64,000 bases of DNA. It comes from Gammaproteobacteria bacterium (lineage in GTDB: Bacteria > Pseudomonadota > Gammaproteobacteria > SZUA-140). Where the stretch lies: the NCBI GenBank assembly GCA_026981935.1, contig JALSIC010000010.1, positions 13,131-77,130 on the forward strand. The letters are read 5' to 3'. This document shows positions 1-64,000 of this stretch, piece by piece (position 1 is the first letter of the stretch; every line of letters starts with the position of its first letter). Both the position numbers and the translations under genes were made by a program. The notes beneath the pieces were generated by a model. It was not told where the DNA came from, ran no database searches, and worked only from the letters and a program-made list of their open reading frames with translations.

Positions 1-637
1 GGTCCTTGTCCAGTTTCTCCCGGGTGGCCGCATCCCAGAGACGGCAGCCGTCGGCGGTGAATTCGTCGCCCAGCATCACTTCGCCATGATAGCGGCCGAA
101 TTCCAGCTTGTAGTCCACCAGCAGAATCCCGGCATCCAGAAAAAGCTGCTTGAGCACGTCATTGACCTCGAAGGTGAGGCGCTTCATGGTGGCCACTTCC
201 TCGTCGCTCGCCCAGCCGAAGGATCGAATGTGGTACTCGTTGACCATGGGATCGTGGAGCTCGTCGTTCTTGAGAAAGAACTCGAAGGTGGGCGGATCCA
301 GGTCCATGTTCTCCTCCACGCCCAGGCGCCGGCAGATGCTGCCTGCAGTGATGTTGCGCACCACGCACTCCAGGGGAATCATGTCGAGACGCTTGACCAG
401 GCTCTCGTTGCTGGACAGGACGCGCTCGAAATGGGTGGGAATGCCCGCCTTCTCCAGTTGCTCCATGATGTAGGCATTGGTCTTGTTGTTGACCATGCCC
501 TTGCGCGCGAGCTGCGTCGTCTTTTCACCATCGAAGGCGGAGGTATCGTCCCTGAAATACAGGATCAGGCGATCCGGATCCGCTGTCGTATAGACCGTCT
601 TGGCCTTGCCAGAATACAGTTCTTTCTCGATTTGCAT
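1..637 (-). CDS. purC: Phosphoribosylaminoimidazole-succinocarboxamide synthase (SAICAR synthetase), 3'-truncated at window edge
   Basis: Reverse translation gives [37 protein letters not shown]...LVDYKLEFG, which is near-collinear with E. coli PurC. The gene's C-terminal end lies beyond the window start. Confidence 0.85.
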
Positions 638-680
638 GATTGCGACTCCAAAGCGCCGCCACGGCGCATCAAAATTGTTA

Positions 681-1460
681 TTATAGAATCTCGCGCCAGG
701 CCAGGCCACCGTCCTGGGTGGCAATGCCGATCCAGCCAGGCTCACACCCCAGCGCCGCGCTGAGCGCGTCCCGTGCGAGCGCCACCGTGTTGTTCTGCTC
801 GCTGAGATGGGCGGCCACCACATGCTGCAGGCGCGTGGTCCCCAGGCGTGCGAGCAGCCCGCCCGCCTGACGATTGCTGAGATGACCCAGCCGCCCGCCG
901 ATGCGTGCCCGCACTGCCGGCGGATAGGCACTGCGGGCGAGCAGCGCCTCGTCGTGATTGCATTCGAGCAGCAATGCCTCGCAGCCGTCCAGTACCTCGG
1001 CCTGATGAGGCGTGGTCGTGCCGGTATCCGTGAGCAGGCCCAGTCGGTGTTCACCATTGCCCACCACGAACTGGCAGGGCTCACGGGCATCGTGGGGAAC
1101 GGGAAAGGGCCGTATCTCCAGGTCACCCACGGCAAAGGCCTGGTGGCTGTTCAGAAGGCGCAGGTCCACGATCTCCCGGGCATGGCTTGCAGCAGCCCGC
1201 GCCGTACCGGCGCTCATCCACACGGGTATGTCGGCGGCACAGGCAAGCGCCGCGACACCACGCACATGGTCGCCATGCTCATGGGTTACCAGGATCGCGC
1301 TCAGGTCCGCAGGAGACAGGCGCAGGCGGGCGAGGCGGCGGCGCGTCTCGCGCAGGGAGAAGCCGCAATCCACCATGATGCAGGTGCCATTGCAGCGCAC
1401 CACCGTGGCATTGCCTCGGCTGCCGCTGCCCAGGGAAGCAAACTTCAGCCGCGCCCCCAC
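681..1460 (-). CDS. MBL-fold metallo-hydrolase
   Basis: Complete 259-aa ORF. It carries the HxHxDH metal-binding motif ([11 protein letters not shown]) and the beta-lactamase-fold signature [11 protein letters not shown]. Confidence 0.75.
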
Positions 1461-1462
1461 GC

Positions 1463-1861
1463 TCAGTGGTGCCCTGCCCCGTGCGCGTCAGGTGTCGCAG
1501 GCGCTTCTGCCGGCGGCGCGACGACGCCCCGCGGTGCCGGGGCGGACTGCCCGGGTGACAGCAGGATTTCCGGCGGTGCCTCGATCTCTTCCACGCTCTG
1601 CTGGATTTCCGCGGCCAGGCGACGGCGCACGGCCTCGACATCCGTCAAGGACAAGCCGGGAATGGCCATCCGGGTATCGGTCCGCGGCGGCTGCAGATCT
1701 GCCGGCACCTCGAGGGGGGGCAGGAGTTCGATATCGCGATAGTTCACCGGTGGTGTGCTGCAGGCGCAGAGCAACAACACCAGCAGGACGGGCAGGACCG
1801 GCCACCGCGCCGCCGCCCGGGCCAGAGTCGGCGTCGGAATCGGCGTCGGGGCCTCATGCAT
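1463..1861 (-). CDS. Small lipoprotein at the position BamC/NlpB occupies in the E. coli dapA-bamC-purC arrangement
   Basis: Hydrophobic stretch plus lipobox LLLCACS. Start chosen at the internal Met (1861) because the upstream Met at 1957 would overlap the dapA 3' end by ~100 nt. Too short (~130 aa) to be a full BamC. Confidence 0.4.
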
Positions 1862-2789
1862 TGCCGGTTTCGGGACCGCCACCCGCTTCAGTACGCGGTT
1901 CTGAAGCGGATTCCGAGAGGGCGCCGCTCGCCACCAGGGCCTGGCGCACCGTGGCATGATACTGCTCGGACAGGACCGTCAGGGGCAGGCGGATCCCCGG
2001 GGGGATGAGCCCCATGGCATGGAGCGCCCACTTGACGGGGATGGGATTGGCCTCCACGTAGAGATCACGATGCAGGGGTTGCAGGCGCGCATTGAGGCGG
2101 CGTGCCTCATTCTCGTCGCCCGCCAGGGCCGTGGCACACATTTCGTGCATCTCGCGGGGCAGGATGTTGGCGGTCACGGAAATGACCCCCTTGCCACCGA
2201 GCAGCAGGCTCTCCAGCGCCGTGGCATCGTCACCGCTGTAGAAGTCCAGGCGTCCCTGGCAGCGCCCGATGATTTCCCGGGTCCGCGCCAGGTCACCGGT
2301 GGCCTCCTTGATGCCGACGATATTGGGCACATGAGACAGACGCTCCACTGTTTCCGGCAACATGTCACAAGCCGTGCGCCCCGGCACGTTGTACAGGATC
2401 TGGGGAATGGGCACCGCCTCGGCGATGGCCCTGAAATGGCGATAGAGACCTTCCTGGGTGGGCTTGTTGTAATAGGGCGTCACCAGGAGACAGGCATCGG
2501 CGCCGGCCTCCATGGCGCAACGGGTCAGCTCGATGGCCTCCTGGGTGCTGTTGGAACCCGTGCCGGCGATCACCGGCACCCGCCCGGCCGCCAGTTCCAC
2601 CACCCGCCGGATCAGCGCGCAATGCTCTTCCGTGCTCAGGGTCGCCGACTCGCCGGTGGTGCCCACCGCCACGATGGCATCGGTGCCGCAGGCCACATGG
2701 CGCTCCACCAGGCGCGCCAGTGCAGCGTCATCCACGCTGCCATCCGCCGCCATGGGCGTCACCAGGGCCACCATGCTGCCGTGAAACAT
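1854..2789 (-). CDS. dapA: 4-hydroxy-tetrahydrodipicolinate synthase
   Basis: [13 protein letters not shown]...[11 protein letters not shown]...[13 protein letters not shown]...[11 protein letters not shown] is collinear with E. coli DapA. It carries a ~20-aa C-terminal extension. Confidence 0.9.
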
Positions 2790-2842
2790 CACGCCTCCCC
2801 TCCGAAAAAACGGCCCTTATTATGACGCGGAAGGGCGAGCGC

Positions 2843-3331
2843 CTACAACCAGCGACGCACGGTTTCCTTGTACTGGACGAATTCGCGACCGAAGCGCTGC
2901 AGCAGGTACCGTTCCTCAGGCCTGATGAGCAGCCAATGCGTGAGGATCATCGTGGGCAGGGCGAGAATGAGCAGCCAGGGAAGATCGATACCGAAACCCA
3001 ATCCCACGTAACACAGCAGCAGGCCGAGATAAAGGGGGTTGCGCGAATATCGGTACATGCCGTGCTTGACGATACGCTGCGTCGCCACGTCCGGCGCCGA
3101 GGTCTCGCCGGCGCGCCGCAGTGCCCTTTTCGAGAGGAAGATGACCGCCCCGCCCGACAGGAGCAGGGTGACCGCCAGGACATGCTGCCAGAAGGAATCT
3201 CCCGACCCCAGACCCAGTGTCTGGAAGCTCAGGGGCCAGAAATAATCCAATATCAACGCCAGCAGGGCACTGCCGCCAAAAACCACATCGGCTGTACGCC
3301 ACCAGGGATGCTCGTGTCTCGACTCCGTCAA
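2843..3331 (-). CDS. Isoprenylcysteine carboxyl methyltransferase (ICMT)/phospholipid methyltransferase family membrane protein
   Basis: 162-aa multi-TM ORF with the C-terminal ICMT-like motif RIVKHGMYRYSRNPLYLG...EERYLLQRFGREFVQY. Confidence 0.6.
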   Translation of the reverse strand: MTESRHEHPWWRTADVVFGGSALLALILDYFWPLSFQTLGLGSGDSFWQHVLAVTLLLSGGAVIFLSKRALRRAGETSAPDVATQRIVKHGMYRYSRNPLYLGLLLCYVGLGFGIDLPWLLILALPTMILTHWLLIRPEERYLLQRFGREFVQYKETVRRWL

Positions 3332-3557
3332 GGGACACCTCCACTCGAACCCATTGACCGACTATTTTGATAATATACCAAAATAGTAGGAAATCGGCAC
3401 CGCGAGGGTCCGTCACCTGCCAGCCCGTACTATCCCGGCTGTACCGGCCTGGGAAAGGTCTGGGAAGGGTCTGTGAAGGATCTGGGAAAATCCAGGTCCG
3501 CAAGGTGGAAAATTGCCGTATCATTTGATGCATGGCGGCAACCAAAGGAGAACTGCC

Positions 3558-4100
3558 TTGAAGACGACAGAACACCTGGTGATCTCGGCACTGGGCGAAG
3601 ACCGGCCGGGCATCGTCAATGACCTGACCCAGCTCATTCTCGACTGCGCCTGCAACGTGGTGGACAGCCGCATGACGGTGCTGGGCGGGGAATTCGCCCT
3701 CATGCTCCTGGTCAGCGGCGCGGCAGCCGACATCGAGCGCCTGGAGCAGGCCCTGCCGGCGCTCGCCGGCACCCTCTCATTGACCCTGATCAGCAAGAAG
3801 ACCAGGCCGCGGCCACCGCAACCCGACCGGATTCCCTACCGGGTCCATGCCGTGGCACTGGATCATCCCGGCATCGTCCACCAGCTGGCACAGTTCTTCT
3901 CTTCCCGCCACATCAACATCGAGAGCCTGGAAACGGACAGCTATGCGGCGGCGCATACCGGCGCCCCCATGTTTGCCCTCACCATGCTGGTGAACGTACC
4001 GGGGGAAACGCGCATCGCGGCGTTGCGGGAAGAATTCCTGGGTTTCTGCGATGAACTCAACATCGATGTCACCATGGAACCGCTCCATCAAGGTGTCTGA
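3558..4100 (+). CDS. gcvR: Glycine cleavage system transcriptional repressor (tandem ACT domains)
   Basis: HLVISALGEDRPGIVNDLTQ and a second ACT repeat (VHAVALDHPGIVHQLAQ) match E. coli GcvR. Probable TTG start at 3558, 7 nt after the RBS AAAGGAG; the longer ATG ORF begins at 3513. It sits divergent to dapA and is followed by bcp, as in E. coli. Confidence 0.8.
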   Translation: MKTTEHLVISALGEDRPGIVNDLTQLILDCACNVVDSRMTVLGGEFALMLLVSGAAADIERLEQALPALAGTLSLTLISKKTRPRPPQPDRIPYRVHAVALDHPGIVHQLAQFFSSRHINIESLETDSYAAAHTGAPMFALTMLVNVPGETRIAALREEFLGFCDELNIDVTMEPLHQGV

Positions 4101-4146
4101 CACGACCCATGGCGCCCGGCACACAACAACGCGAGGAGTACAGCAC

Positions 4147-4620
4147 ATGTCCAAAGTCGTCCTGAACAAGAAAGTACCGGATTTCGAGGCGCAAGCCACC
4201 GGCGGCAAGACCCTCCGCCTTTCCGACCTGCGTGGCAAGCATGTGATTCTTTATTTCTATCCCAAGGACAGCACCCCAGGATGCACCCGGGAGGGGCAGG
4301 ACTTCCGCGATCACTACGCCAAGGTGCGCCGACGCGGCGGCATCGTCCTGGGCGTCTCCCGGGACAGCCTCAAGTCCCACGAGAAATTCAAGGAGAAACA
4401 GCAGTTTCCCTTCGACCTCATCGCCGACACCGACGAGCACCTGTGTCAGCTCTTCGATGTGATCAAAATGAAGAACATGTACGGGAAACAGGTGCGCGGC
4501 ATCGAACGCAGCACTTTCCTCATCGACAGCGAAGGGGTGCTGCGCCGGGAATGGCGCGGCGTGAAAGTGGCCGGGCACGTGGAAGAGGTGCTGGAAGCCC
4601 TGAAGGCGCTTAATGGGTGA
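4147..4620 (+). CDS. bcp: Thioredoxin-dependent thiol peroxidase (peroxiredoxin Q/BCP)
   Basis: The ORF carries the VLYFYPKDSTPGCTREG peroxiredoxin active-site motif. It is preceded by the RBS GAGGAG and immediately follows gcvR, matching the conserved gcvR-bcp pairing. Confidence 0.85.
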   Translation: MSKVVLNKKVPDFEAQATGGKTLRLSDLRGKHVILYFYPKDSTPGCTREGQDFRDHYAKVRRRGGIVLGVSRDSLKSHEKFKEKQQFPFDLIADTDEHLCQLFDVIKMKNMYGKQVRGIERSTFLIDSEGVLRREWRGVKVAGHVEEVLEALKALNG

Positions 4621-4639
4621 TGACTGAGCGCTTATTTGG

Positions 4640-5110
4640 GACTGAATGCAGGCCCCGAGGCTCGGTATCTCCTTGTCATTTCGACCGAGGGGAGAAACCC
4701 TGTTTCAGCGGTTTCAGATTCCTCGCTGCGCTCGGAATGACAACTCATCTGTCATTGCGACCGCGCTTTCTTGTCATTTCGACCGAAGGGAGAAACCCTG
4801 TGCCAGCGGCCCGGATTCATCGCTGCGCTCGGCATGACAAGTCATCTGTCATTGCGACCGCGCTTTCTTGTCATTTCGACCGAAGGGAGAAACCCTGTGC
4901 CAGCGGCCCCGGATTCCTCGCTGCGCTCGGAATGACAAGTCATCTGTCATTGCGACCGCGCTTTCTTGTCATTTCGACCGAAGGGAGAAATCTTCCCCAC
5001 TGCCCCCAAGATTTCTCGCTGTACTCGAAATGACAGGGTTACTGCCATTTCTCGCTGCGCTCGAGCTGACAGATGTTACCTGGAAAGACAAACCCCCACT
5101 GAGGCCAACG
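4640..5110. repeat. Tandem array (~4.5 units, period 97-98 bp) of a MITE/REP-like element (family A: GTCATTTCGACCGAAGGGAGAAA ... TTCTCGCTGCGCTCGGAATGACAAG)
   Basis: Direct inspection: near-identical 98-bp units start at 4751, 4848 and 4946, each with internal inverted ends (GTCATTTCGA / TCGAAATGAC). Related single copies occur at 45434-45523 and 47465-47530. Confidence 0.85.
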
Positions 5111-5295
5111 AACCTCGACTATCACGACTTGCATTGTTGACTGACGGCCGCCTGCAGCGTGGATGCGCGTCCCGAGGGCCGGCATCCTGGGAGAAACACG
5201 ATCCATGCCGCGTTTCGCTCTCGCTCCGCTCCCTGCGGGCCAGCCATGTCATGCACAGACAGGCAACAGGCTGACCCAAATGACCCATCAGACGC

Positions 5296-6405
5296 TCATT
5301 CCCCCCCGGCAGCCACGCGCGGCGGCTCCCGCGGGACAGGTTGCAGTTCATCGGCTGCATCGTTGCGCGGCCAGGCATCCATGACGGCCTTGACCAGTGT
5401 GGCCAGGGGAATGGCGAAAAACACGCCCCAGAATCCCCAGATGCCGCCGAAAAACAGGATCGCGGTGATGATGGCCACAGGATGAAGATTGACGGCCTCT
5501 GAAAACAGCCAGGGCACGAGAATATTGCCGTCCACGGCCTGGATGATGAGATAGGCCACCATCACATAGATGAACTCGTTGCCCCACCCCCACTGGAAAT
5601 AGGCGATGAGTGCCACGGGAAAGGTAACAGCGATGGCCCCCAGGTAGGGAACGATCACCGACAGCCCCACCAGGGCTCCCAGCAGCATGGCATAGTTGAG
5701 CCCCATGATCATGAAGACGATGTAAGTCACCACCCCCACGATGAGGATCTCAGTGAACTTGCCCCGCACGTAGTTGCCGATCTGGCGGTCCATTTCTTCC
5801 CATACCTGCTTGGCCAGGCGCCGTTCCCGGGGCAGATAACGGCTGATCCAGTCCAGGATCATGCGCTTGTCCTTGAGAAAGAAAAAGATCAGTACCGGCA
5901 CCAGAATCAGATAGACCAGAAAGGTGAAAACCCCCGAAATGGAGGCCAGTGACAACGAAAGGACCTGCTGGCCCATGTTGCCCACCGTGGAACTCATGGA
6001 AGCAATGAATTCCTGGACCTGGGCCTCGGAGATGAAATTGGGATGGCGCTCCGGGAGCTGCATGAGCAGCTGCTGACCCTTGGCGATCATGTTGGGCAAC
6101 TCCTGGACCAGTTGCTTGACCTGATTCGTAAGCAAGGGCAGCAGCCCGAGGAGGATGAAAAGCAGGAAGGCGAGAAAGGGGACGAAAACCAGCAACACCG
6201 CCCAGAAGCGGCCGATATTCTTGTTCTCCAGGGGAGCGACCAGGCCTTCCAGCAGGTAGGCCAGGACCACGCTGGCCAACACGGGCGCCAGCATGTCGCC
6301 CATGAATATGACGACCGCAAAGCCCAGTACCAGGAGAATCGCCAGTATCACCCCCTCGGGATCGGAGAAATACTTGCGATACCAGCGGTTGATGACGTTG
6401 GTCAT
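5296..6405 (-). CDS. AI-2E family transporter (PerM/YdiK/TqsA-like, UPF0118)
   Basis: 369-aa polytopic membrane protein. It has AI-2E-family-like segments (GKFTEILIVGVVTYIVFMIMGLNYAMLLGAL ... IPLATLVKAV). Confidence 0.75.
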   Translation of the reverse strand: MTNVINRWYRKYFSDPEGVILAILLVLGFAVVIFMGDMLAPVLASVVLAYLLEGLVAPLENKNIGRFWAVLLVFVPFLAFLLFILLGLLPLLTNQVKQLVQELPNMIAKGQQLLMQLPERHPNFISEAQVQEFIASMSSTVGNMGQQVLSLSLASISGVFTFLVYLILVPVLIFFFLKDKRMILDWISRYLPRERRLAKQVWEEMDRQIGNYVRGKFTEILIVGVVTYIVFMIMGLNYAMLLGALVGLSVIVPYLGAIAVTFPVALIAYFQWGWGNEFIYVMVAYLIIQAVDGNILVPWLFSEAVNLHPVAIITAILFFGGIWGFWGVFFAIPLATLVKAVMDAWPRNDAADELQPVPREPPRVAAGGE

Positions 6406-6441
6406 GATCCTTTCCCAGTCAGTCCATTTAGCTATCCGTCC

Positions 6442-6519
6442 CCTTAGGAGTCTGTCGGATTTAGGCGATCATAGCGAGCATGGTGGGAGAGCAGGCCGGT
6501 GGGGGAAAGGCTCTCCCGC
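6442..6519. repeat. Repeat family B, short copy (CCTTAGGAGTCTGTCGGATTTAGGCGATCATAGCGAGCATGGTGGGAGAGC ... GCTCTCCC hairpin)
   Basis: A ~50-nt segment is near-identical to the reverse complement of 57782-57833. The internal GGGAGAGC...GCTCTCCC can form a hairpin. Confidence 0.7.
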
Positions 6520-6648
6520 AGTTTCTTGCCAGATCAATCCGTCTTATCTTTATTATTATTATAATGAATACCTGCAGTTAACGGCAGCTTACGCCCTGAA
6601 CTGCAATAATCCACGGAATAACAGGCTCTTGGCACCTTTTGACCGGGT

Positions 6649-7389
6649 CTACTCGCGCGCCAGGGCCGGGGCGTTGACCGGCTCGCCGGGACACAGGTGA
6701 AGAAGATCCACTGCCCGCCCGCCGTTGATGGCGATTTCCACCAGGCCATTGGCATTTTCATACCAGAACGGCACCCCCGGCGGCGCCTCGGCATAGGTGC
6801 GGGCGTAAGCGATGCGCCAGCTCTTTACTCCCAGCACGGCATCCCTGGGCAGAACCGCACCCCGAATCCCCGTCATGGCGTTGCCGAAATGATCGACGTA
6901 GACGATACAGGCATAGTCATCGGGCCAGCTGTCGTCCACGACCACGGCCGTGTCCAGGGGCTCACCCGGCGCCGCTTCTCCACGGGCGAGCCTTGCAGCC
7001 ACTGGCGCAAAGAGATCGCGGCCATGGAATGTGGCGGAAAGGCGCGAGGGACGCCATGTGATCTGCCAGCAGCGCAGCGCCTCGGCCCGCCGTGCCACCA
7101 TGTTGAAAAGCCCATTGTCCGGGCCCACGTACCACCGACCGTCTGCCTCCACCACCAGGGGCAGGCGCTCACTGCCCACGCCGGGATCCACCACGCACAG
7201 AAATACCGTGCCCGGCGGAAAACCGCCGGCATAGGCCGCCAGCAGGTAGGCAGCGGCATGGGGATCGTGGGTCGGCGCATCGGCAAACAGATCGATCACC
7301 GGCACCGCCGGGGCCTCGCGGCACAACACTGCCTTCATCTGGCCCACGTAAGGGCCTTCAAGGCCAAAGTCGGTGAACAGGACGATCAT
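6649..7389 (-). CDS. S-adenosyl-L-methionine hydroxide adenosyltransferase (DUF62; fluorinase/chlorinase SalL-FlA superfamily)
   Basis: MIVLFTDFGLEGPYVGQMKAV...VDPGVGSERLPL...VDHFGN match the DUF62 N- and C-domain signatures. The internal Met at 7389 is used as start; the longer ORF to 7737 would run through the TIR element and the rplQ terminator. Confidence 0.7.
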   Translation of the reverse strand: MIVLFTDFGLEGPYVGQMKAVLCREAPAVPVIDLFADAPTHDPHAAAYLLAAYAGGFPPGTVFLCVVDPGVGSERLPLVVEADGRWYVGPDNGLFNMVARRAEALRCWQITWRPSRLSATFHGRDLFAPVAARLARGEAAPGEPLDTAVVVDDSWPDDYACIVYVDHFGNAMTGIRGAVLPRDAVLGVKSWRIAYARTYAEAPPGVPFWYENANGLVEIAINGGRAVDLLHLCPGEPVNAPALARE

Positions 7390-7399
7390 GGTCTGGAAA

Positions 7400-7686
7400 T
7401 TATTAACCCGGCAACAATATATGTCATGTTCAGCCGCCGCGTGCGGACACGCAGCAAGGCGGCGGAGCGCCGCTGTAGTCATTCTACAGCAAGCTTCGCC
7501 AACACCGTCTGCGTGCGCGCACGCGGCGGCCTGCCATATGAATTTCAACAAGTCAGGCGTTTCAGGCAGGCGCCGGCTCGGTGTTGCGGCACTTGGCAAG
7601 GGCCGGGCCATTCCCTGCGTGCCGCGCCTTGATCCAGCGCCTGCCTGAAACGCTGAACACGATATATATTGTTGCCGGGTTAATAA
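7400..7686. mobile_element. ~290-bp MITE-like element bounded by ~35-bp imperfect terminal inverted repeats (TTATTAACCCGGCAACAATATAT...TGTTCAGC)
   Basis: Left TIR 7400-7434 and right TIR 7652-7686 are reverse complements with 2-3 mismatches. An internal 17-bp inverted pair lies at 7557-7573 / 7641-7657. No ORF of plausible function inside. Confidence 0.55.
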
Positions 7687-7777
7687 GTGATGGGGGATGA
7701 GCGATACATCAGGTGAAGAGCGCAGCACCTTCATCACGCATCATCCCTTACCCATCGCCCGTCCCCACGGCACAGAG

Positions 7778-7803
7778 ACAAAAAACCGGGCACATGGCCC
7801 GGT
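7778..7803 (-). terminator. Rho-independent terminator of the alpha operon (after rplQ)
   Basis: On the minus strand the hairpin CCGGGCCATGTGCCCGG is followed directly by TTTTTT, 10 nt downstream of the rplQ stop. Confidence 0.8.
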
Positions 7804-7811
7804 CCTTGTCT

Positions 7812-8204
7812 TCATTCGGCAGCGGCTTCTTCCGCCTCCTCCGGCACGGGCCGGTCCACCAGCTCCACATAGGCCATGGGCGCCGCGTCGCCGGGACGGA
7901 AACCGCACTTGAGAATGCGCAGGTAACCGCCGGGACGTTCCCTGTAGCGGGGCCCCAGCTCGTTGAACAGTTTGGCCACGGCCTCCTTGTCCCGCACCCG
8001 GGCAAAGGCCAAACGGCGCTTGGCCACGGTGTCCTCCTTGGCCAGGGTGATGAGGGGTTCTACCACGCGGCGCAGCTCCTTGGCCTTGGGCAGCGTGGTA
8101 CGAATGATTTCGTGCCTCACCAGCGAGGCGGCCATGTTCCTGAACATGGCCTGACGGTGACTGCTGGTGCGGTTCAGCTTTCTTCCACTGTGTCGGTGAC
8201 GCAT
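7812..8204 (-). CDS. rplQ: 50S ribosomal protein L17
   Basis: [37 protein letters not shown] matches the L17 N-terminus. It sits after rpoA. Confidence 0.95.
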
Positions 8205-8259
8205 GATCCGGTTCCTACTTGCTCAACACGGTTGTTTTCGTCGGCCTTTCCAGCCGCCT

Positions 8260-9279
8260 TCAGGCGGGGGCCACTTCCTTCTCGTTATCCTTGCCCTTGC
8301 GCTGGAGGCTCGGCGGCGGCCAGTTCTCCAGGCGCAGCCCCAGTGACAGACCATGGGTCGCCAGCACGTCCTTGATCTCGGTGAGGGACTTCTTGCCCAG
8401 GTTGGGCGTCTTGAGCAGCTCCACCTCGGTGCGCTGGATCAGATCACCGATGTAATAGATATTCTCCGCCTTCAGGCAATTGGCTGAACGCACGGTCAAT
8501 TCCAGATCGTCCACCGGACGCAGCAGGATGGGATCGATCTCGGCTTCGGGCTCGGCCTGGGTTTCCTCTTCCGTACTCTCCAGTGTCACGAAGACCGAAA
8601 GCTGCTCCTGGAGAATGGCGGCCGCCCGGCGGATGGTCTCCTCGGGATTGACGCTGCCGTTGGTCTCCAGCTCGATGATCAGCTTGTCCAGATCGGTGCG
8701 CTGCTCCACGCGGGCCGTGTCCACCGTGTAGGTGACGCGGCGGATGGGGCTGAAAGAGGCATCCAGCAGCAGGCGCCCGATGGGACGGCTGCCTTCCTCG
8801 CCCTCCTTGCGCACCGTGGCGGGCTGATAGCCGCGCCCGCGTTCGATCTTGAGGGTCATGTTAAGTTCGCCGGCCTCTGTCATGTGGGCAATCACCAGGT
8901 CAGGATTGACGATCTCCACATCGTTCACGAGTTCGATATCCCGGGCATAGACCGGCCCGAAGCCCTTTTTCTTCAGTACCAGCGTGGCCTCGTCCCGGCC
9001 CTCCATGCGGACCGAAAGGTTCTTCAGGTTCAGCAGGATGTCGAGCACATCCTCCTGGACCCCCTCGATGGTGGTGTACTCGTGGAGCACACCCTCGATC
9101 TCCACCTCGGTGACGGCACAACCGGGGATGGAGGACAACAGGATGCGCCGCAGGGCATTGCCCAGCGTATGGCCGAAACCGCGCTCCAGCGGCTCCATGG
9201 TGATCCTGGCGTGGCACTCGTCGATGGACTGGACATCGACGAGATGTGGTTTCAACAATTCTCTTGCTGAGCCCTTCAT
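8260..9279 (-). CDS. rpoA: DNA-directed RNA polymerase subunit alpha
   Basis: Collinear with E. coli RpoA ([22 protein letters not shown] ... [21 protein letters not shown]). Confidence 0.97.
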
Positions 9280-9313
9280 GAAAATTCCTCTCTAGCTGTG
9301 GCGCAAACCGAAA

Positions 9314-9940
9314 TTACTTGGAATACAACTCAACAATAAGATGTTCGTTGATCTCCGCAGGCAGGTCGCTGCGTTCCGGTACCGCCTTGAACACGCCCTG
9401 CATCTTCTCGGGATCGAACTCGACCCACCCGCACAGTCCCTGCTGCTGGGCCAGCTCGATGGATGCCTGGATGCGCAACTGTTTTTTGGCCGCCTCGGTC
9501 ACGGCGATCACATCGCCGGGTTTCACCTGGTAACTGGGTATGTTGACCTTCTGCCCGTTCACGGTAATAGCATTGTGCCGCACAAGCTGACGCGCCTCGC
9601 TGCGCGATGCGCCGATGCCCATGCGATACAGCACATTGTCGAGGCGGCATTCGAGGAGCTGGAGCAGATTCTCGCCGGTGGAACCCTTGCGACGGTCGGC
9701 CTCCTTGTAGTAACGCCGGAACTGTTTTTCCAGAACACCATAGATACGACGGACCTTCTGCTTCTCACGCAGCTGGATGGCATAATCGGTCAGGCGTGCA
9801 CGCCGCTTGCCGTGCTGTCCCGGCGGGAAACCGCGCTTCTCGATGGCACACTTGGACGTGAAACACTTTTCGCCCTTGAGGAAGAGCTTCTCTCCCTGAC
9901 GGCGACACAGACGACACTTTGCATCAGTATACTTGGCCAC
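9314..9940 (-). CDS. rpsD: 30S ribosomal protein S4 (zinc-ribbon C4 form)
   Basis: S4 signature, with an N-terminal CRLCRR...CFTSKC cysteine cluster. Confidence 0.95.
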
Positions 9941-9952
9941 GATTAACCTACC

Positions 9953-10342
9953 TTATACACGCCGTTTCTTGGGCGGACGACAGCCGTTGTGGGGGATGGG
10001 CGTCACATCCGCAATGCTGTTGATCTTGAAGCCGGCCGCATGCAGCGCGCGGACGGCGGAATCACGCCCCGGACCGGGTCCCTTGACCATGACGTCCATG
10101 TTCTTCATCCCGAATTCCTTGACCACATTGCTCACCTTCTCGGCGGCCACCTGGGCGGCAAAGGGTGTACTCTTGCGCGACCCCTTGAACCCGGAAGCAC
10201 CGGCCGAGGCCCAGGCCAGTGTATTGCCCTGCCGGTCGGTGATGGTGACGATGGTGTTGTTGAACGAAGCGTGGATGTGGGCCACCCCGTCAACCACGTT
10301 CTTCTTGACCTTCTTGCGTGTCCGTGAACTTCCTTTTGCCAT
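9953..10342 (-). CDS. rpsK: 30S ribosomal protein S11
   Basis: [22 protein letters not shown] motif. Confidence 0.95.
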
Positions 10343-10368
10343 ATTCGCTTTCTACCCAGTCAGTTATG

Positions 10369-10725
10369 TCAACGCTTGATGGGGCGCCGCGGTCCCTTGC
10401 GGGTTCGGGCATTGGTCTTGGTACGCTGGCCGCGCAAAGGCAGGCCGCGCCGGTGCCGGATGCCGCGGTAGCAGCCCAGGTCCATCAGGCGCTTGATATT
10501 CATGTTCACTTCGCGGCGCAGATCGCCTTCCACCGTATACTTGCCCACCTCGGTCCGCAGTGCCTCCAGCTCACCCTCGGTAAGGTCGCGCACCTTGACC
10601 GCGGGATCGACGTTGGCGGCGGCACAGATCTGCCTCGCCCGCGTAGCGCCGATGCCATAGATCGAGGTCAGGGCAATCACGGTGTGCTTGTTGACGGGAA
10701 TATTGATGCCAGCAATACGGGCCAT
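10369..10725 (-). CDS. rpsM: 30S ribosomal protein S13
   Basis: [10 protein letters not shown]...IYGIG N-terminus. Confidence 0.95.
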
Positions 10726-10828
10726 CGATTTCAGCTCTCCTGTTGTCCAGCTCCGCGAAAACGGTCGATTTTATGTCCGTTCGCGAAATAAATCAATCAT
10801 TAAATGAACGGGGCACCGGCTTCGCACC

Positions 10829-10942
10829 CTATCCCTGGCGCTGCTTGTGCCGGGCATCCTTGCAGATCACCCGCACCACACCGCGGCGGCGGATGATCTT
10901 GCAGTTGCGACAGATTTTCTTTACCGAGGCTCTAACCTTCAT
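10829..10942 (-). CDS. rpmJ: 50S ribosomal protein L36
   Basis: Hand translation gives [37 protein letters not shown], a C-x2-C...C-x4-H zinc ribbon. It is too short to appear in the ORF track. Confidence 0.9.
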
Positions 10943-10978
10943 AGCTCTTCTCCATACAAATGCCTGACCGCAACCTGC

Positions 10979-12325
10979 TCAACGCAGAAGTCCGGTCTTC
11001 TTGTGCCCCTTGAGATTGGCCTTCTTCAACAGGCTGTCGTACTGGTGGGACATGAGATGTGCCTGCACCTGCGCCATGAAATCCATGGTGACCACCACAA
11101 TAATCAGGATGGAAGTCCCCCCGAAGTAGAACGGCACATTCCAGTAGACAATCAGGAATTCCGGCAGCAGGCAGACGGCTGTGATATAGATGGCACCCAC
11201 CAGTGTCAGCCGTGTCATCACCGCGTCGATGTATTTTGCCGTCTGTTCCCCGGGGCGGATACCTGGAATGAAAGCACCGGACTTCTTCAGGTTCTCCGCC
11301 GTCTCATTGGGGTTGTACTGCAAGGCGGTATAAAAAAAACAGAAGAATATGATCGCCACCGCGAACAGGATCACATAGATGGGCTGACCGGGAGACAGGG
11401 CCGTGGCCACATCGGTCAACCAGCCCATCCCCTCTGCGTTGCCGAACCAGCCGGCAATGGTGCTGGGAAAGAGAATGATCGCCGAGGCGAAAATGGGCGG
11501 AATCACCCCCGCCATGTTCAGCTTCAGCGGCAGATGGCTGGTCTGCCCGGCATAGACCTTGCGCCCCTGCTGCCGTTTGGCATAGTTCACGGTGATGCGG
11601 CGCTGCCCCCGTTCCACGAACACCACGAAAGCGGTCACGGCCAGGGCCAGCACCACCAGAAACAGCACCGTCATGGCATGCAGCTCACCAGTGCGGGCCA
11701 GCTCCAGGGTACCGCCGATGGCCGAAGGCAGTCCCACGACGATGCCGGCGAAAATGATCAGGGAAATACCGTTGCCCACGCCCCGCTCCGTCACCTGCTC
11801 ACCCAGCCACATGAGAAACATGGTGCCCGCCACCAGGCTCAGCACGGCGGTGACGCGGAAACCCCATCCTGCCTCAATCACCACGGGCACGTTGCCGATA
11901 ACCTGGCTCTCCAGGGCAATGGAAATACCCAGGGCCTGGAAGGTGGCCAGCACCAGTGTCAGATAGCGTGTGTACTGGGTGATCTTGCGTCGCCCGGATT
12001 CGCCTTCTTTCTTGAGCTGCTCCAGCTTGGGATGCACCGCGGTGAGCAGCTGCATGATAATGGCTGCAGAAATATAGGGCATTACGCTGAGCGCGAACAC
12101 CGACAGGCGTCCCAGGGCACCGCCCGAGAACATGTTGAACATGTCGATGATGGTGCCCCGCTGCTGTTCAAAGAGCATTGCCAGCGCATCGGGATCGATG
12201 CCGGGCACGGGAATGAAGGTGCCGATGCGGAACACCAGCAGGGCACCCAGGACGAACAGCAGGCGCCGCTTGAGCTCGCTCAAGCCGCCCAAACTGCCTC
12301 CCAGGCCTGCCCCGCCCCTGGCCAT
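10979..12325 (-). CDS. secY: Protein translocase subunit SecY
   Basis: Collinear with E. coli SecY from [22 protein letters not shown] onward. Start set at Met22 of the ORF (12325) to abut the rplO stop. Confidence 0.95.
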
Positions 12326-12326
12326 T

Positions 12327-12761
12327 TCAGTCCTCGACCCTGCCGCCGGCAGCTTCGATGGCAGCCCGCGCGCCCTTGGTAACGGCAATGCCGCGCAATG
12401 TCACGGGTTTGTCGATGGCGCCGGAGGCGATCACCTTCACGCGCCTGATGTTCCGGCTCACGATATTGGCCTGTTTCAGCGCCGCCAGATCGATCTCCGT
12501 GGCCTCCACCCTGGCCAGTTCGTGCAGGCGCACCTCCGCCGTGCGCAGACTGCGCCGCGAGGTGAAGCCCACCTTGGGCACCCGCCGCTGCAGGGGCATC
12601 TGGCCACCTTCGAACCCGACCTTGTGGTATCCGCCGGAACGGGAATGCTGTCCCTTGTGCCCCCGGCCACAGGTCTTGCCCAGACCCGAACCGATGCCCC
12701 GGCCGACCCGCTTGGGCGCCCGCCTGGACCGCGGCGCCGGCTTGAGTGTATTCAGTCTCAT
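12327..12761 (-). CDS. rplO: 50S ribosomal protein L15
   Basis: [38 protein letters not shown] is the L15 N-terminus. Confidence 0.93.
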
Positions 12762-12762
12762 T

Positions 12763-12951
12763 TCAAACTTCCTCGACACTGAGCATGTAGGCAACCTTGT
12801 TGATCATGCCGCGGGTACAGGGCGTATCCTCCACCTCCACGGTCTGGTGCATGCGGCGCAGACCGAGACCGGCCACACAGGCCTTGTGGGAGGCCGTGCG
12901 GCGGTGGGGACTGCGCACCAGGGTGACTCTCAGTTTCTTCTTCTCCGCCAT
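12763..12951 (-). CDS. rpmD: 50S ribosomal protein L30
   Basis: 62 aa, [11 protein letters not shown]...[13 protein letters not shown]. Confidence 0.92.
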
Positions 12952-12958
12952 GACGTGA

Positions 12959-13465
12959 TCACTCCAGAATTTCCTTCACCTTCTTGCCCCGCTTCGCCGC
13001 CACTGACTGGGGATCCGCCATCTGCTGCAGGCCCTTGATGGTGGCGCGCACCACGTTGACCGGGTTGCTGGAACCGATACACTTGGCCAGCACGTCCTGC
13101 ACGCCCAGCACCTCGAAGACGGCCCGCATGGCCCCGCCGGCGATGATCCCCGTACCTGGAGATGCGGGCTGCATGAAGACCTTGGCGGCCCCATGATGGG
13201 CCGTGATGGGATACTGCAGGGTCTTGTCCTTGAGCGCGATCCTGACCATGTTGCGGCGCGCCTCCTCCATGGCCTTCTGAATGGCGGCGGGTACTTCGCG
13301 GGCCTTGCCGCTGCCAAAACCCACGCGACCGTTGCCGTCGCCGACCACCGTGAGGGCAGAGAACCCGAACTGGCGACCGCCCTTGACCACCTTGGCCACG
13401 CGCCGCACGGCCACCAGCTTTTCCTGAAATTCCTCGGTATTTCCGAGTGTATCCAATCTCGACAT
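12959..13465 (-). CDS. rpsE: 30S ribosomal protein S5
   Basis: [32 protein letters not shown] motif. Confidence 0.95.
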
Positions 13466-13489
13466 GTCTGTGCCCTTGAAAGATTCCCC

Positions 13490-13846
13490 TTAAAATTCCA
13501 GACCGTTTTCGCGCGCGGCATCCGCCAGCGCCTTGATCCGGCCGTGATACCTGAATCCGGAGCGGTCGAAAGCCACCTTGCTCAACCCCTTGGCCCTGGC
13601 CCGCTCGGCAATGACCCTGCCCACCACCACGGCCGCCGCAACATTGCCGGTGGCACCGTCAATACTCGCCTTCACGTCAGGATCCAGGGTCGAGGCACTG
13701 GCCACCACCTCCGCGCCGCTGGGGCTGATCACCTGGGCATAGATATGGCGCGGCGTGCGATGCACGCAGAGACGATACCTGCCCAGTTCCCGGATCTTCG
13801 CCCGGGCCTTCCGCGCCCGGCGCATGCGTGCTGTCTTCTTGTCCAC
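13490..13846 (-). CDS. rplR: 50S ribosomal protein L18
   Basis: [16 protein letters not shown]...[26 protein letters not shown]. Confidence 0.95.
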
Positions 13847-13860
13847 GACTCCACCCTTCC

Positions 13861-14394
13861 TTATTTCTTCTTCGCCTCTTTGAGGACAATCTGTTCGTCG
13901 GCGTAACGCACGCCCTTGCCCTTGTAAGGCTCAGGCGGTCGATAGGCCCTGATCTCGGCGGCGACCTGACCCACCTGCTGCTTGTCCACGCCCCTGATCA
14001 CCACTTCGGTCTGGCTTGGCGTTTCCACCGTCACCCCCTCCGGCACGGGGTAATTCACCGGATGAGAAAACCCGAGGGTCAGATTGAGGGTCTTGCCCTG
14101 GGCCTGCGCGCGATATCCCACACCCACCAGGGTCAGCTTCTTCTCGAAGCCCTGGCTGACGCCGGTCACCATGTTACTGACCAGGGCACGGGTCGTGCCG
14201 GCCATGGCATTGGCCTGTTTGCCATTGCCGCGCGCCGTGACTCTCAGTTCGTCGCCTTCCCGTTCCACCCGGACATCGGGATGCAGGGTGAACTGCAACT
14301 GCCCCTTGGCCCCCTTGACGGCAACGGCATCGCCTTCGATCTTGACCTCGACACCGGCGGGAATGGCAACAGGTTTCTTTGCAACTCTGGACAT
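13861..14394 (-). CDS. rplF: 50S ribosomal protein L6
   Basis: [19 protein letters not shown] is collinear with E. coli L6. The internal Met is used as start. Confidence 0.95.
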
Positions 14395-14419
14395 GGCTTC
14401 AGTTCTTCGCTTCCTGTTC

Positions 14420-14815
14420 CTATGAAACAATACAGATCACTTCACCACCGTGGCCGGCTGCGCGCGCGGCGCGGTCCGTCATGACCCCCGCGGAGGTCGA
14501 GACGATGGCGATCCCCAGGCCGCCGTTGACCCGCGGCAATTCGTCCTTGCCGCGATAGGCACGCAGCCCGGGCCGGCTGACCCGCTGGATCTGCTCGATC
14601 ACCGGCCGCCCTTCGTGGTATTTCAGGGTAATGGTCAATTCCGGCTTCTTCTCGTCGCCGCCCACGGCATAGGCGGTGATATAACCCTCTTCCTGCAGCA
14701 CCTTGGCGATCGCCACCTTCTGCTTGGAAGAGGGCATGCTGACCTGAGCCTTCTCGGCGGCCTGGGCATTGCGGATCCGGGTCAGCATATCCGCGATGGG
14801 GTCATTCATGCTCAT
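14420..14815 (-). CDS. rpsH: 30S ribosomal protein S8
   Basis: [18 protein letters not shown]-terminus. Confidence 0.95.
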
Positions 14816-15009
14816 GATTCGTTTCCAATGATTGCTTCGTCTGTCAGATTATTAATGGTCTCATAATTGTCCATATCAAAATACGTAGCCCGGATGGAGT
14901 GGAACGTAATCCGGGTGTGGGGTTTTGCCGGCTGGTTTCCTGGATTGCGCTTTTGCAGCGCTTCATCCAGGCTACCGAAGCGGCGTACCAACAGTCGGAC
15001 CATATCCAT
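14812..15009 (-). CDS. Hypothetical 65-aa ORF inside an anomalous spacer of the spc operon; its stop overlaps the rpsH start (ATGA)
   Basis: The ORF is [65 protein letters not shown]. It has no recognisable family and lies in ~50% GC DNA flanked by ~65% GC ribosomal genes. It may not be translated. Confidence 0.3.
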
Positions 15010-15082
15010 TCAACTACGAGACTCTCAGTATGTCCGGGTCTATATCGCTGGGGTCACATCGGGCGGAACCGCATCTGGCGGC

Positions 15083-15388
15083 TCACCAGCTCGCCTTCAC
15101 CAGGCCCGGAATGTCGCCGCGCATGGCGGCCTCCCGCAGCTTGTTGCGTCCCAGGCCGAACTTGCGGTAATACCCGTGGGGCCTGCCGCTGAGCCGGCAG
15201 CGGTTACGCAGGCGGCTGGGACTGGAATCGCGCGGCAGGGAGTGGAACTTGCGCCACAGCTCGCTGCGCTCTTCTTCGCTGAGATTGGGATCCTTCAGTC
15301 TGCGTTTCAGCTCTGCGCGCCTGGCAGCGTACTTCTCTACCATGCGCCGACGCTTGAGTTCGCGATTGACCATTGAAACCTTTGCCAT
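15083..15388 (-). CDS. rpsN: 30S ribosomal protein S14 (long, non-zinc form)
   Basis: 101 aa, ...[26 protein letters not shown]...W. Confidence 0.95.
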
Positions 15389-15406
15389 AGGGCCACCTGT
15401 ATCGAA

Positions 15407-15946
15407 TTAATTTCTGAATGGAAAACTGAATGCCTCCAGCAGCGCCCGCCCTTCCTCGTCGGTCCTGGCGCTGGTGGTGATGGTGATGTCCAGCCCGCGC
15501 AGGGCGTCGATCTTGTCGTAGTCGATCTCCGGAAACATGATCTGCTCGCGCACGCCCATGCTGTAGTTGCCCCGGCCGTCGAATGCCTTGCCGCTCAGGC
15601 CGCGGAAATCACGGATGCGGGGGATGGCGATATTGATGAGACGGTCGAGGAACTCGTACATGCGCACCTTGCGCAAGGTGACCTTGCAGCCGATGGGCCA
15701 CCCCTCGCGAATCTTGAAACCGGCGATGGACTTGCGCGCCCGGGTCACCACCGGCTTCTGCCCGCTGATCATGGCCAGATCCGCCATGGCGTGTTCGATC
15801 ACCTTCTTGTCGCCCACGGCCTCACCCAGACCCATGTTGAGGGTGATCTTGGTGATTCGCGGCACCTGCATGACACTGCTGTAACCGAAGCGTTCCATGA
15901 GCTGCGGTACGACGGTGTCCCGGTAATGTTCCTGCAATCTAGCCAT
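15407..15946 (-). CDS. rplE: 50S ribosomal protein L5
   Basis: [23 protein letters not shown]-terminus. Confidence 0.95.
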
Positions 15947-15989
15947 AATCCAGTCCAGTCTTTTCGTGTGTTTCTATCTCTGATCCCGT

Positions 15990-16307
15990 TCAGACATCCA
16001 GCACTTCGTCGTTCGACTTGAAATAGCGCACCTTGCGGCCGTCCTCCAGGGTCCGGAATCCCACCCGGTCGGCCCGCTTGGTCACCGGGTTGAAGTGGGC
16101 CACGTTGGAGACGTGGATGGGCATCTCCTTTTCGATGATCCCTCCCGGCGTTCCCTTGGCGGGATTGGGCTTGGTGTGACGCTTCACCACATTGACGTTC
16201 TCCACCACGACCCGGTCATCGGGCAGCACGCGCAATATCGTGCCCCGCTTGCCCTTGTCCCTGCCGGCGATCACAATCACATCGTCGTTTTTCCTGAACT
16301 TACGCAT
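15990..16307 (-). CDS. rplX: 50S ribosomal protein L24
   Basis: [24 protein letters not shown]. Confidence 0.95.
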
Positions 16308-16364
16308 CCCACTGATTCCAATATTCGGTCAACTGCAACGCCTGAGCACAGCGCTGTGCGCTGC

Positions 16365-16733
16365 TCACAGCACCTCCGGGGCGAGCGAAATGATCTTCAT
16401 GAACTGCTCCGTGCGCAGCTCACGGGTCACCGGTCCGAAGATGCGGGTGCCGATGGGCTGCTTCTGGTTGTTGAGCAGCACCGCGGCATTGCTGTCGAAA
16501 CGGATCACCGAGCCATCGGGACGCCGCACGCCCTTGCGGGTGCGCACCACCACGGCATTGTAGACCTCGCCCTTCTTCACCTTGCCACGGGGAATGGCCT
16601 CCTTGACGCTCACCTTGATGATATCGCCGATGTTGGCATAACGGCGGTGCGAGCCGCCCAGCACCTTGATACACATCAACTGGCGCGCGCCGCTGTTGTC
16701 GGCCACCTCCAGTCTCGTCTGCATCTGTATCAT
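16365..16733 (-). CDS. rplN: 50S ribosomal protein L14
   Basis: [28 protein letters not shown]...[10 protein letters not shown], start at Met60 of the longer ORF. Confidence 0.95.
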
Positions 16734-16813
16734 CGCTAATCTCCGGATTCTGCAAATTCGTTTCGTCTGTCCCCGGGCGGCGCAGCAACGGCACCGCAGG
16801 GGCCTGCCCCGCC

Positions 16814-17074
16814 TCAGGCCGTCCGCTCGACGACCCTGACCAGGCGCCAGGACTTGGTCTTGGACAGGGGACGGCACTCCTGCACCATGACGATATCGCC
16901 GATGCGGCATTCATTGTTCTCGTCATGCGCATGGATCTTGGTCGAGCGCCGCACGTATTTCTTGTACAGGGGATGAGGCACCTTGCGCTCGATCTTCACC
17001 GTGATGGTCTTGTCCATCCTGTCGCTGACCACGTAACCGGTCACGGTACGGCCAGGCTTTTCCTGTTCACTCAT
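16814..17074 (-). CDS. rpsQ: 30S ribosomal protein S17
   Basis: [18 protein letters not shown]...[24 protein letters not shown]. Confidence 0.95.
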
Positions 17075-17277
17075 GATGTCTCACCCGCCCTCTTCTTTTC
17101 GTTGATCACCGTATAGACGCGCGCGATATTACGGCGCACCTCACCCAGCTTGTGGGTCTGGCTCAACTGTCCCGAACCCTTCTGCATGCGCAGGTTGAAC
17201 TGTTCGCGCAGCAGTTCCAGCAGTTCCTGGCGCAGTTCGGGTATGGATTTCTCTCTCAATTCGCTCGCTTTCATCAC
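17071..17277 (-). CDS. rpmC: 50S ribosomal protein L29
   Basis: [30 protein letters not shown]. Confidence 0.93.
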
Positions 17278-17687
17278 ATCACGTTCCGCGTCACGAAAGT
17301 GGTCTTCACAGGCAGCTTGGCCGCCGCCAGGCGAAAGGCCTCGCGGGCCACCGACTCCGGCACGCCCTCCATCTCGTAGAGCACCCGGCCGGGCTGCGTG
17401 AGGGCCACCCAGTATTCCACGTTACCCTTGCCTTTCCCCTGGCGCACCTCCACCGGCTTCTTGGTGATGGGCTTGTCGGGAAAGACCCGGATCCAGATCT
17501 TGCCGCCGCGCTTGATGTGGCGGGTCATGGCGCGTCGCGCCGCCTCGATCTGGCGCGCCGTGATGCGGCCGCGGGTGGTGGCCTTGAGGCCGTATTCCCC
17601 GAAGCTCACGCGGTTGCCGGTCATGGCGACGCCACGGTTGCGGCCCTTCTGTTGCTTGCGGTACTTGGTCTTTTTCGGCTGCAGCAT
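17274..17687 (-). CDS. rplP: 50S ribosomal protein L16
   Basis: [19 protein letters not shown], start at the internal Met of the ORF. Confidence 0.95.
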
Positions 17688-17707
17688 GATGATGACCCTT
17701 GCTTTGT

Positions 17708-18385
17708 TTAGCTGGCTTCCGCCTTCTCGGAGGCAGCTTTTTCCTCCTGCGCCCCGTTCTCGAACACTTCCCCCTTGAACACCCAGACCTTGACCCCGAT
17801 CACACCCGAGGTGGTGTTGGCCTCGGCGAAGCCGTAGTCGATATCCGCGCGCAGGGTATGCAGGGGCACGCGGCCTTCCCGGTACCACTCGCTGCGTGCG
17901 ATCTCGGCACCGTTGAGGCGCCCCGCCACGTTGACCTTGATGCCCTGGGCACCGAAACGCATGGTGTTGGTGACGGCCCGCTTCATGGCACGGCGGTACA
18001 TGATGCGGCGTTCGATCTGCTGGGCAATGCTCTCCGCCACCAGTTGCGCATCCAGTTCAGGCTTGCGGATCTCCTCGATGTTGATATGCACCGGGATGCC
18101 CATCATTGCGGTCACCTCGCGGCGGAGCATCTCGATGTCTTCGCCTTTCTTGCCGATCACCATGCCGGGGCGCGCGGTACGGATCGTGATATGGGCCGTG
18201 CGGGCAGGCCGCTCGATCTGAATGCGGCTCACCGAGGCCTGGGACAGCTTTTTCTTCAGGAACTCGCGCACCTTCAGATCGGTATACAGATAATCGGCAT
18301 AGGCGTCGGCACCGGCATACCACTTGGAGGTCCAGTCCTTTACGATGCCCAGCCTGATGCCCGTCGGATGTACTTTCTGGCCCAT
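17708..18385 (-). CDS. rpsC: 30S ribosomal protein S3
   Basis: [24 protein letters not shown]. Confidence 0.95.
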
Positions 18386-18413
18386 ACTGTCGCTCTCTAG
18401 TCCTGAGTTGATG

Positions 18414-18752
18414 TCATTCGTCGCTGACGGCCACGGTGATGTGGCTGGAGCGCTTCAGGATGCGGTTGGCCCGCCCCCTCGCCCGTGCCCGCCAGCGCTT
18501 GTATGTCGGCCCCTCGTCGACAAATACCCGCGACACGCGCAGTTCATCGATATCGGCCCCCTCGTTGTGCTCGGCATTGGCGATGGCCGATTCCAGCACC
18601 TTCTTCACCAGCACCGCGGCCTTCTTCTGGCTGAAATTGAGCACGTTGAGTGCCCGCTCCACCGGCAGGCCACGAATCTGGTCGGCCACCAGGCGGCATT
18701 TCTGCGCCGAGATGTCCGCGTATCTGCGTTTCGCATAGACTTCCATCGTCAC
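18414..18752 (-). CDS. rplV: 50S ribosomal protein L22
   Basis: [34 protein letters not shown]. Confidence 0.95.
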
Positions 18753-18761
18753 AACCCTTCG

Positions 18762-19034
18762 TCACTTCGCCTTTCTGTCGCCCGCATGCCCCTTGAAGGT
18801 GCGGGTCAGCGCAAACTCGCCCAGCTTGTGGCCTACCATGTTCTCGGAGATCAGGATGGGCACGTGCTGCCGTCCGTTGTGCACGGCGATGGTCAACCCC
18901 ACCATCTCCGGCACCACCATGGAACGGCGCGACCAGGTCTTGATGGGTTTTCTGCTGTTCGACGCCACCGCCTCCTCAACCTTTTTCATGAGATGCAGGT
19001 CGACGAATGGTCCTTTCTTGACTGAACGCGGCAT
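18762..19034 (-). CDS. rpsS: 30S ribosomal protein S19
   Basis: [20 protein letters not shown]. Confidence 0.95.
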
Positions 19035-19069
19035 CTGTCCGTTAACCTCTTCCTTCTGTCATGGTGAAC

Positions 19070-19897
19070 TCACTTGGCCTTGCGCCGGCGCACGATCATG
19101 TTGCTGGTGCGTTTCACATGGCGTGTCTTGTAACCCTTGGTGGGCATGCCCCACGGACTCACCGGGTGGCGGCCACCGGAAGTCCGGCCTTCGCCACCGC
19201 CATGGGGGTGATCCACGGGATTCATGGCCACACCGCGCACCGTAGGCCGGATGCCGCGCCAGCGTGAGGCACCGGCCTTGCCCAGGGAACGCAGGCCGTG
19301 CTCGCTGTTGCCTACTTCGCCGATGGTGGCGCGGCACTCCAGGGACACCTTGCGCATCTCGCCCGAGCGCAGACGCAGAATGGCATGCGGCCCCTCCTTC
19401 GCCACGAGCTGGGCAGAGGCACCGGCGCTGCGCGCGAGCTGCGCGCCCTTGCCGGGCTTCAGCTCCACGCAGTGGATGACCGTACCGAGGGGTATGTTGC
19501 GCATGGGCAGGCTGTTGCCGGCCTTGATGGGCGCATTGGCGGCGGAGATGATCTCGTCACCCGCCTTGACCCCCCGGGGGGCGATAATATAGCGCCGTTC
19601 TCCATCCACATAAAGTACCAGCGCGATATGGGCACTGCGGTTGGGATCGTACTCCAGGCGCTCAACGCGCCCGGGAATGTCGAGCTTGTCGCGCTTGAAA
19701 TCGATGATCCGGTAATGCTGCTTGTGACCACCACCGCGGTGACGCACCGTGATGCGCCCCTGGTTGTTGCGTCCCGCCTTCTTTGCCTGACCTGAGACCA
19801 GCGGCGCGTAGGGCTTGCCCTTGTAAAGCTCGGGATTGTTCACCTTGATCACGAAGCGGCGCCCCGCGGAGGTCGGTTTGGTCTTCACTACAGCCAT
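19070..19897 (-). CDS. rplB: 50S ribosomal protein L2
   Basis: [15 protein letters not shown]...[15 protein letters not shown]. Confidence 0.95.
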
Positions 19898-19986
19898 TTT
19901 CCTGATCCTTGCCCTGTCTGATGAATCTTCTGATGAATCCGATCTTATGCGCTGCCTGTCGCCTGCTGCCGATGCCGGTTCCCGTC

Positions 19987-20283
19987 CTACTGGGCGCCCA
20001 TGAAATCGATGTCGAAGCCGGGCTTCAGCGACACATAGGCCTTTTTCAGGTTGTTGCGCCTGCCGATGGTGGCACCGAAACGCTTGGTCTTGCCCTTTAC
20101 GTTGACCACCCGCACGGCCTCCACCTGCACATCGAACATCAGCTCCACGGCCTTCTTGATTTCGGGCTTGGTGGCATCCGGGGCAACATGGAAAACAAAC
20201 TGCCGGTCACGCTCCGCCGCCAGGGTCGCCTTTTCAGACACATGGGGGGCCAGCAAGATCTTCATCAAACGCTCCTGGTTCAT
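19987..20283 (-). CDS. rplW: 50S ribosomal protein L23
   Basis: [17 protein letters not shown]. Confidence 0.93.
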
Positions 20284-20909
20284 CCCAGCCGCTCCTCCAG
20301 TTTCTTCACCGCCTCGACGGTCATCAATACCTTCTCACGCCGGATCAGGGTCACCGGGTCCACCACCGCCGCATCGGCGACCTCTGCCCAGGGCAGGTTA
20401 CGCACCGCCAGGTAGAGCTTGTCGTCGGGATCCACGGTCACGATCACCACGTCGTTCAGGCCGAGCGCAGCCAGCCTGGCCACGAGCGCCTTGGTCCTGG
20501 GTTCGTCCACGCCGAAGGACTCCATGACCAGCAGGCGGTCCTGGCGTACCAGCTCGGAGAGGATGGAACGCATCGCGGCACGGTACATCTTCTTGTTCAG
20601 TTTCTGCCGGTAATCGGCAGGCACCGCCGCAAAGGCCTTGCCGCCGCCCCGCCAGATGGGACTGCGGATGGAGCCTGCCCGTGCCCGGCCGGTCCCCTTC
20701 TGGCGCCAGGGCTTGGCGCCGCCACCGCGCACCTGGGCGCGGGTCTTCTGCGCCCGTGTCCCCGCACGTGCGCCGGCCAGGTAGGCAGTCACCGCCTGGT
20801 GCACCAGGGCCTCATTGAAAGGGCTGCCGAAAGTGACGTCGGAAACCTGCAATGCCTGGCCAGACGCCTCACCCGTCGCTGTCGTCAGATTCAGTTCCAT
20901 GCTCACCAC
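20280..20909 (-). CDS. rplD: 50S ribosomal protein L4
   Basis: MELNLTT...[31 protein letters not shown]. The true start is possibly Met4 (20900). Confidence 0.95.
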
Positions 20910-20910
20910 C

Positions 20911-21552
20911 TCAACGCGCCTTTGCCGCGGGTCGCACGATCACATCGCCACCGGCGGCCCCGGGCACGGCGCCCTTGACCAGCAGCAGATTGCGCTCGCT
21001 GTCCACCCGGACCACCTCCAGATTCTGGACACTGCGCCGCACATTACCCATGTGCCCGGCCATCTTCTTGCCCTTGAACACACGACCGGGGGTCTGGTTC
21101 TGACCGATGGAACCCGGCGCCCGGTGGGAGAGGGAATTACCGTGGGTGGCATCCTGGGTGGAGAAATTGTGGCGCTTCACGGTGCCGGCAAAGCCCTTGC
21201 CGATGGTGATGCCGCTTACATCCACTTTCTGTCCGGGACTGAAGATGTCGGCCTTGATCTCGGCCCCCACGGCCAGATCCTCCCCCTCGCCGTCTTCGAG
21301 GCGGAACTCCCACAGGCCACGCCCGGCCTCGACTCCCGCCTTGGCATAATGGCCGGCCAGGGGCTTGGTGACGCGGCTGGCACGGCGCATGCCCGTCGTC
21401 ACCTGCAGCGCACGATAGCCGTCGTTCTCCACCGTTTTCACCTGCGTGACGCGGTTGGGCTGGACCTCGATCACGGTCACCGGGACAGCCGCGCCGTCCT
21501 CGGTGAAAATCCGGGTCATGCCGCATTTCCGACCAACTACTCCAATCGCCAT
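20911..21552 (-). CDS. rplC: 50S ribosomal protein L3
   Basis: [20 protein letters not shown]. Confidence 0.95.
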
Positions 21553-21644
21553 CGTCTTCGACCTCTATTGTTCCTCTTTTCCGCCTGGCCCCATCGGATC
21601 GACAGCCCCGATGATCCCAGGCTCGATTCCAAGCCGGATCAAGC

Positions 21645-42181: not shown

Positions 42182-42628
42182 TCACCCCCCACCAGCCAGG
42201 ATCTCTTCGACCACTGCCACGGGAATGCGCGCACCTGTGCCTATGCCCTCGCAGCGGCGCGCCTCCATGCGCCAGCCCTTTTCCGTCGTCACCACCTCTG
42301 GCCAGAAGGGATAGCTCCTGCACTGCAACGGCCGCTTTGGATAAATCCGGCAGCGGGCATCCTCAAGAAACACACAGGCATCACCCTCCATCCGCAGTAC
42401 CAGGCCCCCGTCGGGGTGTCTTGCCAGATAACGATGCCGGAACCACTGCCAGCTCAACCCCAGATAAGAACAGATATCCTCCGCCTCATGCCGGCTGAGA
42501 AAGACATAATGACCATCTCCGCCTCTGCAGCAGGCGCCACAGCCTGTACAGTGAAAGCGCAATGTCCGGCGCCGGTAAAAAGGCTGCTTCCGCGCGGCAT
42601 CATCTTTACTCATGACGCAGCCCTGCAC
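42182..42628 (-). CDS. YkgJ-family cysteine-cluster protein (UPF0153, putative Fe-S/Zn)
   Basis: CTGCGACCRG and a later ...DARCRIYPKRPLQCRSYPFWP motif. Confidence 0.7.
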   Translation of the reverse strand: MQGCVMSKDDAARKQPFYRRRTLRFHCTGCGACCRGGDGHYVFLSRHEAEDICSYLGLSWQWFRHRYLARHPDGGLVLRMEGDACVFLEDARCRIYPKRPLQCRSYPFWPEVVTTEKGWRMEARRCEGIGTGARIPVAVVEEILAGGG

Positions 42629-42784
42629 CCTATAAACAAAGGCATTTTCTCAGCATGTTTCATACCAGAAAAGATACAACAAATTGTTTGCGCTTTACGA
42701 ATGACATTGATATCCTGCGAAAACCGTCGGATCAAGCTCCATAACGGCTTTTTCATCCAACCAAGACAAAGCGAGGAGAAACGT

Positions 42785-43231
42785 ATGGCTGTTAAAAAGA
42801 AAGCTGCCGCAAAGAAGAAAACCGTCAAGAAGACCGCAAAGAAAAGGGTCGCCGCCAAGAAAACCAGCACCAGAAGAACCACAAAAAAAGCAGCTGCCAA
42901 ACCCGCCACCAAACGCATCCGGGCCATCAAGGAACCCATGACCCGCGCCGCCCTCCTCAACCATCTCGCCGAGAGTACCGGCCTGACGAAGAAACAGGTC
43001 ACTTCTGTTTTCGACGAGCTGAAAAACGTCATCGAAGGCCACCTCAAGACAGGCGGGGCGCGCGTCTTCAACCTGCACGGCCTGCTCAAGATCAAGGTGC
43101 ATCGCAAGCCCGCCACCCGGGCCCGCAAGGGCATCAATCCCTTTACCGGCGAGGAAATGGTCTTCAAGGCCAAGCCTGCGCGCAACGTGGTCAAGATCCA
43201 GGCCCTCAAAGGCCTGAAAGACATGGTCTGA
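42785..43231 (+). CDS. HU/IHF-family DNA-binding protein with an N-terminal Lys/Ala-rich histone-H1-like tail
   Basis: Residues 1-50 are AKKK/TKK repeats. Residues ~52-148 (MTRAALLNHLAESTGLTKKQVTSVFDELKNVIEGHL...ARKGINPFTGEEMVFKAKPARNVVKIQALKGLKD) carry the HU-fold arm motif (R-x-G-x-NP-x-TG). RBS GAGGAG. Confidence 0.8.
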   Translation: MAVKKKAAAKKKTVKKTAKKRVAAKKTSTRRTTKKAAAKPATKRIRAIKEPMTRAALLNHLAESTGLTKKQVTSVFDELKNVIEGHLKTGGARVFNLHGLLKIKVHRKPATRARKGINPFTGEEMVFKAKPARNVVKIQALKGLKDMV

Positions 43232-43244
43232 CCTTTCCCCCACC

Positions 43245-43275
43245 GGTGACGGCGTGCGGGATGTGCGCCGTCACC
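43245..43275 (+). terminator. Candidate intrinsic terminator hairpin after the HU-like gene (10-bp stem GGTGACGGCG/CGCCGTCACC; weak U-tract)
   Basis: Perfect inverted repeat 14 nt after the stop codon. Confidence 0.35.
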
Positions 43276-43332
43276 GTTCAAAGCCGGAGCGGCAGCGTCC
43301 GATAGCAAGGACAGGAGGCTTCATTCTCGGAC

Positions 43333-45291
43333 ATGGCGCGGCTTTTCCTCATCCTGATCCTGGCACTCTGGGGTTCCGCCCCTGCGGCGGACAACGACCC
43401 TGACGCCCCGCTGTCGAAACAAAGAAAAGCCTTTCTCGCCGCGGAAAAGGCCCTGCGCGAAGGGGATACGCCGCGTTTCCGCCGCCTTCTCCGGCAACTG
43501 CAAGACTACCCCCTGCTGCCCTACCTGGAATACCAGCAACTGCGCCGGCGCCTGGGACGTGCGCCCGTGAAGGCGGTCCAGGACTTCCTGCGGCGCCACA
43601 GCGCCTCACCCCTGGCCGACCGGCTGCAACAGGCCTGGCTCAGGAGCCTGGCACGCCACGGCCGCTGGGACGATCTCATCGCCGCCTACCGCCCTTCCCG
43701 GAATGTGGCCCTGCAGTGCCTGTACCGCCGGGCGCTGTACAAGACCGGGGCACGCGAGGCCGCGCTGGAAGACCTGGAACGGCTCTGGCTGGTGGGCCAT
43801 TCACAACCGCGCGCCTGCGATCCCCTGTTCGCCGCCTGGCACGACCGCGGCGCCATCACCCCAGAACTGGCCTGGCGGCGATTTGCCCTGGCCATGGGCA
43901 ACAACGAGCTGCGCCTCGCCCGCTATCTGCGACGCTTCCTCCCCGATGCAGACCGGCGCTGGGCCGACCTGTGGATCAAAATCCACCGCCGGCCCGGTCT
44001 CATCGCCACTGCCGCACGCCTGGCACGTCCGCACCCCATGCGCCACGCGATTCTGCTCCACGGGGTGAAGCGCCTGGCCCGCAAGGATCCGCAAGGTGCC
44101 GTGCGCATCTGGGAAGAAAAACTGAAACCCGCCTACGACTTCAGCGCCGGCGAGATCGCCGCCACGGAGCGTCACCTGGCCATCGCGCTGGCTGTGCGGG
44201 GCGACCCCGAGGCGCTTGCCCGGCTGGCGGCAGCCGATGAGCTGGGCAGCCGCGACAATACCCTGCAGGAATGGCGTGTCCGCGCGGCCCTGTACCAACG
44301 CAACTGGCATGCCGTCCTGGCGTGGATCTACCAGCTGGACGAGGCGGCACAACAGGAAGAACACTGGCTGTACTGGCAGGCCCGCGCGCTGGATGCCCTG
44401 CAACAGAAACGTCGGGCCGAGTCACTTTATCTGGCACTGGCGGCCCGGCGCAGTTACTACGGTTTCCTCGCGGCAGACCGCCTGGCCCTGCCGTACCGCG
44501 TGACCAGCCGCCCCACAAGCCGGGAATCTCAAGACATAACGATCCTGGAACACCATCCCGGCATCCTGCGCGCCCGGGAGCTGTTTGCCCTGGGACGCAT
44601 CGTCGATGCCCGCCGCGAATGGTACTACGCCACGCGGGACATGGCGGAATGGCAATTGCGCAGCGCAGCACACCTTGCCCATGCCTGGGGCTGGCACGAC
44701 CGGGCCATCGTCACCATGGCACGCACCCGGCACCGCGACGACCTGGCGCTGCGTTTTCCCCTGGTCCACCGGGAACGGATCCTCGCCCTCGCCTCGGCCA
44801 ACGACATCGAACCCGCCTACGCCTTTGCCATCATCCGCCAGGAAAGCGCCTTCACCCCTGATGCCCGCTCTCCCGCCGGCGCCCTGGGATTGATGCAGCT
44901 GCTGCCCCGGACTGCCCGCCAGGTCGCCGCATCGCTCGGCATGCCATTCTCCCACCGCCTGCAGCTGCTGGATGTGGATACCAATCTCAGGCTGGGCATG
45001 GCTCACCTCGGCCGGATGCTCCGCCGTTACGATCATCATCCCGTCCTGGCGGCAGCCGCCTACAATGCCGGCGCCTACCGCGTCAACAAGTGGATTCGCC
45101 ACGATCACGTCACACCTGCAGATATCTGGCTGGAAACCCTGCCCATTGCCGAGACACGCGGCTACGTGCGCAACGTACTGCTTTTCACCGCCATCTATCA
45201 GCACCGCCTGGGACAACAGCCCCGCCCCCTGTTACAGAGCATGCGCCCCATTGCGCCACCTGGCATGATGCTGGCAAAAACAGAACCCTGA
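43333..45291 (+). CDS. slt: Soluble lytic murein transglycosylase (Slt70 family)
   Basis: Signal peptide, superhelical repeat region, and a C-terminal SLT catalytic motif (IIRQESAFTPDARSPAGALGLMQLLPRTA ... AYNAGAYRV). Confidence 0.88.
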   Translation: MARLFLILILALWGSAPAADNDPDAPLSKQRKAFLAAEKALREGDTPRFRRLLRQLQDYPLLPYLEYQQLRRRLGRAPVKAVQDFLRRHSASPLADRLQQAWLRSLARHGRWDDLIAAYRPSRNVALQCLYRRALYKTGAREAALEDLERLWLVGHSQPRACDPLFAAWHDRGAITPELAWRRFALAMGNNELRLARYLRRFLPDADRRWADLWIKIHRRPGLIATAARLARPHPMRHAILLHGVKRLARKDPQGAVRIWEEKLKPAYDFSAGEIAATERHLAIALAVRGDPEALARLAAADELGSRDNTLQEWRVRAALYQRNWHAVLAWIYQLDEAAQQEEHWLYWQARALDALQQKRRAESLYLALAARRSYYGFLAADRLALPYRVTSRPTSRESQDITILEHHPGILRARELFALGRIVDARREWYYATRDMAEWQLRSAAHLAHAWGWHDRAIVTMARTRHRDDLALRFPLVHRERILALASANDIEPAYAFAIIRQESAFTPDARSPAGALGLMQLLPRTARQVAASLGMPFSHRLQLLDVDTNLRLGMAHLGRMLRRYDHHPVLAAAAYNAGAYRVNKWIRHDHVTPADIWLETLPIAETRGYVRNVLLFTAIYQHRLGQQPRPLLQSMRPIAPPGMMLAKTEP

Positions 45292-45433
45292 GCAGCCCCG
45301 CGGGGCATCAATCTCCTCCGCCTTCCTTCAGCCCTGGTGTGTCATGTTGAATGGGGGCGACAGGGCTGTGGGTGCAGGGCAGGCAGCCGAAATGAAAGTC
45401 TGTGAAACCGGTATAGCATTCGGAAAAACAGCG

Positions 45434-45523
45434 GTCATTTCGACCCTCCCTCTGTCATTTCGACCGAAGGGAGAAATCTTGTTCCACCGCCTCAAGATTT
45501 CTCGCTGCGCTCGAAATGACAGC
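45434..45523. repeat. Family-A MITE/REP-like element, single copy
   Basis: GTCATTTCGACCGAAGGGAGAAATC...GATTTCTCGCTGCGCTCGAAATGACAGC; same sequence family as the 4640-5110 array. Confidence 0.8.
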
Positions 45524-45527
45524 TTAT

Positions 45528-45977
45528 TCAGGCTGTAATCGGTGAATGGAGGTAATAGCGTTGCGGCCTCCGCCCCAAACGAGCTCCCAGACGAGCAAGA
45601 TAAGCACCCAGTTCCTGCCGGGCAAACCGTGACGCATCCCAGCCTTCGGAGGTGAGACGATGCCGGTAGCGGGGCGCCACCACGTAGGTCCAGACCGCGC
45701 AGCCTTCCATCATCACGCGCCGGCGGCGATAGAGTGCTCCTTCATAGGCATCCAGGCGCCGCAGCTGGGCCATGGTCAGACCTTCGTAGAGCACTCCATG
45801 TGCGGTGGCGCCAGGACAGGCCACCAGCCCCGGATAAGGCAGTCCCCGAAAACGATACACGCCAAATCCCGGCAAACTCGCCGCGCGCATGGTTCCCGCC
45901 GACCCGGCAACCCGCATCATCACCCCGGGGAACATGAGCGTGCCATAGCAGAACAGCCTGTGCACTCCGTTTCTCAT
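45528..45977 (-). CDS. Gamma-glutamylcyclotransferase-like (AIG2/GGCT family) protein
   Basis: LFCYGTLMFPGVM N-terminal motif; the internal Met is used as start. Confidence 0.6.
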   Translation of the reverse strand: MRNGVHRLFCYGTLMFPGVMMRVAGSAGTMRAASLPGFGVYRFRGLPYPGLVACPGATAHGVLYEGLTMAQLRRLDAYEGALYRRRRVMMEGCAVWTYVVAPRYRHRLTSEGWDASRFARQELGAYLARLGARLGRRPQRYYLHSPITA

Positions 45978-45999
45978 AAGACATGCATTCACCCCGCAA

Positions 46000-46395
46000 T
46001 CACGACGGCGTACTCCGCCACGCAGCCAGCGCCAGAAAGAGCCAGCCAGCGATGAAGGCAAGCCCGCCCAGGGGCGTCAGCGCACCCAGCCCGCCCGGAC
46101 CGCCGAGGCTGAGAACATAGAGCGAGCCGGAAAACAACACGATCCCGGCCAGCATGGCCCCGCCCGCCCAACGCAGCAACCGCTGTCCCGGCAGACGGTC
46201 CATGGCCAGGGCCACCATCATCAGCCCCAGGGCATGGAAAAAATGATACTGTACCGCGGTCTCATAGGTGCCCTGCCGGCCCGGCACGATCACCTCGCGC
46301 AAGCCATGGGCACCCAGCGCGCCCGAAACCACCCCCAGCGCAGCCAGCAGCGCTGCCGTGACAAAAAAACTTCTGGCATAAGCGGACACTGTCAT
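46000..46395 (-). CDS. DUF423-family small inner-membrane protein (YgdD-like)
   Basis: Four TM helices (ALGAHG...YHFFHALGLMMVALA...). Confidence 0.6.
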   Translation of the reverse strand: MTVSAYARSFFVTAALLAALGVVSGALGAHGLREVIVPGRQGTYETAVQYHFFHALGLMMVALAMDRLPGQRLLRWAGGAMLAGIVLFSGSLYVLSLGGPGGLGALTPLGGLAFIAGWLFLALAAWRSTPS

Positions 46396-47267
46396 TGCCC
46401 TCCCTCCTGGGACGGTTCTTTCATCTGCCGTTGAATCTCCCGTTGCATTTCCTGCAGTTGACGCCGCATGGCATCCCATTCCTCCCGACTCATATCTGGC
46501 CTCATGTCAGGCGCCATGCCTGCCCCGTCCGGCATACCGTCCGTCATACCATCTGGCCCAGGGGAACCGTGGGGTGACATGCCTCCCATGGCCTCCGCAG
46601 CCTGGCGCATCAGATCTGCCTGCGTGATGCGCTGATAGTCGGGTGGCAGCACGAAGACATCCTCGGAAAAATCCACGTTCGTGACAATTCTGAGGATCTC
46701 GTGACTGACGCGCCCGTCGGCCTCCACCGTCTTGAGAGGCACCCCCAGACTGGCGTAGCGTTGCCCCATCACCTCCATGGCATAGGTACAGGGATCCTCG
46801 GCCCCGCTCTCCGGCCCCCCGGATGCCTGTGCCATGACCTGCGCAAAACGCCGCATCCCCGGCAGATCCAGCACGGCGCTTGAAACATAATCGTCGAAAC
46901 AATGGCGGCCTGCCACTGAAACCCGGTAACGCCGGGTCTCGTAACCCGCCACCTCTCCCCCGGCGCCCCGCCCATCGACCTCGACCGCAGGCCGCATGCC
47001 GTCTCCGCGTGCCGGCGTGCCCATCATGCCCTCGTCCAACAAGAGGATGATCCGCTCGGCGGGAGAAACGACATAGACCGCGGAAGCCTGCAGATCCACG
47101 ATCATGTAGTCTTCGGGCTCACCGCTGTCGATGCGCGCCATGGTCTCGCTGATACGCATCTTGGCCAGGTCACCGTTTTCATCCCGGCTCTCGATCAGGG
47201 TGCCGGCGAAGGCGCCAGCCCAGGACAGGATCAATACCAGCGACAATACAGATGGGATGATGCGCAT
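46392..47267 (-). CDS. Secreted hypothetical protein with a Met/Pro/Asp-rich C-terminal tail
   Basis: Signal peptide MRIIPSVLSLVLILSWAGAFAG. The C-terminus is GMSPHGSPGPDGMTDGMPDGAGMAPDMRPDM, containing M-x3-M motifs. Confidence 0.55.
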   Translation of the reverse strand: MRIIPSVLSLVLILSWAGAFAGTLIESRDENGDLAKMRISETMARIDSGEPEDYMIVDLQASAVYVVSPAERIILLLDEGMMGTPARGDGMRPAVEVDGRGAGGEVAGYETRRYRVSVAGRHCFDDYVSSAVLDLPGMRRFAQVMAQASGGPESGAEDPCTYAMEVMGQRYASLGVPLKTVEADGRVSHEILRIVTNVDFSEDVFVLPPDYQRITQADLMRQAAEAMGGMSPHGSPGPDGMTDGMPDGAGMAPDMRPDMSREEWDAMRRQLQEMQREIQRQMKEPSQEGGQ

Positions 47268-47464
47268 GACAGCTCTCCTCATGTTGGGAAGAATATACCT
47301 GTCCAGGAGAGGACCGGCCCCTGACCATGATAACGCCATACTCCATTAAGCCTCCACCGCAAGCTTGCCTTACGGCCTTTCCAGCCCGGCATCCAGCGGC
47401 GCACCCGGATGGCGTGAAACGGAATCCGGAGAGAAACTCCTTTTTTATCCCGGGTTTGGCTCCA

Positions 47465-47530
47465 GATTTCTCGCTGTGCTCGAAATGACAGGGATACTGT
47501 CATTTCCCGCCGCGCTCGAAATGACAGGCT
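47465..47530. repeat. Family-A MITE/REP-like element, single copy
   Basis: GATTTCTCGCTGTGCTCGAAATGACAGGGATACTGTCATTTCCCGCCGCGCTCGAAATGACAGG. Confidence 0.8.
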
Positions 47531-47763
47531 TCACCGGGAACGGCAAGCCCTGACCGAAGCCCATCAACCACAACTATCGAGACTTGCTATTGACAGACGG
47601 CCGCCGCACAGCCAGGAGGCAGACCACGAGGGCCGGAATCCGGGAAAAGGCGCCATTTATCCTGGATTTCGCCTCGCTTCATCGGGTACGCATGTCCGGT
47701 ATTCGGGAATCCTCAAACAGACACTATCCAGCCAGACGCCGTACCGTGCTACCCTTATTAACG

Positions 47764-49587
47764 ATGAAGTTCATCACCCTGCCTCCCCGCACATCCGGCA
47801 CCCGCCCCTCAGGCCTGTCGTGCCGCAAAGCGCTTCCATGGGGATGGGCAACCCTGCTGCTGGCCTGGTGCCTGCTCCTTCCCACTCCCGGCCAGGGCGG
47901 CGAGGTGATCATCGAGGGCCTGGACAAGGCCCTGTCCGAGGCCGTGCTTGCCAGCATCGGTATCGCGGCGGAACAGGACAATCGACGTCTCAGCCCTGCA
48001 CGCCTGCAAGCCCTCCATGCCAGGGCACCAGAAGAAATCCGCCGCGCCCTGCAGCCCTTCGGCTATTACCGGCCTCGCATCGAAGCCAGCCTGGTCCAGT
48101 CGCCGCAGGACGACAGGAAGGACTGGCGCGCGACCTATGTGATCCAGACCGGTGATCCCGTCCGCATCCGCAAACTGAACCTGGACATGGTGGGGGAAGG
48201 CGCCGCGGACCGTCTCCTGCAGAAGGCCCGGCGCCGTTTCCCGCTCAAGGAAGGGGAGGTTTTCGAGCACGCACGTTACGAGGCAGCCAAACGCAGGCTC
48301 CTGCAGCAGGCCCTGTCGCTGGGCTATATCAACGCCCGCTATGCCATCCACGAGGCCCGGGTCTACCCCGAAGAGGGCGCTGCCGATATCAAGCTGGTGC
48401 TGGCCACAGGCATACGCTACCAGTTCGGCCCGATCATTTTCACGGATTCCGTGCTGGACCCGGCACTGCTGGCCCGCTACTCGGACATTCGCGAAGGGGA
48501 ACCCTATTCTGCCAGGCGCCTCCTGGAGCTGCAGAACGCCCTGTTCGGCACCGATTATTTTTCCCGCGTAGAGATCACCCCCCAGCTCGAAGACGTCGCG
48601 GGACGCCGGGTGCCGGTGGTGGTTGATCTGGCGCCGCGCAAGCGCCACCGCTACAGCGCCGGCCTGGGTTATGGCACCGACACCGGCCTGCGCGGCAGCC
48701 TCGGGTACACCAATCGCCGCATCAACCGCCGCGGCCATCGCCTGCGCACCACCCTGCGTTTCTCCCAGCTCGAAGAGAACTTCACCGCCAGCTATCTCAT
48801 CCCCTTCCGCAATCCCCGGCGCGACAAATGGGAGCTGTCTGCCTCTTTTGTCAATGACCACCCCGATGCCGATCGCGAGGAGAACAGTTATATCCTCACA
48901 GTCAGCCGCAGCGTCGGAAGAGGCCGCCACTGGATGGAAACCCTGCGCCTGCGCTACCGTCGTGATTCCTTTCTGGTGGGCTCCCGGCGCGGCGATTCGA
49001 AGCTCCTGCTCCCGGGATTCCACCTGGCATGGATCCGGGGTGACCAGGACCGCTTCCGCATCCGCCGCGGCGGGCGGCTCAGCATGGACCTGCAGGCCGC
49101 CCATGAAAAACTGTTCTCGGATACCTCCCTGCTCCAGCCCCGCCTCGGCGTCAAGTTCATCCTGCCCGCCGGCCTGCAACGCAGCCGCATCCTCCTGCGC
49201 GGTGAAGTGGCCACGACTTTCATCGACCGCTTCGACAGGCTGCCACCCTCGTTGCGCTATTTCACCGGTGGCGACAACAGCGTGCGCGGCTATGCCTACG
49301 AGTCCCTGAGTCCCCGCAACGAGAAAGGCGAGCGCATCGGCGGACGCCACGAGCTGGTGGGCAGCATCGAACTGGATCATCGCTTCCGGGAGAAATGGAG
49401 TGCCGCGATCTTCTGGGATTTCGGCAATGCCTTCGACGACTGGTCCGCACCCGAGATAGAACAGGGGGCCGGCTTCGGCATCCGCTGGCTCTCACCCCTG
49501 GGACCCCTGCGCATCGACCTGGCCGAGGCCGTCAGCCGCCCTGGCAGGGATTTCCGCCTGCATCTCGTCTTCGGACCTGAATTGTGA
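47764..49587 (+). CDS. tamA: Translocation and assembly module outer-membrane subunit TamA (Omp85 family)
   Basis: Signal peptide, POTRA region, and a C-terminal Omp85 barrel (...GGDNSVRGYAYESL...RLHLVFGPEL). It is immediately followed by tamB. Confidence 0.85.
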   Translation: MKFITLPPRTSGTRPSGLSCRKALPWGWATLLLAWCLLLPTPGQGGEVIIEGLDKALSEAVLASIGIAAEQDNRRLSPARLQALHARAPEEIRRALQPFGYYRPRIEASLVQSPQDDRKDWRATYVIQTGDPVRIRKLNLDMVGEGAADRLLQKARRRFPLKEGEVFEHARYEAAKRRLLQQALSLGYINARYAIHEARVYPEEGAADIKLVLATGIRYQFGPIIFTDSVLDPALLARYSDIREGEPYSARRLLELQNALFGTDYFSRVEITPQLEDVAGRRVPVVVDLAPRKRHRYSAGLGYGTDTGLRGSLGYTNRRINRRGHRLRTTLRFSQLEENFTASYLIPFRNPRRDKWELSASFVNDHPDADREENSYILTVSRSVGRGRHWMETLRLRYRRDSFLVGSRRGDSKLLLPGFHLAWIRGDQDRFRIRRGGRLSMDLQAAHEKLFSDTSLLQPRLGVKFILPAGLQRSRILLRGEVATTFIDRFDRLPPSLRYFTGGDNSVRGYAYESLSPRNEKGERIGGRHELVGSIELDHRFREKWSAAIFWDFGNAFDDWSAPEIEQGAGFGIRWLSPLGPLRIDLAEAVSRPGRDFRLHLVFGPEL

Positions 49588-49608
49588 CCCCTGAACCGTG
49601 ACCGGCAC

Positions 49609-52600
49609 ATGAATCCGCGCATCCGCCTCATATCGCTCGTTTTCATGGCGCTCGCCCTGCCAGCGTTGCTCGTCTCGTGGCTGTTCTACAGCACCACTGC
49701 GCTGCAGTGGCTCCTTTCGAGCGCAACCCGGTTCCTGCCGGGCCATCTCTCCTACCAGGGTGTGACCGGCCGTCTCGCCGGCCCCCTCGCACTCGCCGCA
49801 CTGCGCTACGAAGACGAGTCCATGGTACTCGCCATCGAGCGCCTGGAACTGGACTGGCGGCCCCTGCGCCTGCTGCGCGGCGAGCTGTATGTCTCCCGCC
49901 TGGCAGGCCATGGTGCCGGGTTGCAACTGGCACCACGCGCGAAACCTTCTGCCGCAAAACCCACCACCTCCCCACCCCGCCCCGAGCTGAAACTGCCCCT
50001 TGCCGTGCATCTCGGCGAGCTGAGCCTGGAAGATCTGCGCATCACCCGCGATGCGGGCCCGCTCCTCATCCAGCGCCTCAGTCTCAGCGCCGGCTTCCGC
50101 GAAGGTCGGCTGCGCCTGCAAGCCTTTCACGCCGAGATGCCCCGCCTCAAGATGCAAGGCCATGGAAATCTCGCCACTGCCGGGGCCTATCCCCTCGATC
50201 TCACACTGCGCTTCTCGGCCACGCCACCCGGGCTGGCCCCATTCGAAGGAGCACTGGCCGCGACCGGCGACCTCGACAGCCTGGCCGTGCGCCAGACGCT
50301 GACAAGCCCCTTCAACAGCCGTCTCGAGGCCACCATCGAAAACCCCCTGGGCACGCTGCGCTGGCAGGCCCGTCTCATCGTGGAAGATCTCGATCCCGCC
50401 ACCCTGCAACCGCAATGGGAAGCGACAAAGGAGAAAGCGCTGCAGCTGCGCGGGCAGATCGAAGGCGGGGGTGGACTGGCGCGCTTCACCGTGGATGCAG
50501 CGTTGCAGGCCACCTGGCGCGGCATCCCCCTGGCAGGCCGTCTGCGGGCCGGCCATGAACCGGGGCGGCTCAAGATCGGGTCACTGGCGCTCTCGCTGCC
50601 CGGTGGCGACACCCTGTTCTCGTCCGCGGGCCGCCTGGACTATGGCGATGCGCCGCCCCGCATCGATCTGCGGGGGCACTGGCGCGCACTGCGCTGGCCC
50701 TTGTCCGGCACGCCCGTCCTGCAATCCCGTGCCGGTGATTTCCGATTGCAGGGCACGCCCGAGGACTATGGGCTTCATCTCGATGCCGACCTGGACTCGC
50801 CCCAGCTCGCCATTCAACGCCTGGTTCTGCGCCTGCGGGGGAAGAAGCAGGCCTGGCAGATAGAGCGCCTGCAGGCACGGCTCCTCGACGGGCAACTGCA
50901 GGCACAGGGTATCCTGGAGGGTGATCCGGCCACTCCCGCCGGAATGCAGTGGCGATTCCAGGCGAAAGGCAAGGGACTGAATCCCGCCCGCCGGTGGCCG
51001 GACTGGCCGGGCCGGGTGGATTTTTCCCTTGCAGGCAAGGGGCGGGGCCTGCCCCAGGGAGAGGACAGGGCAGGCTTCACCGCCACCCTCGTTCTGCGGC
51101 ATCTCGGCGGCGAGCTGCGCGGCCAGGCGCTCACGGGGTCGGGACGCCTGGAACTGGCCGATGATACGCTGCGGCTCCGGCCCCTCGTCCTCGGGGCTGG
51201 TCGCGCCCGCCTCGCCCTCTCCGGCGAGGTGGGCCGGCGCTGGGCCCTGGGCTGGTACCTGGATCTCCCCCGTCTCGACGCCCTGCTGCCCCATGCGGCA
51301 GGCACCCTGCTGGCCCGGGGCAGCCTGAGCGGTCCCCGTACCGACCCGCTGGTGGATCTGGACGCCCGGGGCAGGGGCCTGCGCTACCGGCAGCATCGCA
51401 TTGGACAGCTTTCGACCCGCGTCCAGTGGCATCCGGGCGAGGAACGCCCTGCCCGTTTGACGGTCAATGCCCTGGACCTGCATATCGGCACTCAGACACT
51501 GGCTCAGGTTTCGATCCAGGGCGCCGGTCAGAGCACCCGGCACGAGGTAAACCTGTGGCTGGATGGCAGCAGTTATCAGCTGCTTGCCCAGGCACGCGGA
51601 AGCTGGGAGGACCAAGTATGGCGCGGCCGCCTGCCCCGCCTGCGCCTCGGCCTGTTCGACGGCAGCATCTGGGAAGGCAGGCTGGAGGAGGAAATCACCC
51701 TTTCTGCCAGTGCGGCGGCCCTGCCGCGGTGGTGTCTGTCCGCGGCACCGCGGCGCCTGTGCCTGGAAGGCGCCTGGCAGCGCATGAGGGGCTGGCATGC
51801 CGCACTGGCAGGGGAAGGACTGCCCCTGACGCTGGTGCAGCCCTGGCTGCCGCCGGCGCTTGCCCTCTCGGGCGACGTCTCCCTCGATGCCGCACTGCAG
51901 GGCGATGAGCGGCAAGCAGTGCATGGCCGTTTGACACTGCGCAGCCCCGGCGGACGCCTTGTTTTTGAAACAGGCAGAACGGGCCGGGACGAACGCATCC
52001 CCCTGGCATATCGCAACCTGCAGCTCACGGGCCGCCTGCTGCAGGGGCGTCTCTCCCTGCAAGCGGATGCGGACCTGGGCACCCAGGGCAGGCTCGCGGG
52101 TGATCTCAGCCTGCCCGTGCCCGCGCTCGGAGCAGGAGATGACAAGGTGGCCGGCAACCTCGCGCTCACGCTCCGGGAACTGCGTCCCATCGCCCTCGTC
52201 GTGCCGGCGGTGGAAGAGGTCGGAGGCACGCTGCGTGCGCGCCTCAGGGCCGGCGGCACGCTGGCAGCGCCGGAAATCGATCTGCAGCTCTTGCTCGAGG
52301 AGGGCCGGTTCCAGCTGCCGACACTGGCCATCGCCCCCCGAGACATCCGTATCGAGGCTCGCAGTCACGCCGGCGCCCTCCTCTTCGAGGGCCGGGCCCG
52401 CTCCGGCCCGGGGCGTGTCACGGTCTCCGGTCGTTTCCAGCCTGCCAGGGAAAGACCCTGGCAGCTGACACTGGACGTACAGGGAGAACGTTTCCTTGCG
52501 GCGGATACCCGCGAATACCGCGTCCTGCTCTCCCCGGCATTGCGCCTGGCGCTGGATCCCGCGACCGGTTCTCTCTCGGGCACCCTGCGCATCCCGGAAG

Positions 52601-53406
52601 CAAAACTGCGCCCCCGCCGCCTTGCCGCCAGCACACCCCGGCCCTCGCCCGATGTCATCGTCATCGACGAAGGCACGGCCAAACCCGCCCTGCCTTTCCG
52701 GCTCACCAGCACAGTGCGCCTGGAACTGGGCGAGGCGGTCAAATTCGACGGCTTCGGCCTTGAGGCCCGCCTGGCGGGCGCCCTGACCATCACCGACCGT
52801 CCCGGTGAACTCGTCACGGCGACGGGGGAGCTGCGCGTAGTGGAAGGCCGATACAAGGCCTACGGACAGGACCTGCGCATCCAGCGCGGGCGCCTCATCT
52901 TCGTCGGCGGCCCCATAGACAATCCCGGCCTCGACATACGCGCCGTGCGCAAGATCGAGGATGTCACCGCCGGCCTGCACATCACCGGCGATGCCCTCCA
53001 GCCCCTGCTCAGGATCTTCTCCGACCCACCCATGAGCGAGACCGACGCCCTCGCCTACCTGCTGCTGGGCCGCCCGCCCCAGCAGGACGACCGCAGCGAC
53101 GAGGAACGGATCTCGGCCGCCGCTGCGGCCCTGGGCATCGGGGGTGCCTCCCTGCTGGGCAAGCGCCTGGGAGAGCGCCTGGGCCTGGAAGAAGTGACCG
53201 TGGAATCGGATCGGGACAGCGGCGAAATCCAGCTCAAGCTGGGCACCTATCTCTCCCCCCGTCTCTACGTCGGCTATGGCTGGGGAATGGTGGAACAGAT
53301 CAACACTTTCCTGGTGCGCTACCAGCTCAGCGAACGCATCGCCATCGAAGCCCAGAGCAGCAGCGAGGCGGTGGGCGGAGACATCCTCTTCTCCCTGGAG
53401 AGATGA
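49609..53406 (+). CDS. tamB: Translocation and assembly module inner-membrane subunit TamB (DUF490)
   Basis: 1265 aa with an N-terminal TM anchor and a C-terminal DUF490-like region (GTYLSPRLYVGYGWGMVEQINTFLVRYQLS). It is paired with tamA. Confidence 0.85.
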   Translation: MNPRIRLISLVFMALALPALLVSWLFYSTTALQWLLSSATRFLPGHLSYQGVTGRLAGPLALAALRYEDESMVLAIERLELDWRPLRLLRGELYVSRLAGHGAGLQLAPRAKPSAAKPTTSPPRPELKLPLAVHLGELSLEDLRITRDAGPLLIQRLSLSAGFREGRLRLQAFHAEMPRLKMQGHGNLATAGAYPLDLTLRFSATPPGLAPFEGALAATGDLDSLAVRQTLTSPFNSRLEATIENPLGTLRWQARLIVEDLDPATLQPQWEATKEKALQLRGQIEGGGGLARFTVDAALQATWRGIPLAGRLRAGHEPGRLKIGSLALSLPGGDTLFSSAGRLDYGDAPPRIDLRGHWRALRWPLSGTPVLQSRAGDFRLQGTPEDYGLHLDADLDSPQLAIQRLVLRLRGKKQAWQIERLQARLLDGQLQAQGILEGDPATPAGMQWRFQAKGKGLNPARRWPDWPGRVDFSLAGKGRGLPQGEDRAGFTATLVLRHLGGELRGQALTGSGRLELADDTLRLRPLVLGAGRARLALSGEVGRRWALGWYLDLPRLDALLPHAAGTLLARGSLSGPRTDPLVDLDARGRGLRYRQHRIGQLSTRVQWHPGEERPARLTVNALDLHIGTQTLAQVSIQGAGQSTRHEVNLWLDGSSYQLLAQARGSWEDQVWRGRLPRLRLGLFDGSIWEGRLEEEITLSASAAALPRWCLSAAPRRLCLEGAWQRMRGWHAALAGEGLPLTLVQPWLPPALALSGDVSLDAALQGDERQAVHGRLTLRSPGGRLVFETGRTGRDERIPLAYRNLQLTGRLLQGRLSLQADADLGTQGRLAGDLSLPVPALGAGDDKVAGNLALTLRELRPIALVVPAVEEVGGTLRARLRAGGTLAAPEIDLQLLLEEGRFQLPTLAIAPRDIRIEARSHAGALLFEGRARSGPGRVTVSGRFQPARERPWQLTLDVQGERFLAADTREYRVLLSPALRLALDPATGSLSGTLRIPEAKLRPRRLAASTPRPSPDVIVIDEGTAKPALPFRLTSTVRLELGEAVKFDGFGLEARLAGALTITDRPGELVTATGELRVVEGRYKAYGQDLRIQRGRLIFVGGPIDNPGLDIRAVRKIEDVTAGLHITGDALQPLLRIFSDPPMSETDALAYLLLGRPPQQDDRSDEERISAAAAALGIGGASLLGKRLGERLGLEEVTVESDRDSGEIQLKLGTYLSPRLYVGYGWGMVEQINTFLVRYQLSERIAIEAQSSSEAVGGDILFSLER

Positions 53407-53489
53407 ATGTCTTTCGATTCTGGATGCATTCTGGATTATTCATTCTGGATTCCGGGCAACACCGGCGCAGGTCCTTTCACCCACCCCGC

Positions 53490-54551
53490 TTACGCCCTTG
53501 CCTCGCCATGTGCCCGCACTTCGTAACCGTGACGTTCCATCCAGACCCTGGCCGCGTTTGCGTCCATGAGTTCATCCAGCGTCAGCAGCCCCCCTCTTGC
53601 CGCCGCGCCTTCCAGCAGGCGCATGACTGCCCACACCGCGGGTGCTGCGGTCAGCCTGAGACCTTCGCGCTGGGCAATCACTTCGACTGTCGCAAGGACC
53701 CCGCCACGCCCGTCCCGGGCCGCGACGAGCAGATGCCCCTCGCGGCCACCGAAGCGGCGGCAAAGACGCGCCAACGGCAGGACCCGGCGGGCCAGCCTGG
53801 ACGGCATCCCCGCAGGCAACCGGGGCAGGACATGGCTTGCGCCCTGAAGCAGCCTGTTGAGATAGAGGCGGTCGAAGCCGACGAAGAAATACACGGGCAG
53901 ACGCCGCTCCCCCAGGGTGACGCCCTGGGGGAGCGGGAAGGGGTAAAGGCCATAATGCCGCGTGAGGCCGTCGTCATGAGGGTATGCCACCAGGCGACGA
54001 AAACAGCGTTGCCCGCTGCCGCTCACTGGCCGTCCCAGGGGCTGCAGCAGGCTCGCCAGCAACCCGGCACTGACAGGGTTGCGTGAACCCATGTTGAGAT
54101 AGACCGCGATGTCCGCGCTGCGGCCCGGGTCCGCAAGAGATCCGGCCAGCAGCCTTACCAGGCCCGGTACGGTGGAACATCCCGGCACCACGGCCGCCCC
54201 GGTCTCCGCCTGCTGCCGGCAGGCGGCACTCACGCGGGCGAGAAAGGCGGCATCATCGGCGATGTCCACATAATGGATGCCGGCCGCCATGCAGGTCCTG
54301 ACCAGGGATGCCGGATCGTGATGGAAGGGGCCTGCCGCATGCACGAGAATGTCGATCCCTTCCAGGGCGGCGGCATAAGAAGCAGGATCGGCCAGGTCCA
54401 GGCGGCGCCAGGGCAGACCGAGATCACCGGGCGGGCGGCGCGAAGCCGCAAGGACCTCGACACCCCCAGCCTCGCGCAAAAAATCCACGATGAACCGGCC
54501 GATGAGACCGCTTCCTCCCAGGACCAGGACCCGGCCGCCGCAAGCGGACAT
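53490..54551 (-). CDS. Saccharopine-dehydrogenase-like NAD(P)-binding protein
   Basis: Rossmann motif VLVLGGSGLIGRFIV at the chosen internal Met start (54551); the annotated longer ORF extends to 54746. Confidence 0.6.
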   Translation of the reverse strand: MSACGGRVLVLGGSGLIGRFIVDFLREAGGVEVLAASRRPPGDLGLPWRRLDLADPASYAAALEGIDILVHAAGPFHHDPASLVRTCMAAGIHYVDIADDAAFLARVSAACRQQAETGAAVVPGCSTVPGLVRLLAGSLADPGRSADIAVYLNMGSRNPVSAGLLASLLQPLGRPVSGSGQRCFRRLVAYPHDDGLTRHYGLYPFPLPQGVTLGERRLPVYFFVGFDRLYLNRLLQGASHVLPRLPAGMPSRLARRVLPLARLCRRFGGREGHLLVAARDGRGGVLATVEVIAQREGLRLTAAPAVWAVMRLLEGAAARGGLLTLDELMDANAARVWMERHGYEVRAHGEARA

Positions 54552-55390
54552 CACCGTTCCCCGGCGAGCAACGGCTGCGCGGCCCGGAAGGCAAGGTAGT
54601 GTTCTCTTACCCGCTCGGCGCTGGATGCCCTGGGCTGTTCGCGAAAGGCCTGCTCCAGCACGGCCTTGACAGCCATGGCCCATGGAGAGGAGGGGATGAG
54701 GTCGTACATGGCACCCGAGGCAAAGACCAGCACCCGCTCGGGCCAATTGTAATCAGGTCGTTCCAGCGCCACGAAATAGGGGTTGCCCTGGGGGAGCGGA
54801 ACAACCGGCACGGGCTGTTCAATATCAAGACTCCGATCGGGCAGGAGCGCCAGGTCTTCTTCTCCGGTCACGGACACCATCACGGCGATGACGAAAGCAG
54901 TCACCAGCCCGGGCGCCCACCACAACTTGCGCTGCAGCACCATTATGCCCCCGGCAAACACGGCCGCCCAGTGCATGGCCGCCATGGCCAGCAGGAAAGT
55001 GGGATAGATAACGGCGGGCAGGCCCACGGCAAGCAGCAGCCACTCACCCAGCGTGGCCACCCAGCCTGCAAACACCATGACGGGAAAGTAAGCCACGCGC
55101 CACACCACGGCTGCGCCCAGGATGAGCAGCAAGCGCAGGCCGGGCCGGTCGACACGTCGCCACAGGAACAGGACCGCCAGGCCGACACCCGACAGGGAAG
55201 CGAATTGAAAGGCTGCAAAGAGCGCGGCCTGCTCCAGGACAGGCCGCGCATCCAACCACAGGCCCAGGCCTGCGAGAATTACCGCCGCGCCCAGGAAAGC
55301 GGCGCCCTGCGGGCGGCTCAAAACACCCGCATCTTCTGCAGCTCGGGGGCTGCCTCGTCCAGTCGCATGGCGAGCGTGGGCAGACGGCAT
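54551..55390 (-). CDS. Hypothetical integral membrane protein (~5 TM) with a soluble C-terminal domain
   Basis: Overlaps the stop of the upstream desaturase gene and the start of the dehydrogenase-like gene (coupled operon). No recognisable family. The start is uncertain; a GTG near 55324 is possible. Confidence 0.45.
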   Translation of the reverse strand: MPSAHARHATGRGSPRAAEDAGVLSRPQGAAFLGAAVILAGLGLWLDARPVLEQAALFAAFQFASLSGVGLAVLFLWRRVDRPGLRLLLILGAAVVWRVAYFPVMVFAGWVATLGEWLLLAVGLPAVIYPTFLLAMAAMHWAAVFAGGIMVLQRKLWWAPGLVTAFVIAVMVSVTGEEDLALLPDRSLDIEQPVPVVPLPQGNPYFVALERPDYNWPERVLVFASGAMYDLIPSSPWAMAVKAVLEQAFREQPRASSAERVREHYLAFRAAQPLLAGER

Positions 55391-56115
55391 GTAGGCACCT
55401 TGGGAAAGAGATGGTGCTCCACATGATAAAACATGTTGTAGGTGAGCAGCGACTTGAGCCGCCCCCGGATGGTGCGTGCAATGAAGTGGCTGCGATCACA
55501 ATGGTAATGGACGGTCCACACGGCGAAAAAGGCCGTCAGGCAATTGGCGATCAGCATCACGATGACATGATACTGAAGGAAGGCAATATCCCAGACAAAC
55601 AACACCAGGGCAATCCAGATCACGTTGGCCGCAAGCTCGGCGATGATCCAGCGGCGCAGTCTCTGGCTGCCCAGCCTCAAGGCCGTTGCATGCAACAGGA
55701 TGGGAAACTTGGGCCCGAAGAGAATGGCCTGCCACCATTTCATGCGCGCGCTGCGCGCCTCCACATCCTCCTCATTCATGCAATAGCGGTGATGGCGCAG
55801 GTGATTGAACTGCACCGCATGCATGGAACCCAGCATGATGATACTGAACAGGAACATGAAATATTCGTGACCCTGCCTGCTGATGCCGATGGCATAGTGA
55901 TAGGCGTTGTGAACCTGTCTCAGGCCACAAAGAAAAAACATGAATGAAGCCCCCAGTGCGAAGAACCAGAGTTCGTAATGGGCTAGAACCAGTGACAGCA
56001 CCAGCCACGGTGCGGAAATGAAAAGTTCATGGATCACTTCCCAGCGGGACAGATCGCAGAGATCCCGCCACTCCACGCTGCGCACTCTTTCATCATGCAT
56101 TATTTCCAGCGCCAT
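55318..56115 (-). CDS. Fatty-acid-desaturase-family membrane protein (three His boxes)
   Basis: His boxes HNAYHY, HLRHHRY and HVEHHLFP in a 265-aa polytopic protein. Confidence 0.7.
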   Translation of the reverse strand: MALEIMHDERVRSVEWRDLCDLSRWEVIHELFISAPWLVLSLVLAHYELWFFALGASFMFFLCGLRQVHNAYHYAIGISRQGHEYFMFLFSIIMLGSMHAVQFNHLRHHRYCMNEEDVEARSARMKWWQAILFGPKFPILLHATALRLGSQRLRRWIIAELAANVIWIALVLFVWDIAFLQYHVIVMLIANCLTAFFAVWTVHYHCDRSHFIARTIRGRLKSLLTYNMFYHVEHHLFPKVPTCRLPTLAMRLDEAAPELQKMRVF

Positions 56116-56384
56116 GAGACTCCCCCCTTTTGTTTTTTCTTGATTTCAACAGGCTGCCGAGAAGACTCGGACGACGCGCGGCGGGATGAAGCACCGGTCC
56201 AGAAGCGCATTCACCCTGTTTGCAGCGCTTTTTCCCGCTCCCACCTTGCTCCGTACCTGCCGGAGGCTCTCTCAACAGCCCGTTCAGGACGAAGCTGCTT
56301 CCTGGTATCAATGCGGCCCGCCTACCCCGACCCTCTTCGGCCCAACCCCCGTCCCATGAAAAAAATTACGGCAGAATCAAACCG

Positions 56385-56735
56385 TCACAAATGGGCGTTG
56401 AGAATACGGGACTTCAGAATCTTGGGGTTGCCATTGGCATGTTTCTTGGCCGCCTTGAAATGCATGGCCGCTTCCCCATGACGCCCCAGCTTGTCAAGGG
56501 CAATGGCTTCATTGAAATGGGTCTCTCCCGAGGGCTCGATCCTGGAAGCCTCGCTGAAATGCATGAGTGCGGAGCGGTAATCCCCCTTGTTCCAGGCAGC
56601 AATGCCCTCATCGTTGTGCATTACCGCTGACGGATTGGCTCCTTCCGGAAGTTTCAGCGGGCCTTCCCCGGCAAGCACGCTGAAAGAGACGAGACTGAAC
56701 AAAAGGACAAAACAGGCAGTGGCTGTTCTTCTCAT
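56385..56735 (-). CDS. Small secreted TPR-like protein
   Basis: Signal peptide plus two TPR-like helices (AWNKGDYRSALMHFSEASRIEP...FNEAIALDKLGRHGEAAMHFKAA). Confidence 0.55.
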   Translation of the reverse strand: MRRTATACFVLLFSLVSFSVLAGEGPLKLPEGANPSAVMHNDEGIAAWNKGDYRSALMHFSEASRIEPSGETHFNEAIALDKLGRHGEAAMHFKAAKKHANGNPKILKSRILNAHL

Positions 56736-56991
56736 GGCAGGCCTCCTCGCAAGCTAGTGTCACAAACCTCATGCCGATTTCCGGCCGGAAAGTGCTGCAT
56801 CCGCGCCGACCCAACCTTGTCGATACATTACCCGATTATTCTACTCAATTACCACCTTCATACAAACCTGATGATGTCTGATAAAACACAGCCGCAGAAC
56901 ATGTGTTGAATGCAGCAACGGTGCAATCGGTACCAATAAGAATTTTCTTACCTGATGAGGCCGCCCGGGCCAGCCCCCCTTTGTTACTGTT

Positions 56992-57423
56992 TCAAAGCAC
57001 CAGCATGATCACGCCCAGCACCACGGCGCCCAACCCCAGGGCCAGCACCAGCCAGTCCCCGCCCTGATTGCCGCGTTCCAATACCGACCGGCGCGGATCC
57101 TCCGGATCGTAATAGACCGCCACCTCGCTGCCGGCCGGATATTTCCGCACGAAGCTGGCAGCGAATTCAGGCCCCTGGGGCTGGGTGCCCGCGGGAAAGC
57201 GCAGGCGCCCCCGGAAGGTCCTGCCTTCGACCGTGTAGCTGTATTCGATCAAGGGCAGCAGATCGTTTTCCGGTGAGCTGGGTTCGGCCACCTCGATACA
57301 GCCCTTGACTGCAGGCCAGGACAGGGTCCGGCGAGAGCGGGCAAGCAACAGGCCGCCCCAGATGGCAGTGGCCAGGCCGGCGAGGATAAAAAGCCCGATG
57401 ATGATTCCATAACCACTGAACAT
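56992..57423 (-). CDS. DUF3592-like membrane protein
   Basis: N- and C-terminal TM helices flank a beta-rich periplasmic segment. Confidence 0.5.
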   Translation of the reverse strand: MFSGYGIIIGLFILAGLATAIWGGLLLARSRRTLSWPAVKGCIEVAEPSSPENDLLPLIEYSYTVEGRTFRGRLRFPAGTQPQGPEFAASFVRKYPAGSEVAVYYDPEDPRRSVLERGNQGGDWLVLALGLGAVVLGVIMLVL

Positions 57424-57663
57424 GAACAGCCCCCTTTACTTGTCAGGCCAATTTGCGCCGGAACAGGTCGCTGCGCCGGCTCACAAGCCGGTCGAGAAAC
57501 AGCAGTCCGTCGAGATGATCGATTTCATGCTGCGCGACACGGGCCTCGATGCCCGGGCGATCCCTGCCCACCACGGCGAGCATGTACCAGGACGGCGTGC
57601 CTTGTTTTGTCATGGTCGATGCACCCTATGGATGAAATTGCAATGACGGGTATCTGCCGGGTG

Positions 57664-57833
57664 TCTAGGAGTCTGTCGGACTTAGGGCTGATCTACTGCG
57701 CGGATGGGAGAGCGGCCCGAATCTCCCCGTTTTCTCGTTGCGTAGCCCCACTATGCGCCTCGAAATCGTGAAGATTCGTTCTTGCTCTCCCACCATGCTC
57801 GCTACGATCGCCTAAATCCGACAGACTCCTAGA
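57664..57833. repeat. Repeat family B, full copy with ~25-bp terminal inverted repeats (CTAGGAGTCTGTCGGACTTAGG / CCTAAATCCGACAGACTCCTAG) and an internal GGGAGAGC...GCTCTCCC hairpin
   Basis: The terminal ~50 nt is the reverse complement of 6442-6493, with 2 mismatches. Confidence 0.75.
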
Positions 57834-57930
57834 GGGCCTCAAACGCCCCTGGTCTTCACTCCCCTTCTTCCGTACCGGGGACGGCGCCTCATGACCCTCT
57901 GGATGCGGCCTCCCGCCGCCCCCCCGGGCT

Positions 57931-58722
57931 TCAATGCAAGGTCGAATGGGCAATGTATATCACGATCACGCCGGCCGCAATGAGGGCGAGCTGGCGCAGC
58001 GTGGCGGACGGCTCCGGACGGCGGTGCAGGCCGGGAATCAGGTCGGCCACGGCGATATAAATGAAGCTCGCCGCGGCCACCGCCAGGACATAGGGCAGGA
58101 CCTGGCGGGTCTGCGCGAGGCTGTAATAGGCCAGCACGCCACCGACGAGGGTGGTCAGGCTGGAAACGAGATTGTAGGCCAGGGCACGGGCGCGACTGAA
58201 ACCGCTGTGCAACAGGACGGCGAAATCCCCCACTTCCTGGGGAATCTCATGGGCCGCCACGGCCAGCGCAGTGACGATCCCCAGGTGGATGTCGGTGAGG
58301 AAGGCGGCGGCAATGAGGACACCATCCACGAAATTGTGCAGGGCATCCCCCACGAGGATCAGGGTACCCGCCGCCTCGCCTCCACTGCTGCCGGCCGGGG
58401 TCCCGCCCGGCGCATGCGCCTCACAGTCACGGGCATGGCAATGACGCCAGAGCACGGTCTTTTCCAGGATGAAAAACCCCAGCACACCCAGCAGCACCGC
58501 CAGCATGAGATCATGTACCCCGGGTGCCGCCGGAGCCATCACCGCATGGGGCAGCAGGCCGAGAAACGCCGCTCCCAGCAGGGCGCCGATGGCGAAGCTG
58601 ATGAAATGGGGCAGGAGGCGCTCCCGCCACGCGGCCGGCAGCGCAAGAAAGGTGGCAGCAGCCAGGACACTGAGCACGCCACCCAGCAGGCAGAACAGAA
58701 CGATCCAGGCGAGCAGGCTCAC
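57931..58722 (-). CDS. ZIP-family divalent metal transporter (ZupT-like)
   Basis: HEIPQEVGDFAVLL motif and a His-rich loop (HARDCEAHAPGG). Confidence 0.8.
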   Translation of the reverse strand: MSLLAWIVLFCLLGGVLSVLAAATFLALPAAWRERLLPHFISFAIGALLGAAFLGLLPHAVMAPAAPGVHDLMLAVLLGVLGFFILEKTVLWRHCHARDCEAHAPGGTPAGSSGGEAAGTLILVGDALHNFVDGVLIAAAFLTDIHLGIVTALAVAAHEIPQEVGDFAVLLHSGFSRARALAYNLVSSLTTLVGGVLAYYSLAQTRQVLPYVLAVAAASFIYIAVADLIPGLHRRPEPSATLRQLALIAAGVIVIYIAHSTLH

Positions 58723-58734
58723 TGGATCAGCGGC

Positions 58735-59478
58735 TCACCGGGACGCATCGATGGCCTGCTGCAGAACCGCCATCACCTCTTCATGCTCGTTCTTGCGGGC
58801 CCAGGTCATGGCGGTCTCGCCGTCCTTGTTGCGGGCATTGACATCGGCCCCGTTTTCCAGCAGCAGCTCAACCATCTCCAGGTGCCCCTGGCGCGCCGCC
58901 CGCATGAGGGCGGTATGCCCGTCACGGGCCTGGTGGTTCACATCGGCGCCCTTGTCCAGCAGCAGCCGGACGATATCGCGATGTCCGAGAAAGGCAGCCA
59001 CCATGAGGGGGGTGAGGCCGTTCTTGTTCTGCCTGTCCACCTCGGCACCCCGTTCCAGGAGCATTTCGATCATTTCAGGATCGTCCTGCATGGGCATGAT
59101 GAGCAAGGCGGTGTTGCCCATGCGGTCGATGTCGTTGACCTTGGCGCCACGGTCCAGTAACTCCCGCGCCAGGTCCTTGTACCCGCCGGAGATGGCCAGC
59201 ATCAGCGGTGTCACGCCCAGGTCCCCCTTGGCATTGACATCGGCCTGCTTGTGCAGGAGGCTGCGGGCCACGTCCAGATACCCCTTGCGAATGGCCACGG
59301 CCAGTACCGGATCGTCGGCCGGGTTACGGGCATTGACATCGGCGCCCTGCTCGATGAGCGCCAGCGCCCTGTTCACGTCGCCTTCGTCCAGGGCGTCCAC
59401 CAGGGGCGAACGACCGCAGGCCGCCAGCAGCAACAGCAGGCTGCCCACCAGGATTGTCATTGCATTGGTTTTCATCAT
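58735..59478 (-). CDS. Ankyrin-repeat lipoprotein
   Basis: Lipobox LLLLAACG followed by ~6 ANK repeats (G-TPLM-A...GH...LL--GADVN). The long ORF to 59910 is an upstream overextension. Confidence 0.75.
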   Translation of the reverse strand: MMKTNAMTILVGSLLLLLAACGRSPLVDALDEGDVNRALALIEQGADVNARNPADDPVLAVAIRKGYLDVARSLLHKQADVNAKGDLGVTPLMLAISGGYKDLARELLDRGAKVNDIDRMGNTALLIMPMQDDPEMIEMLLERGAEVDRQNKNGLTPLMVAAFLGHRDIVRLLLDKGADVNHQARDGHTALMRAARQGHLEMVELLLENGADVNARNKDGETAMTWARKNEHEEVMAVLQQAIDASR

Positions 59479-59531
59479 CCCATCAAGCACGTTCTGACCA
59501 GGGTCTCCCGGAAGGGGGCAATTGTACATGA

Positions 59532-60302
59532 TTACGGCGCATGCGCCTCTTTCCAGATGAGGGTGGCCATCCGACCGGTCACGCCATCGCGGCGATGGGA
59601 AAAAAAATGCTCGCGCGCCCGCCAGGTACACCAGCCACCACCGCTGACCGAGGTCACACCGCAGGCTGCCAGGCGCCGCCGCGCCAGGGCATAGAGGTCG
59701 GCATGCCAGCGCCCCCCTGCCGCCGGCCGGAAGGCCCCGGCGCAGCCCCCGTCCCGGGCGAGAAACGACGCGCGCACCTCGTCTCCCACGACAAAGGCCT
59801 GTGGGCCGATAGCCGGTCCCAGCCAGGCCAGCAAGGCGCCCCCGCCGGCCGCCGCCAGGGCTGCCACACCGGCCTCGACAATGCCGGTCGCAAGTCCCCG
59901 CCAGCCACAATGCAGGGCGGCAACCCCCCGGCCGTCACGCGTACAGAGCAACAGTGGCAGGCAGTCCGCGGTCAGCACGGCACACACCACGTTCTCGTCA
60001 CAGGTAAAGAGACCGTCGGCCTGGGCATTTTCTGCACGGGATGCCTCCACCACCACTGCCCCGTGGACCTGCCGCAACCAGCGGGGCTGCGCGGGCAGGC
60101 CTGCTTCGCGCACCAGGCGGGCGCGGTTCTCCGCCACCGCCGGCGGCGCATCACCCACGTGGGCGGCGAGATTGAGACTGTCGTAGGGAGGGCGGCTCAC
60201 CCCTCCCTGGCGACAGGTGGTCAGGGCCCGCACGCCGGATGGCGCGTCCCATGCGGGCACCAGCCATTCCAGCAATCCCGTATGCTCCAGACCTTCTTTC
60301 AA
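59532..60302 (-). CDS. pgeF: Peptidoglycan editing factor PgeF (YfiH/DUF152 laccase-domain protein)
   Basis: LFTCDENVVCAVLTADCLPLLLC...HCGWRG motifs. It is 4-nt-coupled to rluD, as in E. coli. Confidence 0.8.
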   Translation of the reverse strand: MKEGLEHTGLLEWLVPAWDAPSGVRALTTCRQGGVSRPPYDSLNLAAHVGDAPPAVAENRARLVREAGLPAQPRWLRQVHGAVVVEASRAENAQADGLFTCDENVVCAVLTADCLPLLLCTRDGRGVAALHCGWRGLATGIVEAGVAALAAAGGGALLAWLGPAIGPQAFVVGDEVRASFLARDGGCAGAFRPAAGGRWHADLYALARRRLAACGVTSVSGGGWCTWRAREHFFSHRRDGVTGRMATLIWKEAHAP

Positions 60303-61351
60303 CGTGACGCCTCTTTCGCGTGTACTGTCAGGTCATCCCGCAAGGCGGCCAGCAAGTCTGCCATCTCGGAAGGCGGCGTCACCTCCCAGCACAGGGCCTC
60401 CCCGCTGTCCGGATGGGCGATGCACAGGCGGGCGGCGTGGAGCGCCTGGCGCCGGAAGGCGCGCAAGGCCGTGGCCAGCGCCGGCGCACAGGCGGGCGGC
60501 AGGCGCAGGCGCCCGCCATAGACCGGATCGCCCACGAGGGGATGGCGCAGGTGGGCCATGTGGACCCGGATCTGGTGCGTGCGACCGGTCTCCAGCGTGA
60601 CACGAATCAGGGTATGGGCGCGGAAACGCTCCAGGACACGGTAATGACTCACCGCAGCCCGGCCTCCTTCCCGCACTGCCATGCGCGTGCGCTGGACGGG
60701 GTGCCTGCCGATGGGCGCCTCGACGGTGCCGCCACCCGTCATCACCCCACAGACCACGGCAAGATACTCTCGCTGAAAACACCGCCGGCGGATCTGCGCC
60801 GCCAGGCGGTGGCATGCAGCCAGGCTGCGGGCCACAACCAGCAGGCCGCTGGTATCCTTGTCGAGGCGATGGACGATACCGGCCCGGGGAAGTGCCGCCA
60901 GGCCCGGATCGTGATGCAGCAAGGCATTGAGCAGGGTCCCCTCGCGATTGCCGGCACCGGGATGCACCACCACGCCCGGCGGCTTGTTGACCACCAGCAC
61001 GCTTTCATCCTCATACACGATCTCCAGGGGAAGATCCTGGGCCCGCCAAGGCGTCTCGACCGCCAACGCCGCCCGTACTTCCACCGCTTCGCCGCCGCGC
61101 ACCTTGTCCCGGCGACGTGGCACGATGCCCTCCACCCGCACTTGCCCGCTCCGGATCCAGCCTTGAAAGGCTGCCCGGGAATACTGGGGAAAAAGCCGTG
61201 CCAGGGCCTTGTCCACCCGCTCCCCCGCCCAGTCCCGGGGAAAGACCCCCTGCAGATGCAGCACCCGTGACGACGGCCCCGTACCGTGCCTGCCTCCCCC
61301 GCCAGAACCGCCCGGGGCATCATGGAGGGAATCATTTCCTGGGTCGTTCAT
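60299..61351 (-). CDS. rluD: 23S rRNA pseudouridine synthase RluD (with an extra Gly-rich N-terminal segment)
   Basis: Collinear with E. coli RluD (IVYEDESVLVVNKPPGVVVHPGAGN...HRLDKDTSGLLVVAR...HQIRVHMAH). Start chosen at Met70 of the ORF (61351). Confidence 0.85.
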   Translation of the reverse strand: MNDPGNDSLHDAPGGSGGGGRHGTGPSSRVLHLQGVFPRDWAGERVDKALARLFPQYSRAAFQGWIRSGQVRVEGIVPRRRDKVRGGEAVEVRAALAVETPWRAQDLPLEIVYEDESVLVVNKPPGVVVHPGAGNREGTLLNALLHHDPGLAALPRAGIVHRLDKDTSGLLVVARSLAACHRLAAQIRRRCFQREYLAVVCGVMTGGGTVEAPIGRHPVQRTRMAVREGGRAAVSHYRVLERFRAHTLIRVTLETGRTHQIRVHMAHLRHPLVGDPVYGGRLRLPPACAPALATALRAFRRQALHAARLCIAHPDSGEALCWEVTPPSEMADLLAALRDDLTVHAKEASR

Positions 61352-61430
61352 GGAACCGTTTTGTCTTTGCTGGCGAATCTGTTCATAATGGCGGAATGCG
61401 CAAGACCTGCCCGCGCGGTCCCGGGTAACG

Positions 61431-62645
61431 ATGACTCCTTCAAACAACAGGCTCATATTAACATTCCTGCTGTGGGCGCTGGTCATGGGCTTGCTGTCGG
61501 GCTGCGCCCTGCCATCGAAGCGCGCCGGTTCCGCCGGCGACGAGGACCCTGCCCGCACGCTTTACGAATCCGGCAGAACGGCCTTGCTGGCCCAGGACTA
61601 TGACCGGGCCATCGACCTGTTCCGGCGCCTGGAAATCCTCCACCCCGGCCATGCGCTCATCCCCCAGGCGCGCATGGAACTGGCCTACAGCTATTACAAA
61701 TCCGGTGACACCCTGTCGGCGATGGCAGCGGCGGAGCGCTTCATCCGCGACTATCCCCGCCATCCCAGCGTGGATTATCTCTATTACCTCCGGGGGCTGG
61801 CCGCCTACGAACAGAGCATTGCCTTCCTGAACCAGCAGGCCGAAGGCGAAACGCCCGCCACGCCACCCTTGATCCAGCTCGCGGTGCAGTACTTCGACGT
61901 GCTCATCGAGCGTTTTCCCACCAGCAAATACGGCGAGGATGCCCGGACACGCCTTGCCCATCTGCAGGATGCCCTGGCCCGCCTCGAGATTCACCAGGCA
62001 AAGCGTGCCCTGGCCCGGGGCGAATATGCCACGGCAGCGCTTCATGCCCGGGCGGTAACGGAAAAATACCCCCAGTCGGGTCACAGCCGGGAGGCCGAGG
62101 CCCTTCTCGGGATGGCCGGTCGTGCGCTGGAACAGGAACCCCGGATGAAAGCCCGGCTCATTACGCCTGCCGGCGAAACAGGCGCCCCCCCGAAAACAGC
62201 GGCATCTTCAACGGACGCAGCACAAGATCCGGCCATGCAGGCGGCAGGCAATGCCGACGACACCCCTGCCGGCGAGGAAAGCCAGACTGCATCGGCCTCC
62301 CCCAGAAGCGATGCGCTGGCGGCGGCCGAAGACTTCGGCCGGCGCGGCGCGGCATGGCTGTCACGTCAGCCGCCTCACCTCTTTACCCTGCAATTGCTGG
62401 CCACCGCCAACCGTGACGCACTGCTGGCCTTCGTCTCCCGTCACAAGCTGCAGGCACAGGCCGCCTATCTTACCGAACGGCGCAATGACCGCCCCTGGTA
62501 CACCCTGCTCTACGGTCTCTATCCCGACCGACGCGCGGCGGTCAAGGCAGCGGCCGCCCTGCCCCCGGCCGTCCGCAAGCTGAAGCCCTGGCCGCGCCGC
62601 GTGGGTGTCCTCCAGGCCCGGCTCGAGACGACCACCACGCCATGA
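61431..62645 (+). CDS. BamD-like TPR lipoprotein paralog fused to a C-terminal SPOR-like domain
   Basis: Lipobox LLSGCA and a BamD/YfiO-like TPR region (residues ~40-250). A Pro/Ala-rich linker follows, then an ~80-aa C-terminal module (FTLQLLATANRDALLAFVSRHKLQ...WYTLLYGLYPDRRAAVKAAAALP) that resembles SPOR domains. Confidence 0.7.
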   Translation: MTPSNNRLILTFLLWALVMGLLSGCALPSKRAGSAGDEDPARTLYESGRTALLAQDYDRAIDLFRRLEILHPGHALIPQARMELAYSYYKSGDTLSAMAAAERFIRDYPRHPSVDYLYYLRGLAAYEQSIAFLNQQAEGETPATPPLIQLAVQYFDVLIERFPTSKYGEDARTRLAHLQDALARLEIHQAKRALARGEYATAALHARAVTEKYPQSGHSREAEALLGMAGRALEQEPRMKARLITPAGETGAPPKTAASSTDAAQDPAMQAAGNADDTPAGEESQTASASPRSDALAAAEDFGRRGAAWLSRQPPHLFTLQLLATANRDALLAFVSRHKLQAQAAYLTERRNDRPWYTLLYGLYPDRRAAVKAAAALPPAVRKLKPWPRRVGVLQARLETTTTP

Positions 62646-63448
62646 GGAGAAAAAGCCAGACATCCCGGCCTCGATATGACATGCGCGCAGGACCGCTGCA
62701 TTTATCCCTTTTTATTGCGATACTACTGGCGCTGGGTGGTGGTTGTGCAACGCAAGACAAGGCACTGGGCGAACTGAGCAGCGCCGCCCGCCTCTACGCG
62801 GAGGGCCGCAAGGCGCTGGACGAGGGATACTATGAGATCGCCATAGAAAAATTCGAGCAGCTGGAAACCCGCTATCCCTTCGGGGAATACGCACAGCAGG
62901 CGCAACTGGACATGGCCTACGCCTATTACAAGTCCGACAATCCGGCCTCGGCGGTGGCGGCGGCCGACCGTTTCATCAAGACCTATCCCCGCCATCCTCA
63001 TGTGGACTACGCTTATTATCTCCGCGGACTGGCGAACTTCGCGGTCGGCGGAGACTTCTTCGACCGCCTTCTCAAGGAAGACCCGGCAAAACGGGACCCG
63101 CGCCCGGCGCGGGAGGCTTTTCGCTATTTCGCGGAACTGGTAACCCGCTTTCCCGACAGCCCCTATGCGGCGGATGCCCGGGCACGCATGCTCTATCTGC
63201 GCAATTTCCTGGCACGCCACGAACTGCATGTCGCCCGCTTCTACATGCGGCGCGGGGCCTACGTGGCGGCACTGAACCGCGGTCGCACGGTGCTCGAGAC
63301 CTATTACCAGACACCCGCCGTGCCCGAGGCGCTGGCGCTCATGAGCGAGGCCTATGACGCGCTGGGCCTGGCGCAACTGGCGGCCGAGACGCGCCGCGTG
63401 CTGGAACTGAATTACCCGGGACGTCTCGCACGGAAAGGAAAAGACTGA
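62642..63448 (+). CDS. bamD: Outer membrane protein assembly factor BamD (canonical)
   Basis: Lipobox LALGGGCA; RYPFGEYAQQAQLDMAYAYYKS and ARFYMRRGAYVAALNR closely match E. coli BamD. The start overlaps the upstream stop (ATGA). Confidence 0.85.
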   Translation: MRRKSQTSRPRYDMRAGPLHLSLFIAILLALGGGCATQDKALGELSSAARLYAEGRKALDEGYYEIAIEKFEQLETRYPFGEYAQQAQLDMAYAYYKSDNPASAVAAADRFIKTYPRHPHVDYAYYLRGLANFAVGGDFFDRLLKEDPAKRDPRPAREAFRYFAELVTRFPDSPYAADARARMLYLRNFLARHELHVARFYMRRGAYVAALNRGRTVLETYYQTPAVPEALALMSEAYDALGLAQLAAETRRVLELNYPGRLARKGKD

Positions 63449-63453
63449 CCCGA

Positions 63454-64000
<547 letters not shown>

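Follow-up and report, generated by a model that had tools for sequence, protein, structure and literature searches.

A recently inserted TA-flanked miniature element very probably accounts for the long rpsN–rpsH spacer in the spc operon of an uncultured gammaproteobacterium

The spc operon of an uncultured gammaproteobacterium contains an unusually long spacer between two of its ribosomal protein genes. In the window, the 64,000-nt stretch of DNA analyzed here, the upstream gene rpsN (ribosomal protein S14, 101 aa) occupies 15083..15388 and the downstream gene rpsH (ribosomal protein S8, 131 aa) occupies 14420..14815, both on the minus strand. Both genes appear in the list of open reading frames and in the gene table of an identical ENA contig, where rpsN carries a Pfam Ribosomal_S14 match. 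The spacer between them, 14816..15082, measures 267 nt. An initial annotation of this DNA had singled it out for its length and low GC content, and both observations hold: its GC fraction is 0.517, compared to 0.634 in rpsN and in rpsH each and 0.63 in the whole window, with values dipping to 0.40–0.58 over the spacer in 100-nt windows. The accompanying statement that the neighboring ribosomal genes all sit 3–40 nt apart does not stand, as the gene table of the identical contig contains gaps of 80 nt (S17–L14), 57 nt (L14–L24), and 43 nt (L24–L5). Among all these gaps in the ribosomal cluster, that between rpsN and rpsH is the largest by far.

Downstream of rpsH, the operon continues with the genes for L6, L18, S5, L30, L15, and SecY according to the gene table. 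No sigma-70-like promoter or intrinsic terminator was detected on either strand of 14400..15450. Rfam searches at the gathering threshold returned only four tRNAs in the whole window, and a search of the spacer at E ≤ 10 gave chance-level matches only (DUF3085 RNA, sX2; E > 5). The four tRNA genes (window 38798–40748, minus strand) look ordinary and presumably represent the usual tRNA cluster near tuf/secE/nusG, upstream of the ribosomal operons.

The makeup of the spacer becomes apparent when the window is compared with a near-identical strain. An exact look-up of the S14 protein led to contig JBPLXR010000058.1 of assembly GCA_054019195.1 (hereafter L195), which encodes an identical S14 protein, shares 99.3% DNA identity with the window along 4.3 kb of operon sequence, and has an rpsN–rpsH spacer of 88 nt versus 267 nt in the window. 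Its junction reads ...GGACATA|ATCTGACAG... at the very point where the window has TA, 177 nt, and a second TA. Written out around the insertion point, the empty site in L195 is ...GACCCGGACATA|ATCTGACAGACG... and the filled site in the window is ...GACCCGGACA-TA-(177 nt)-TA-ATCTGACAGACG..., such that filled minus empty amounts to exactly 179 nt, consisting of a 177-nt element and one duplicated TA. In the sense orientation of the element, the TA at its 5′ end lies at 15029..15030 and the TA at its 3′ end, located by alignment to L195, at 14850..14851; a single TA is found in the empty site (ACATAATCTG), versus one on each side of the insert in the filled site. This 2-bp duplication is demonstrated directly once, at the single empty site, and most other copies of the element described below just have a TA next to either end.

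What remains of the spacer is native sequence. The 52 nt of its 5′ part (15031..15082, minus strand) align base for base with L195 with three substitutions, and the 34 nt of its 3′ part (14816..14849, minus strand) are identical in L195 and in the Logan contig L193. The latter segment leaves the rpsH translation-initiation region unchanged, as all 34 nt preceding the rpsH ATG, including a weak GGA Shine-Dalgarno sequence, are the same as in the empty-site strain.

The insert is not conserved across related spc operons, the comparison by which the initial annotation had proposed to gauge it: in addition to its absence from the close relative L195, it is missing from the rpsN–rpsH spacer of 80 more distant relatives, in which 9 to 210 nt separate the two genes. 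In L001, the closest relative at the species level (S8 85% identical), the spacer measures 94 nt and does not hold the element, and the more distant relatives support a spacer that would originally have been short. Two Logan contigs from SRR7968108 stop within the element, one from each side, as assemblies do at repeats. The contig on the S14 side (L196, positions 1657–1747) carries the first 91 nt of the element in the form of the copy L102a, with 3 differences from the window copy; either the spc-operon copy differs in the SRR7968108 population or the assembler switched repeat copies. Cut-and-paste excision normally leaves a footprint. As the single TA at the empty site looks like an unoccupied target, and excision would leave such a footprint, an insertion in the lineage of the window is a simpler reading than a loss from L195.

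The inserted segment has well-defined boundaries and a distinctive fold. Its body comprises 177 nt (14852..15028, with the minus strand as the sense strand in the alignments; GC 0.51), is the exact segment that L195 is without, and matches 25 other copies at 72–94% identity. It is bounded by imperfect terminal inverted repeats of 18 nt. The left repeat, CTGAGAGTCTCGTAGTTG (15011..15028, minus strand), forms a sharp 5′ boundary common to full-length copies and pairs in the predicted fold with the right repeat, CAATTATGAGACCATTAA (14852..14869, minus strand), which forms an equally shared, sharp 3′ boundary and is complementary to the left repeat at 12–13 of 18 positions; on the minus strand, three mismatched positions could pair as G-U. 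All full-length copies have the ends TA-CTGAsrGTCTCGTAGTTG...CAATTATGAGACCmTTAA-TA (in short form, CTGAsrGTCTCGTAGTTG...CAATTATGAGACC, bordered by TA), and similarity drops off abruptly beyond them. By eye, a TTGATA-17 nt-ATTAAT arrangement at the 3′ end of the element resembles a weak sigma-70 promoter whose −10 hexamer does not have the conserved A at position 2; no claim is made for it.

As RNA, the sense strand of the element is predicted to fold as a single long hairpin (−65.8 kcal/mol; z = −5.1 for a 181-nt core, none of 200 shuffles being as good); the antisense strand gives −66.8 kcal/mol (z = −3.7), and a larger 296-nt region scores z = −2.2 against shuffles. The two hairpins that the initial annotation had drawn on the mRNA-sense strand both recur in these predicted folds. 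The first, CCUGGAUGAAGCGCUGCAAAAGCGCAAUCCAGG (CCUGGAU...AUCCAGG; 14939..14971, minus strand), is the most conserved part of the element, with a stem invariant in 18 of 18 aligned copies. The second, CCCGGAU(13 nt)AUCCGGG (14889..14915, minus strand), belongs to the RNAalifold consensus and has a stem kept in 16–17 of the 18 copies, without compensatory changes. Across the same 18 copies, RNAalifold retains the terminal stem together with both internal hairpins. The covariance analysis that had been proposed for the folded leader returned no compensatory signal among these 18 copies, which are very similar to each other (covariation term +0.45; any double change in 2 of 42 pairs).

The element is dispersed over many loci. 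An invariant 19-mer taken from a three-way alignment was used to scan a metagenome collection, followed by blastn and an nhmmer profile. Besides the single copy held by the window, this search recovered 25 copies on 24 contigs in differing gene contexts, a lower bound given that retrieval needed the exact 19-mer. The contigs comprise 23 from the JGI metagenome Ga0256839 and one from an NCBI metagenome-assembled genome (MAG; GCA_054017855.1). About 80 of the 108 metagenome matches to the 19-mer, which encodes LDEALQ, were set aside as coding or chance hits. Collections of plasmids, phages, and viruses contained no match to the element. Where a copy lies between co-directional genes, about 10 are in sense and 2 in antisense orientation, small numbers that derive from a crude ORF/GC3 caller corrected with pipeline gene tables; by the same crude caller, at least 12 copies lie within 80 nt upstream of a co-oriented start. 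As the GC3-based caller was wrong at two or more loci when held against the pipeline gene tables, the sense bias (about 3:1) is to be read as suggestive only.

Several copies depart from the full-length form. Six are without the left ~50 nt (L144 1839–1969, L173 10943–11070, L094, L150, L105, and L138), and all six start near the same point, GTYCGGTAGCCTGG. Two of these left-truncated copies are bordered by long direct repeats of flanking DNA; the repeat in L144 is perfect over 41 nt, and that in L173, matching at 24 of 25 nt, takes in the start codon and ribosome-binding site of the gene downstream. Such direct-repeat-flanked truncated copies do not fit simple TA-duplicating transposition. 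In L105 (~3990–4050) and L150 (~4800–4860), another hairpin repeat (CCGGAATCCAGGrAGAArCGCA...) is found ~60 nt downstream of the truncated copies; its likeness to the CCYGGAT/ATCCRGG internal stems of the element may indicate a related or composite repeat family. Finally, 26 nt elsewhere in the window (47404–47429; GCACCCGGATGGCGTGAAACGGAATCCGG) are 88% identical to the CCCGGAT hairpin of the element, with E = 0.01 in a small database, a match that may be due to chance or may be a remnant.

We therefore read the spacer as an ordinary 88-nt spacer into which a 177-nt noncoding MITE (miniature inverted-repeat transposable element) has recently inserted with a TA duplication, carried along as a tolerated, co-transcribed passenger, and assign this reading a probability of roughly 90%. 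Bacterial MITEs have been defined by terminal inverted repeats, target duplications, the absence of a transposase, long RNA stem-loops, and open reading frames fused to chromosomal frames (PMC3184786). The element is small and holds no transposase gene, its only open reading frame being a 65-codon chimera discussed below. It has paired ends, CTGAGAGTCTCGTAGTTG and CAATTATGAGACCATTAA, a TA duplication revealed by comparing the filled site with the empty one, copies at 25 or more unrelated loci besides that in the window, and a long stem-loop fold. The initial annotation had raised a foreign insertion into an essential operon as one alternative, and this is the part of it that has fared best: the insert is precise, carries its TA duplication, is absent from a 99.3%-identical strain, and recurs at these many unrelated loci.

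How such an element would have arrived can be outlined. A DDE transposase that recognizes the inverted repeats and targets TA would have moved it in trans, and the element would have inserted at a TA in the native 88-nt spacer, duplicating that TA. Elements of the IS630/Tc1-mariner group, the usual source of such a duplication, have inverted-repeat ends and characteristically insert at TA and duplicate these 2 bp; some IS5-group elements also give 2–3-bp duplications that contain TA. The TA target and 2-bp TA duplication seen here agree with the IS630/Tc1-mariner pattern, and the mobilizing transposase is probably of that kind, which we offer as a lead and not as a result. The family is named solely from the TA duplication because no autonomous element with matching repeats was found: 1.4 Mb of collected loci together with the window contained no further credible matches to the terminal repeats (up to 3 mismatches in 16 nt), and the plasmid, phage, and viral collections yielded no partner either. 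Once in place, the copy would be transcribed within the spc operon mRNA. The downstream genes from L6 to SecY must be expressed and no terminator intervenes, so the element would have to be transcribed through. The rpsH start, itself unchanged, would then be preceded at a distance of about 34 nt by the long hairpin of the transcribed element. The insertion would be of no use to the operon but tolerated, its effect being neutral or mildly deleterious; a recent, tolerated passenger is the simplest reading.

The alternative that survives best, although we consider it unlikely, is that this copy of the MITE has been co-opted, its co-transcribed hairpin altering the processing or stability of the spc mRNA (for example, through RNase III or RNase E) and so uncoupling the proximal part of the operon from S8 and the distal part. 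The near-perfect, long hairpin on the mRNA-sense strand is what such a role would call for, and there are precedents: in Neisseria, transcripts that contain Correia elements are cleaved by RNase III, and ERIC sequences affect mRNA decay by exposing mRNA to RNase E (PMC10969869, PMC3184786, PMC2649163). The tendency of copies to lie in sense orientation within 80 nt upstream of genes also favors co-option, and counts against a purely neutral passenger, which would not predict an orientation preference; yet that count comes from small numbers and the crude caller. Against co-option, no covariation is seen, and near-identical strains differ in carrying the insertion, a polymorphism indicative of recent arrival instead of a selected function. 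A broader version, doubtful and a shade less probable still, takes up the apparent preference of copies for the sense orientation, for sites some tens of nucleotides upstream of genes, and for operon interiors: the whole family would act as a portable module for mRNA processing or stability, and in the spc operon of strains that have it, S8 and the distal genes would be expressed apart from L14–S14. The rpsN–rpsH junction may also be a natural break point of spc coupling outside enterobacteria, as unrelated palindromic inserts are found there in other lineages (L028 and L052, below).

Far less probable than co-option is that the insertion supplies a real micro-protein translationally coupled to rpsH. 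As the initial annotation had described, a 65-codon open reading frame (14812..15009, minus strand) ends in a TGA that overlaps the rpsH start codon (ATGA), and it has no recognizable family, with no Pfam family above threshold. This overlap, and the fact that gene callers predicted homologous frames in three other contigs, speak for a product. The frame is, however, chimeric: the MITE supplies its ATG and 52 codons, and its last 12 codons and stop come from the native spacer, where the empty site of L195 has no open reading frame at all, the same frame being without a start codon and meeting a stop just upstream. The ATG (15009) sits one base past the left inverted repeat and, as read from the sequence, is not preceded by a recognizable Shine-Dalgarno sequence. 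A protein search with the 65-codon frame found three homologues only (44, 53, and 71 aa), all of them copies of the repeat in unrelated contexts, and a cluster look-up gave no names. Two of them could be located: P0003 (L081) is flanked by a ccmH/cycH-type gene and a thioredoxin gene, and P0004 (L082) by genes for an oxidoreductase and a heparinase II/III. Ribosomal genes are near neither of them, and thus the similarity belongs to a dispersed DNA repeat and not to a gene.

Nor is there conservation at the codon level, the outcome that the initial annotation had held would argue against a protein. Of 20 full-length copies, just 4 carry a frame that runs open through the element. In the largest subfamily, ATG is replaced by ATA, a 1-nt indel is present, and the frame stops after 12–15 codons; further copies are frameshifted midway, which accounts for the 44-aa length of P0004; overall, the lengths of the homologues (44–71 aa) are set by frameshifts and flanking sequence. 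GC content by codon position is 0.53/0.38/0.55, with a third-position value (GC3) of 0.55 versus 0.75–0.84 in the neighboring genes. We judge the frame spurious, apparently a by-product of the insertion in which an ATG of the element reads out into the native spacer. The predicted 65-aa protein and its database relatives P0002–P0004 would accordingly be annotation artefacts of a repeat.

It is about as improbable that the element is a repeat of non-MITE type, such as a REP/BIME-type palindrome dispersed through a RAYT tyrosine transposase. REPs are GC-rich palindromes of ~20–40 nt that produce no target duplication. The element shares with them a palindromic structure, intergenic placement, and dispersal, and the same genomes do possess a separate, short REP-like repeat, CGCTCGAAATGACAGG; but the element is of a different make: it measures 177 nt, is bounded by defined terminal inverted repeats, and has duplicated a TA, as the empty site shows. 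The REP-like repeat is unrelated to the MITE. Its copies in the window, at 4672–5037, 45451–45523, and 47477–47528, are arranged as inverted pairs and, with a period of ~98 nt, as a tandem cluster, giving 10 matches to the core where 0.08 are expected by chance, and the 26-nt partial match at 47404–47429 mentioned above adjoins these repeats. The exact 16-mer recurs in the MITE-rich Ga0256839 contigs, often adjoining MITE copies (loci L102, L151, L181, L144, L145, L170, and L179), and this sharing suggests that the organism of the window and that of Ga0256839 are the same or closely related.

The weakest reading, that the spacer is a lineage-specific structured leader of the rpsH mRNA such as an S8 autoregulatory operator mimicking the S8 site of 16S rRNA, starts from the facts that S8 represses the spc operon in Escherichia coli and that a strongly structured RNA lies directly upstream of rpsH, and is hardly credible given that the structured part is missing from the 99.3%-identical strain, so that an S8 operator cannot lie in it, as well as from 80 relatives with spacers of 9 to 210 nt, that the same sequence occurs at unrelated loci, and that neither an Rfam match at the gathering threshold nor covariation was found. 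The native 88-nt spacer is itself unstructured (z = +0.5) and not conserved among relatives, the native spacers of 16 of them being unalignable. The lineage-specific regulatory module envisaged by the initial annotation falls on the same grounds.

What appeared to be a regulatory leader or a micro-protein of an essential operon is thus better described as the insertion of a mobile element. Highly expressed essential regions are usually poor in repeats and have been called "repeat deserts," and the MITE resides inside just such a region, the essential and highly expressed spc operon (PMC3184786). Its presence there means that expression of rpsH in this lineage evidently tolerates 179 extra structured nucleotides in the leader. 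Strains that are 99.3% identical but differ in having the filled or the empty allele constitute a natural experiment on how a co-transcribed MITE hairpin affects the expression of an operon.

Long rpsN–rpsH inserts are also seen in other gammaproteobacterial lineages: L028 (2791–3000; a Thiotrichaceae MAG), L052 (2889–3000), and L041 (2815–3000). In L028, the 210-nt spacer contains an unrelated palindrome of ~160 nt with perfect 15-nt inverted ends, TGCAGGAGTGCAAAA and TTTTGCACTCCTGCA (z = −7.6), and in L052 a hairpin at the junction is closed by GAGAAAAAGAGACAAG and CTTGTCTCTTTTTC. Palindromic, MITE-like insertions at the rpsN–rpsH junction appear to be recurrent and tolerated.

Among known systems, the closest parallels to the MITE of the spc operon are the TA-flanked bacterial MITEs of the Correia type (CREE) in Neisseria and of the ERIC type in enterobacteria, Photorhabdus, and Xenorhabdus (PMC3184786, PMC10969869, PMC2649163). 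Like the present element, these measure ~100–180 nt, have terminal inverted repeats with TA at both termini, encode no transposase, and are dispersed between genes. They are likewise often co-transcribed, form long RNA hairpins, and contain fortuitous open reading frames that fuse with flanking frames. The host differs, being here an uncultured gammaproteobacterium of 63% GC with an S8 that shares 85% identity with that of a MAG labeled "Gammaproteobacteria bacterium" and 78% with that of Arhodomonas. Promoter-like ends, IHF sites, and RNase III effects do not figure among the features described here for the present family. The element is not known to resemble the Correia or ERIC consensus in sequence, and on this footing we regard it as a putative new family within a familiar class, that of MITEs with a TA duplication.

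The IS630/Tc1-mariner elements share with it the TA target, the 2-bp TA duplication, and the inverted-repeat ends; the difference is that the connection is drawn from the target duplication alone, with no transposase gene or full-length element bearing these ends having been found. The S8 translational operator of the E. coli spc operon offers the third comparison. There, as here, the operon is the same and S8 is encoded by a gene downstream of the structured RNA. The E. coli operator, however, sits at the start of rplE and not ahead of rpsH, whereas the structured RNA described here is a mobile, strain-specific element that is found at many unrelated loci.

Follow-up and report, generated by a model that had tools for sequence, protein, structure and literature searches.

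What does a bacterial gene encode when its first 51 codons are dominated by lysine and the remaining ones describe an HU fold? Is the lysine-rich part really translated, or is it a leader in front of an ordinary HU? And, if the whole protein is made, does it replace the housekeeping HU or work beside it? These questions are raised by a gene lying in the window (i.e., the whole 64-kb stretch of DNA that was analysed), whose features are collected in the table below. The encoded protein (148 aa, with a mass of 16.3 kDa and a pI of 11.5 computed from the translation) is quite probably a nucleoid-associated protein of the HU/IHF (DNABII) superfamily, belonging to a distinct and widespread subfamily that combines a long arm with a disordered N-terminal tail. 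Other reading frames at the locus were discarded as high-GC artefacts, namely the minus-strand ORFs that overlap the gene and a 353-aa ORF with a TTG start (42170-43231); CxxCxxCC, which is the real upstream gene, lies on the opposite strand.

Table. Positions in the window of the gene, its parts and its flanking signals.
Feature	Position	Strand	Basis and remarks
Divergent intergenic region, CxxCxxCC/YkgJ-like gene (minus) to HU gene	42629..42784	+	156 nt, 40% GC
Shine-Dalgarno GAGGAGA	42773..42779	+	sequence; 5 nt before ATG
HU-family gene ORF	42785-43231	+	ATG at 42785, 148 codons, read from sequence
Lys/Ala/Thr-rich tail, codons 1-51	42785..42937	+	composition, AlphaFold, conserved start, third-position variation
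HU/IHF (DNABII) fold, codons 52-148	42938..43228	+	Pfam PF00216, AlphaFold, Foldseek
Arm tip RKGINPFTGE, residues 114-123	43124..43153	+	alignment with HU, IHF, pA104R
Stop codon TGA	43229..43231	+	read from sequence
GC-rich hairpin, 14-bp stem, 5-nt loop	43244..43276	+	RNAfold; 12 nt past stop

The comparison among relatives indicates that the lysine-rich tail is translated. The start MA[V/A/T]KKK is kept in frame in relatives from hundreds of species, distant taxa included, and the Shine-Dalgarno block ahead of the first ATG (GCGAGGAGAAAC) is invariant in the five species aligned, with the bases on either side of it varying. The variable columns of the tail distribute over the three codon positions as 8/9/23, versus 9/12/13 in the upstream sequence, which amounts to a third-position bias in the tail, while all the internal gaps in the tail alignment are multiples of 3 and the linker K-x-I-K-E-P is kept at the protein level across relatives. 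The alternative is that the tail is not made, translation starting at Met52 to give an ordinary 97-aa HU, with the lysine-rich stretch as its 5' UTR. There is indeed an AAGGA motif 4 nt upstream of the ATG of Met52, some database entries from close relatives begin there (P0018 and P0019; 97 aa), and the codon usage of the tail is atypical, with an AAA:AAG ratio of 9:8 (6:80 in rpoC and 5:79 in rpoB) and a GC3 of 0.59, versus 0.82 in the core. This codon usage, whose trend is the same in 40 of 52 relatives, could by itself hint at non-coding sequence, but the comparative evidence overrides it. Besides the conserved signals already described, residue 52 is Met in only 30 of the 118 relatives, the other 88 having Tyr (78), Phe (9) or Leu (1), so that the internal start, which the sequence-only reading had named as the weak point of its own proposal, fails and is extremely improbable.

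As for its make-up, the tail consists of K (33%), A (24%), T (14%) and R (10%), carries a net charge of +21 and ends in a conserved linker, K-R-I-R-A-I-K-E-P. It is predicted to be disordered, with AlphaFold pLDDT values below 50 over residues 1-41. No other place in the six frames of the window holds at least 12 Lys per 51 residues and, therefore, the tail is not a chance feature. The AKKK/TKK/AAK "repeats" described from the sequence alone are confirmed as a Lys/Ala-rich tail, but not as a regular repetition: the most that Tandem Repeats Finder detects is a weak 12-nt period of 2.6 copies, and hence the tail is of low complexity rather than truly repetitive. What is conserved across relatives is the tail as a feature, not its sequence, and its length varies from 10 to 67 aa among the genome loci, with some database representatives having longer ones. 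The similarity to H1, Hc1 and AlgP, which had also been put forward, turns out to be compositional only, judging from profile searches, since the matches to Pfam HC2 (17.8 bits, with a cut-off of 40) and to the NCBIfam model of Burkholderiales H1-like proteins, hist_H1_lk_Burk (18.8 bits, with a cut-off of 80), are confined to the low-complexity tail and stay far under threshold; for the globular domain of linker histones, no Linker_histone match appears in the protein at E <= 1. Nor is there any sign of a fusion of two genes that would justify the term "HU-H1 chimera", the tail being a family-wide low-complexity extension of variable length.

The remainder of the protein is, as had been proposed, a complete HU fold with a DNA-inserting arm. 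Pfam PF00216 (Bac_DNA_binding) matches residues 52-148 with 64.1 bits (cut-off 22.4), covering positions 1-89 of the 90 in the profile. The AlphaFold model, which is of the monomer, shows helices at 54-65 and 69-87, strands within 94-140 with a protruding arm, and a C-terminal helix at 142-147; its block-mean pLDDT of 83-91 over residues 51-140 makes this a confident HU fold. All 32 PDB matches found by Foldseek at E <= 1e-3 (from 5e-8 to 1e-3) are HU, IHF, Hbb or pA104R, and pA104R ranks first both by structure and by sequence, ahead of HU and IHF. At the arm tip, R114, G116, N118, P119, T121 and G122 are invariant columns in the alignment with HU, IHF and pA104R, and across 118 family members each of these positions in the motif R-x-G-x-N-P-x-T-G is either invariant or conserved to at least 90%. 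Pro119 occupies the position of the DNA-intercalating proline, a role described for the arm proline of HU (PMC1173104). Compared with canonical HU/IHF, each strand of the β-arm is extended by about 3 residues, as seen in two 3-column gaps shared by the five canonical sequences of the alignment, with the insertions being present in the window protein, in the Ralstonia homologue and in pA104R. The equivalog models of NCBIfam do not assign the protein to any of the canonical types: IHF-alpha is the best match with 31.7 bits (cut-off 111), followed by HU-alpha (21.1 vs 162), IHF-beta (19.4 vs 115) and HU-beta (17.2 vs 157).

The surroundings of the gene bear on how it is expressed. The divergent intergenic region, which presumably holds the promoter and the 5' UTR of the HU gene, has a markedly lower GC content than the window (63%) and contains several blocks conserved in five related species, although no sigma-70 consensus site passed a promoter scan of 42100-43700. 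On the other side, the 72-nt stretch containing the hairpin folds in RNAfold with -33.3 kcal/mol (z = -2.2), and a comparable hairpin of different sequence is found at the same position after the stop in 14 relatives. In the window, the hairpin is followed by GTTCAAAG, that is, by no T-run, and because of this it was missed by the terminator scan. It probably serves as a terminator of a non-canonical kind or stabilises the 3' end; an Rfam search in and around the gene returned nothing credible. The description of the gene as monocistronic and terminator-bounded holds, then, insofar as it stands alone, between a divergent neighbour and the hairpin, but the terminator itself, lacking a T-run, was not called. 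The neighbourhood of the translation cluster does not have the importance given to it by the sequence-only reading. The HU gene is separated by 2 kb and three unrelated genes from the tRNA-tuf-nusG-rplKAJL-rpoBC block, which lies on the other strand, and the adjacency is missing in a syntenic relative; the closeness is incidental.

How widespread is this architecture? A check on its taxonomic spread, which had been recommended, finds the tail and the HU core together in at least 547 species-level genomes of a genome scan, Ralstonia and Alicycliphilus among them, and a profile search collects 1850 clusters (at 50% identity) with E <= 1e-10. Among 136 representatives, 119 have at least 15 residues ahead of the core. 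The clade of the window protein is gammaproteobacterial (Chromatiales or Ectothiorhodospiraceae-like), and in the core it has an identity of about 48% with the betaproteobacterial proteins, whose tailed homologues, annotated also in cultured Betaproteobacteria, score 103-105 bits against the family core profile. The protein is thus an ordinary member of a known, little-studied group, and its architecture is not new. The annotation of the family is inconsistent, its members being named HU, IHF or "DNA-binding protein", and their start codons are miscalled, being placed either at the internal Met or at a point too far upstream.

Regarding function, what is said here about dimerisation, DNA binding and the tail's role is inferred by analogy. 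The core would dimerise through its two helices, and the two arms would wrap around the minor groove and kink the DNA by means of Pro119. The two tails, with a charge of about +21 each, could hold neighbouring DNA electrostatically and independently of its sequence, which would make binding tighter and the binding site larger, besides neutralising charge and permitting bridging or condensation; these are also the roles suggested for the N-terminal extension in Deinococcus HU and for the C-terminal domain in histone H1. Expression would be independent of other genes, starting from the divergent AT-rich promoter region, with a ribosome-binding site that is strong and a transcript that would probably end at the conserved hairpin.

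Does such a protein replace canonical HU? On balance, it seems to work beside canonical HU/IHF as an extra chromatin protein conserved in the clade. Bordetella keeps canonical HU and IHF together with BpH2, and the same is expected for Ralstonia with its homologue. Moreover, some members of the family are plasmid-borne (in Piscirickettsia, Alicycliphilus, Simplicispira and Spartinivicinus), in keeping with an accessory role. The opposite possibility, namely that the tailed long-arm protein is the sole housekeeping HU of the lineage and replaces HupA/HupB, is a minority reading that nonetheless deserves consideration: the core-chromosome context of the gene is stable throughout the nearest clade, its Shine-Dalgarno is strong and invariant, a precedent exists in D. 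radiodurans, whose HU is both tailed and essential (PMC11194088), and no second HU/IHF gene is found in the 64 kb of the window, which are, however, a small sample of the genome. A phmmer search with E. coli HupA/HupB against all the ORFs of the window gave zero matches and missed even the target gene, and this means that the protein is far from enterobacterial HU.

Two further explanations concern what the protein is for and where it comes from. It could act mainly as a gene-specific architectural regulator, in the manner of IHF or BpH2, rather than in bulk compaction, considering that BpH2 has been reported to affect the expression of virulence genes (PMC1173104), that weak binding to one DNA sequence has been reported for a dinoflagellate HLP (PMC6723414) and that IHF-alpha is the best NCBIfam match. 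Nevertheless, the disordered tail argues for strong non-specific binding, the thresholds of the IHF equivalogs are missed, and no partner or target gene is conserved alongside, the family gene occurring in two syntenic contexts (MazG/DUF2835/CxxCxxCC and Slt, or Rieske and YfaZ), all of which makes this specialised role improbable. If it were instead an accessory protein that a mobile element or another foreign source, be it plasmid or phage, had placed by chance in the chromosome, the plasmid homologues and a match to the phage HU family phrog_379 (68.7 bits) would point in that direction. Against it, the MazG-DUF2835-CxxCxxCC / HU / Slt synteny is kept in the nearest clade at about 61-92% protein identity, no integrase or other mobile-element gene was noted in the relatives among the genes called up to about 8 kb away, and PADLOC gives no defence-system match for the protein. 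A phage origin in particular was dropped, with just one phage record and four viral contigs containing even distant relatives, and a mobile origin as a whole is very improbable.

Considering the extra chromatin protein as the preferred reading, the finding is no surprise in kind, given that H1-like N-terminal tails on HU-like proteins have been described since BpH2 (1996) and in Deinococcus HU. Its interest lies rather in the size of the family, very large and almost wholly uncharacterised, in the diagnostic arm extension that it has in common with ASFV pA104R, a drug target, and in the natural series that it offers, in which one conserved core carries tails that range from about 10 to 100 residues, convenient for studying how disordered basic tails tune DNA compaction. 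Two more ambitious readings, which we consider doubtful, are that the tailed long-arm protein is the principal chromatin protein and that the wider long-arm family is the stock of both pA104R and the dinoflagellate HLPs. On the first, in uncultured sulfur-cycle Gammaproteobacteria the protein would replace canonical HU as a bender and as an H1-like condenser at once; on the second, a bacterial family with long arms and tails would be the source of a viral protein and of eukaryotic ones. The absence of another HU in the window, pA104R as the nearest solved relative with the same arm insertions, and the published placement of proteobacterial HLPs as sisters of the dinoflagellate ones are compatible with these readings.

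Among the known systems, canonical HU (HupA/HupB) and IHF (IhfA/IhfB) share with the window protein the Pfam family, the fold and the arm-tip motif, at an identity of 25-38%, but the window protein has longer arms and a 51-aa tail. The neighbours of hupB are lon and ppiD, unlike those in either context of the window-type genes. Lys/Ala-rich low-complexity segments with a proposed role in DNA condensation, such as that of the window tail, are also found in actinobacterial HupB/Hlp/MDP1, HupS, Hc1/Hc2, AlgP and BpH1. In HupB/Hlp/MDP1 and HupS, a Lys/Ala-rich tail is joined to an HU core, the actinobacterial tails being C-terminal; Hc1/Hc2, AlgP and BpH1 are not known to have an HU core. Streptomyces HupS, an HU homologue, has been implicated in the compaction of the spore nucleoid (PMC11229371).

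The HU of D. radiodurans resembles the window protein in its described architecture (an HU core plus a lysine-rich N-terminal extension). Its arm is of canonical length, which would mean that the tails arose independently. That extension, of about 30 aa, has been likened to the C-terminal domain of H1, and the protein is the principal nucleoid protein of the species, essential for nucleoid structure and acting in its compaction (PMC11194088). By sequence, the closest solved structure is ASFV pA104R (PDB 6LMH, 6LMJ and 9JS5; E 8e-9), and by fold it gives a Foldseek E of 5e-8 and a target-normalised TM-score of 0.74. It has the same two 3-residue insertions that extend both strands of the β-arm and scores 57.6 bits against the family core profile, versus 22-38 for canonical HU; yet it is a protein of a eukaryotic virus, only about 35% identical to the window protein, without a Lys-rich tail and without the extra 2-residue insertion that the family has after helix 2. 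The dinoflagellate HLPs (HLP/HCc), likened to the window protein by description, are eukaryotic nuclear proteins with a basic N-terminal extension and an HU-like core, placed as sisters of the proteobacterial HLPs and missing the conserved intercalating proline (PMC1173104), and were acquired from bacteria (PMC6723414).

The nearest description in the literature is that of Bordetella BpH2 and the "bacterial HLPs", in which an N-terminal extension rich in A, K and P precedes an HU-like core and the intercalating proline of the core is retained (Hackett et al. 2005, PMC1173104). [quoted passage not shown] At the sequence level, the putative link between them comes from one 21-residue peptide of BpH2 and its published description. 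That peptide, EALNKSQLIAYLVENTGVEAK, aligned by hand with helix 1 of the core, is identical to the window protein at 7 of 21 positions, and a query built on it shares 69% identity with the Alicycliphilus homologue along 29 residues, this homologue being in turn 49.5% identical to the window core; a 51-aa chimeric query around the peptide had a fragmentary protein, P0122, as its sole match. By its architecture, with an Ala/Lys-rich extension before an HU-like core, the window protein fits the description of a bacterial HLP of the BpH2 type.

The gene under study encodes a DNABII (HU/IHF-type) nucleoid protein with a calculated mass of 16.3 kDa and a computed pI of 11.5. Pfam Bac_DNA_binding (PF00216) covers residues 52-148 end to end (64.1 bits vs a gathering score of 22.4), and residues 1-51, composed largely of Lys (33%), Ala (24%), Thr (14%) and Arg (10%), form a tail with a net charge of +21, vs +12 in the other 97 residues. 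The sequence-only reading had placed an HU core with a Lys/Ala-rich N-terminal tail at exactly these coordinates, and the domain match and the tail charge bear it out. Nowhere else in the window, read in all six frames, do 51 residues contain 12 or more Lys. Its description as a series of repeats holds for the Lys/Ala richness, but not for a true repeat array, since the segment is of low complexity and Tandem Repeats Finder detects no more than a weak periodicity of 12 nt (2.6 copies).

Coordinates of the HU gene, its flanking elements and the neighbouring genes
Feature	Position	Strand	Remark
HU gene ORF	42785-43231	+	ATG 42785, TGA 43229-43231, 148 codons
Shine-Dalgarno GAGGAGA	42773-42779	+	purine-rich, 5 nt before ATG
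GC-rich hairpin, 14 bp	43244-43276	+	12 nt after HU-gene stop
Soluble lytic transglycosylase gene	43333-45291	+	downstream of HU gene
CxxCxxCC/YkgJ-like gene	42182-42628	-	upstream of HU gene, divergent
DUF2835	41909-42145	-	stop overlaps MazG start by 4 nt
MazG	41073-41912	-	upstream block
tRNA-Tyr/Gly/Thr, tuf, tRNA-Trp, nusG, rplA, rplJ, rpoB, rpoC	40748 down to 26653	-	translation cluster

The tail is really coding. A start at the internal Met before MTRAALL (Met52), which the sequence-only reading had named as the outcome fatal to it, is rejected by the comparative data: in the alignment of 118 relatives, position 52 is Tyr in 78, Met in 30, Phe in nine and Leu in one, while positions 1-6 hardly vary and the linker that ends in K-E-P is conserved. 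Among the best 120 of the thousands of relatives found by database search, lengths are nearly all 122-160 aa, and those inspected begin with M-A-[V/A/T]-K-K-K, after which comes a stretch rich in K/A/T. Most of 82 genomic loci from different species have the in-frame start of the window protein, with tails of 10 to 67 residues. At the DNA level, an alignment with four relatives (about 85-90% identical in protein) contains the invariant block GCGAGGAGAAAC; variable columns by codon position number 8/9/23 in the first 31 codons and 9/12/13 in the 95 columns upstream of the start, and all internal gaps are multiples of three. The codon usage of the tail is odd: its AAA:AAG ratio is 9:8 (6:80 in rpoC and 5:79 in rpoB), the arginine codons AGA and AGG are also used, and GC3 is 0.59 vs 0.82 in the core, a lower GC3 in the tail being found in 40 of 52 relatives. 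We read this as the mark of a start-proximal, slippage-prone, low-complexity coding sequence and not as counter to translation; the bias could stem from replication slippage or from a need for less mRNA structure close to the start.

Read from stop to stop, the frame of the HU gene extends 600 nt upstream beyond its true start, and the resulting TTG ORF (42170-43231) is 353 aa long. Public entries of relatives in some cases start at the internal Met (97 aa) and in others carry long spurious N-termini, and the products are variously called HU, IHF or "DNA-binding protein"; the database proteins with inconsistent start calls or names include P0018, P0019, P0127, P0130 and P0142.

In the AlphaFold model, computed from a 118-sequence alignment, residues 1-41 have pLDDT below 50, and block means reach 83-91 across core residues 51-140, where the model has helices at 54-65 and 69-87, a sheet from which a two-stranded arm projects, and a last helix at 142-147. 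At E <= 1e-3, Foldseek against the PDB retrieves DNABII proteins only, led by pA104R from African swine fever virus (ASFV; 6LMH) and followed by HU and IHF structures; a PDB sequence search likewise places pA104R (E 8e-9) before Bacillus HU (2e-6). In an alignment with five canonical HU and IHF sequences, R-x-G-x-N-P-x-T-G is invariant and Pro119 occupies the intercalating position. Two 3-residue insertions, one per arm strand, are present in the window protein, a Ralstonia homologue and pA104R, and both are missing in all five of the canonical sequences. A core profile of this long-arm family (tailed HU-like proteins with about three extra residues in each arm strand) scores betaproteobacterial homologues at 103-105 bits and pA104R at 58, vs 22-38 for canonical HU and 8-15 for IHF, and the window protein falls short of all four NCBIfam equivalogs (HU-alpha, HU-beta, IHF-alpha and IHF-beta). 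Because of the insertions, the profile scores and the equivalog result, the family is a distinct long-arm subfamily of DNABII.

The nearest solved structure by sequence and fold is thus ASFV pA104R and not any bacterial HU. This proximity, together with the common insertions in the beta arm (window 43085-43210, residues 101-142), means that the viral gene may have originated in the bacterial long-arm family. A review of pA104R also describes extra arm residues and gives proteobacterial HU-family proteins as its best BLAST hits (PMC7712801).

The nearest clade keeps the gene order from MazG, DUF2835 and CxxCxxCC through HU to the transglycosylase, even where protein identity falls to about 61%. 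Across that clade, the first three form a block (41073-42628, minus strand) divergent from the HU gene. The Ectothiorhodospiraceae clade shows another stable context, with a divergent Rieske gene upstream and YfaZ downstream; in every context seen, the HU gene is solitary and its upstream neighbour divergent. GC is 40% in the 156 nt upstream of the gene, vs 63% in the window, and a promoter scan found no sigma-70 consensus site upstream of the gene. The claim of a monocistronic, terminator-bounded gene stands as regards its isolation, but the 3' hairpin has no T-run and was not called by the terminator scan. A comparable strong GC-rich hairpin follows the stop by about 10-25 nt in 14 of 14 relatives examined (genomic loci L003-L013, L018, L022 and L028), with sequences unrelated between species and usually without a clear T-run. 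We take it as a real 3'-end element, which looks like a non-canonical terminator or 3' stabiliser whose position is conserved. Nearness to the translation cluster, to which meaning had been attached, carries no information, since the neighbours of MazG in a syntenic relative are miaB, phoH and ybeY; the cluster also lies on the other strand, with three unrelated genes in between, and its rpoC call rests solely on the position and size of a 1401-aa ORF. A plus-strand 359-aa ORF (40340-41419) has no Pfam match and overlaps tRNA genes, and is thus probably spurious.

A genome scan with one genome per species confirmed at least 547 relatives. The best 80 are mostly from uncultured Gammaproteobacteria, with Chromatiales, Ectothiorhodospiraceae, Thiohalophilus, Thioalkalispiraceae, Thiotrichaceae and Lysobacteraceae represented, and also include Desulfobacterales and Phycisphaerae/Planctomycetota. 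Among 1.84 billion cluster representatives, a profile search retrieved 4807 clusters at E <= 1e-3, of which 1850 reach E <= 1e-10 and 124 reach E <= 1e-30. At least 15 residues precede the core in 119 of the 136 top representatives in which it could be located (median about 45); most extensions are K/A/T/P-rich, a minority of proteins have almost no tail, and some extensions are clearly over-extended start calls. The window is a MAG contig; annotated members from cultured bacteria include a 137-aa "HU family DNA-binding protein" on the Ralstonia solanacearum megaplasmid (N-terminus MATKAKTATKKAASAKKPASSKKAAAATPAVKPLKD), a 123-aa protein on Alicycliphilus plasmid pALIDE01 (NC_014908.1) and, from a Spartinivicinus plasmid (NZ_CP048879.1), a protein of 111 aa with hardly any tail. 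Piscirickettsia salmonis plasmids (NZ_CP013758.1 and related) carry members too. In these last three genera the tails are short or intermediate and some plasmids are conjugative. Such locations suggest that some members act as plasmid-borne nucleoid proteins; the phages and viral contigs searched hold almost none.

The data show that the polycationic tail is translated and predicted to be disordered, and that it precedes a confidently modelled DNABII fold whose arm is extended and bears the canonical tip motif. From family knowledge, the core would dimerise via its helices and the arms would bind the minor groove and kink DNA via the proline. The two tails, by analogy with D. radiodurans HU (DrHU), with H1 and with the HU tails of actinobacteria, would add non-specific electrostatic DNA contacts; these may increase affinity and neutralise charge, and may make bridging or condensation possible. 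Bordetella and Ralstonia also have canonical HU and IHF, and by analogy with them we lean towards an accessory role beside such proteins. Alternatively, the protein could be the sole HU of its host, for which the Deinococcus situation offers a parallel; within the 64-kb window there is no other HU/IHF gene.

The proposed chimera finds no backing, as nothing points to a gene fusion, and kinship with H1, Hc1 or AlgP is likewise not upheld: Pfam HC2 and the Burkholderiales H1-like NCBIfam match the tail only, far below cut-off, and the resemblance is compositional. The "bacterial HLPs", among them BpH2 of Bordetella pertussis, have an HU-like core preceded by an extension rich in Ala/Lys/Pro that recalls the H1 C-terminus; they retain the intercalating proline and are sister to dinoflagellate histone-like proteins (Hackett et al., PMC1173104). 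One published peptide of BpH2 (listed size 16 kDa), EALNKSQLIAYLVENTGVEAK (UniProt Q7VWY4), aligns with helix 1 of the long-arm core; the Alicycliphilus homologue shares 69% identity with a query built on this peptide and 49.5% with the core of the window protein, and therefore membership of BpH2 and the window protein in one broad family is likely. D. radiodurans HU, essential for nucleoid organisation, carries about 30 extra lysine-rich residues at its N-terminus, which have been likened to the H1 C-terminal domain (PMC11194088). The architecture is thus already known, and the window protein is one of a very large clade of HU-like proteins with tail and long arm, almost all of them uncharacterised.

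Follow-up and report, generated by a model that had tools for sequence, protein, structure and literature searches.

A 64,000-nt stretch of DNA, referred to below as the window, contains three co-directional genes on the minus strand whose predicted products are a membrane desaturase-family protein (DES), a polytopic membrane protein (MID) and a saccharopine-dehydrogenase-like oxidoreductase (SDH). This locus raises the question of which reaction, and on which substrate, could require such a combination. A literature search found no description of a DES-MID-SDH operon.

Gene organization of the locus

The gene models were corrected by reference to homologous sequences and to the genes called in L033, a close relative (265, 256 and 353 aa, respectively). 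DES, the first gene of the operon (56115..55318, minus strand; ATG start at 56115, TGA stop at 55318), encodes a putative 265-aa protein of the membrane di-iron desaturase/hydroxylase type. It is followed by MID (55321..54551, minus strand; TTG start), encoding a 256-aa membrane protein of an unclassified family, and by SDH (54551..53490, minus strand; ATG start), encoding a 353-aa NAD(P)-binding oxidoreductase with the saccharopine-reductase/L-lysine-dehydrogenase fold. The longest ORFs would start at ATG 55390 (MID) and TTG 54746 (SDH). Both starts were ruled out: homologs of MID begin at the position matching residue 24 of the longest frame, i.e. at TTG 55321, while homologs and the L033 gene calls place the start of SDH at ATG 54551. 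A Shine-Dalgarno sequence (GGGGGGAG) is located 5 nt upstream of the DES start codon.

The original prediction of an operon of coupled genes lying exactly within positions 53490–56115 is in agreement with these models. It had also described overlaps at both junctions; these are present, but they are minimal. DES and MID overlap by 4 nt (TTGA), compared with 73 nt for the longest ORFs, and MID and SDH by 1 nt (TGATG), the MID stop codon and the SDH start codon having a single base in common. In other phyla, too, these junctions show overlapping or shortly spaced frames. Such an arrangement may result in translational coupling, which would help to hold the three products at a constant ratio.

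Comparison of the window with L033 gave dN/dS values of 0.02 (DES), 0.17 (MID) and 0.24 (SDH), indicating purifying selection on each of the three. A coding signature in the middle gene, chosen beforehand as a test on which the prediction could fail, was therefore found.

The operon, placed rather loosely “among accessory genes” in the original prediction, is located between a bamD-rluD-pgeF housekeeping block on one side and tamAB on the other, a position common only to the window and L033. As had been noted, SDH is convergent with tamB (49609–53406, plus strand).

Characteristics of the encoded proteins

DES matches the Pfam family PF00487 (E = 4e-21; 76.3 bits against a gathering score of 29.7) over profile positions 6–244 of 253. 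It contains the three His boxes given in the original description, HNAYH(Y) (residues 69–74), HLRHH (105–109) and HVEHH (231–235), which correspond to the pattern HX3H/HX2HH/HX2HH. Residues H69/H73, H105/H108/H109 and H231/H234/H235, as well as H99 and H203, are invariant in an alignment of 23 homologs (60–90% identity). The hydropathy profile fits two transmembrane hairpins (26–65 and 155–204), i.e. four spans. The classification of the first gene as a di-iron membrane desaturase/hydroxylase was thus upheld, and the protein would be expected, from its sequence, to catalyze an O2-dependent hydroxylation or desaturation.

DES resembles members of the PF00487 superfamily (acyl-lipid desaturases, CrtW, CrtR and GntB) in its Pfam match, His boxes and four-span hydropathy, and its size is near that of CrtW. 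However, it showed no match at E≤0.1 to the curated NCBIfam models of CrtW, CrtR, DesA and GntB. The carotenoid equivalog models were NF045690 and NF045688; a CrtW query matched NF045690 at 203 bits, confirming the presence of a CrtW model in the library. The identity of DES to this CrtW sequence was only 25% over 171 aa, and a CrtW or CrtR identity was consequently ruled out. The carotenoid ketolase/hydroxylase offered as an example in the original prediction was therefore not supported, no crt genes having been seen in the annotated neighborhoods either (see below). Judged by these comparisons, DES is a member of PF00487 with a subfamily of its own, outside the four models. This subfamily is unusually conserved (approximately 60% identity between MAGs labeled as different phyla) and very widespread: the homolog search yielded over 1,600 clusters at 90% sequence identity. 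One homolog (P0114) originates from a cultured organism, Natronospirillum operosum. No sequence relative was detected among solved structures by single-sequence or profile searches, and no homolog was present in the plasmid collection at E≤1e-10.

MID is hydrophobic over residues 5–154. Its AlphaFold2 (AF2) model (pLDDT 94) contains helices at residues 4–24, 31–54, 60–76/78–98 (kinked), 106–130 and 133–150, followed by a helical tail of approximately 100 aa. According to this model, MID is a protein of five or six membrane spans; the original description of a polytopic protein with a soluble tail and no recognizable family stands, while its count of five spans becomes five or six. No match was obtained with Pfam or NCBIfam profiles, and a search of solved structures with the model gave no significant match and no relative. 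The family is rare, with 102 representative homologs among 1.84 billion proteins. The possibility that MID is a spurious ORF was ruled out by these homologs, together with the dN/dS value and the pLDDT of the model. One homolog, P0229, is either an M48-peptidase–MID fusion or a fused gene call.

Few residues of MID are invariant (R75 and W214, with D156 and Y182 nearly so). No conserved Cys/His metal or heme motif was found, which rules out a role as an electron carrier or heme/metal protein. The loops 55–62 and 131–133 are basic and the stretch 151–180 is acidic. This charge distribution favors a periplasmic C-terminal domain, which would argue against tethering of the cytoplasmic SDH by that domain.

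The N-terminal Rossmann domain of SDH, and this domain only, matches PF03435 (36.6 bits; cut-off 25.1), and glycines G12, G15 and G18 are invariant in homologs. The protein has a two-domain architecture that includes the alpha/beta substrate domain of the family, and the earlier assignment as an NAD(P)-binding saccharopine-dehydrogenase-like protein can now be extended to the entire fold. SDH is a soluble enzyme, probably specific for NADP(H). The DES-MID-SDH operon contains no reductase or ferredoxin gene for electron supply to DES. SDH appears to be a nicotinamide-only Rossmann enzyme lacking any detected flavin or Fe-S site, from which we infer that it is not the electron donor.

The solved whole-fold relatives of SDH are saccharopine reductase, L-lysine 6-dehydrogenase, homospermidine synthase and BioU. 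The fold is common to all, but SDH is only 12–16% identical to them, and it is encoded beside two membrane proteins rather than beside amino-acid or polyamine pathway genes. All of these relatives perform C-N redox chemistry on amino acids or polyamines, which opens a reading absent from the original prediction. The substrate could bear an amino function, as would be true of aminolipids (ornithine or lysine lipids, for example), amino-hopanoids, long-chain amines or even free amino acids, with DES as a hydroxylase and SDH catalyzing a subsequent oxidative deamination, reductive amination or cyclization. A precedent for the first step exists in the NCBIfam model of GntB, a desaturase-like hydroxylase acting on L-arginine, although this is one of the models that DES does not match. 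Moreover, amine chemistry does not follow from the fold: the mycobacterial protein Rv2953 is reportedly a PF03435-type enoyl reductase that acts in trans in the synthesis of phthiocerol dimycocerosate. This saccharopine-dehydrogenase-like NADP-binding protein is said to act on a lipid intermediate and not on an amino acid, its partner being a polyketide synthase instead of the desaturase found here.

Conservation of the operon and its possible substrate

Analysis of other genomes revealed DES-MID-SDH in the same order and on the same strand in all 21 independent genome loci that contain DES and sufficient downstream sequence; SDH is present in every one of them. The arrangement is therefore beyond chance, and the co-occurrence on which the original prediction relied was observed. 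The operon is found in Gammaproteobacteria, Nitrosomonadales, Myxococcota and Spirochaetales, all hosts being uncultured MAGs.

In a neighbor-joining tree, the operon-linked DES proteins form essentially one clade. DES-SDH pairs lacking MID (L034, L040 and L043) nest within it; some lineages that keep DES-SDH have lost MID. Two loci (L015 and L028) contain MID without DES or SDH. Approximately 70 of 80 sampled metagenome loci with a DES homolog carry neither MID nor SDH, indicating that DES can act alone. In the wider DES family, the neighbors include YfcH/TIGR01777-type proteins (9 loci) and an extended SDR (L032; weak HpnA/SdmB-like matches). The repeated occurrence of NAD(P) Rossmann oxidoreductases beside DES suggests that the pairing of this desaturase with a dehydrogenase is a common pattern. 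The distant paralogs of SDH are SDH::DUF4166 fusions, and no desaturase is present in the neighborhoods of two of these (L118 and L119), which thus offer no hint as to function. Standalone DUF4166 genes adjoin DES or DES-MID in L057, L089 and L110, so that DUF4166 ties the parts of the operon together.

On these grounds we propose, with moderate confidence, that DES-MID-SDH is a conserved operon for the membrane-associated, O2-dependent modification of a hydrophobic, membrane-resident substrate, read here as a module of two oxidative steps with MID as an accessory membrane subunit. In this scheme (i) DES, as a four-span di-iron protein whose His ligands are complete, would perform the O2-dependent hydroxylation or desaturation, (ii) SDH would use a pyridine nucleotide for a neighboring redox step on that molecule, either oxidizing a new alcohol or amine or reducing a C=N or C=C bond, and (iii) MID would be a non-redox subunit, probably involved in substrate handling, as an adaptor or in handing on the product. 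The substrate may be a lipid or an isoprenoid, as the original prediction suggested.

A comparable logic of parts is seen in the eukaryotic sterol C-4 demethylation complex, which combines the membrane di-iron oxidase ERG25, the NAD(P) dehydrogenase/reductase pair ERG26/ERG27 and the non-catalytic membrane scaffold ERG28. In both sets, a His-box di-iron oxygenase of the membrane is combined with an oxidoreductase that uses pyridine nucleotides and with a small polytopic membrane protein without a catalytic motif. The likeness is offered purely as an analogy: ERG25 belongs to FA_hydroxylase (PF04116) and DES to PF00487, ERG26/27 are SDRs whereas SDH has the saccharopine-reductase fold, and no solved structure was significantly matched by the MID model. 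No sterol-synthesis genes adjoin the operon in the annotated neighborhoods.

The tendency of DES to occur alone, often with a MarR-type regulator nearby (11 loci in the wider family), as might be expected for a stress-responsive membrane enzyme, could also mean that it desaturates phospholipid fatty acids like any ordinary acyl-lipid desaturase serving membrane fluidity, and that MID and SDH are co-transcribed but act on something different. The Pfam family indeed takes its name from fatty-acid desaturases. We nevertheless regard this as very unlikely, since the fixed order and the overlapping or closely spaced frames in four lineages point to a joint function, and the operon-linked DES proteins form a distinct clade. 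Characterized acyl-lipid desaturases are also generally longer than the 265 aa of DES; the NCBIfam model of the DesA Delta5-desaturase, which DES does not match, has 328 positions.

In one gammaproteobacterial lineage (L004, L005 and L006), hpnD and hpnE, both scoring above the NCBIfam equivalog cut-offs, are divergently adjacent to the operon. They are compatible with desaturation, hydroxylation or ketolation of a hopanoid, squalene-derived or carotenoid lipid, and CrtW-type ketolases are similar in size to DES and belong to the same Pfam family. Support of another kind comes from hopanoid-core desaturation, for which one 2019 paper (PMC6460317) had no established enzyme. This adjacency is, however, confined to one lineage among more than 25 operon loci, and no consistent co-location with hpn or shc genes was found, hpnD and hpnE being absent from the window and from the other annotated or clustered neighborhoods. 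The ispDF genes beside the operon in L116 are part of a housekeeping block. Neither the Pfam-annotated neighborhoods nor the recurrent and selected neighbor ORFs that were scanned contain crtB, crtI or crtY, hpnD and hpnE being the sole isoprenoid neighbors. Given, in addition, the distance of DES from CrtW and CrtR and the inclusion of Nitrotoga and Gallionellaceae MAGs among the hosts, isoprenoid modification seems quite unlikely.

The neighborhoods in Myxococcota bear on the amine-directed chemistry suggested by the fold of SDH. Here, genes for a class-III (omega) aminotransferase, found at 3 distinct loci, and for an AurF-type di-iron oxygenase, found at 4 or more, lie within a few kb of the operon. 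Both fit an amino-bearing substrate, but they are restricted to Myxococcota, being absent in the window and in other Proteobacteria, and the annotated neighborhoods contain no NRPS or other amino-acid-pathway genes. An amino-bearing substrate is accordingly considered unlikely. An extension of it, in which the operon makes or remodels an undescribed class of bacterial membrane lipids (DES oxidizing the lipid, SDH installing, removing or cyclizing an amino function by C-N redox, and MID presenting or exporting the substrate), is a decidedly doubtful possibility. If this is correct, an enzyme fold whose structurally solved representatives have amino acids, polyamines and other small amines as substrates would here be directed at a lipid.

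The proposed membrane-associated modification of a hydrophobic substrate would have wider implications. If the three proteins share one substrate, the operon specifies a so far unstudied pathway of lipid or metabolite modification, common to sulfur-, iron- and nitrite-oxidizing Proteobacteria, Myxococcota and spirochaetes of sediments, vents and groundwater. It would provide the first functional handle on the widespread DES subfamily and on the MID family, which has neither a Pfam entry nor a solved structural relative, while SDH as a partner would broaden the known substrate range of the saccharopine-reductase fold. Unusual unsaturated, oxygenated or nitrogen-bearing lipid products could serve as biomarkers. 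Should the operon prove to be no more than an accessory of a fluidity desaturase in particular lineages, its interest would be local.

Flanking non-coding sequences

The putative leader/promoter region of the operon (56116..56367, minus strand) is a 252-nt gap between the DES start codon and a terminator-like hairpin with a T-run, located where the upstream TPR gene ends (56368..56385, minus strand). This hairpin, identified by a consensus scan, would form the 5′ boundary of the operon; the evidence for it is weak, as the region is no richer in sites of this kind than shuffled sequences are. A sigma-70 consensus scan of the leader on the operon strand gave no match, and an Rfam search of the operon and its surroundings was likewise negative. 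By-eye comparison of the printed sequences showed that the final ~50 nt before the DES start codon are nearly identical in L033.

At the other end of the operon, the stop codons of the convergent tamB and SDH genes are separated by an 83-nt spacer (53407..53489), which contains three direct copies of ATTCTGGAT at 53417–53450. This sequence occurs four times in the window (0.41 copies expected), three of the four copies being those in the spacer. The equivalent tamB/SDH spacer of L033 contains another, different triple repeat.

Gene organization and coding capacity of the operon

Three ORFs follow one another on the minus strand of the window between positions 53490 and 56115. The first, encoding a fatty-acid-desaturase-type membrane di-iron protein (DES; 265 aa), extends from an ATG at 56115 to a TGA at 55318 and is preceded by a GGGGGGAG ribosome-binding site located 5 nt 5′ of the start codon. 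It is followed by genes for a membrane protein (MID) and a saccharopine-reductase-type oxidoreductase (SDH; 353 aa, ATG at 54551). MID starts at TTG 55321, as do all homologs, a database protein of identical sequence (P0001) and the gene called in a closely related MAG contig (L033); it is therefore 256 aa long, and its start codon overlaps the DES stop codon by 4 nt (TTGA). The MID stop and SDH start codons share a single base (TGATG). The overlaps expected at both junctions from the original prediction are thus present, and small. The starts of the longest ORFs, ATG 55390 for MID and TTG 54746 for SDH, were ruled out, the former by the starts in P0001, L033 and all homologs, the latter by the use of ATG 54551 in the SDH homologs and L033.

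A 252-nt leader separates DES from a terminator-like hairpin (56385–56368, minus strand) placed 3′ of the upstream TPR gene. At the other end, SDH is convergent with tamB, as had been proposed, with 83 nt between the two stop codons. This spacer (tamB stop, 53406; SDH stop, 53490) contains three direct copies of ATTCTGGAT (53413–53451; spacings of 11 and 14 nt), a sequence found four times in the whole window versus 0.41 expected. The equivalent position in L033 is occupied by a different, CCCAGCATTCCC-like triple repeat, and the spacer therefore holds variable short repeats.

Comparison of the window with L033 (same gene order; SDH 88% identical) yielded dN/dS values of 0.02 (DES), 0.17 (MID) and 0.24 (SDH), with dS of 0.16–0.28 across the three genes. 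These ratios indicate purifying selection on all three, including the middle ORF, whose lack of a coding signature had been named beforehand as grounds for rejecting the operon. The G+C content dips to 0.54 across DES (55500–56000), compared with 0.65–0.70 in MID, SDH and tamB. DES, which is better conserved than either MID or SDH, has a GC2 of 0.36, which results from its hydrophobic composition.

The public gene calls for SDH are faulty in two contigs whose sequence is identical to that of the window, each listing a truncated product of 266 aa and, antisense, an ORF of 92 aa (L001, 8723–9001 and 9032–9832; L002, 3142–3420 and 3451–4251; corresponding to window positions 53490–54599). The 353-aa frame is intact in both contigs (and correctly called in L033); therefore, public protein P0142 (266 aa) is a mis-called SDH fragment.

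Protein families of the operon products

DES passes the Pfam FA_desaturase threshold, its HNAYH, HLRHH and HVEHH boxes as well as H99 and H203 are unchanged across 23 homologs, and its hydropathy is consistent with two membrane hairpins. The first gene was thus correctly assigned to the di-iron desaturase family. The carotenoid-type modification offered as an example is not supported: DES matched no model in NCBIfam, a library including the CrtW, CrtR, DesA and GntB (arginine hydroxylase) models, and shares 25% identity over 171 aa with a CrtW sequence, which did match models of this library. A sequence search of solved structures with DES found no relative.

SDH is a soluble protein with an invariant GxxGxxG motif and Arg38. 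Its PF03435 match is restricted to the N-terminal domain; its confident structural model (pLDDT 93.3) aligns over the whole chain with six solved enzymes (alignment scores in parentheses): L-lysine dehydrogenase 3abi (28.6), saccharopine dehydrogenase 4ina (27.1), the saccharopine reductase domain of human AASS 5l76 (26.7), saccharopine reductase 1e5l (25.7), homospermidine synthase 6s3x (24.2) and BioU 6itd (20.1). The match and the alignments confirm the saccharopine-dehydrogenase-like character of the third gene; two of the three operon proteins, DES and SDH, are accordingly assignable to a family or fold.

MID has no counterpart in profile libraries or among solved structures, in agreement with its earlier description as a membrane protein of no recognizable family. 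It matched nothing in Pfam or NCBIfam, and 52 diverse members of its family, scanned singly (E≤1), had no family in common. A MID profile recovered just 102 members among 1.84 billion representative proteins, so the family is rare. Invariant residues are limited to R75 and W214, with G20, P80, D156, Y182, P210 and A248 nearly so, and the family-wide conservation contains no Cys/His metal motif. In the confident AF2 model (pLDDT 94.3), residues 4–150 contain five or six membrane helices, one of which (60–98) is continuous apart from a kink of one residue; a helical tail of approximately 100 residues follows. The charge distribution (basic clusters at 55–62 and 131–133; acidic at 151–180) favors the five spans originally predicted, with the tail outside the cytoplasm, while the model also allows six.

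Distribution and probable origin of the operon

In a scan covering a single genome of each species, 25 MID-encoding loci were identified, all in MAGs, from Gammaproteobacteria (including Chromatiaceae and Ectothiorhodospiraceae), Nitrosomonadales (Nitrotoga, Gallionellaceae), Myxococcota/“Deltaproteobacteria” and Spirochaetales. DES lies immediately 5′ of MID in 23 of them. MID is solitary at two loci (L015 and L028). SDH is located downstream at all 21 loci that contain DES and enough sequence, with identical gene order and strand at every one. The called genes overlap or abut in other phyla too (MID/SDH by 4 nt in L003 and L114 and by 1 nt in L004; DES/MID by 4 nt in L115). The operon, whose genes had been required to co-occur in other genomes, is therefore real and conserved in four bacterial lineages; its carriers are all uncultured.

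DES is distributed much more widely. A word-based search yielded 1,625 clusters, of which the best 120 have at least 59% identity to the window protein; named sources among these 120 are Vampirovibrio, Armatimonadota, Chloroflexia, Actinomycetota and Natronospirillum. Among 80 metagenome loci retrieved with a DES profile, with neighbors typed by profile HMMs, about 70 contain DES with neither MID nor SDH. The complete operon is present in L042 and L067 and possibly in L038, where the contig ends early; L034, L040 and L043 contain DES-SDH without MID, and L089 and L110 contain DES-MID without SDH. In a neighbor-joining tree, whose de-duplicated set included 38 DES-only loci with at least 1.5 kb of downstream sequence, operon-linked DES (except L067 and L089) form essentially one clade. 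This divides into a Gammaproteobacteria/Nitrosomonadales branch and a Myxococcota/Spirochaete branch, with the DES-SDH pairs nested in the latter. Judging by the tree and the arrangement counts, the operon looks like one specialized offshoot of the broad DES family, in which MID seems to have been secondarily lost in some lineages. Given that the gene order is fixed, that the genes overlap and that operon-linked DES form a clade of their own, DES is unlikely to be a plain membrane-fluidity desaturase accompanied by two unrelated passenger genes.

Genomic neighborhood and putative function

DES would hydroxylate or desaturate a membrane-resident substrate in an O2-dependent reaction and SDH would carry out an adjacent NAD(P)-dependent step, with MID as a putative non-redox accessory subunit. 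Systems in which a His-box membrane oxygenase works alongside a dehydrogenase and a small membrane protein are known, the sterol C-4 demethylation complex being one example. The likeness to this complex is an analogy in the kind of parts; the operon differs in its dehydrogenase partner, which has a saccharopine-reductase fold, and in its unclassified membrane subunit. A literature search returned no description of the DES-MID-SDH operon, of DUF4166 or of a DUF1731-desaturase pairing.

Three neighbors recur at DES-only loci. A MarR regulator is encoded at 11 loci and a CoA_binding_2 protein at 5; the third, a YfcH/TIGR01777 extended-SDR protein combining Epimerase and DUF1731 domains, is encoded at 9, where its gene often abuts DES, and in Nitrosomonadales it also follows the operon. 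In L032, an extended-SDR gene with weak HpnA/SdmB-like matches lies approximately 400 nt downstream of DES. From these SDR neighbors, pairing with a pyridine-nucleotide oxidoreductase appears general in the DES family. Standalone DUF4166 genes adjoin DES or DES-MID in L057 (6834–7349), L089 (4918–5472) and L110 (1452–1982), and distant SDH paralogs are SDH::DUF4166 fusions of 530–570 aa, which indicates a Rosetta-stone-type link between DUF4166 and SDH/DES. No desaturase was found in the flanks of the fusion genes. The standalone genes occur where SDH is missing.

In Myxococcota the operon belongs to a larger conserved cluster (L114, 2809–8324; L115, 5829–7031 and 9859–11982; L003, 9895–12568). 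Among the companions, a protein of ~160 aa that belongs to no assigned family is present at 8 distinct loci, an AurF-type di-iron oxygenase at 4 or more and a class-III aminotransferase at 3. A mycolate-reductase-like SDR, extended by ~145 aa at its N terminus, also belongs to the cluster, joined in some cases by a P450 and a TetR regulator. As a whole, it resembles an uncharacterized lipid or secondary-metabolite cluster. The aminotransferase and AurF-type oxygenase, together with the C-N redox chemistry shared by all relatives of the SDH fold that have a solved structure, mean that amine-directed chemistry deserves attention, although the support from these two companions is confined to the Myxococcota lineage.

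A hopanoid or squalene substrate is suggested by one vent gammaproteobacterium, where hpnD-hpnE, both over the equivalog cut-offs, lie divergently next to the operon. However, this adjacency represents one lineage, and the flanks elsewhere are unrelated housekeeping genes, for example ispDF-ftsB-eno in L116; in both L033 and the window these are bamD-rluD-pgeF and tamAB. According to a 2019 paper (PMC6460317), the enzyme of hopanoid-core desaturation was not yet established.

At the DES-SDH locus of L043 (2479–5517), the next genes encode nitrile hydratase β and α subunits and an MbnB/TglH/ChrH-type RiPP-modifying enzyme, which points to an adjoining peptide natural-product cluster. In the window, a gene call of only 56 aa that matches peptide deformylase (PF01327; approximately 57443–57613, minus strand; L001, 5709–5879) is far below normal deformylase length. 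Located between the genes for the ZIP transporter and the DUF3592 protein, it is possibly the remnant of a gene; L033 has no gene call at this position. The translation of 58735–59529 (minus strand), between the ZIP transporter and pgeF-like genes, contains ankyrin-like repeats (GADVNA... motifs) recognized by eye, with no Pfam match on record in L001 or L033. A minus-strand cluster of tRNA genes (Trp, Thr, Gly, Tyr; 38795–40748) has the usual arrangement near tufB/secE and is ordinary and unrelated to the operon.

Follow-up and report, generated by a model that had tools for sequence, protein, structure and literature searches.

The locus described here bears on how Gram-negative bacteria coordinate OMP insertion and outer-membrane constriction with septal wall synthesis. 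E. coli inserts its OMPs preferentially at division sites, the activity of its BAM machinery varies with how mature the peptidoglycan is (PMC9242858), and its BAM complexes are enriched at midcell (PMC8620860). A locus in a 64,000-nucleotide stretch of gammaproteobacterial DNA, referred to here as the window, asks whether a relative of the essential BAM lipoprotein BamD (YfiO/ComL) can carry a SPOR domain and, if so, whether such a protein belongs to BAM. The original prediction, made from the sequence letters, described two tandem BamD paralogues, the downstream one being the orthologue and the upstream one a fusion to a SPOR-like module. Both open reading frames, ORF1 and ORF2, lie where it placed them, on the + strand (Table 1).

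Table 1. Features of the ORF1-ORF2 locus, numbered from the first nucleotide of the window.
Feature	Position	Strand	Basis or remark
ORF1, BamD-SPOR lipoprotein gene	61431-62645	+	404 aa; TPR, linker and SPOR
ORF2, canonical bamD	62642-63448	+	268 aa (255 aa if ATG 62681 is the start); PF13525, TIGR03302
ORF1 signal peptide/lipobox	61431-61505	+	MTPSNNRLILTFLLWALVMGLLSG followed by C (Cys25)
ORF1 BamD-type TPR domain, residues 38-244	61542-62162	+	PF13525, TIGR03302, AF2, Foldseek
ORF1 disordered linker, residues 245-305	62163-62345	+	pLDDT, dN/dS, variable length
ORF1 DamX-type SPOR domain with short leading helix, residues 306-400	62346-62630	+	PF05036, 2lfv match
ATGA overlap, ORF1 stop with ORF2 start	62642-62645	+	real only if ORF2 starts at ATG 62642
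rluD, maximal ORF, divergent from ORF1	60299-61558	-	PF00849 (E 4.7e-34); S4 domain from residue 113
pgeF/yfiH homologue, following rluD in the divergent operon	59532-60302	-	PF02578 (E 1.3e-73)
Sigma-70-like promoter match TTGTCT-17-CATAAT	61361-61389	+	weak; consensus match only

The gene pair and its neighbourhood

ORF1 and ORF2 are 42% identical across 223 residues (E 2e-44), and both have a lipobox cysteine, within LLSGC in ORF1 (Cys25) and LGGGC in ORF2. ORF1 matches YfiO PF13525 over residues 38-235 (E 5.5e-43, 147.5 bits, cut-off 25) and the BamD model TIGR03302 at 170.3 bits (cut-off 81.4). The scores of ORF2 are higher for both, at 245.7 and 287.7 bits. This downstream gene is the orthologue, and 6774 homologues of its product were found at E <=1e-20. 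Both proteins fall below the cut-off of 363 for the enterobacterial equivalog NF008119, ORF1 with 92 bits and ORF2 with 213 bits.

The divergent arrangement of rluD-pgeF and bamD had been likened to that of E. coli (yfiH-rluD diverging from bamD), and the PF00849, S4 and PF02578 matches of the neighbouring genes bear this out. The order rluD-pgeF, diverging from the fusion gene followed by bamD, was found in all nine full loci, down to 25-29% identity. In Thioalbus, a cultured relative, these neighbours are arranged alike but the fusion gene is missing. The pgeF neighbourhood is thus ancestral, being present in E. coli and in fusion-less Thioalbus, and is uninformative on the function of the fusion; pgeF was therefore rejected as a functional clue.

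The true start of rluD probably lies further downstream in the gene than the maximal ORF suggests, for example at Met70 (position 61351), which would give a protein of 350 aa; rluD orthologues have 315-335 aa. A start at 61351 would leave a 79-bp intergenic region ahead of ORF1. The sigma-70-like match is 42 nt ahead of the ORF1 start codon, and one such site was found against 0.4 expected from shuffles. An Rfam search of the window returned four tRNAs and no match close to the ORF1-ORF2 locus.

Translational coupling of the two genes had also been proposed. The overlap is present in the sequence, where the ORF1 stop and the first ORF2 ATG read ccATGAgg, yet it depends on the choice of ORF2 start. 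One gene caller started ORF2 at its second in-frame ATG (62681, Met14), from which a normal lipoprotein signal peptide of 22 residues results; if this start is used, the genes are separated by a gap of 35 nt and do not overlap. Nor is the overlap conserved across the family. Spacings between fusion and bamD at the nine loci are -4, -4, -1, +5, +5, +47, +60, +61 and +343 nt, with overlap only in the window, L003 and L007 and gaps of 5-343 nt in the six others. This variability rules out translational coupling as a family feature. No +-strand terminator was found between ORF1 and ORF2, and the two genes are probably co-transcribed.

Domain architecture of ORF1

The AF2 model of ORF1 (mean pLDDT 80.9) consists of two confident domains and a disordered linker. 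The first domain is a complete five-TPR BamD fold, with pLDDT >90 at residues 40-244. Foldseek ranked BamD structures from E. coli and N. gonorrhoeae highest for it, with E values between 7e-11 and 1e-9 and a target-normalised TM-score of ~0.8 against the E. coli protein. The TPR domain also matches the CpoB/YbgF model TIGR02795 (E 7.6e-12; 45.9 bits, under the cut-off of 90.1) and, by Foldseek, 2xev (E 5.7e-5), a resemblance that is limited to the TPR fold.

ORF1 has in common with BamD a lipoprotein signal peptide, the five-TPR fold and a site by rluD-pgeF, and the motifs DYxYYxRG and FPxSxYxxDAxxR occur in it as well. It differs in being a second copy beside canonical bamD, 30-43% identical to its own partner, and in what follows the TPR domain: the solved BamD chains comprise 218-273 aa, with one of 341 aa, and are without the linker of ~60 residues and the SPOR domain of the ORF1 type. 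Cys25 is invariant across the family alignment (16/16 members), and ORF1 begins with the same MTPS as its orthologues. The residue at +2 is Ala, so the E. coli-type Asp retention signal is absent, and ORF1 is predicted to go to the outer membrane.

A Pro/Ala linker had been predicted between the two domains. The segment is present, is rich in Ala, Thr, Pro and Ser, and is disordered in the model (pLDDT <50 at 245-300). Its length varies across the fusion family from 1 to 173 residues, with a median of 52.

The absence of a significant Pfam match at residues ~320-400 had been named beforehand as what would refute a SPOR domain. ORF1 matches PF05036 at residues 317-389, in the place foreseen, with an E of 1.4e-11 and 44.9 bits (gathering score 21). 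The domain also matches the SPOR domain of DamX (2lfv), both by sequence (E 7.3e-12) and by fold (Foldseek, E 2e-4). Its model, with pLDDT ~90, has the RNP-like order beta-alpha-beta-beta-alpha-beta (strands 318-325, 344-351, 354-364 and 387-390; helices 328-337 and 367-375). DamX residues Q351, S354, W364, R380, W416 and K418 align with Q321, A324, F334, R351, W387 and R389 of ORF1. In DamX, Q351, S354 and W416 are needed for septal localisation, and R380 and K418 form a basic patch (PMC6895207). Judged by this alignment, the glycan-binding residues of DamX (Gln, small, aromatic and basic patch) are retained in ORF1, and Q321 and W387 are conserved at >=90% among 49 fusions.

The SPOR domains are of the same subtype, but the proteins differ: DamX of E. 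coli is a bitopic inner-membrane division protein with a cytoplasmic domain, and in ORF1, a lipoprotein, SPOR is combined with a BamD TPR module. Against the DamX equivalog NF008153, ORF1 scores 53.2 bits, below the cut-off of 256, with the match confined to linker and SPOR. Beyond the fusion family, the nearest SPOR domains are those of gammaproteobacterial proteins with AAA_22 plus two SPOR domains, Sel1 plus SPOR, or an autotransporter plus SPOR, which score ~100 bits per domain on the SPOR profile of the family. These proteins are possible donors of the ORF1 domain; their N-terminal modules are unrelated to that of ORF1. A parallel in layout is RlpA, an outer-membrane lipoprotein with the same succession of lipid anchor, functional module and SPOR domain, whose SPOR targets denuded septal glycans, so that an outer-membrane lipoprotein can make use of such a domain (PMC6895207). 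The module of RlpA is a DPBB lytic transglycosylase; that of ORF1 is a TPR scaffold, and no enzymatic domain was found in it with Pfam.

ORF1 belongs to an old family under purifying selection

The BamD-SPOR fusion lipoprotein is real, and ORF1 is a gene under selection. A search of a 90%-identity protein database gave 16 ORF1 homologues. Of the 150 top-ranked representatives of 50%-identity clusters, 49 combine BamD with SPOR, so that at least 49 clusters carry the fusion. In the alignment of these 49 fusions, YfiO was detected in 49/49 and SPOR in 46/49 (Pfam, E <=1e-3). A protein search with the 49-sequence profile added only four further distant members, and a contig scan with a 6-sequence SPOR alignment, a single narrow pattern, found two loci, both in Gammaproteobacteria MAGs. 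All members with a source name are Gammaproteobacteria, from uncultured MAGs or metagenomes.

A neighbour-joining tree places the fusions in one clade, apart from the canonical partners, with 64% bootstrap; the tree is a rough one and supports a single origin only moderately. In every locus read, the fusion gene directly precedes a slowly evolving canonical bamD. Identities within the TPR domain are 27-69% among fusions and 54-81% among canonical partners, and the fusions evolve ~2x faster than the adjoining canonical BamDs.

Compared between the window and an 88%-identical orthologue, ORF1 has dN/dS values of 0.16 (TPR domain), 0.20 (SPOR) and 0.77 (linker); canonical bamD has 0.14. It is very improbable that the SPOR match of ORF1 is spurious, or that the gene is a duplicate in decay or without function. 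Its faster evolution relative to the canonical copy and its low-complexity linker could be read that way, but the two folded domains have dN/dS values of only 0.16-0.20, all orthologues read, down to 25% identity, have an unbroken frame, and SPOR scores at double its gathering threshold, with fold and key residues conserved. The low dN/dS of the folded domains rules out a pseudogene, as does the conserved family; a pseudogenised, unexpressed duplicate had been named as grounds for refuting the prediction.

Two variants of the architecture were observed. In the sub-group P0163-P0175, the C-terminal third of the BamD domain is lost, leaving ~150 residues, and there are two SPOR domains. At locus L018, P0158 is a canonical-type BamD, with PFG, Y185, R188 and R197, that has its own linker and SPOR; hence SPOR on a real BamD occurs in nature, and P0158 hints at another origin of the architecture.

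The arrangement had been put forward as undescribed, and no description was found in the searchable literature, where BamD/YfiO with SPOR and BamD paralogues yielded only incidental co-mentions; a 2026 BAM review mentions neither BamD-SPOR nor BamD paralogues. Current annotations of the fusions read just 'BamD' or 'putative lipoprotein', and recognition of the architecture matters for correcting them.

Relation of ORF1 to BAM

Residues conserved in canonical BamDs separate the two paralogues. ORF2 keeps the RYPFG motif as well as Y201, R204 and R213, equivalent to E. coli Y185, R188 and R197. ORF1 is without PFG, which is absent from the fusions; it has A193, E198, E223 and G230 at the positions of Y185, A190, L215 and Y222, all unchanged in ORF2, and His205 (62043-62045) in the R197 column. 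Y185, A190, L215 and Y222 are >=90% conserved in 46 canonical BamDs and <50% in 47 fusions. In the R197 column, Arg is found in 46/46 canonical proteins; among the fusions (n=47) the residue is R in 25, H in 15, Y in 3, Q in 2, G in 1 and L in 1. The relaxation applies to both arginines, R188 (in E. coli 'TERGAW') and R197, and the (near-)invariant canonical positions relaxed in the fusions, namely Y185, R188, A190, R197, L215, Y222, F64 and G65, cluster in TPR4-5 and the TPR1-2 loop. P155, S157, Y159, D162, R166, D106, Y107 and Y110, which belong to RFPxSxYxxDAxxR and DYxYY, are kept in fusions and canonical BamDs alike. No fusion-specific TPR residue that might mark a site for another partner (>=85% in fusions, <30% in canonical proteins) was found. 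Because invariants of TPR4-5, including the R197 equivalent, are lost in fusions, membership of ORF1 in BAM cannot be assumed. R197 of E. coli BamD is involved in BamA-BamD coordination (PMC6529637, PMC10945584), yet BamD carrying R197A or R197L is incorporated into BAM and sustains growth (PMC10945584, PMC6529637), so loss of this residue is no proof of lost BamA binding.

We lean, with modest confidence, towards ORF1 being a septum-targeted accessory scaffold derived from BamD by tandem duplication and working alongside the canonical protein. A tandem duplication of bamD would have given rise to ORF1, with gain of the SPOR domain. The lipid anchor would hold the TPR module beneath the outer membrane, and the flexible linker would give the SPOR domain reach to the peptidoglycan, where it may bind glycan strands from which division amidases have removed the peptides. 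Through such binding of denuded glycan, ORF1 would concentrate at the constricting septum and could couple an outer-membrane process, either nascent-OMP handling or outer-membrane constriction, to septal peptidoglycan. ORF1 would not replace canonical BamD in the BamA-BamD core, and its TPR4-5 surface, including the Arg for BamA POTRA5, would have been released from constraint. Against this reading count the R197 mutants of E. coli BamD that join BAM and sustain growth, the Arg kept in 25/47 fusions, the failure to find a fusion-specific conserved TPR surface and the only moderate support for one origin of the fusions.

Two other readings place ORF1 differently. It is possible, if doubtful, that ORF1 is an alternative BamD subunit bound to BamA POTRA5, giving a second, septum-dedicated BAM whose tether to denuded peptidoglycan would concentrate OMP insertion at the division site; the original prediction had suggested such a tether for outer-membrane protein assembly. 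The full BamD fold, a score over the TIGR03302 cut-off and the retained RFPxSxYxxDAxxR and DYxYY motifs are in keeping with this, as is a gene that always adjoins bamD and is probably co-transcribed with it, with no + terminator between. P0158 offers a canonical-type BamD that itself has linker and SPOR and, if ORF1 is indeed an alternative subunit, would be an independent instance of a septum-anchored BAM. Assembly of E. coli R197 mutants into BAM (PMC10945584) and the septal bias of E. coli OMP biogenesis (PMC9242858, PMC8620860) point the same way. The relaxation of canonical invariants in TPR4-5 and the TPR1-2 loop, the ~2x faster evolution of the fusions and the retention of a canonical BamD every time argue against it.

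The relaxed BamA-side invariants would also suit a protein that acts outside BAM altogether, as a septal outer-membrane adaptor or tether. It could be a scaffold or activator of peptidoglycan hydrolases, resembling the TPR lipoproteins NlpI, LbcA and WthA, or a protein in the manner of Pal/CpoB, which link outer membrane and peptidoglycan as the cell constricts; SPOR would bring the TPR scaffold to the septum. We consider this unlikely. The similarity of the TPR domain to CpoB/YbgF (TIGR02795 and 2xev, above) is consistent with it, and TPR lipoproteins are documented as hubs for peptidoglycan enzymes (PMC12772221). The truncated BamD domain and paired SPOR domains of P0163-P0175 are hard to square with BamD function and fit a tether or adaptor. 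However, no peptidoglycan hydrolase or tol-pal gene was linked in any locus read, a fusion-specific conserved TPR patch was not found, and motifs specific to BamD persist.

Links of the outer membrane or BAM to peptidoglycan, of the kind proposed for ORF1, are represented by RmpM in the Neisseria BAM and by Pal/CpoB at the septum. RmpM and Pal/CpoB are separate polypeptides with OmpA-like domains that bind peptide-bearing peptidoglycan. In ORF1, by contrast, the domain is SPOR, predicted to recognise denuded glycan specifically, and it is part of the BamD paralogue itself. RmpM is listed as an extra subunit of the N. meningitidis BAM (PMC13067283).

A natural BamD-SPOR fusion beside bamD provides a genetic handle on the coupling of outer membrane and septum. 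If ORF1 lies outside BAM, the BamD fold has been recruited to a new division-site function. As a member of BAM, it would be the first lipoprotein of that complex known to have a dedicated reader of septal peptidoglycan; and should it prove to be an alternative BamD subunit, this lineage would hard-wire OMP insertion to the division site, where the bias in E. coli is indirect, via peptidoglycan maturation.

The gene pair and its neighbourhood

ORF1, the upstream gene of the pair, begins with a standard lipoprotein signal, MTPSNNRLILTFLLWALVMGLLSG followed by C. Cys25 does not vary within the family, and orthologues share the MTPS start; the ORF1 start is therefore fixed at 61431. ORF1 and ORF2, the downstream gene, are 42% identical over 223 residues. 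The six-frame ORF list and domain matches agree with the original prediction of two tandem ORFs joined by an ATGA, with rluD and pgeF divergent from them. The ATG in this overlap may not be the real ORF2 start, because four of the 13 residues that separate it from a second in-frame ATG differ from the orthologue at the homologous locus L003, although the TPR domains of the two are 96% identical. Translation from the second ATG would yield a normal signal peptide of 22 residues, and one gene caller chose this start. Across nine loci, the fusion and bamD are spaced by -4, -4, -1, +5, +5, +47, +60, +61, and +343 nt, and the proposed translational coupling thus does not extend to the family. In the window, no terminator-like site was found on the plus strand between ORF1 and ORF2, and one weak promoter-like candidate lies 42 nt upstream of ORF1. 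At two homologous loci, the ~60-nt spacer between fusion and canonical bamD contains a perfect TATAAT (L005:6192-6252 and L009:6120-6179), suggesting that bamD has its own promoter in these genomes.

Features of the gene pair and its surroundings in the window
Feature	Position	Strand	Length
ORF1	61431-62645	+	404 aa
ORF2	62642-63448	+	268 aa
ATGA, ORF1 stop overlapping an ORF2 ATG	62642-62645	+	
Second in-frame ATG of ORF2	62681	+	
rluD, maximal ORF	60299-61558	-	419 aa
rluD, probable start (Met70)	61351	-	
Ankyrin-repeat protein gene	58735-59910	-	
ORFs of rpoC/rpoB and EF-Tu size	26653-35081 and 38795-40748	-	1401, 1379 and 397 aa

The divergent neighbours of ORF1, rluD and pgeF/yfiH, are the same in E. 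coli K-12. The order pgeF-rluD, then divergently fusion and canonical bamD, recurs at all nine loci with sufficient flank, including fusions just 25-29% identical to ORF1. Thioalbus has the same wider neighbourhood without the fusion (def, ACT, pgeF, rluD, and divergently bamD, nitroreductase, P-II, NAD synthase); this makes the fusion a tandem duplicate that was inserted on the promoter side of the ancestral bamD. The E. coli-like layout that had been predicted stands, while pgeF as a hint to function was rejected, since Thioalbus keeps this neighbourhood without the fusion.

The maximal rluD ORF and the called 385-aa version both overrun the ORF1 start on the opposite strand. Orthologues measure 315-335 aa, and the S4 domain of the window's rluD begins at residue 113; Met70 is probably the true start, which would leave 79 bp for a divergent promoter region. 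The ankyrin-repeat gene (Ank_2, E 3.7e-56) is flanked by pgeF and a ZIP transporter; its product has a lipoprotein-type signal, LLLLAAC, and measures ~264 aa from its likely start. Five homologous loci (L001, L003, L005, L007, and L009) carry a 243-265-aa gene at this position, without a precomputed Pfam match. For an ankyrin protein of periplasmic or lipoprotein type to be conserved in this neighbourhood is unusual. The ORFs of rpoC/rpoB and EF-Tu size are accompanied by a tRNA cluster (Tyr-Gly-Thr) plus Trp, which, by ORF size and order, we take to be the layout expected of a standard tuf-rpoBC region.

Architecture, selection and distribution of the fusion

ORF1 matches YfiO/BamD (PF13525, E 5.5e-43, residues 38-235) and TIGR03302 (BamD; 170 bits, cut-off 81), and its C-terminal module gives a significant match to SPOR at residues 317-389 (PF05036, E 1.4e-11; 44.9 bits, gathering score 21), the check named with the original prediction. 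ORF2 scores 246 bits for YfiO and 288 bits for TIGR03302. These matches confirm a canonical BamD downstream and a BamD plus SPOR upstream.

An AlphaFold2 model of ORF1, made from 16 family members (mean pLDDT 80.9), shows TPR helices at residues 40-244 (pLDDT >90), a disordered linker rich in Ala, Thr, Pro, and Ser at 245-300 (pLDDT <50), and a beta-alpha-beta-beta-alpha-beta domain at 306-400 (pLDDT ~90). Its top Foldseek matches in the PDB are N. gonorrhoeae and E. coli BamD (E 7e-11 to 1e-9; TM ~0.8 on target), and the DamX SPOR structure 2lfv is matched at E 2e-4; at the sequence level, 2lfv and the C-terminal module align with E 7.3e-12. Septal localisation of DamX needs Q351, S354, and W416, with R380 and K418 forming a basic patch (PMC6895207). 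In the 2lfv alignment, the first three correspond to Q321, A324, and W387 of ORF1, the basic patch to R351 and R389, and DamX W364 to F334. RlpA likewise has Ala at the S354 position, and Q321 and W387 are each kept in 90% or more of 49 family members.

Compared with the 88%-identical L003 orthologue, dN/dS is 0.16 for the TPR domain of ORF1, 0.20 for SPOR, and 0.77 for the linker, with 0.14 for canonical bamD; another, distant fusion pair gives 0.12-0.24. The low ratios exclude a pseudogenised duplicate, which had been raised as a possible refutation. ORF1 is a selected lipoprotein in which a linker joins a BamD-type TPR domain to a SPOR domain of the DamX type.

A 5.8-billion-protein database at 90% identity holds 16 full-length fusion homologues (35-100% identity). 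HMMER, run exhaustively on 1.84 billion 50%-identity representatives and followed by custom domain HMMs, found both BamD and SPOR in 49 of the best 150 matches. In seven of these, the BamD domain is shortened to ~150 residues and two SPOR domains come after it. In a 49-sequence alignment of the family, Pfam recognises YfiO in 49/49 and SPOR in 46/49. A sub-group of the shortened, 2xSPOR kind (P0163-P0168, P0170, and P0175 of the representative library, and L019:110-1486) retains TPR1-3, and on the short contig L019 a BamD-like lipoprotein gene without the canonical Y185, R188, R197 pattern lies downstream. Where source names are given, fusions are called 'outer membrane protein assembly factor BamD' or 'putative lipoprotein' and come from Gammaproteobacteria MAGs, none from a cultured organism. 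ORF2 has thousands of homologues, the closest named ones being Chromatiales-type, including Thioalbus denitrificans (60% identity). The SPOR domains nearest to the family's occur in AAA_22 + 2xSPOR proteins (P0185, P0193, P0200) and other architectures, among them P0187 (Sel1 + SPOR) and the multi-SPOR autotransporter P0233 (cadherin + autotransporter + 3xSPOR, SPOR being C-terminal); all are possible donors of the fused domain.

Divergence of the BamD module

In a neighbour-joining tree of 103 BamD domains, a single long-branched clade (bootstrap 51/80) takes in every fusion except one, and the canonical partners of the fusions form a separate short-branched clade amid ordinary gammaproteobacterial BamDs. 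TPR-domain identity is 27-69% among fusions versus 54-81% among same-genome partners. With E. coli BamD as ruler (sequence verified identical to 5d0o_D), 46 canonical BamDs and 47 fusions share structural and signature positions, among them Y36, P63, P100, D106, Y107, Y110, F147, P155, S157, Y159, D162, and R166.

Positions at which fusions depart from canonical BamDs; ORF2 keeps the canonical residue at all of them
E. coli BamD	Canonical	Fusions	ORF1
Y185	98% Y	mostly Ala	A193
R188	89% R	mixed	R196
A190	91% A	mostly Asp/Asn	E198
R197	100% R	R 25, H 15, Y 3, Q 2, G 1, L 1	H205
L215	93% L	mixed	E223
Y222	96% Y	mixed	G230
F64, G65 (PFG loop)	conserved	lost	G73, H74

R197 lies at the interface with POTRA5 of BamA, and bamD(R197L) suppresses the lethal salt-bridge mutation bamA(E373K) (PMC6529637). 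The R197A and Y62A variants reduce porin assembly and the complex still forms (PMC10945584); the lost conservation therefore signals relaxed constraint on the BamA-coordination surface, without proving lost binding. No position was conserved in the 47 fusions yet variable in the 46 canonical BamDs, and therefore no new binding site is evident in the TPR domain.

Putative function of ORF1

A lipoprotein without Asp at +2 should be sorted to the outer membrane, where the anchor of ORF1, which lacks this Asp, would place it. By our own estimate, the ~60-residue disordered linker would be long enough to span the distance between outer membrane and peptidoglycan. SPOR domains bind glycan strands that division amidases have denuded of peptides, which concentrates them at the septum (PMC6895207; Yahashiri 2015 as cited in PMC12772221), and RlpA is a precedent for an outer-membrane lipoprotein that uses its SPOR domain in this way (PMC6895207). 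The SPOR domain of ORF1 would likewise bind glycan stripped by division amidases and gather the protein at the septum.

On balance, we favour ORF1 as a septum-targeted, BamD-derived accessory scaffold that would act beside canonical BamD. The main rival, the originally proposed alternative BAM subunit that would tether BAM itself to septal peptidoglycan, seems rather unlikely to us. It draws support from the 3.4-kb metagenome contig L018, where P0158 (389-1804), a canonical-type BamD (YfiO 234 bits) that keeps PFG, Y185, R188, and R197, has its own ~140-residue Pro/Ala linker and SPOR domain (Pfam 28.9 bits). The partial gene upstream (1-192), a fusion paralogue, also ends in SPOR, so both tandem BamD copies there bear the domain. 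Less probable still is that ORF1 would work outside BAM as an adaptor or tether, in the manner of NlpI, LbcA, WthA, or Pal/CpoB (PMC12772221); the resemblance of its TPR domain to CpoB and the existence of 2xSPOR members whose BamD domain is truncated speak for this reading.

Neither domain is new, and the lipoprotein-plus-SPOR topology is likewise known. In full-text literature searches, BamD/YfiO with SPOR and BamD paralogues came up only as incidental co-mentions, and a 2026 review of BAM diversity covers RmpM, BamF, and Bacteroidota subunits, with SPOR-bearing or duplicated BamD absent from it. In line with the first impression that the arrangement was not a described one, neither the union of BamD with SPOR, nor the conserved placement of the fusion in tandem with bamD, nor its occurrence across at least 49 sequence clusters seems to have been described. 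ORF1, whose function is putative, bears on the question of how outer-membrane protein biogenesis is coupled to peptidoglycan at the septum (PMC9242858, PMC8620860).
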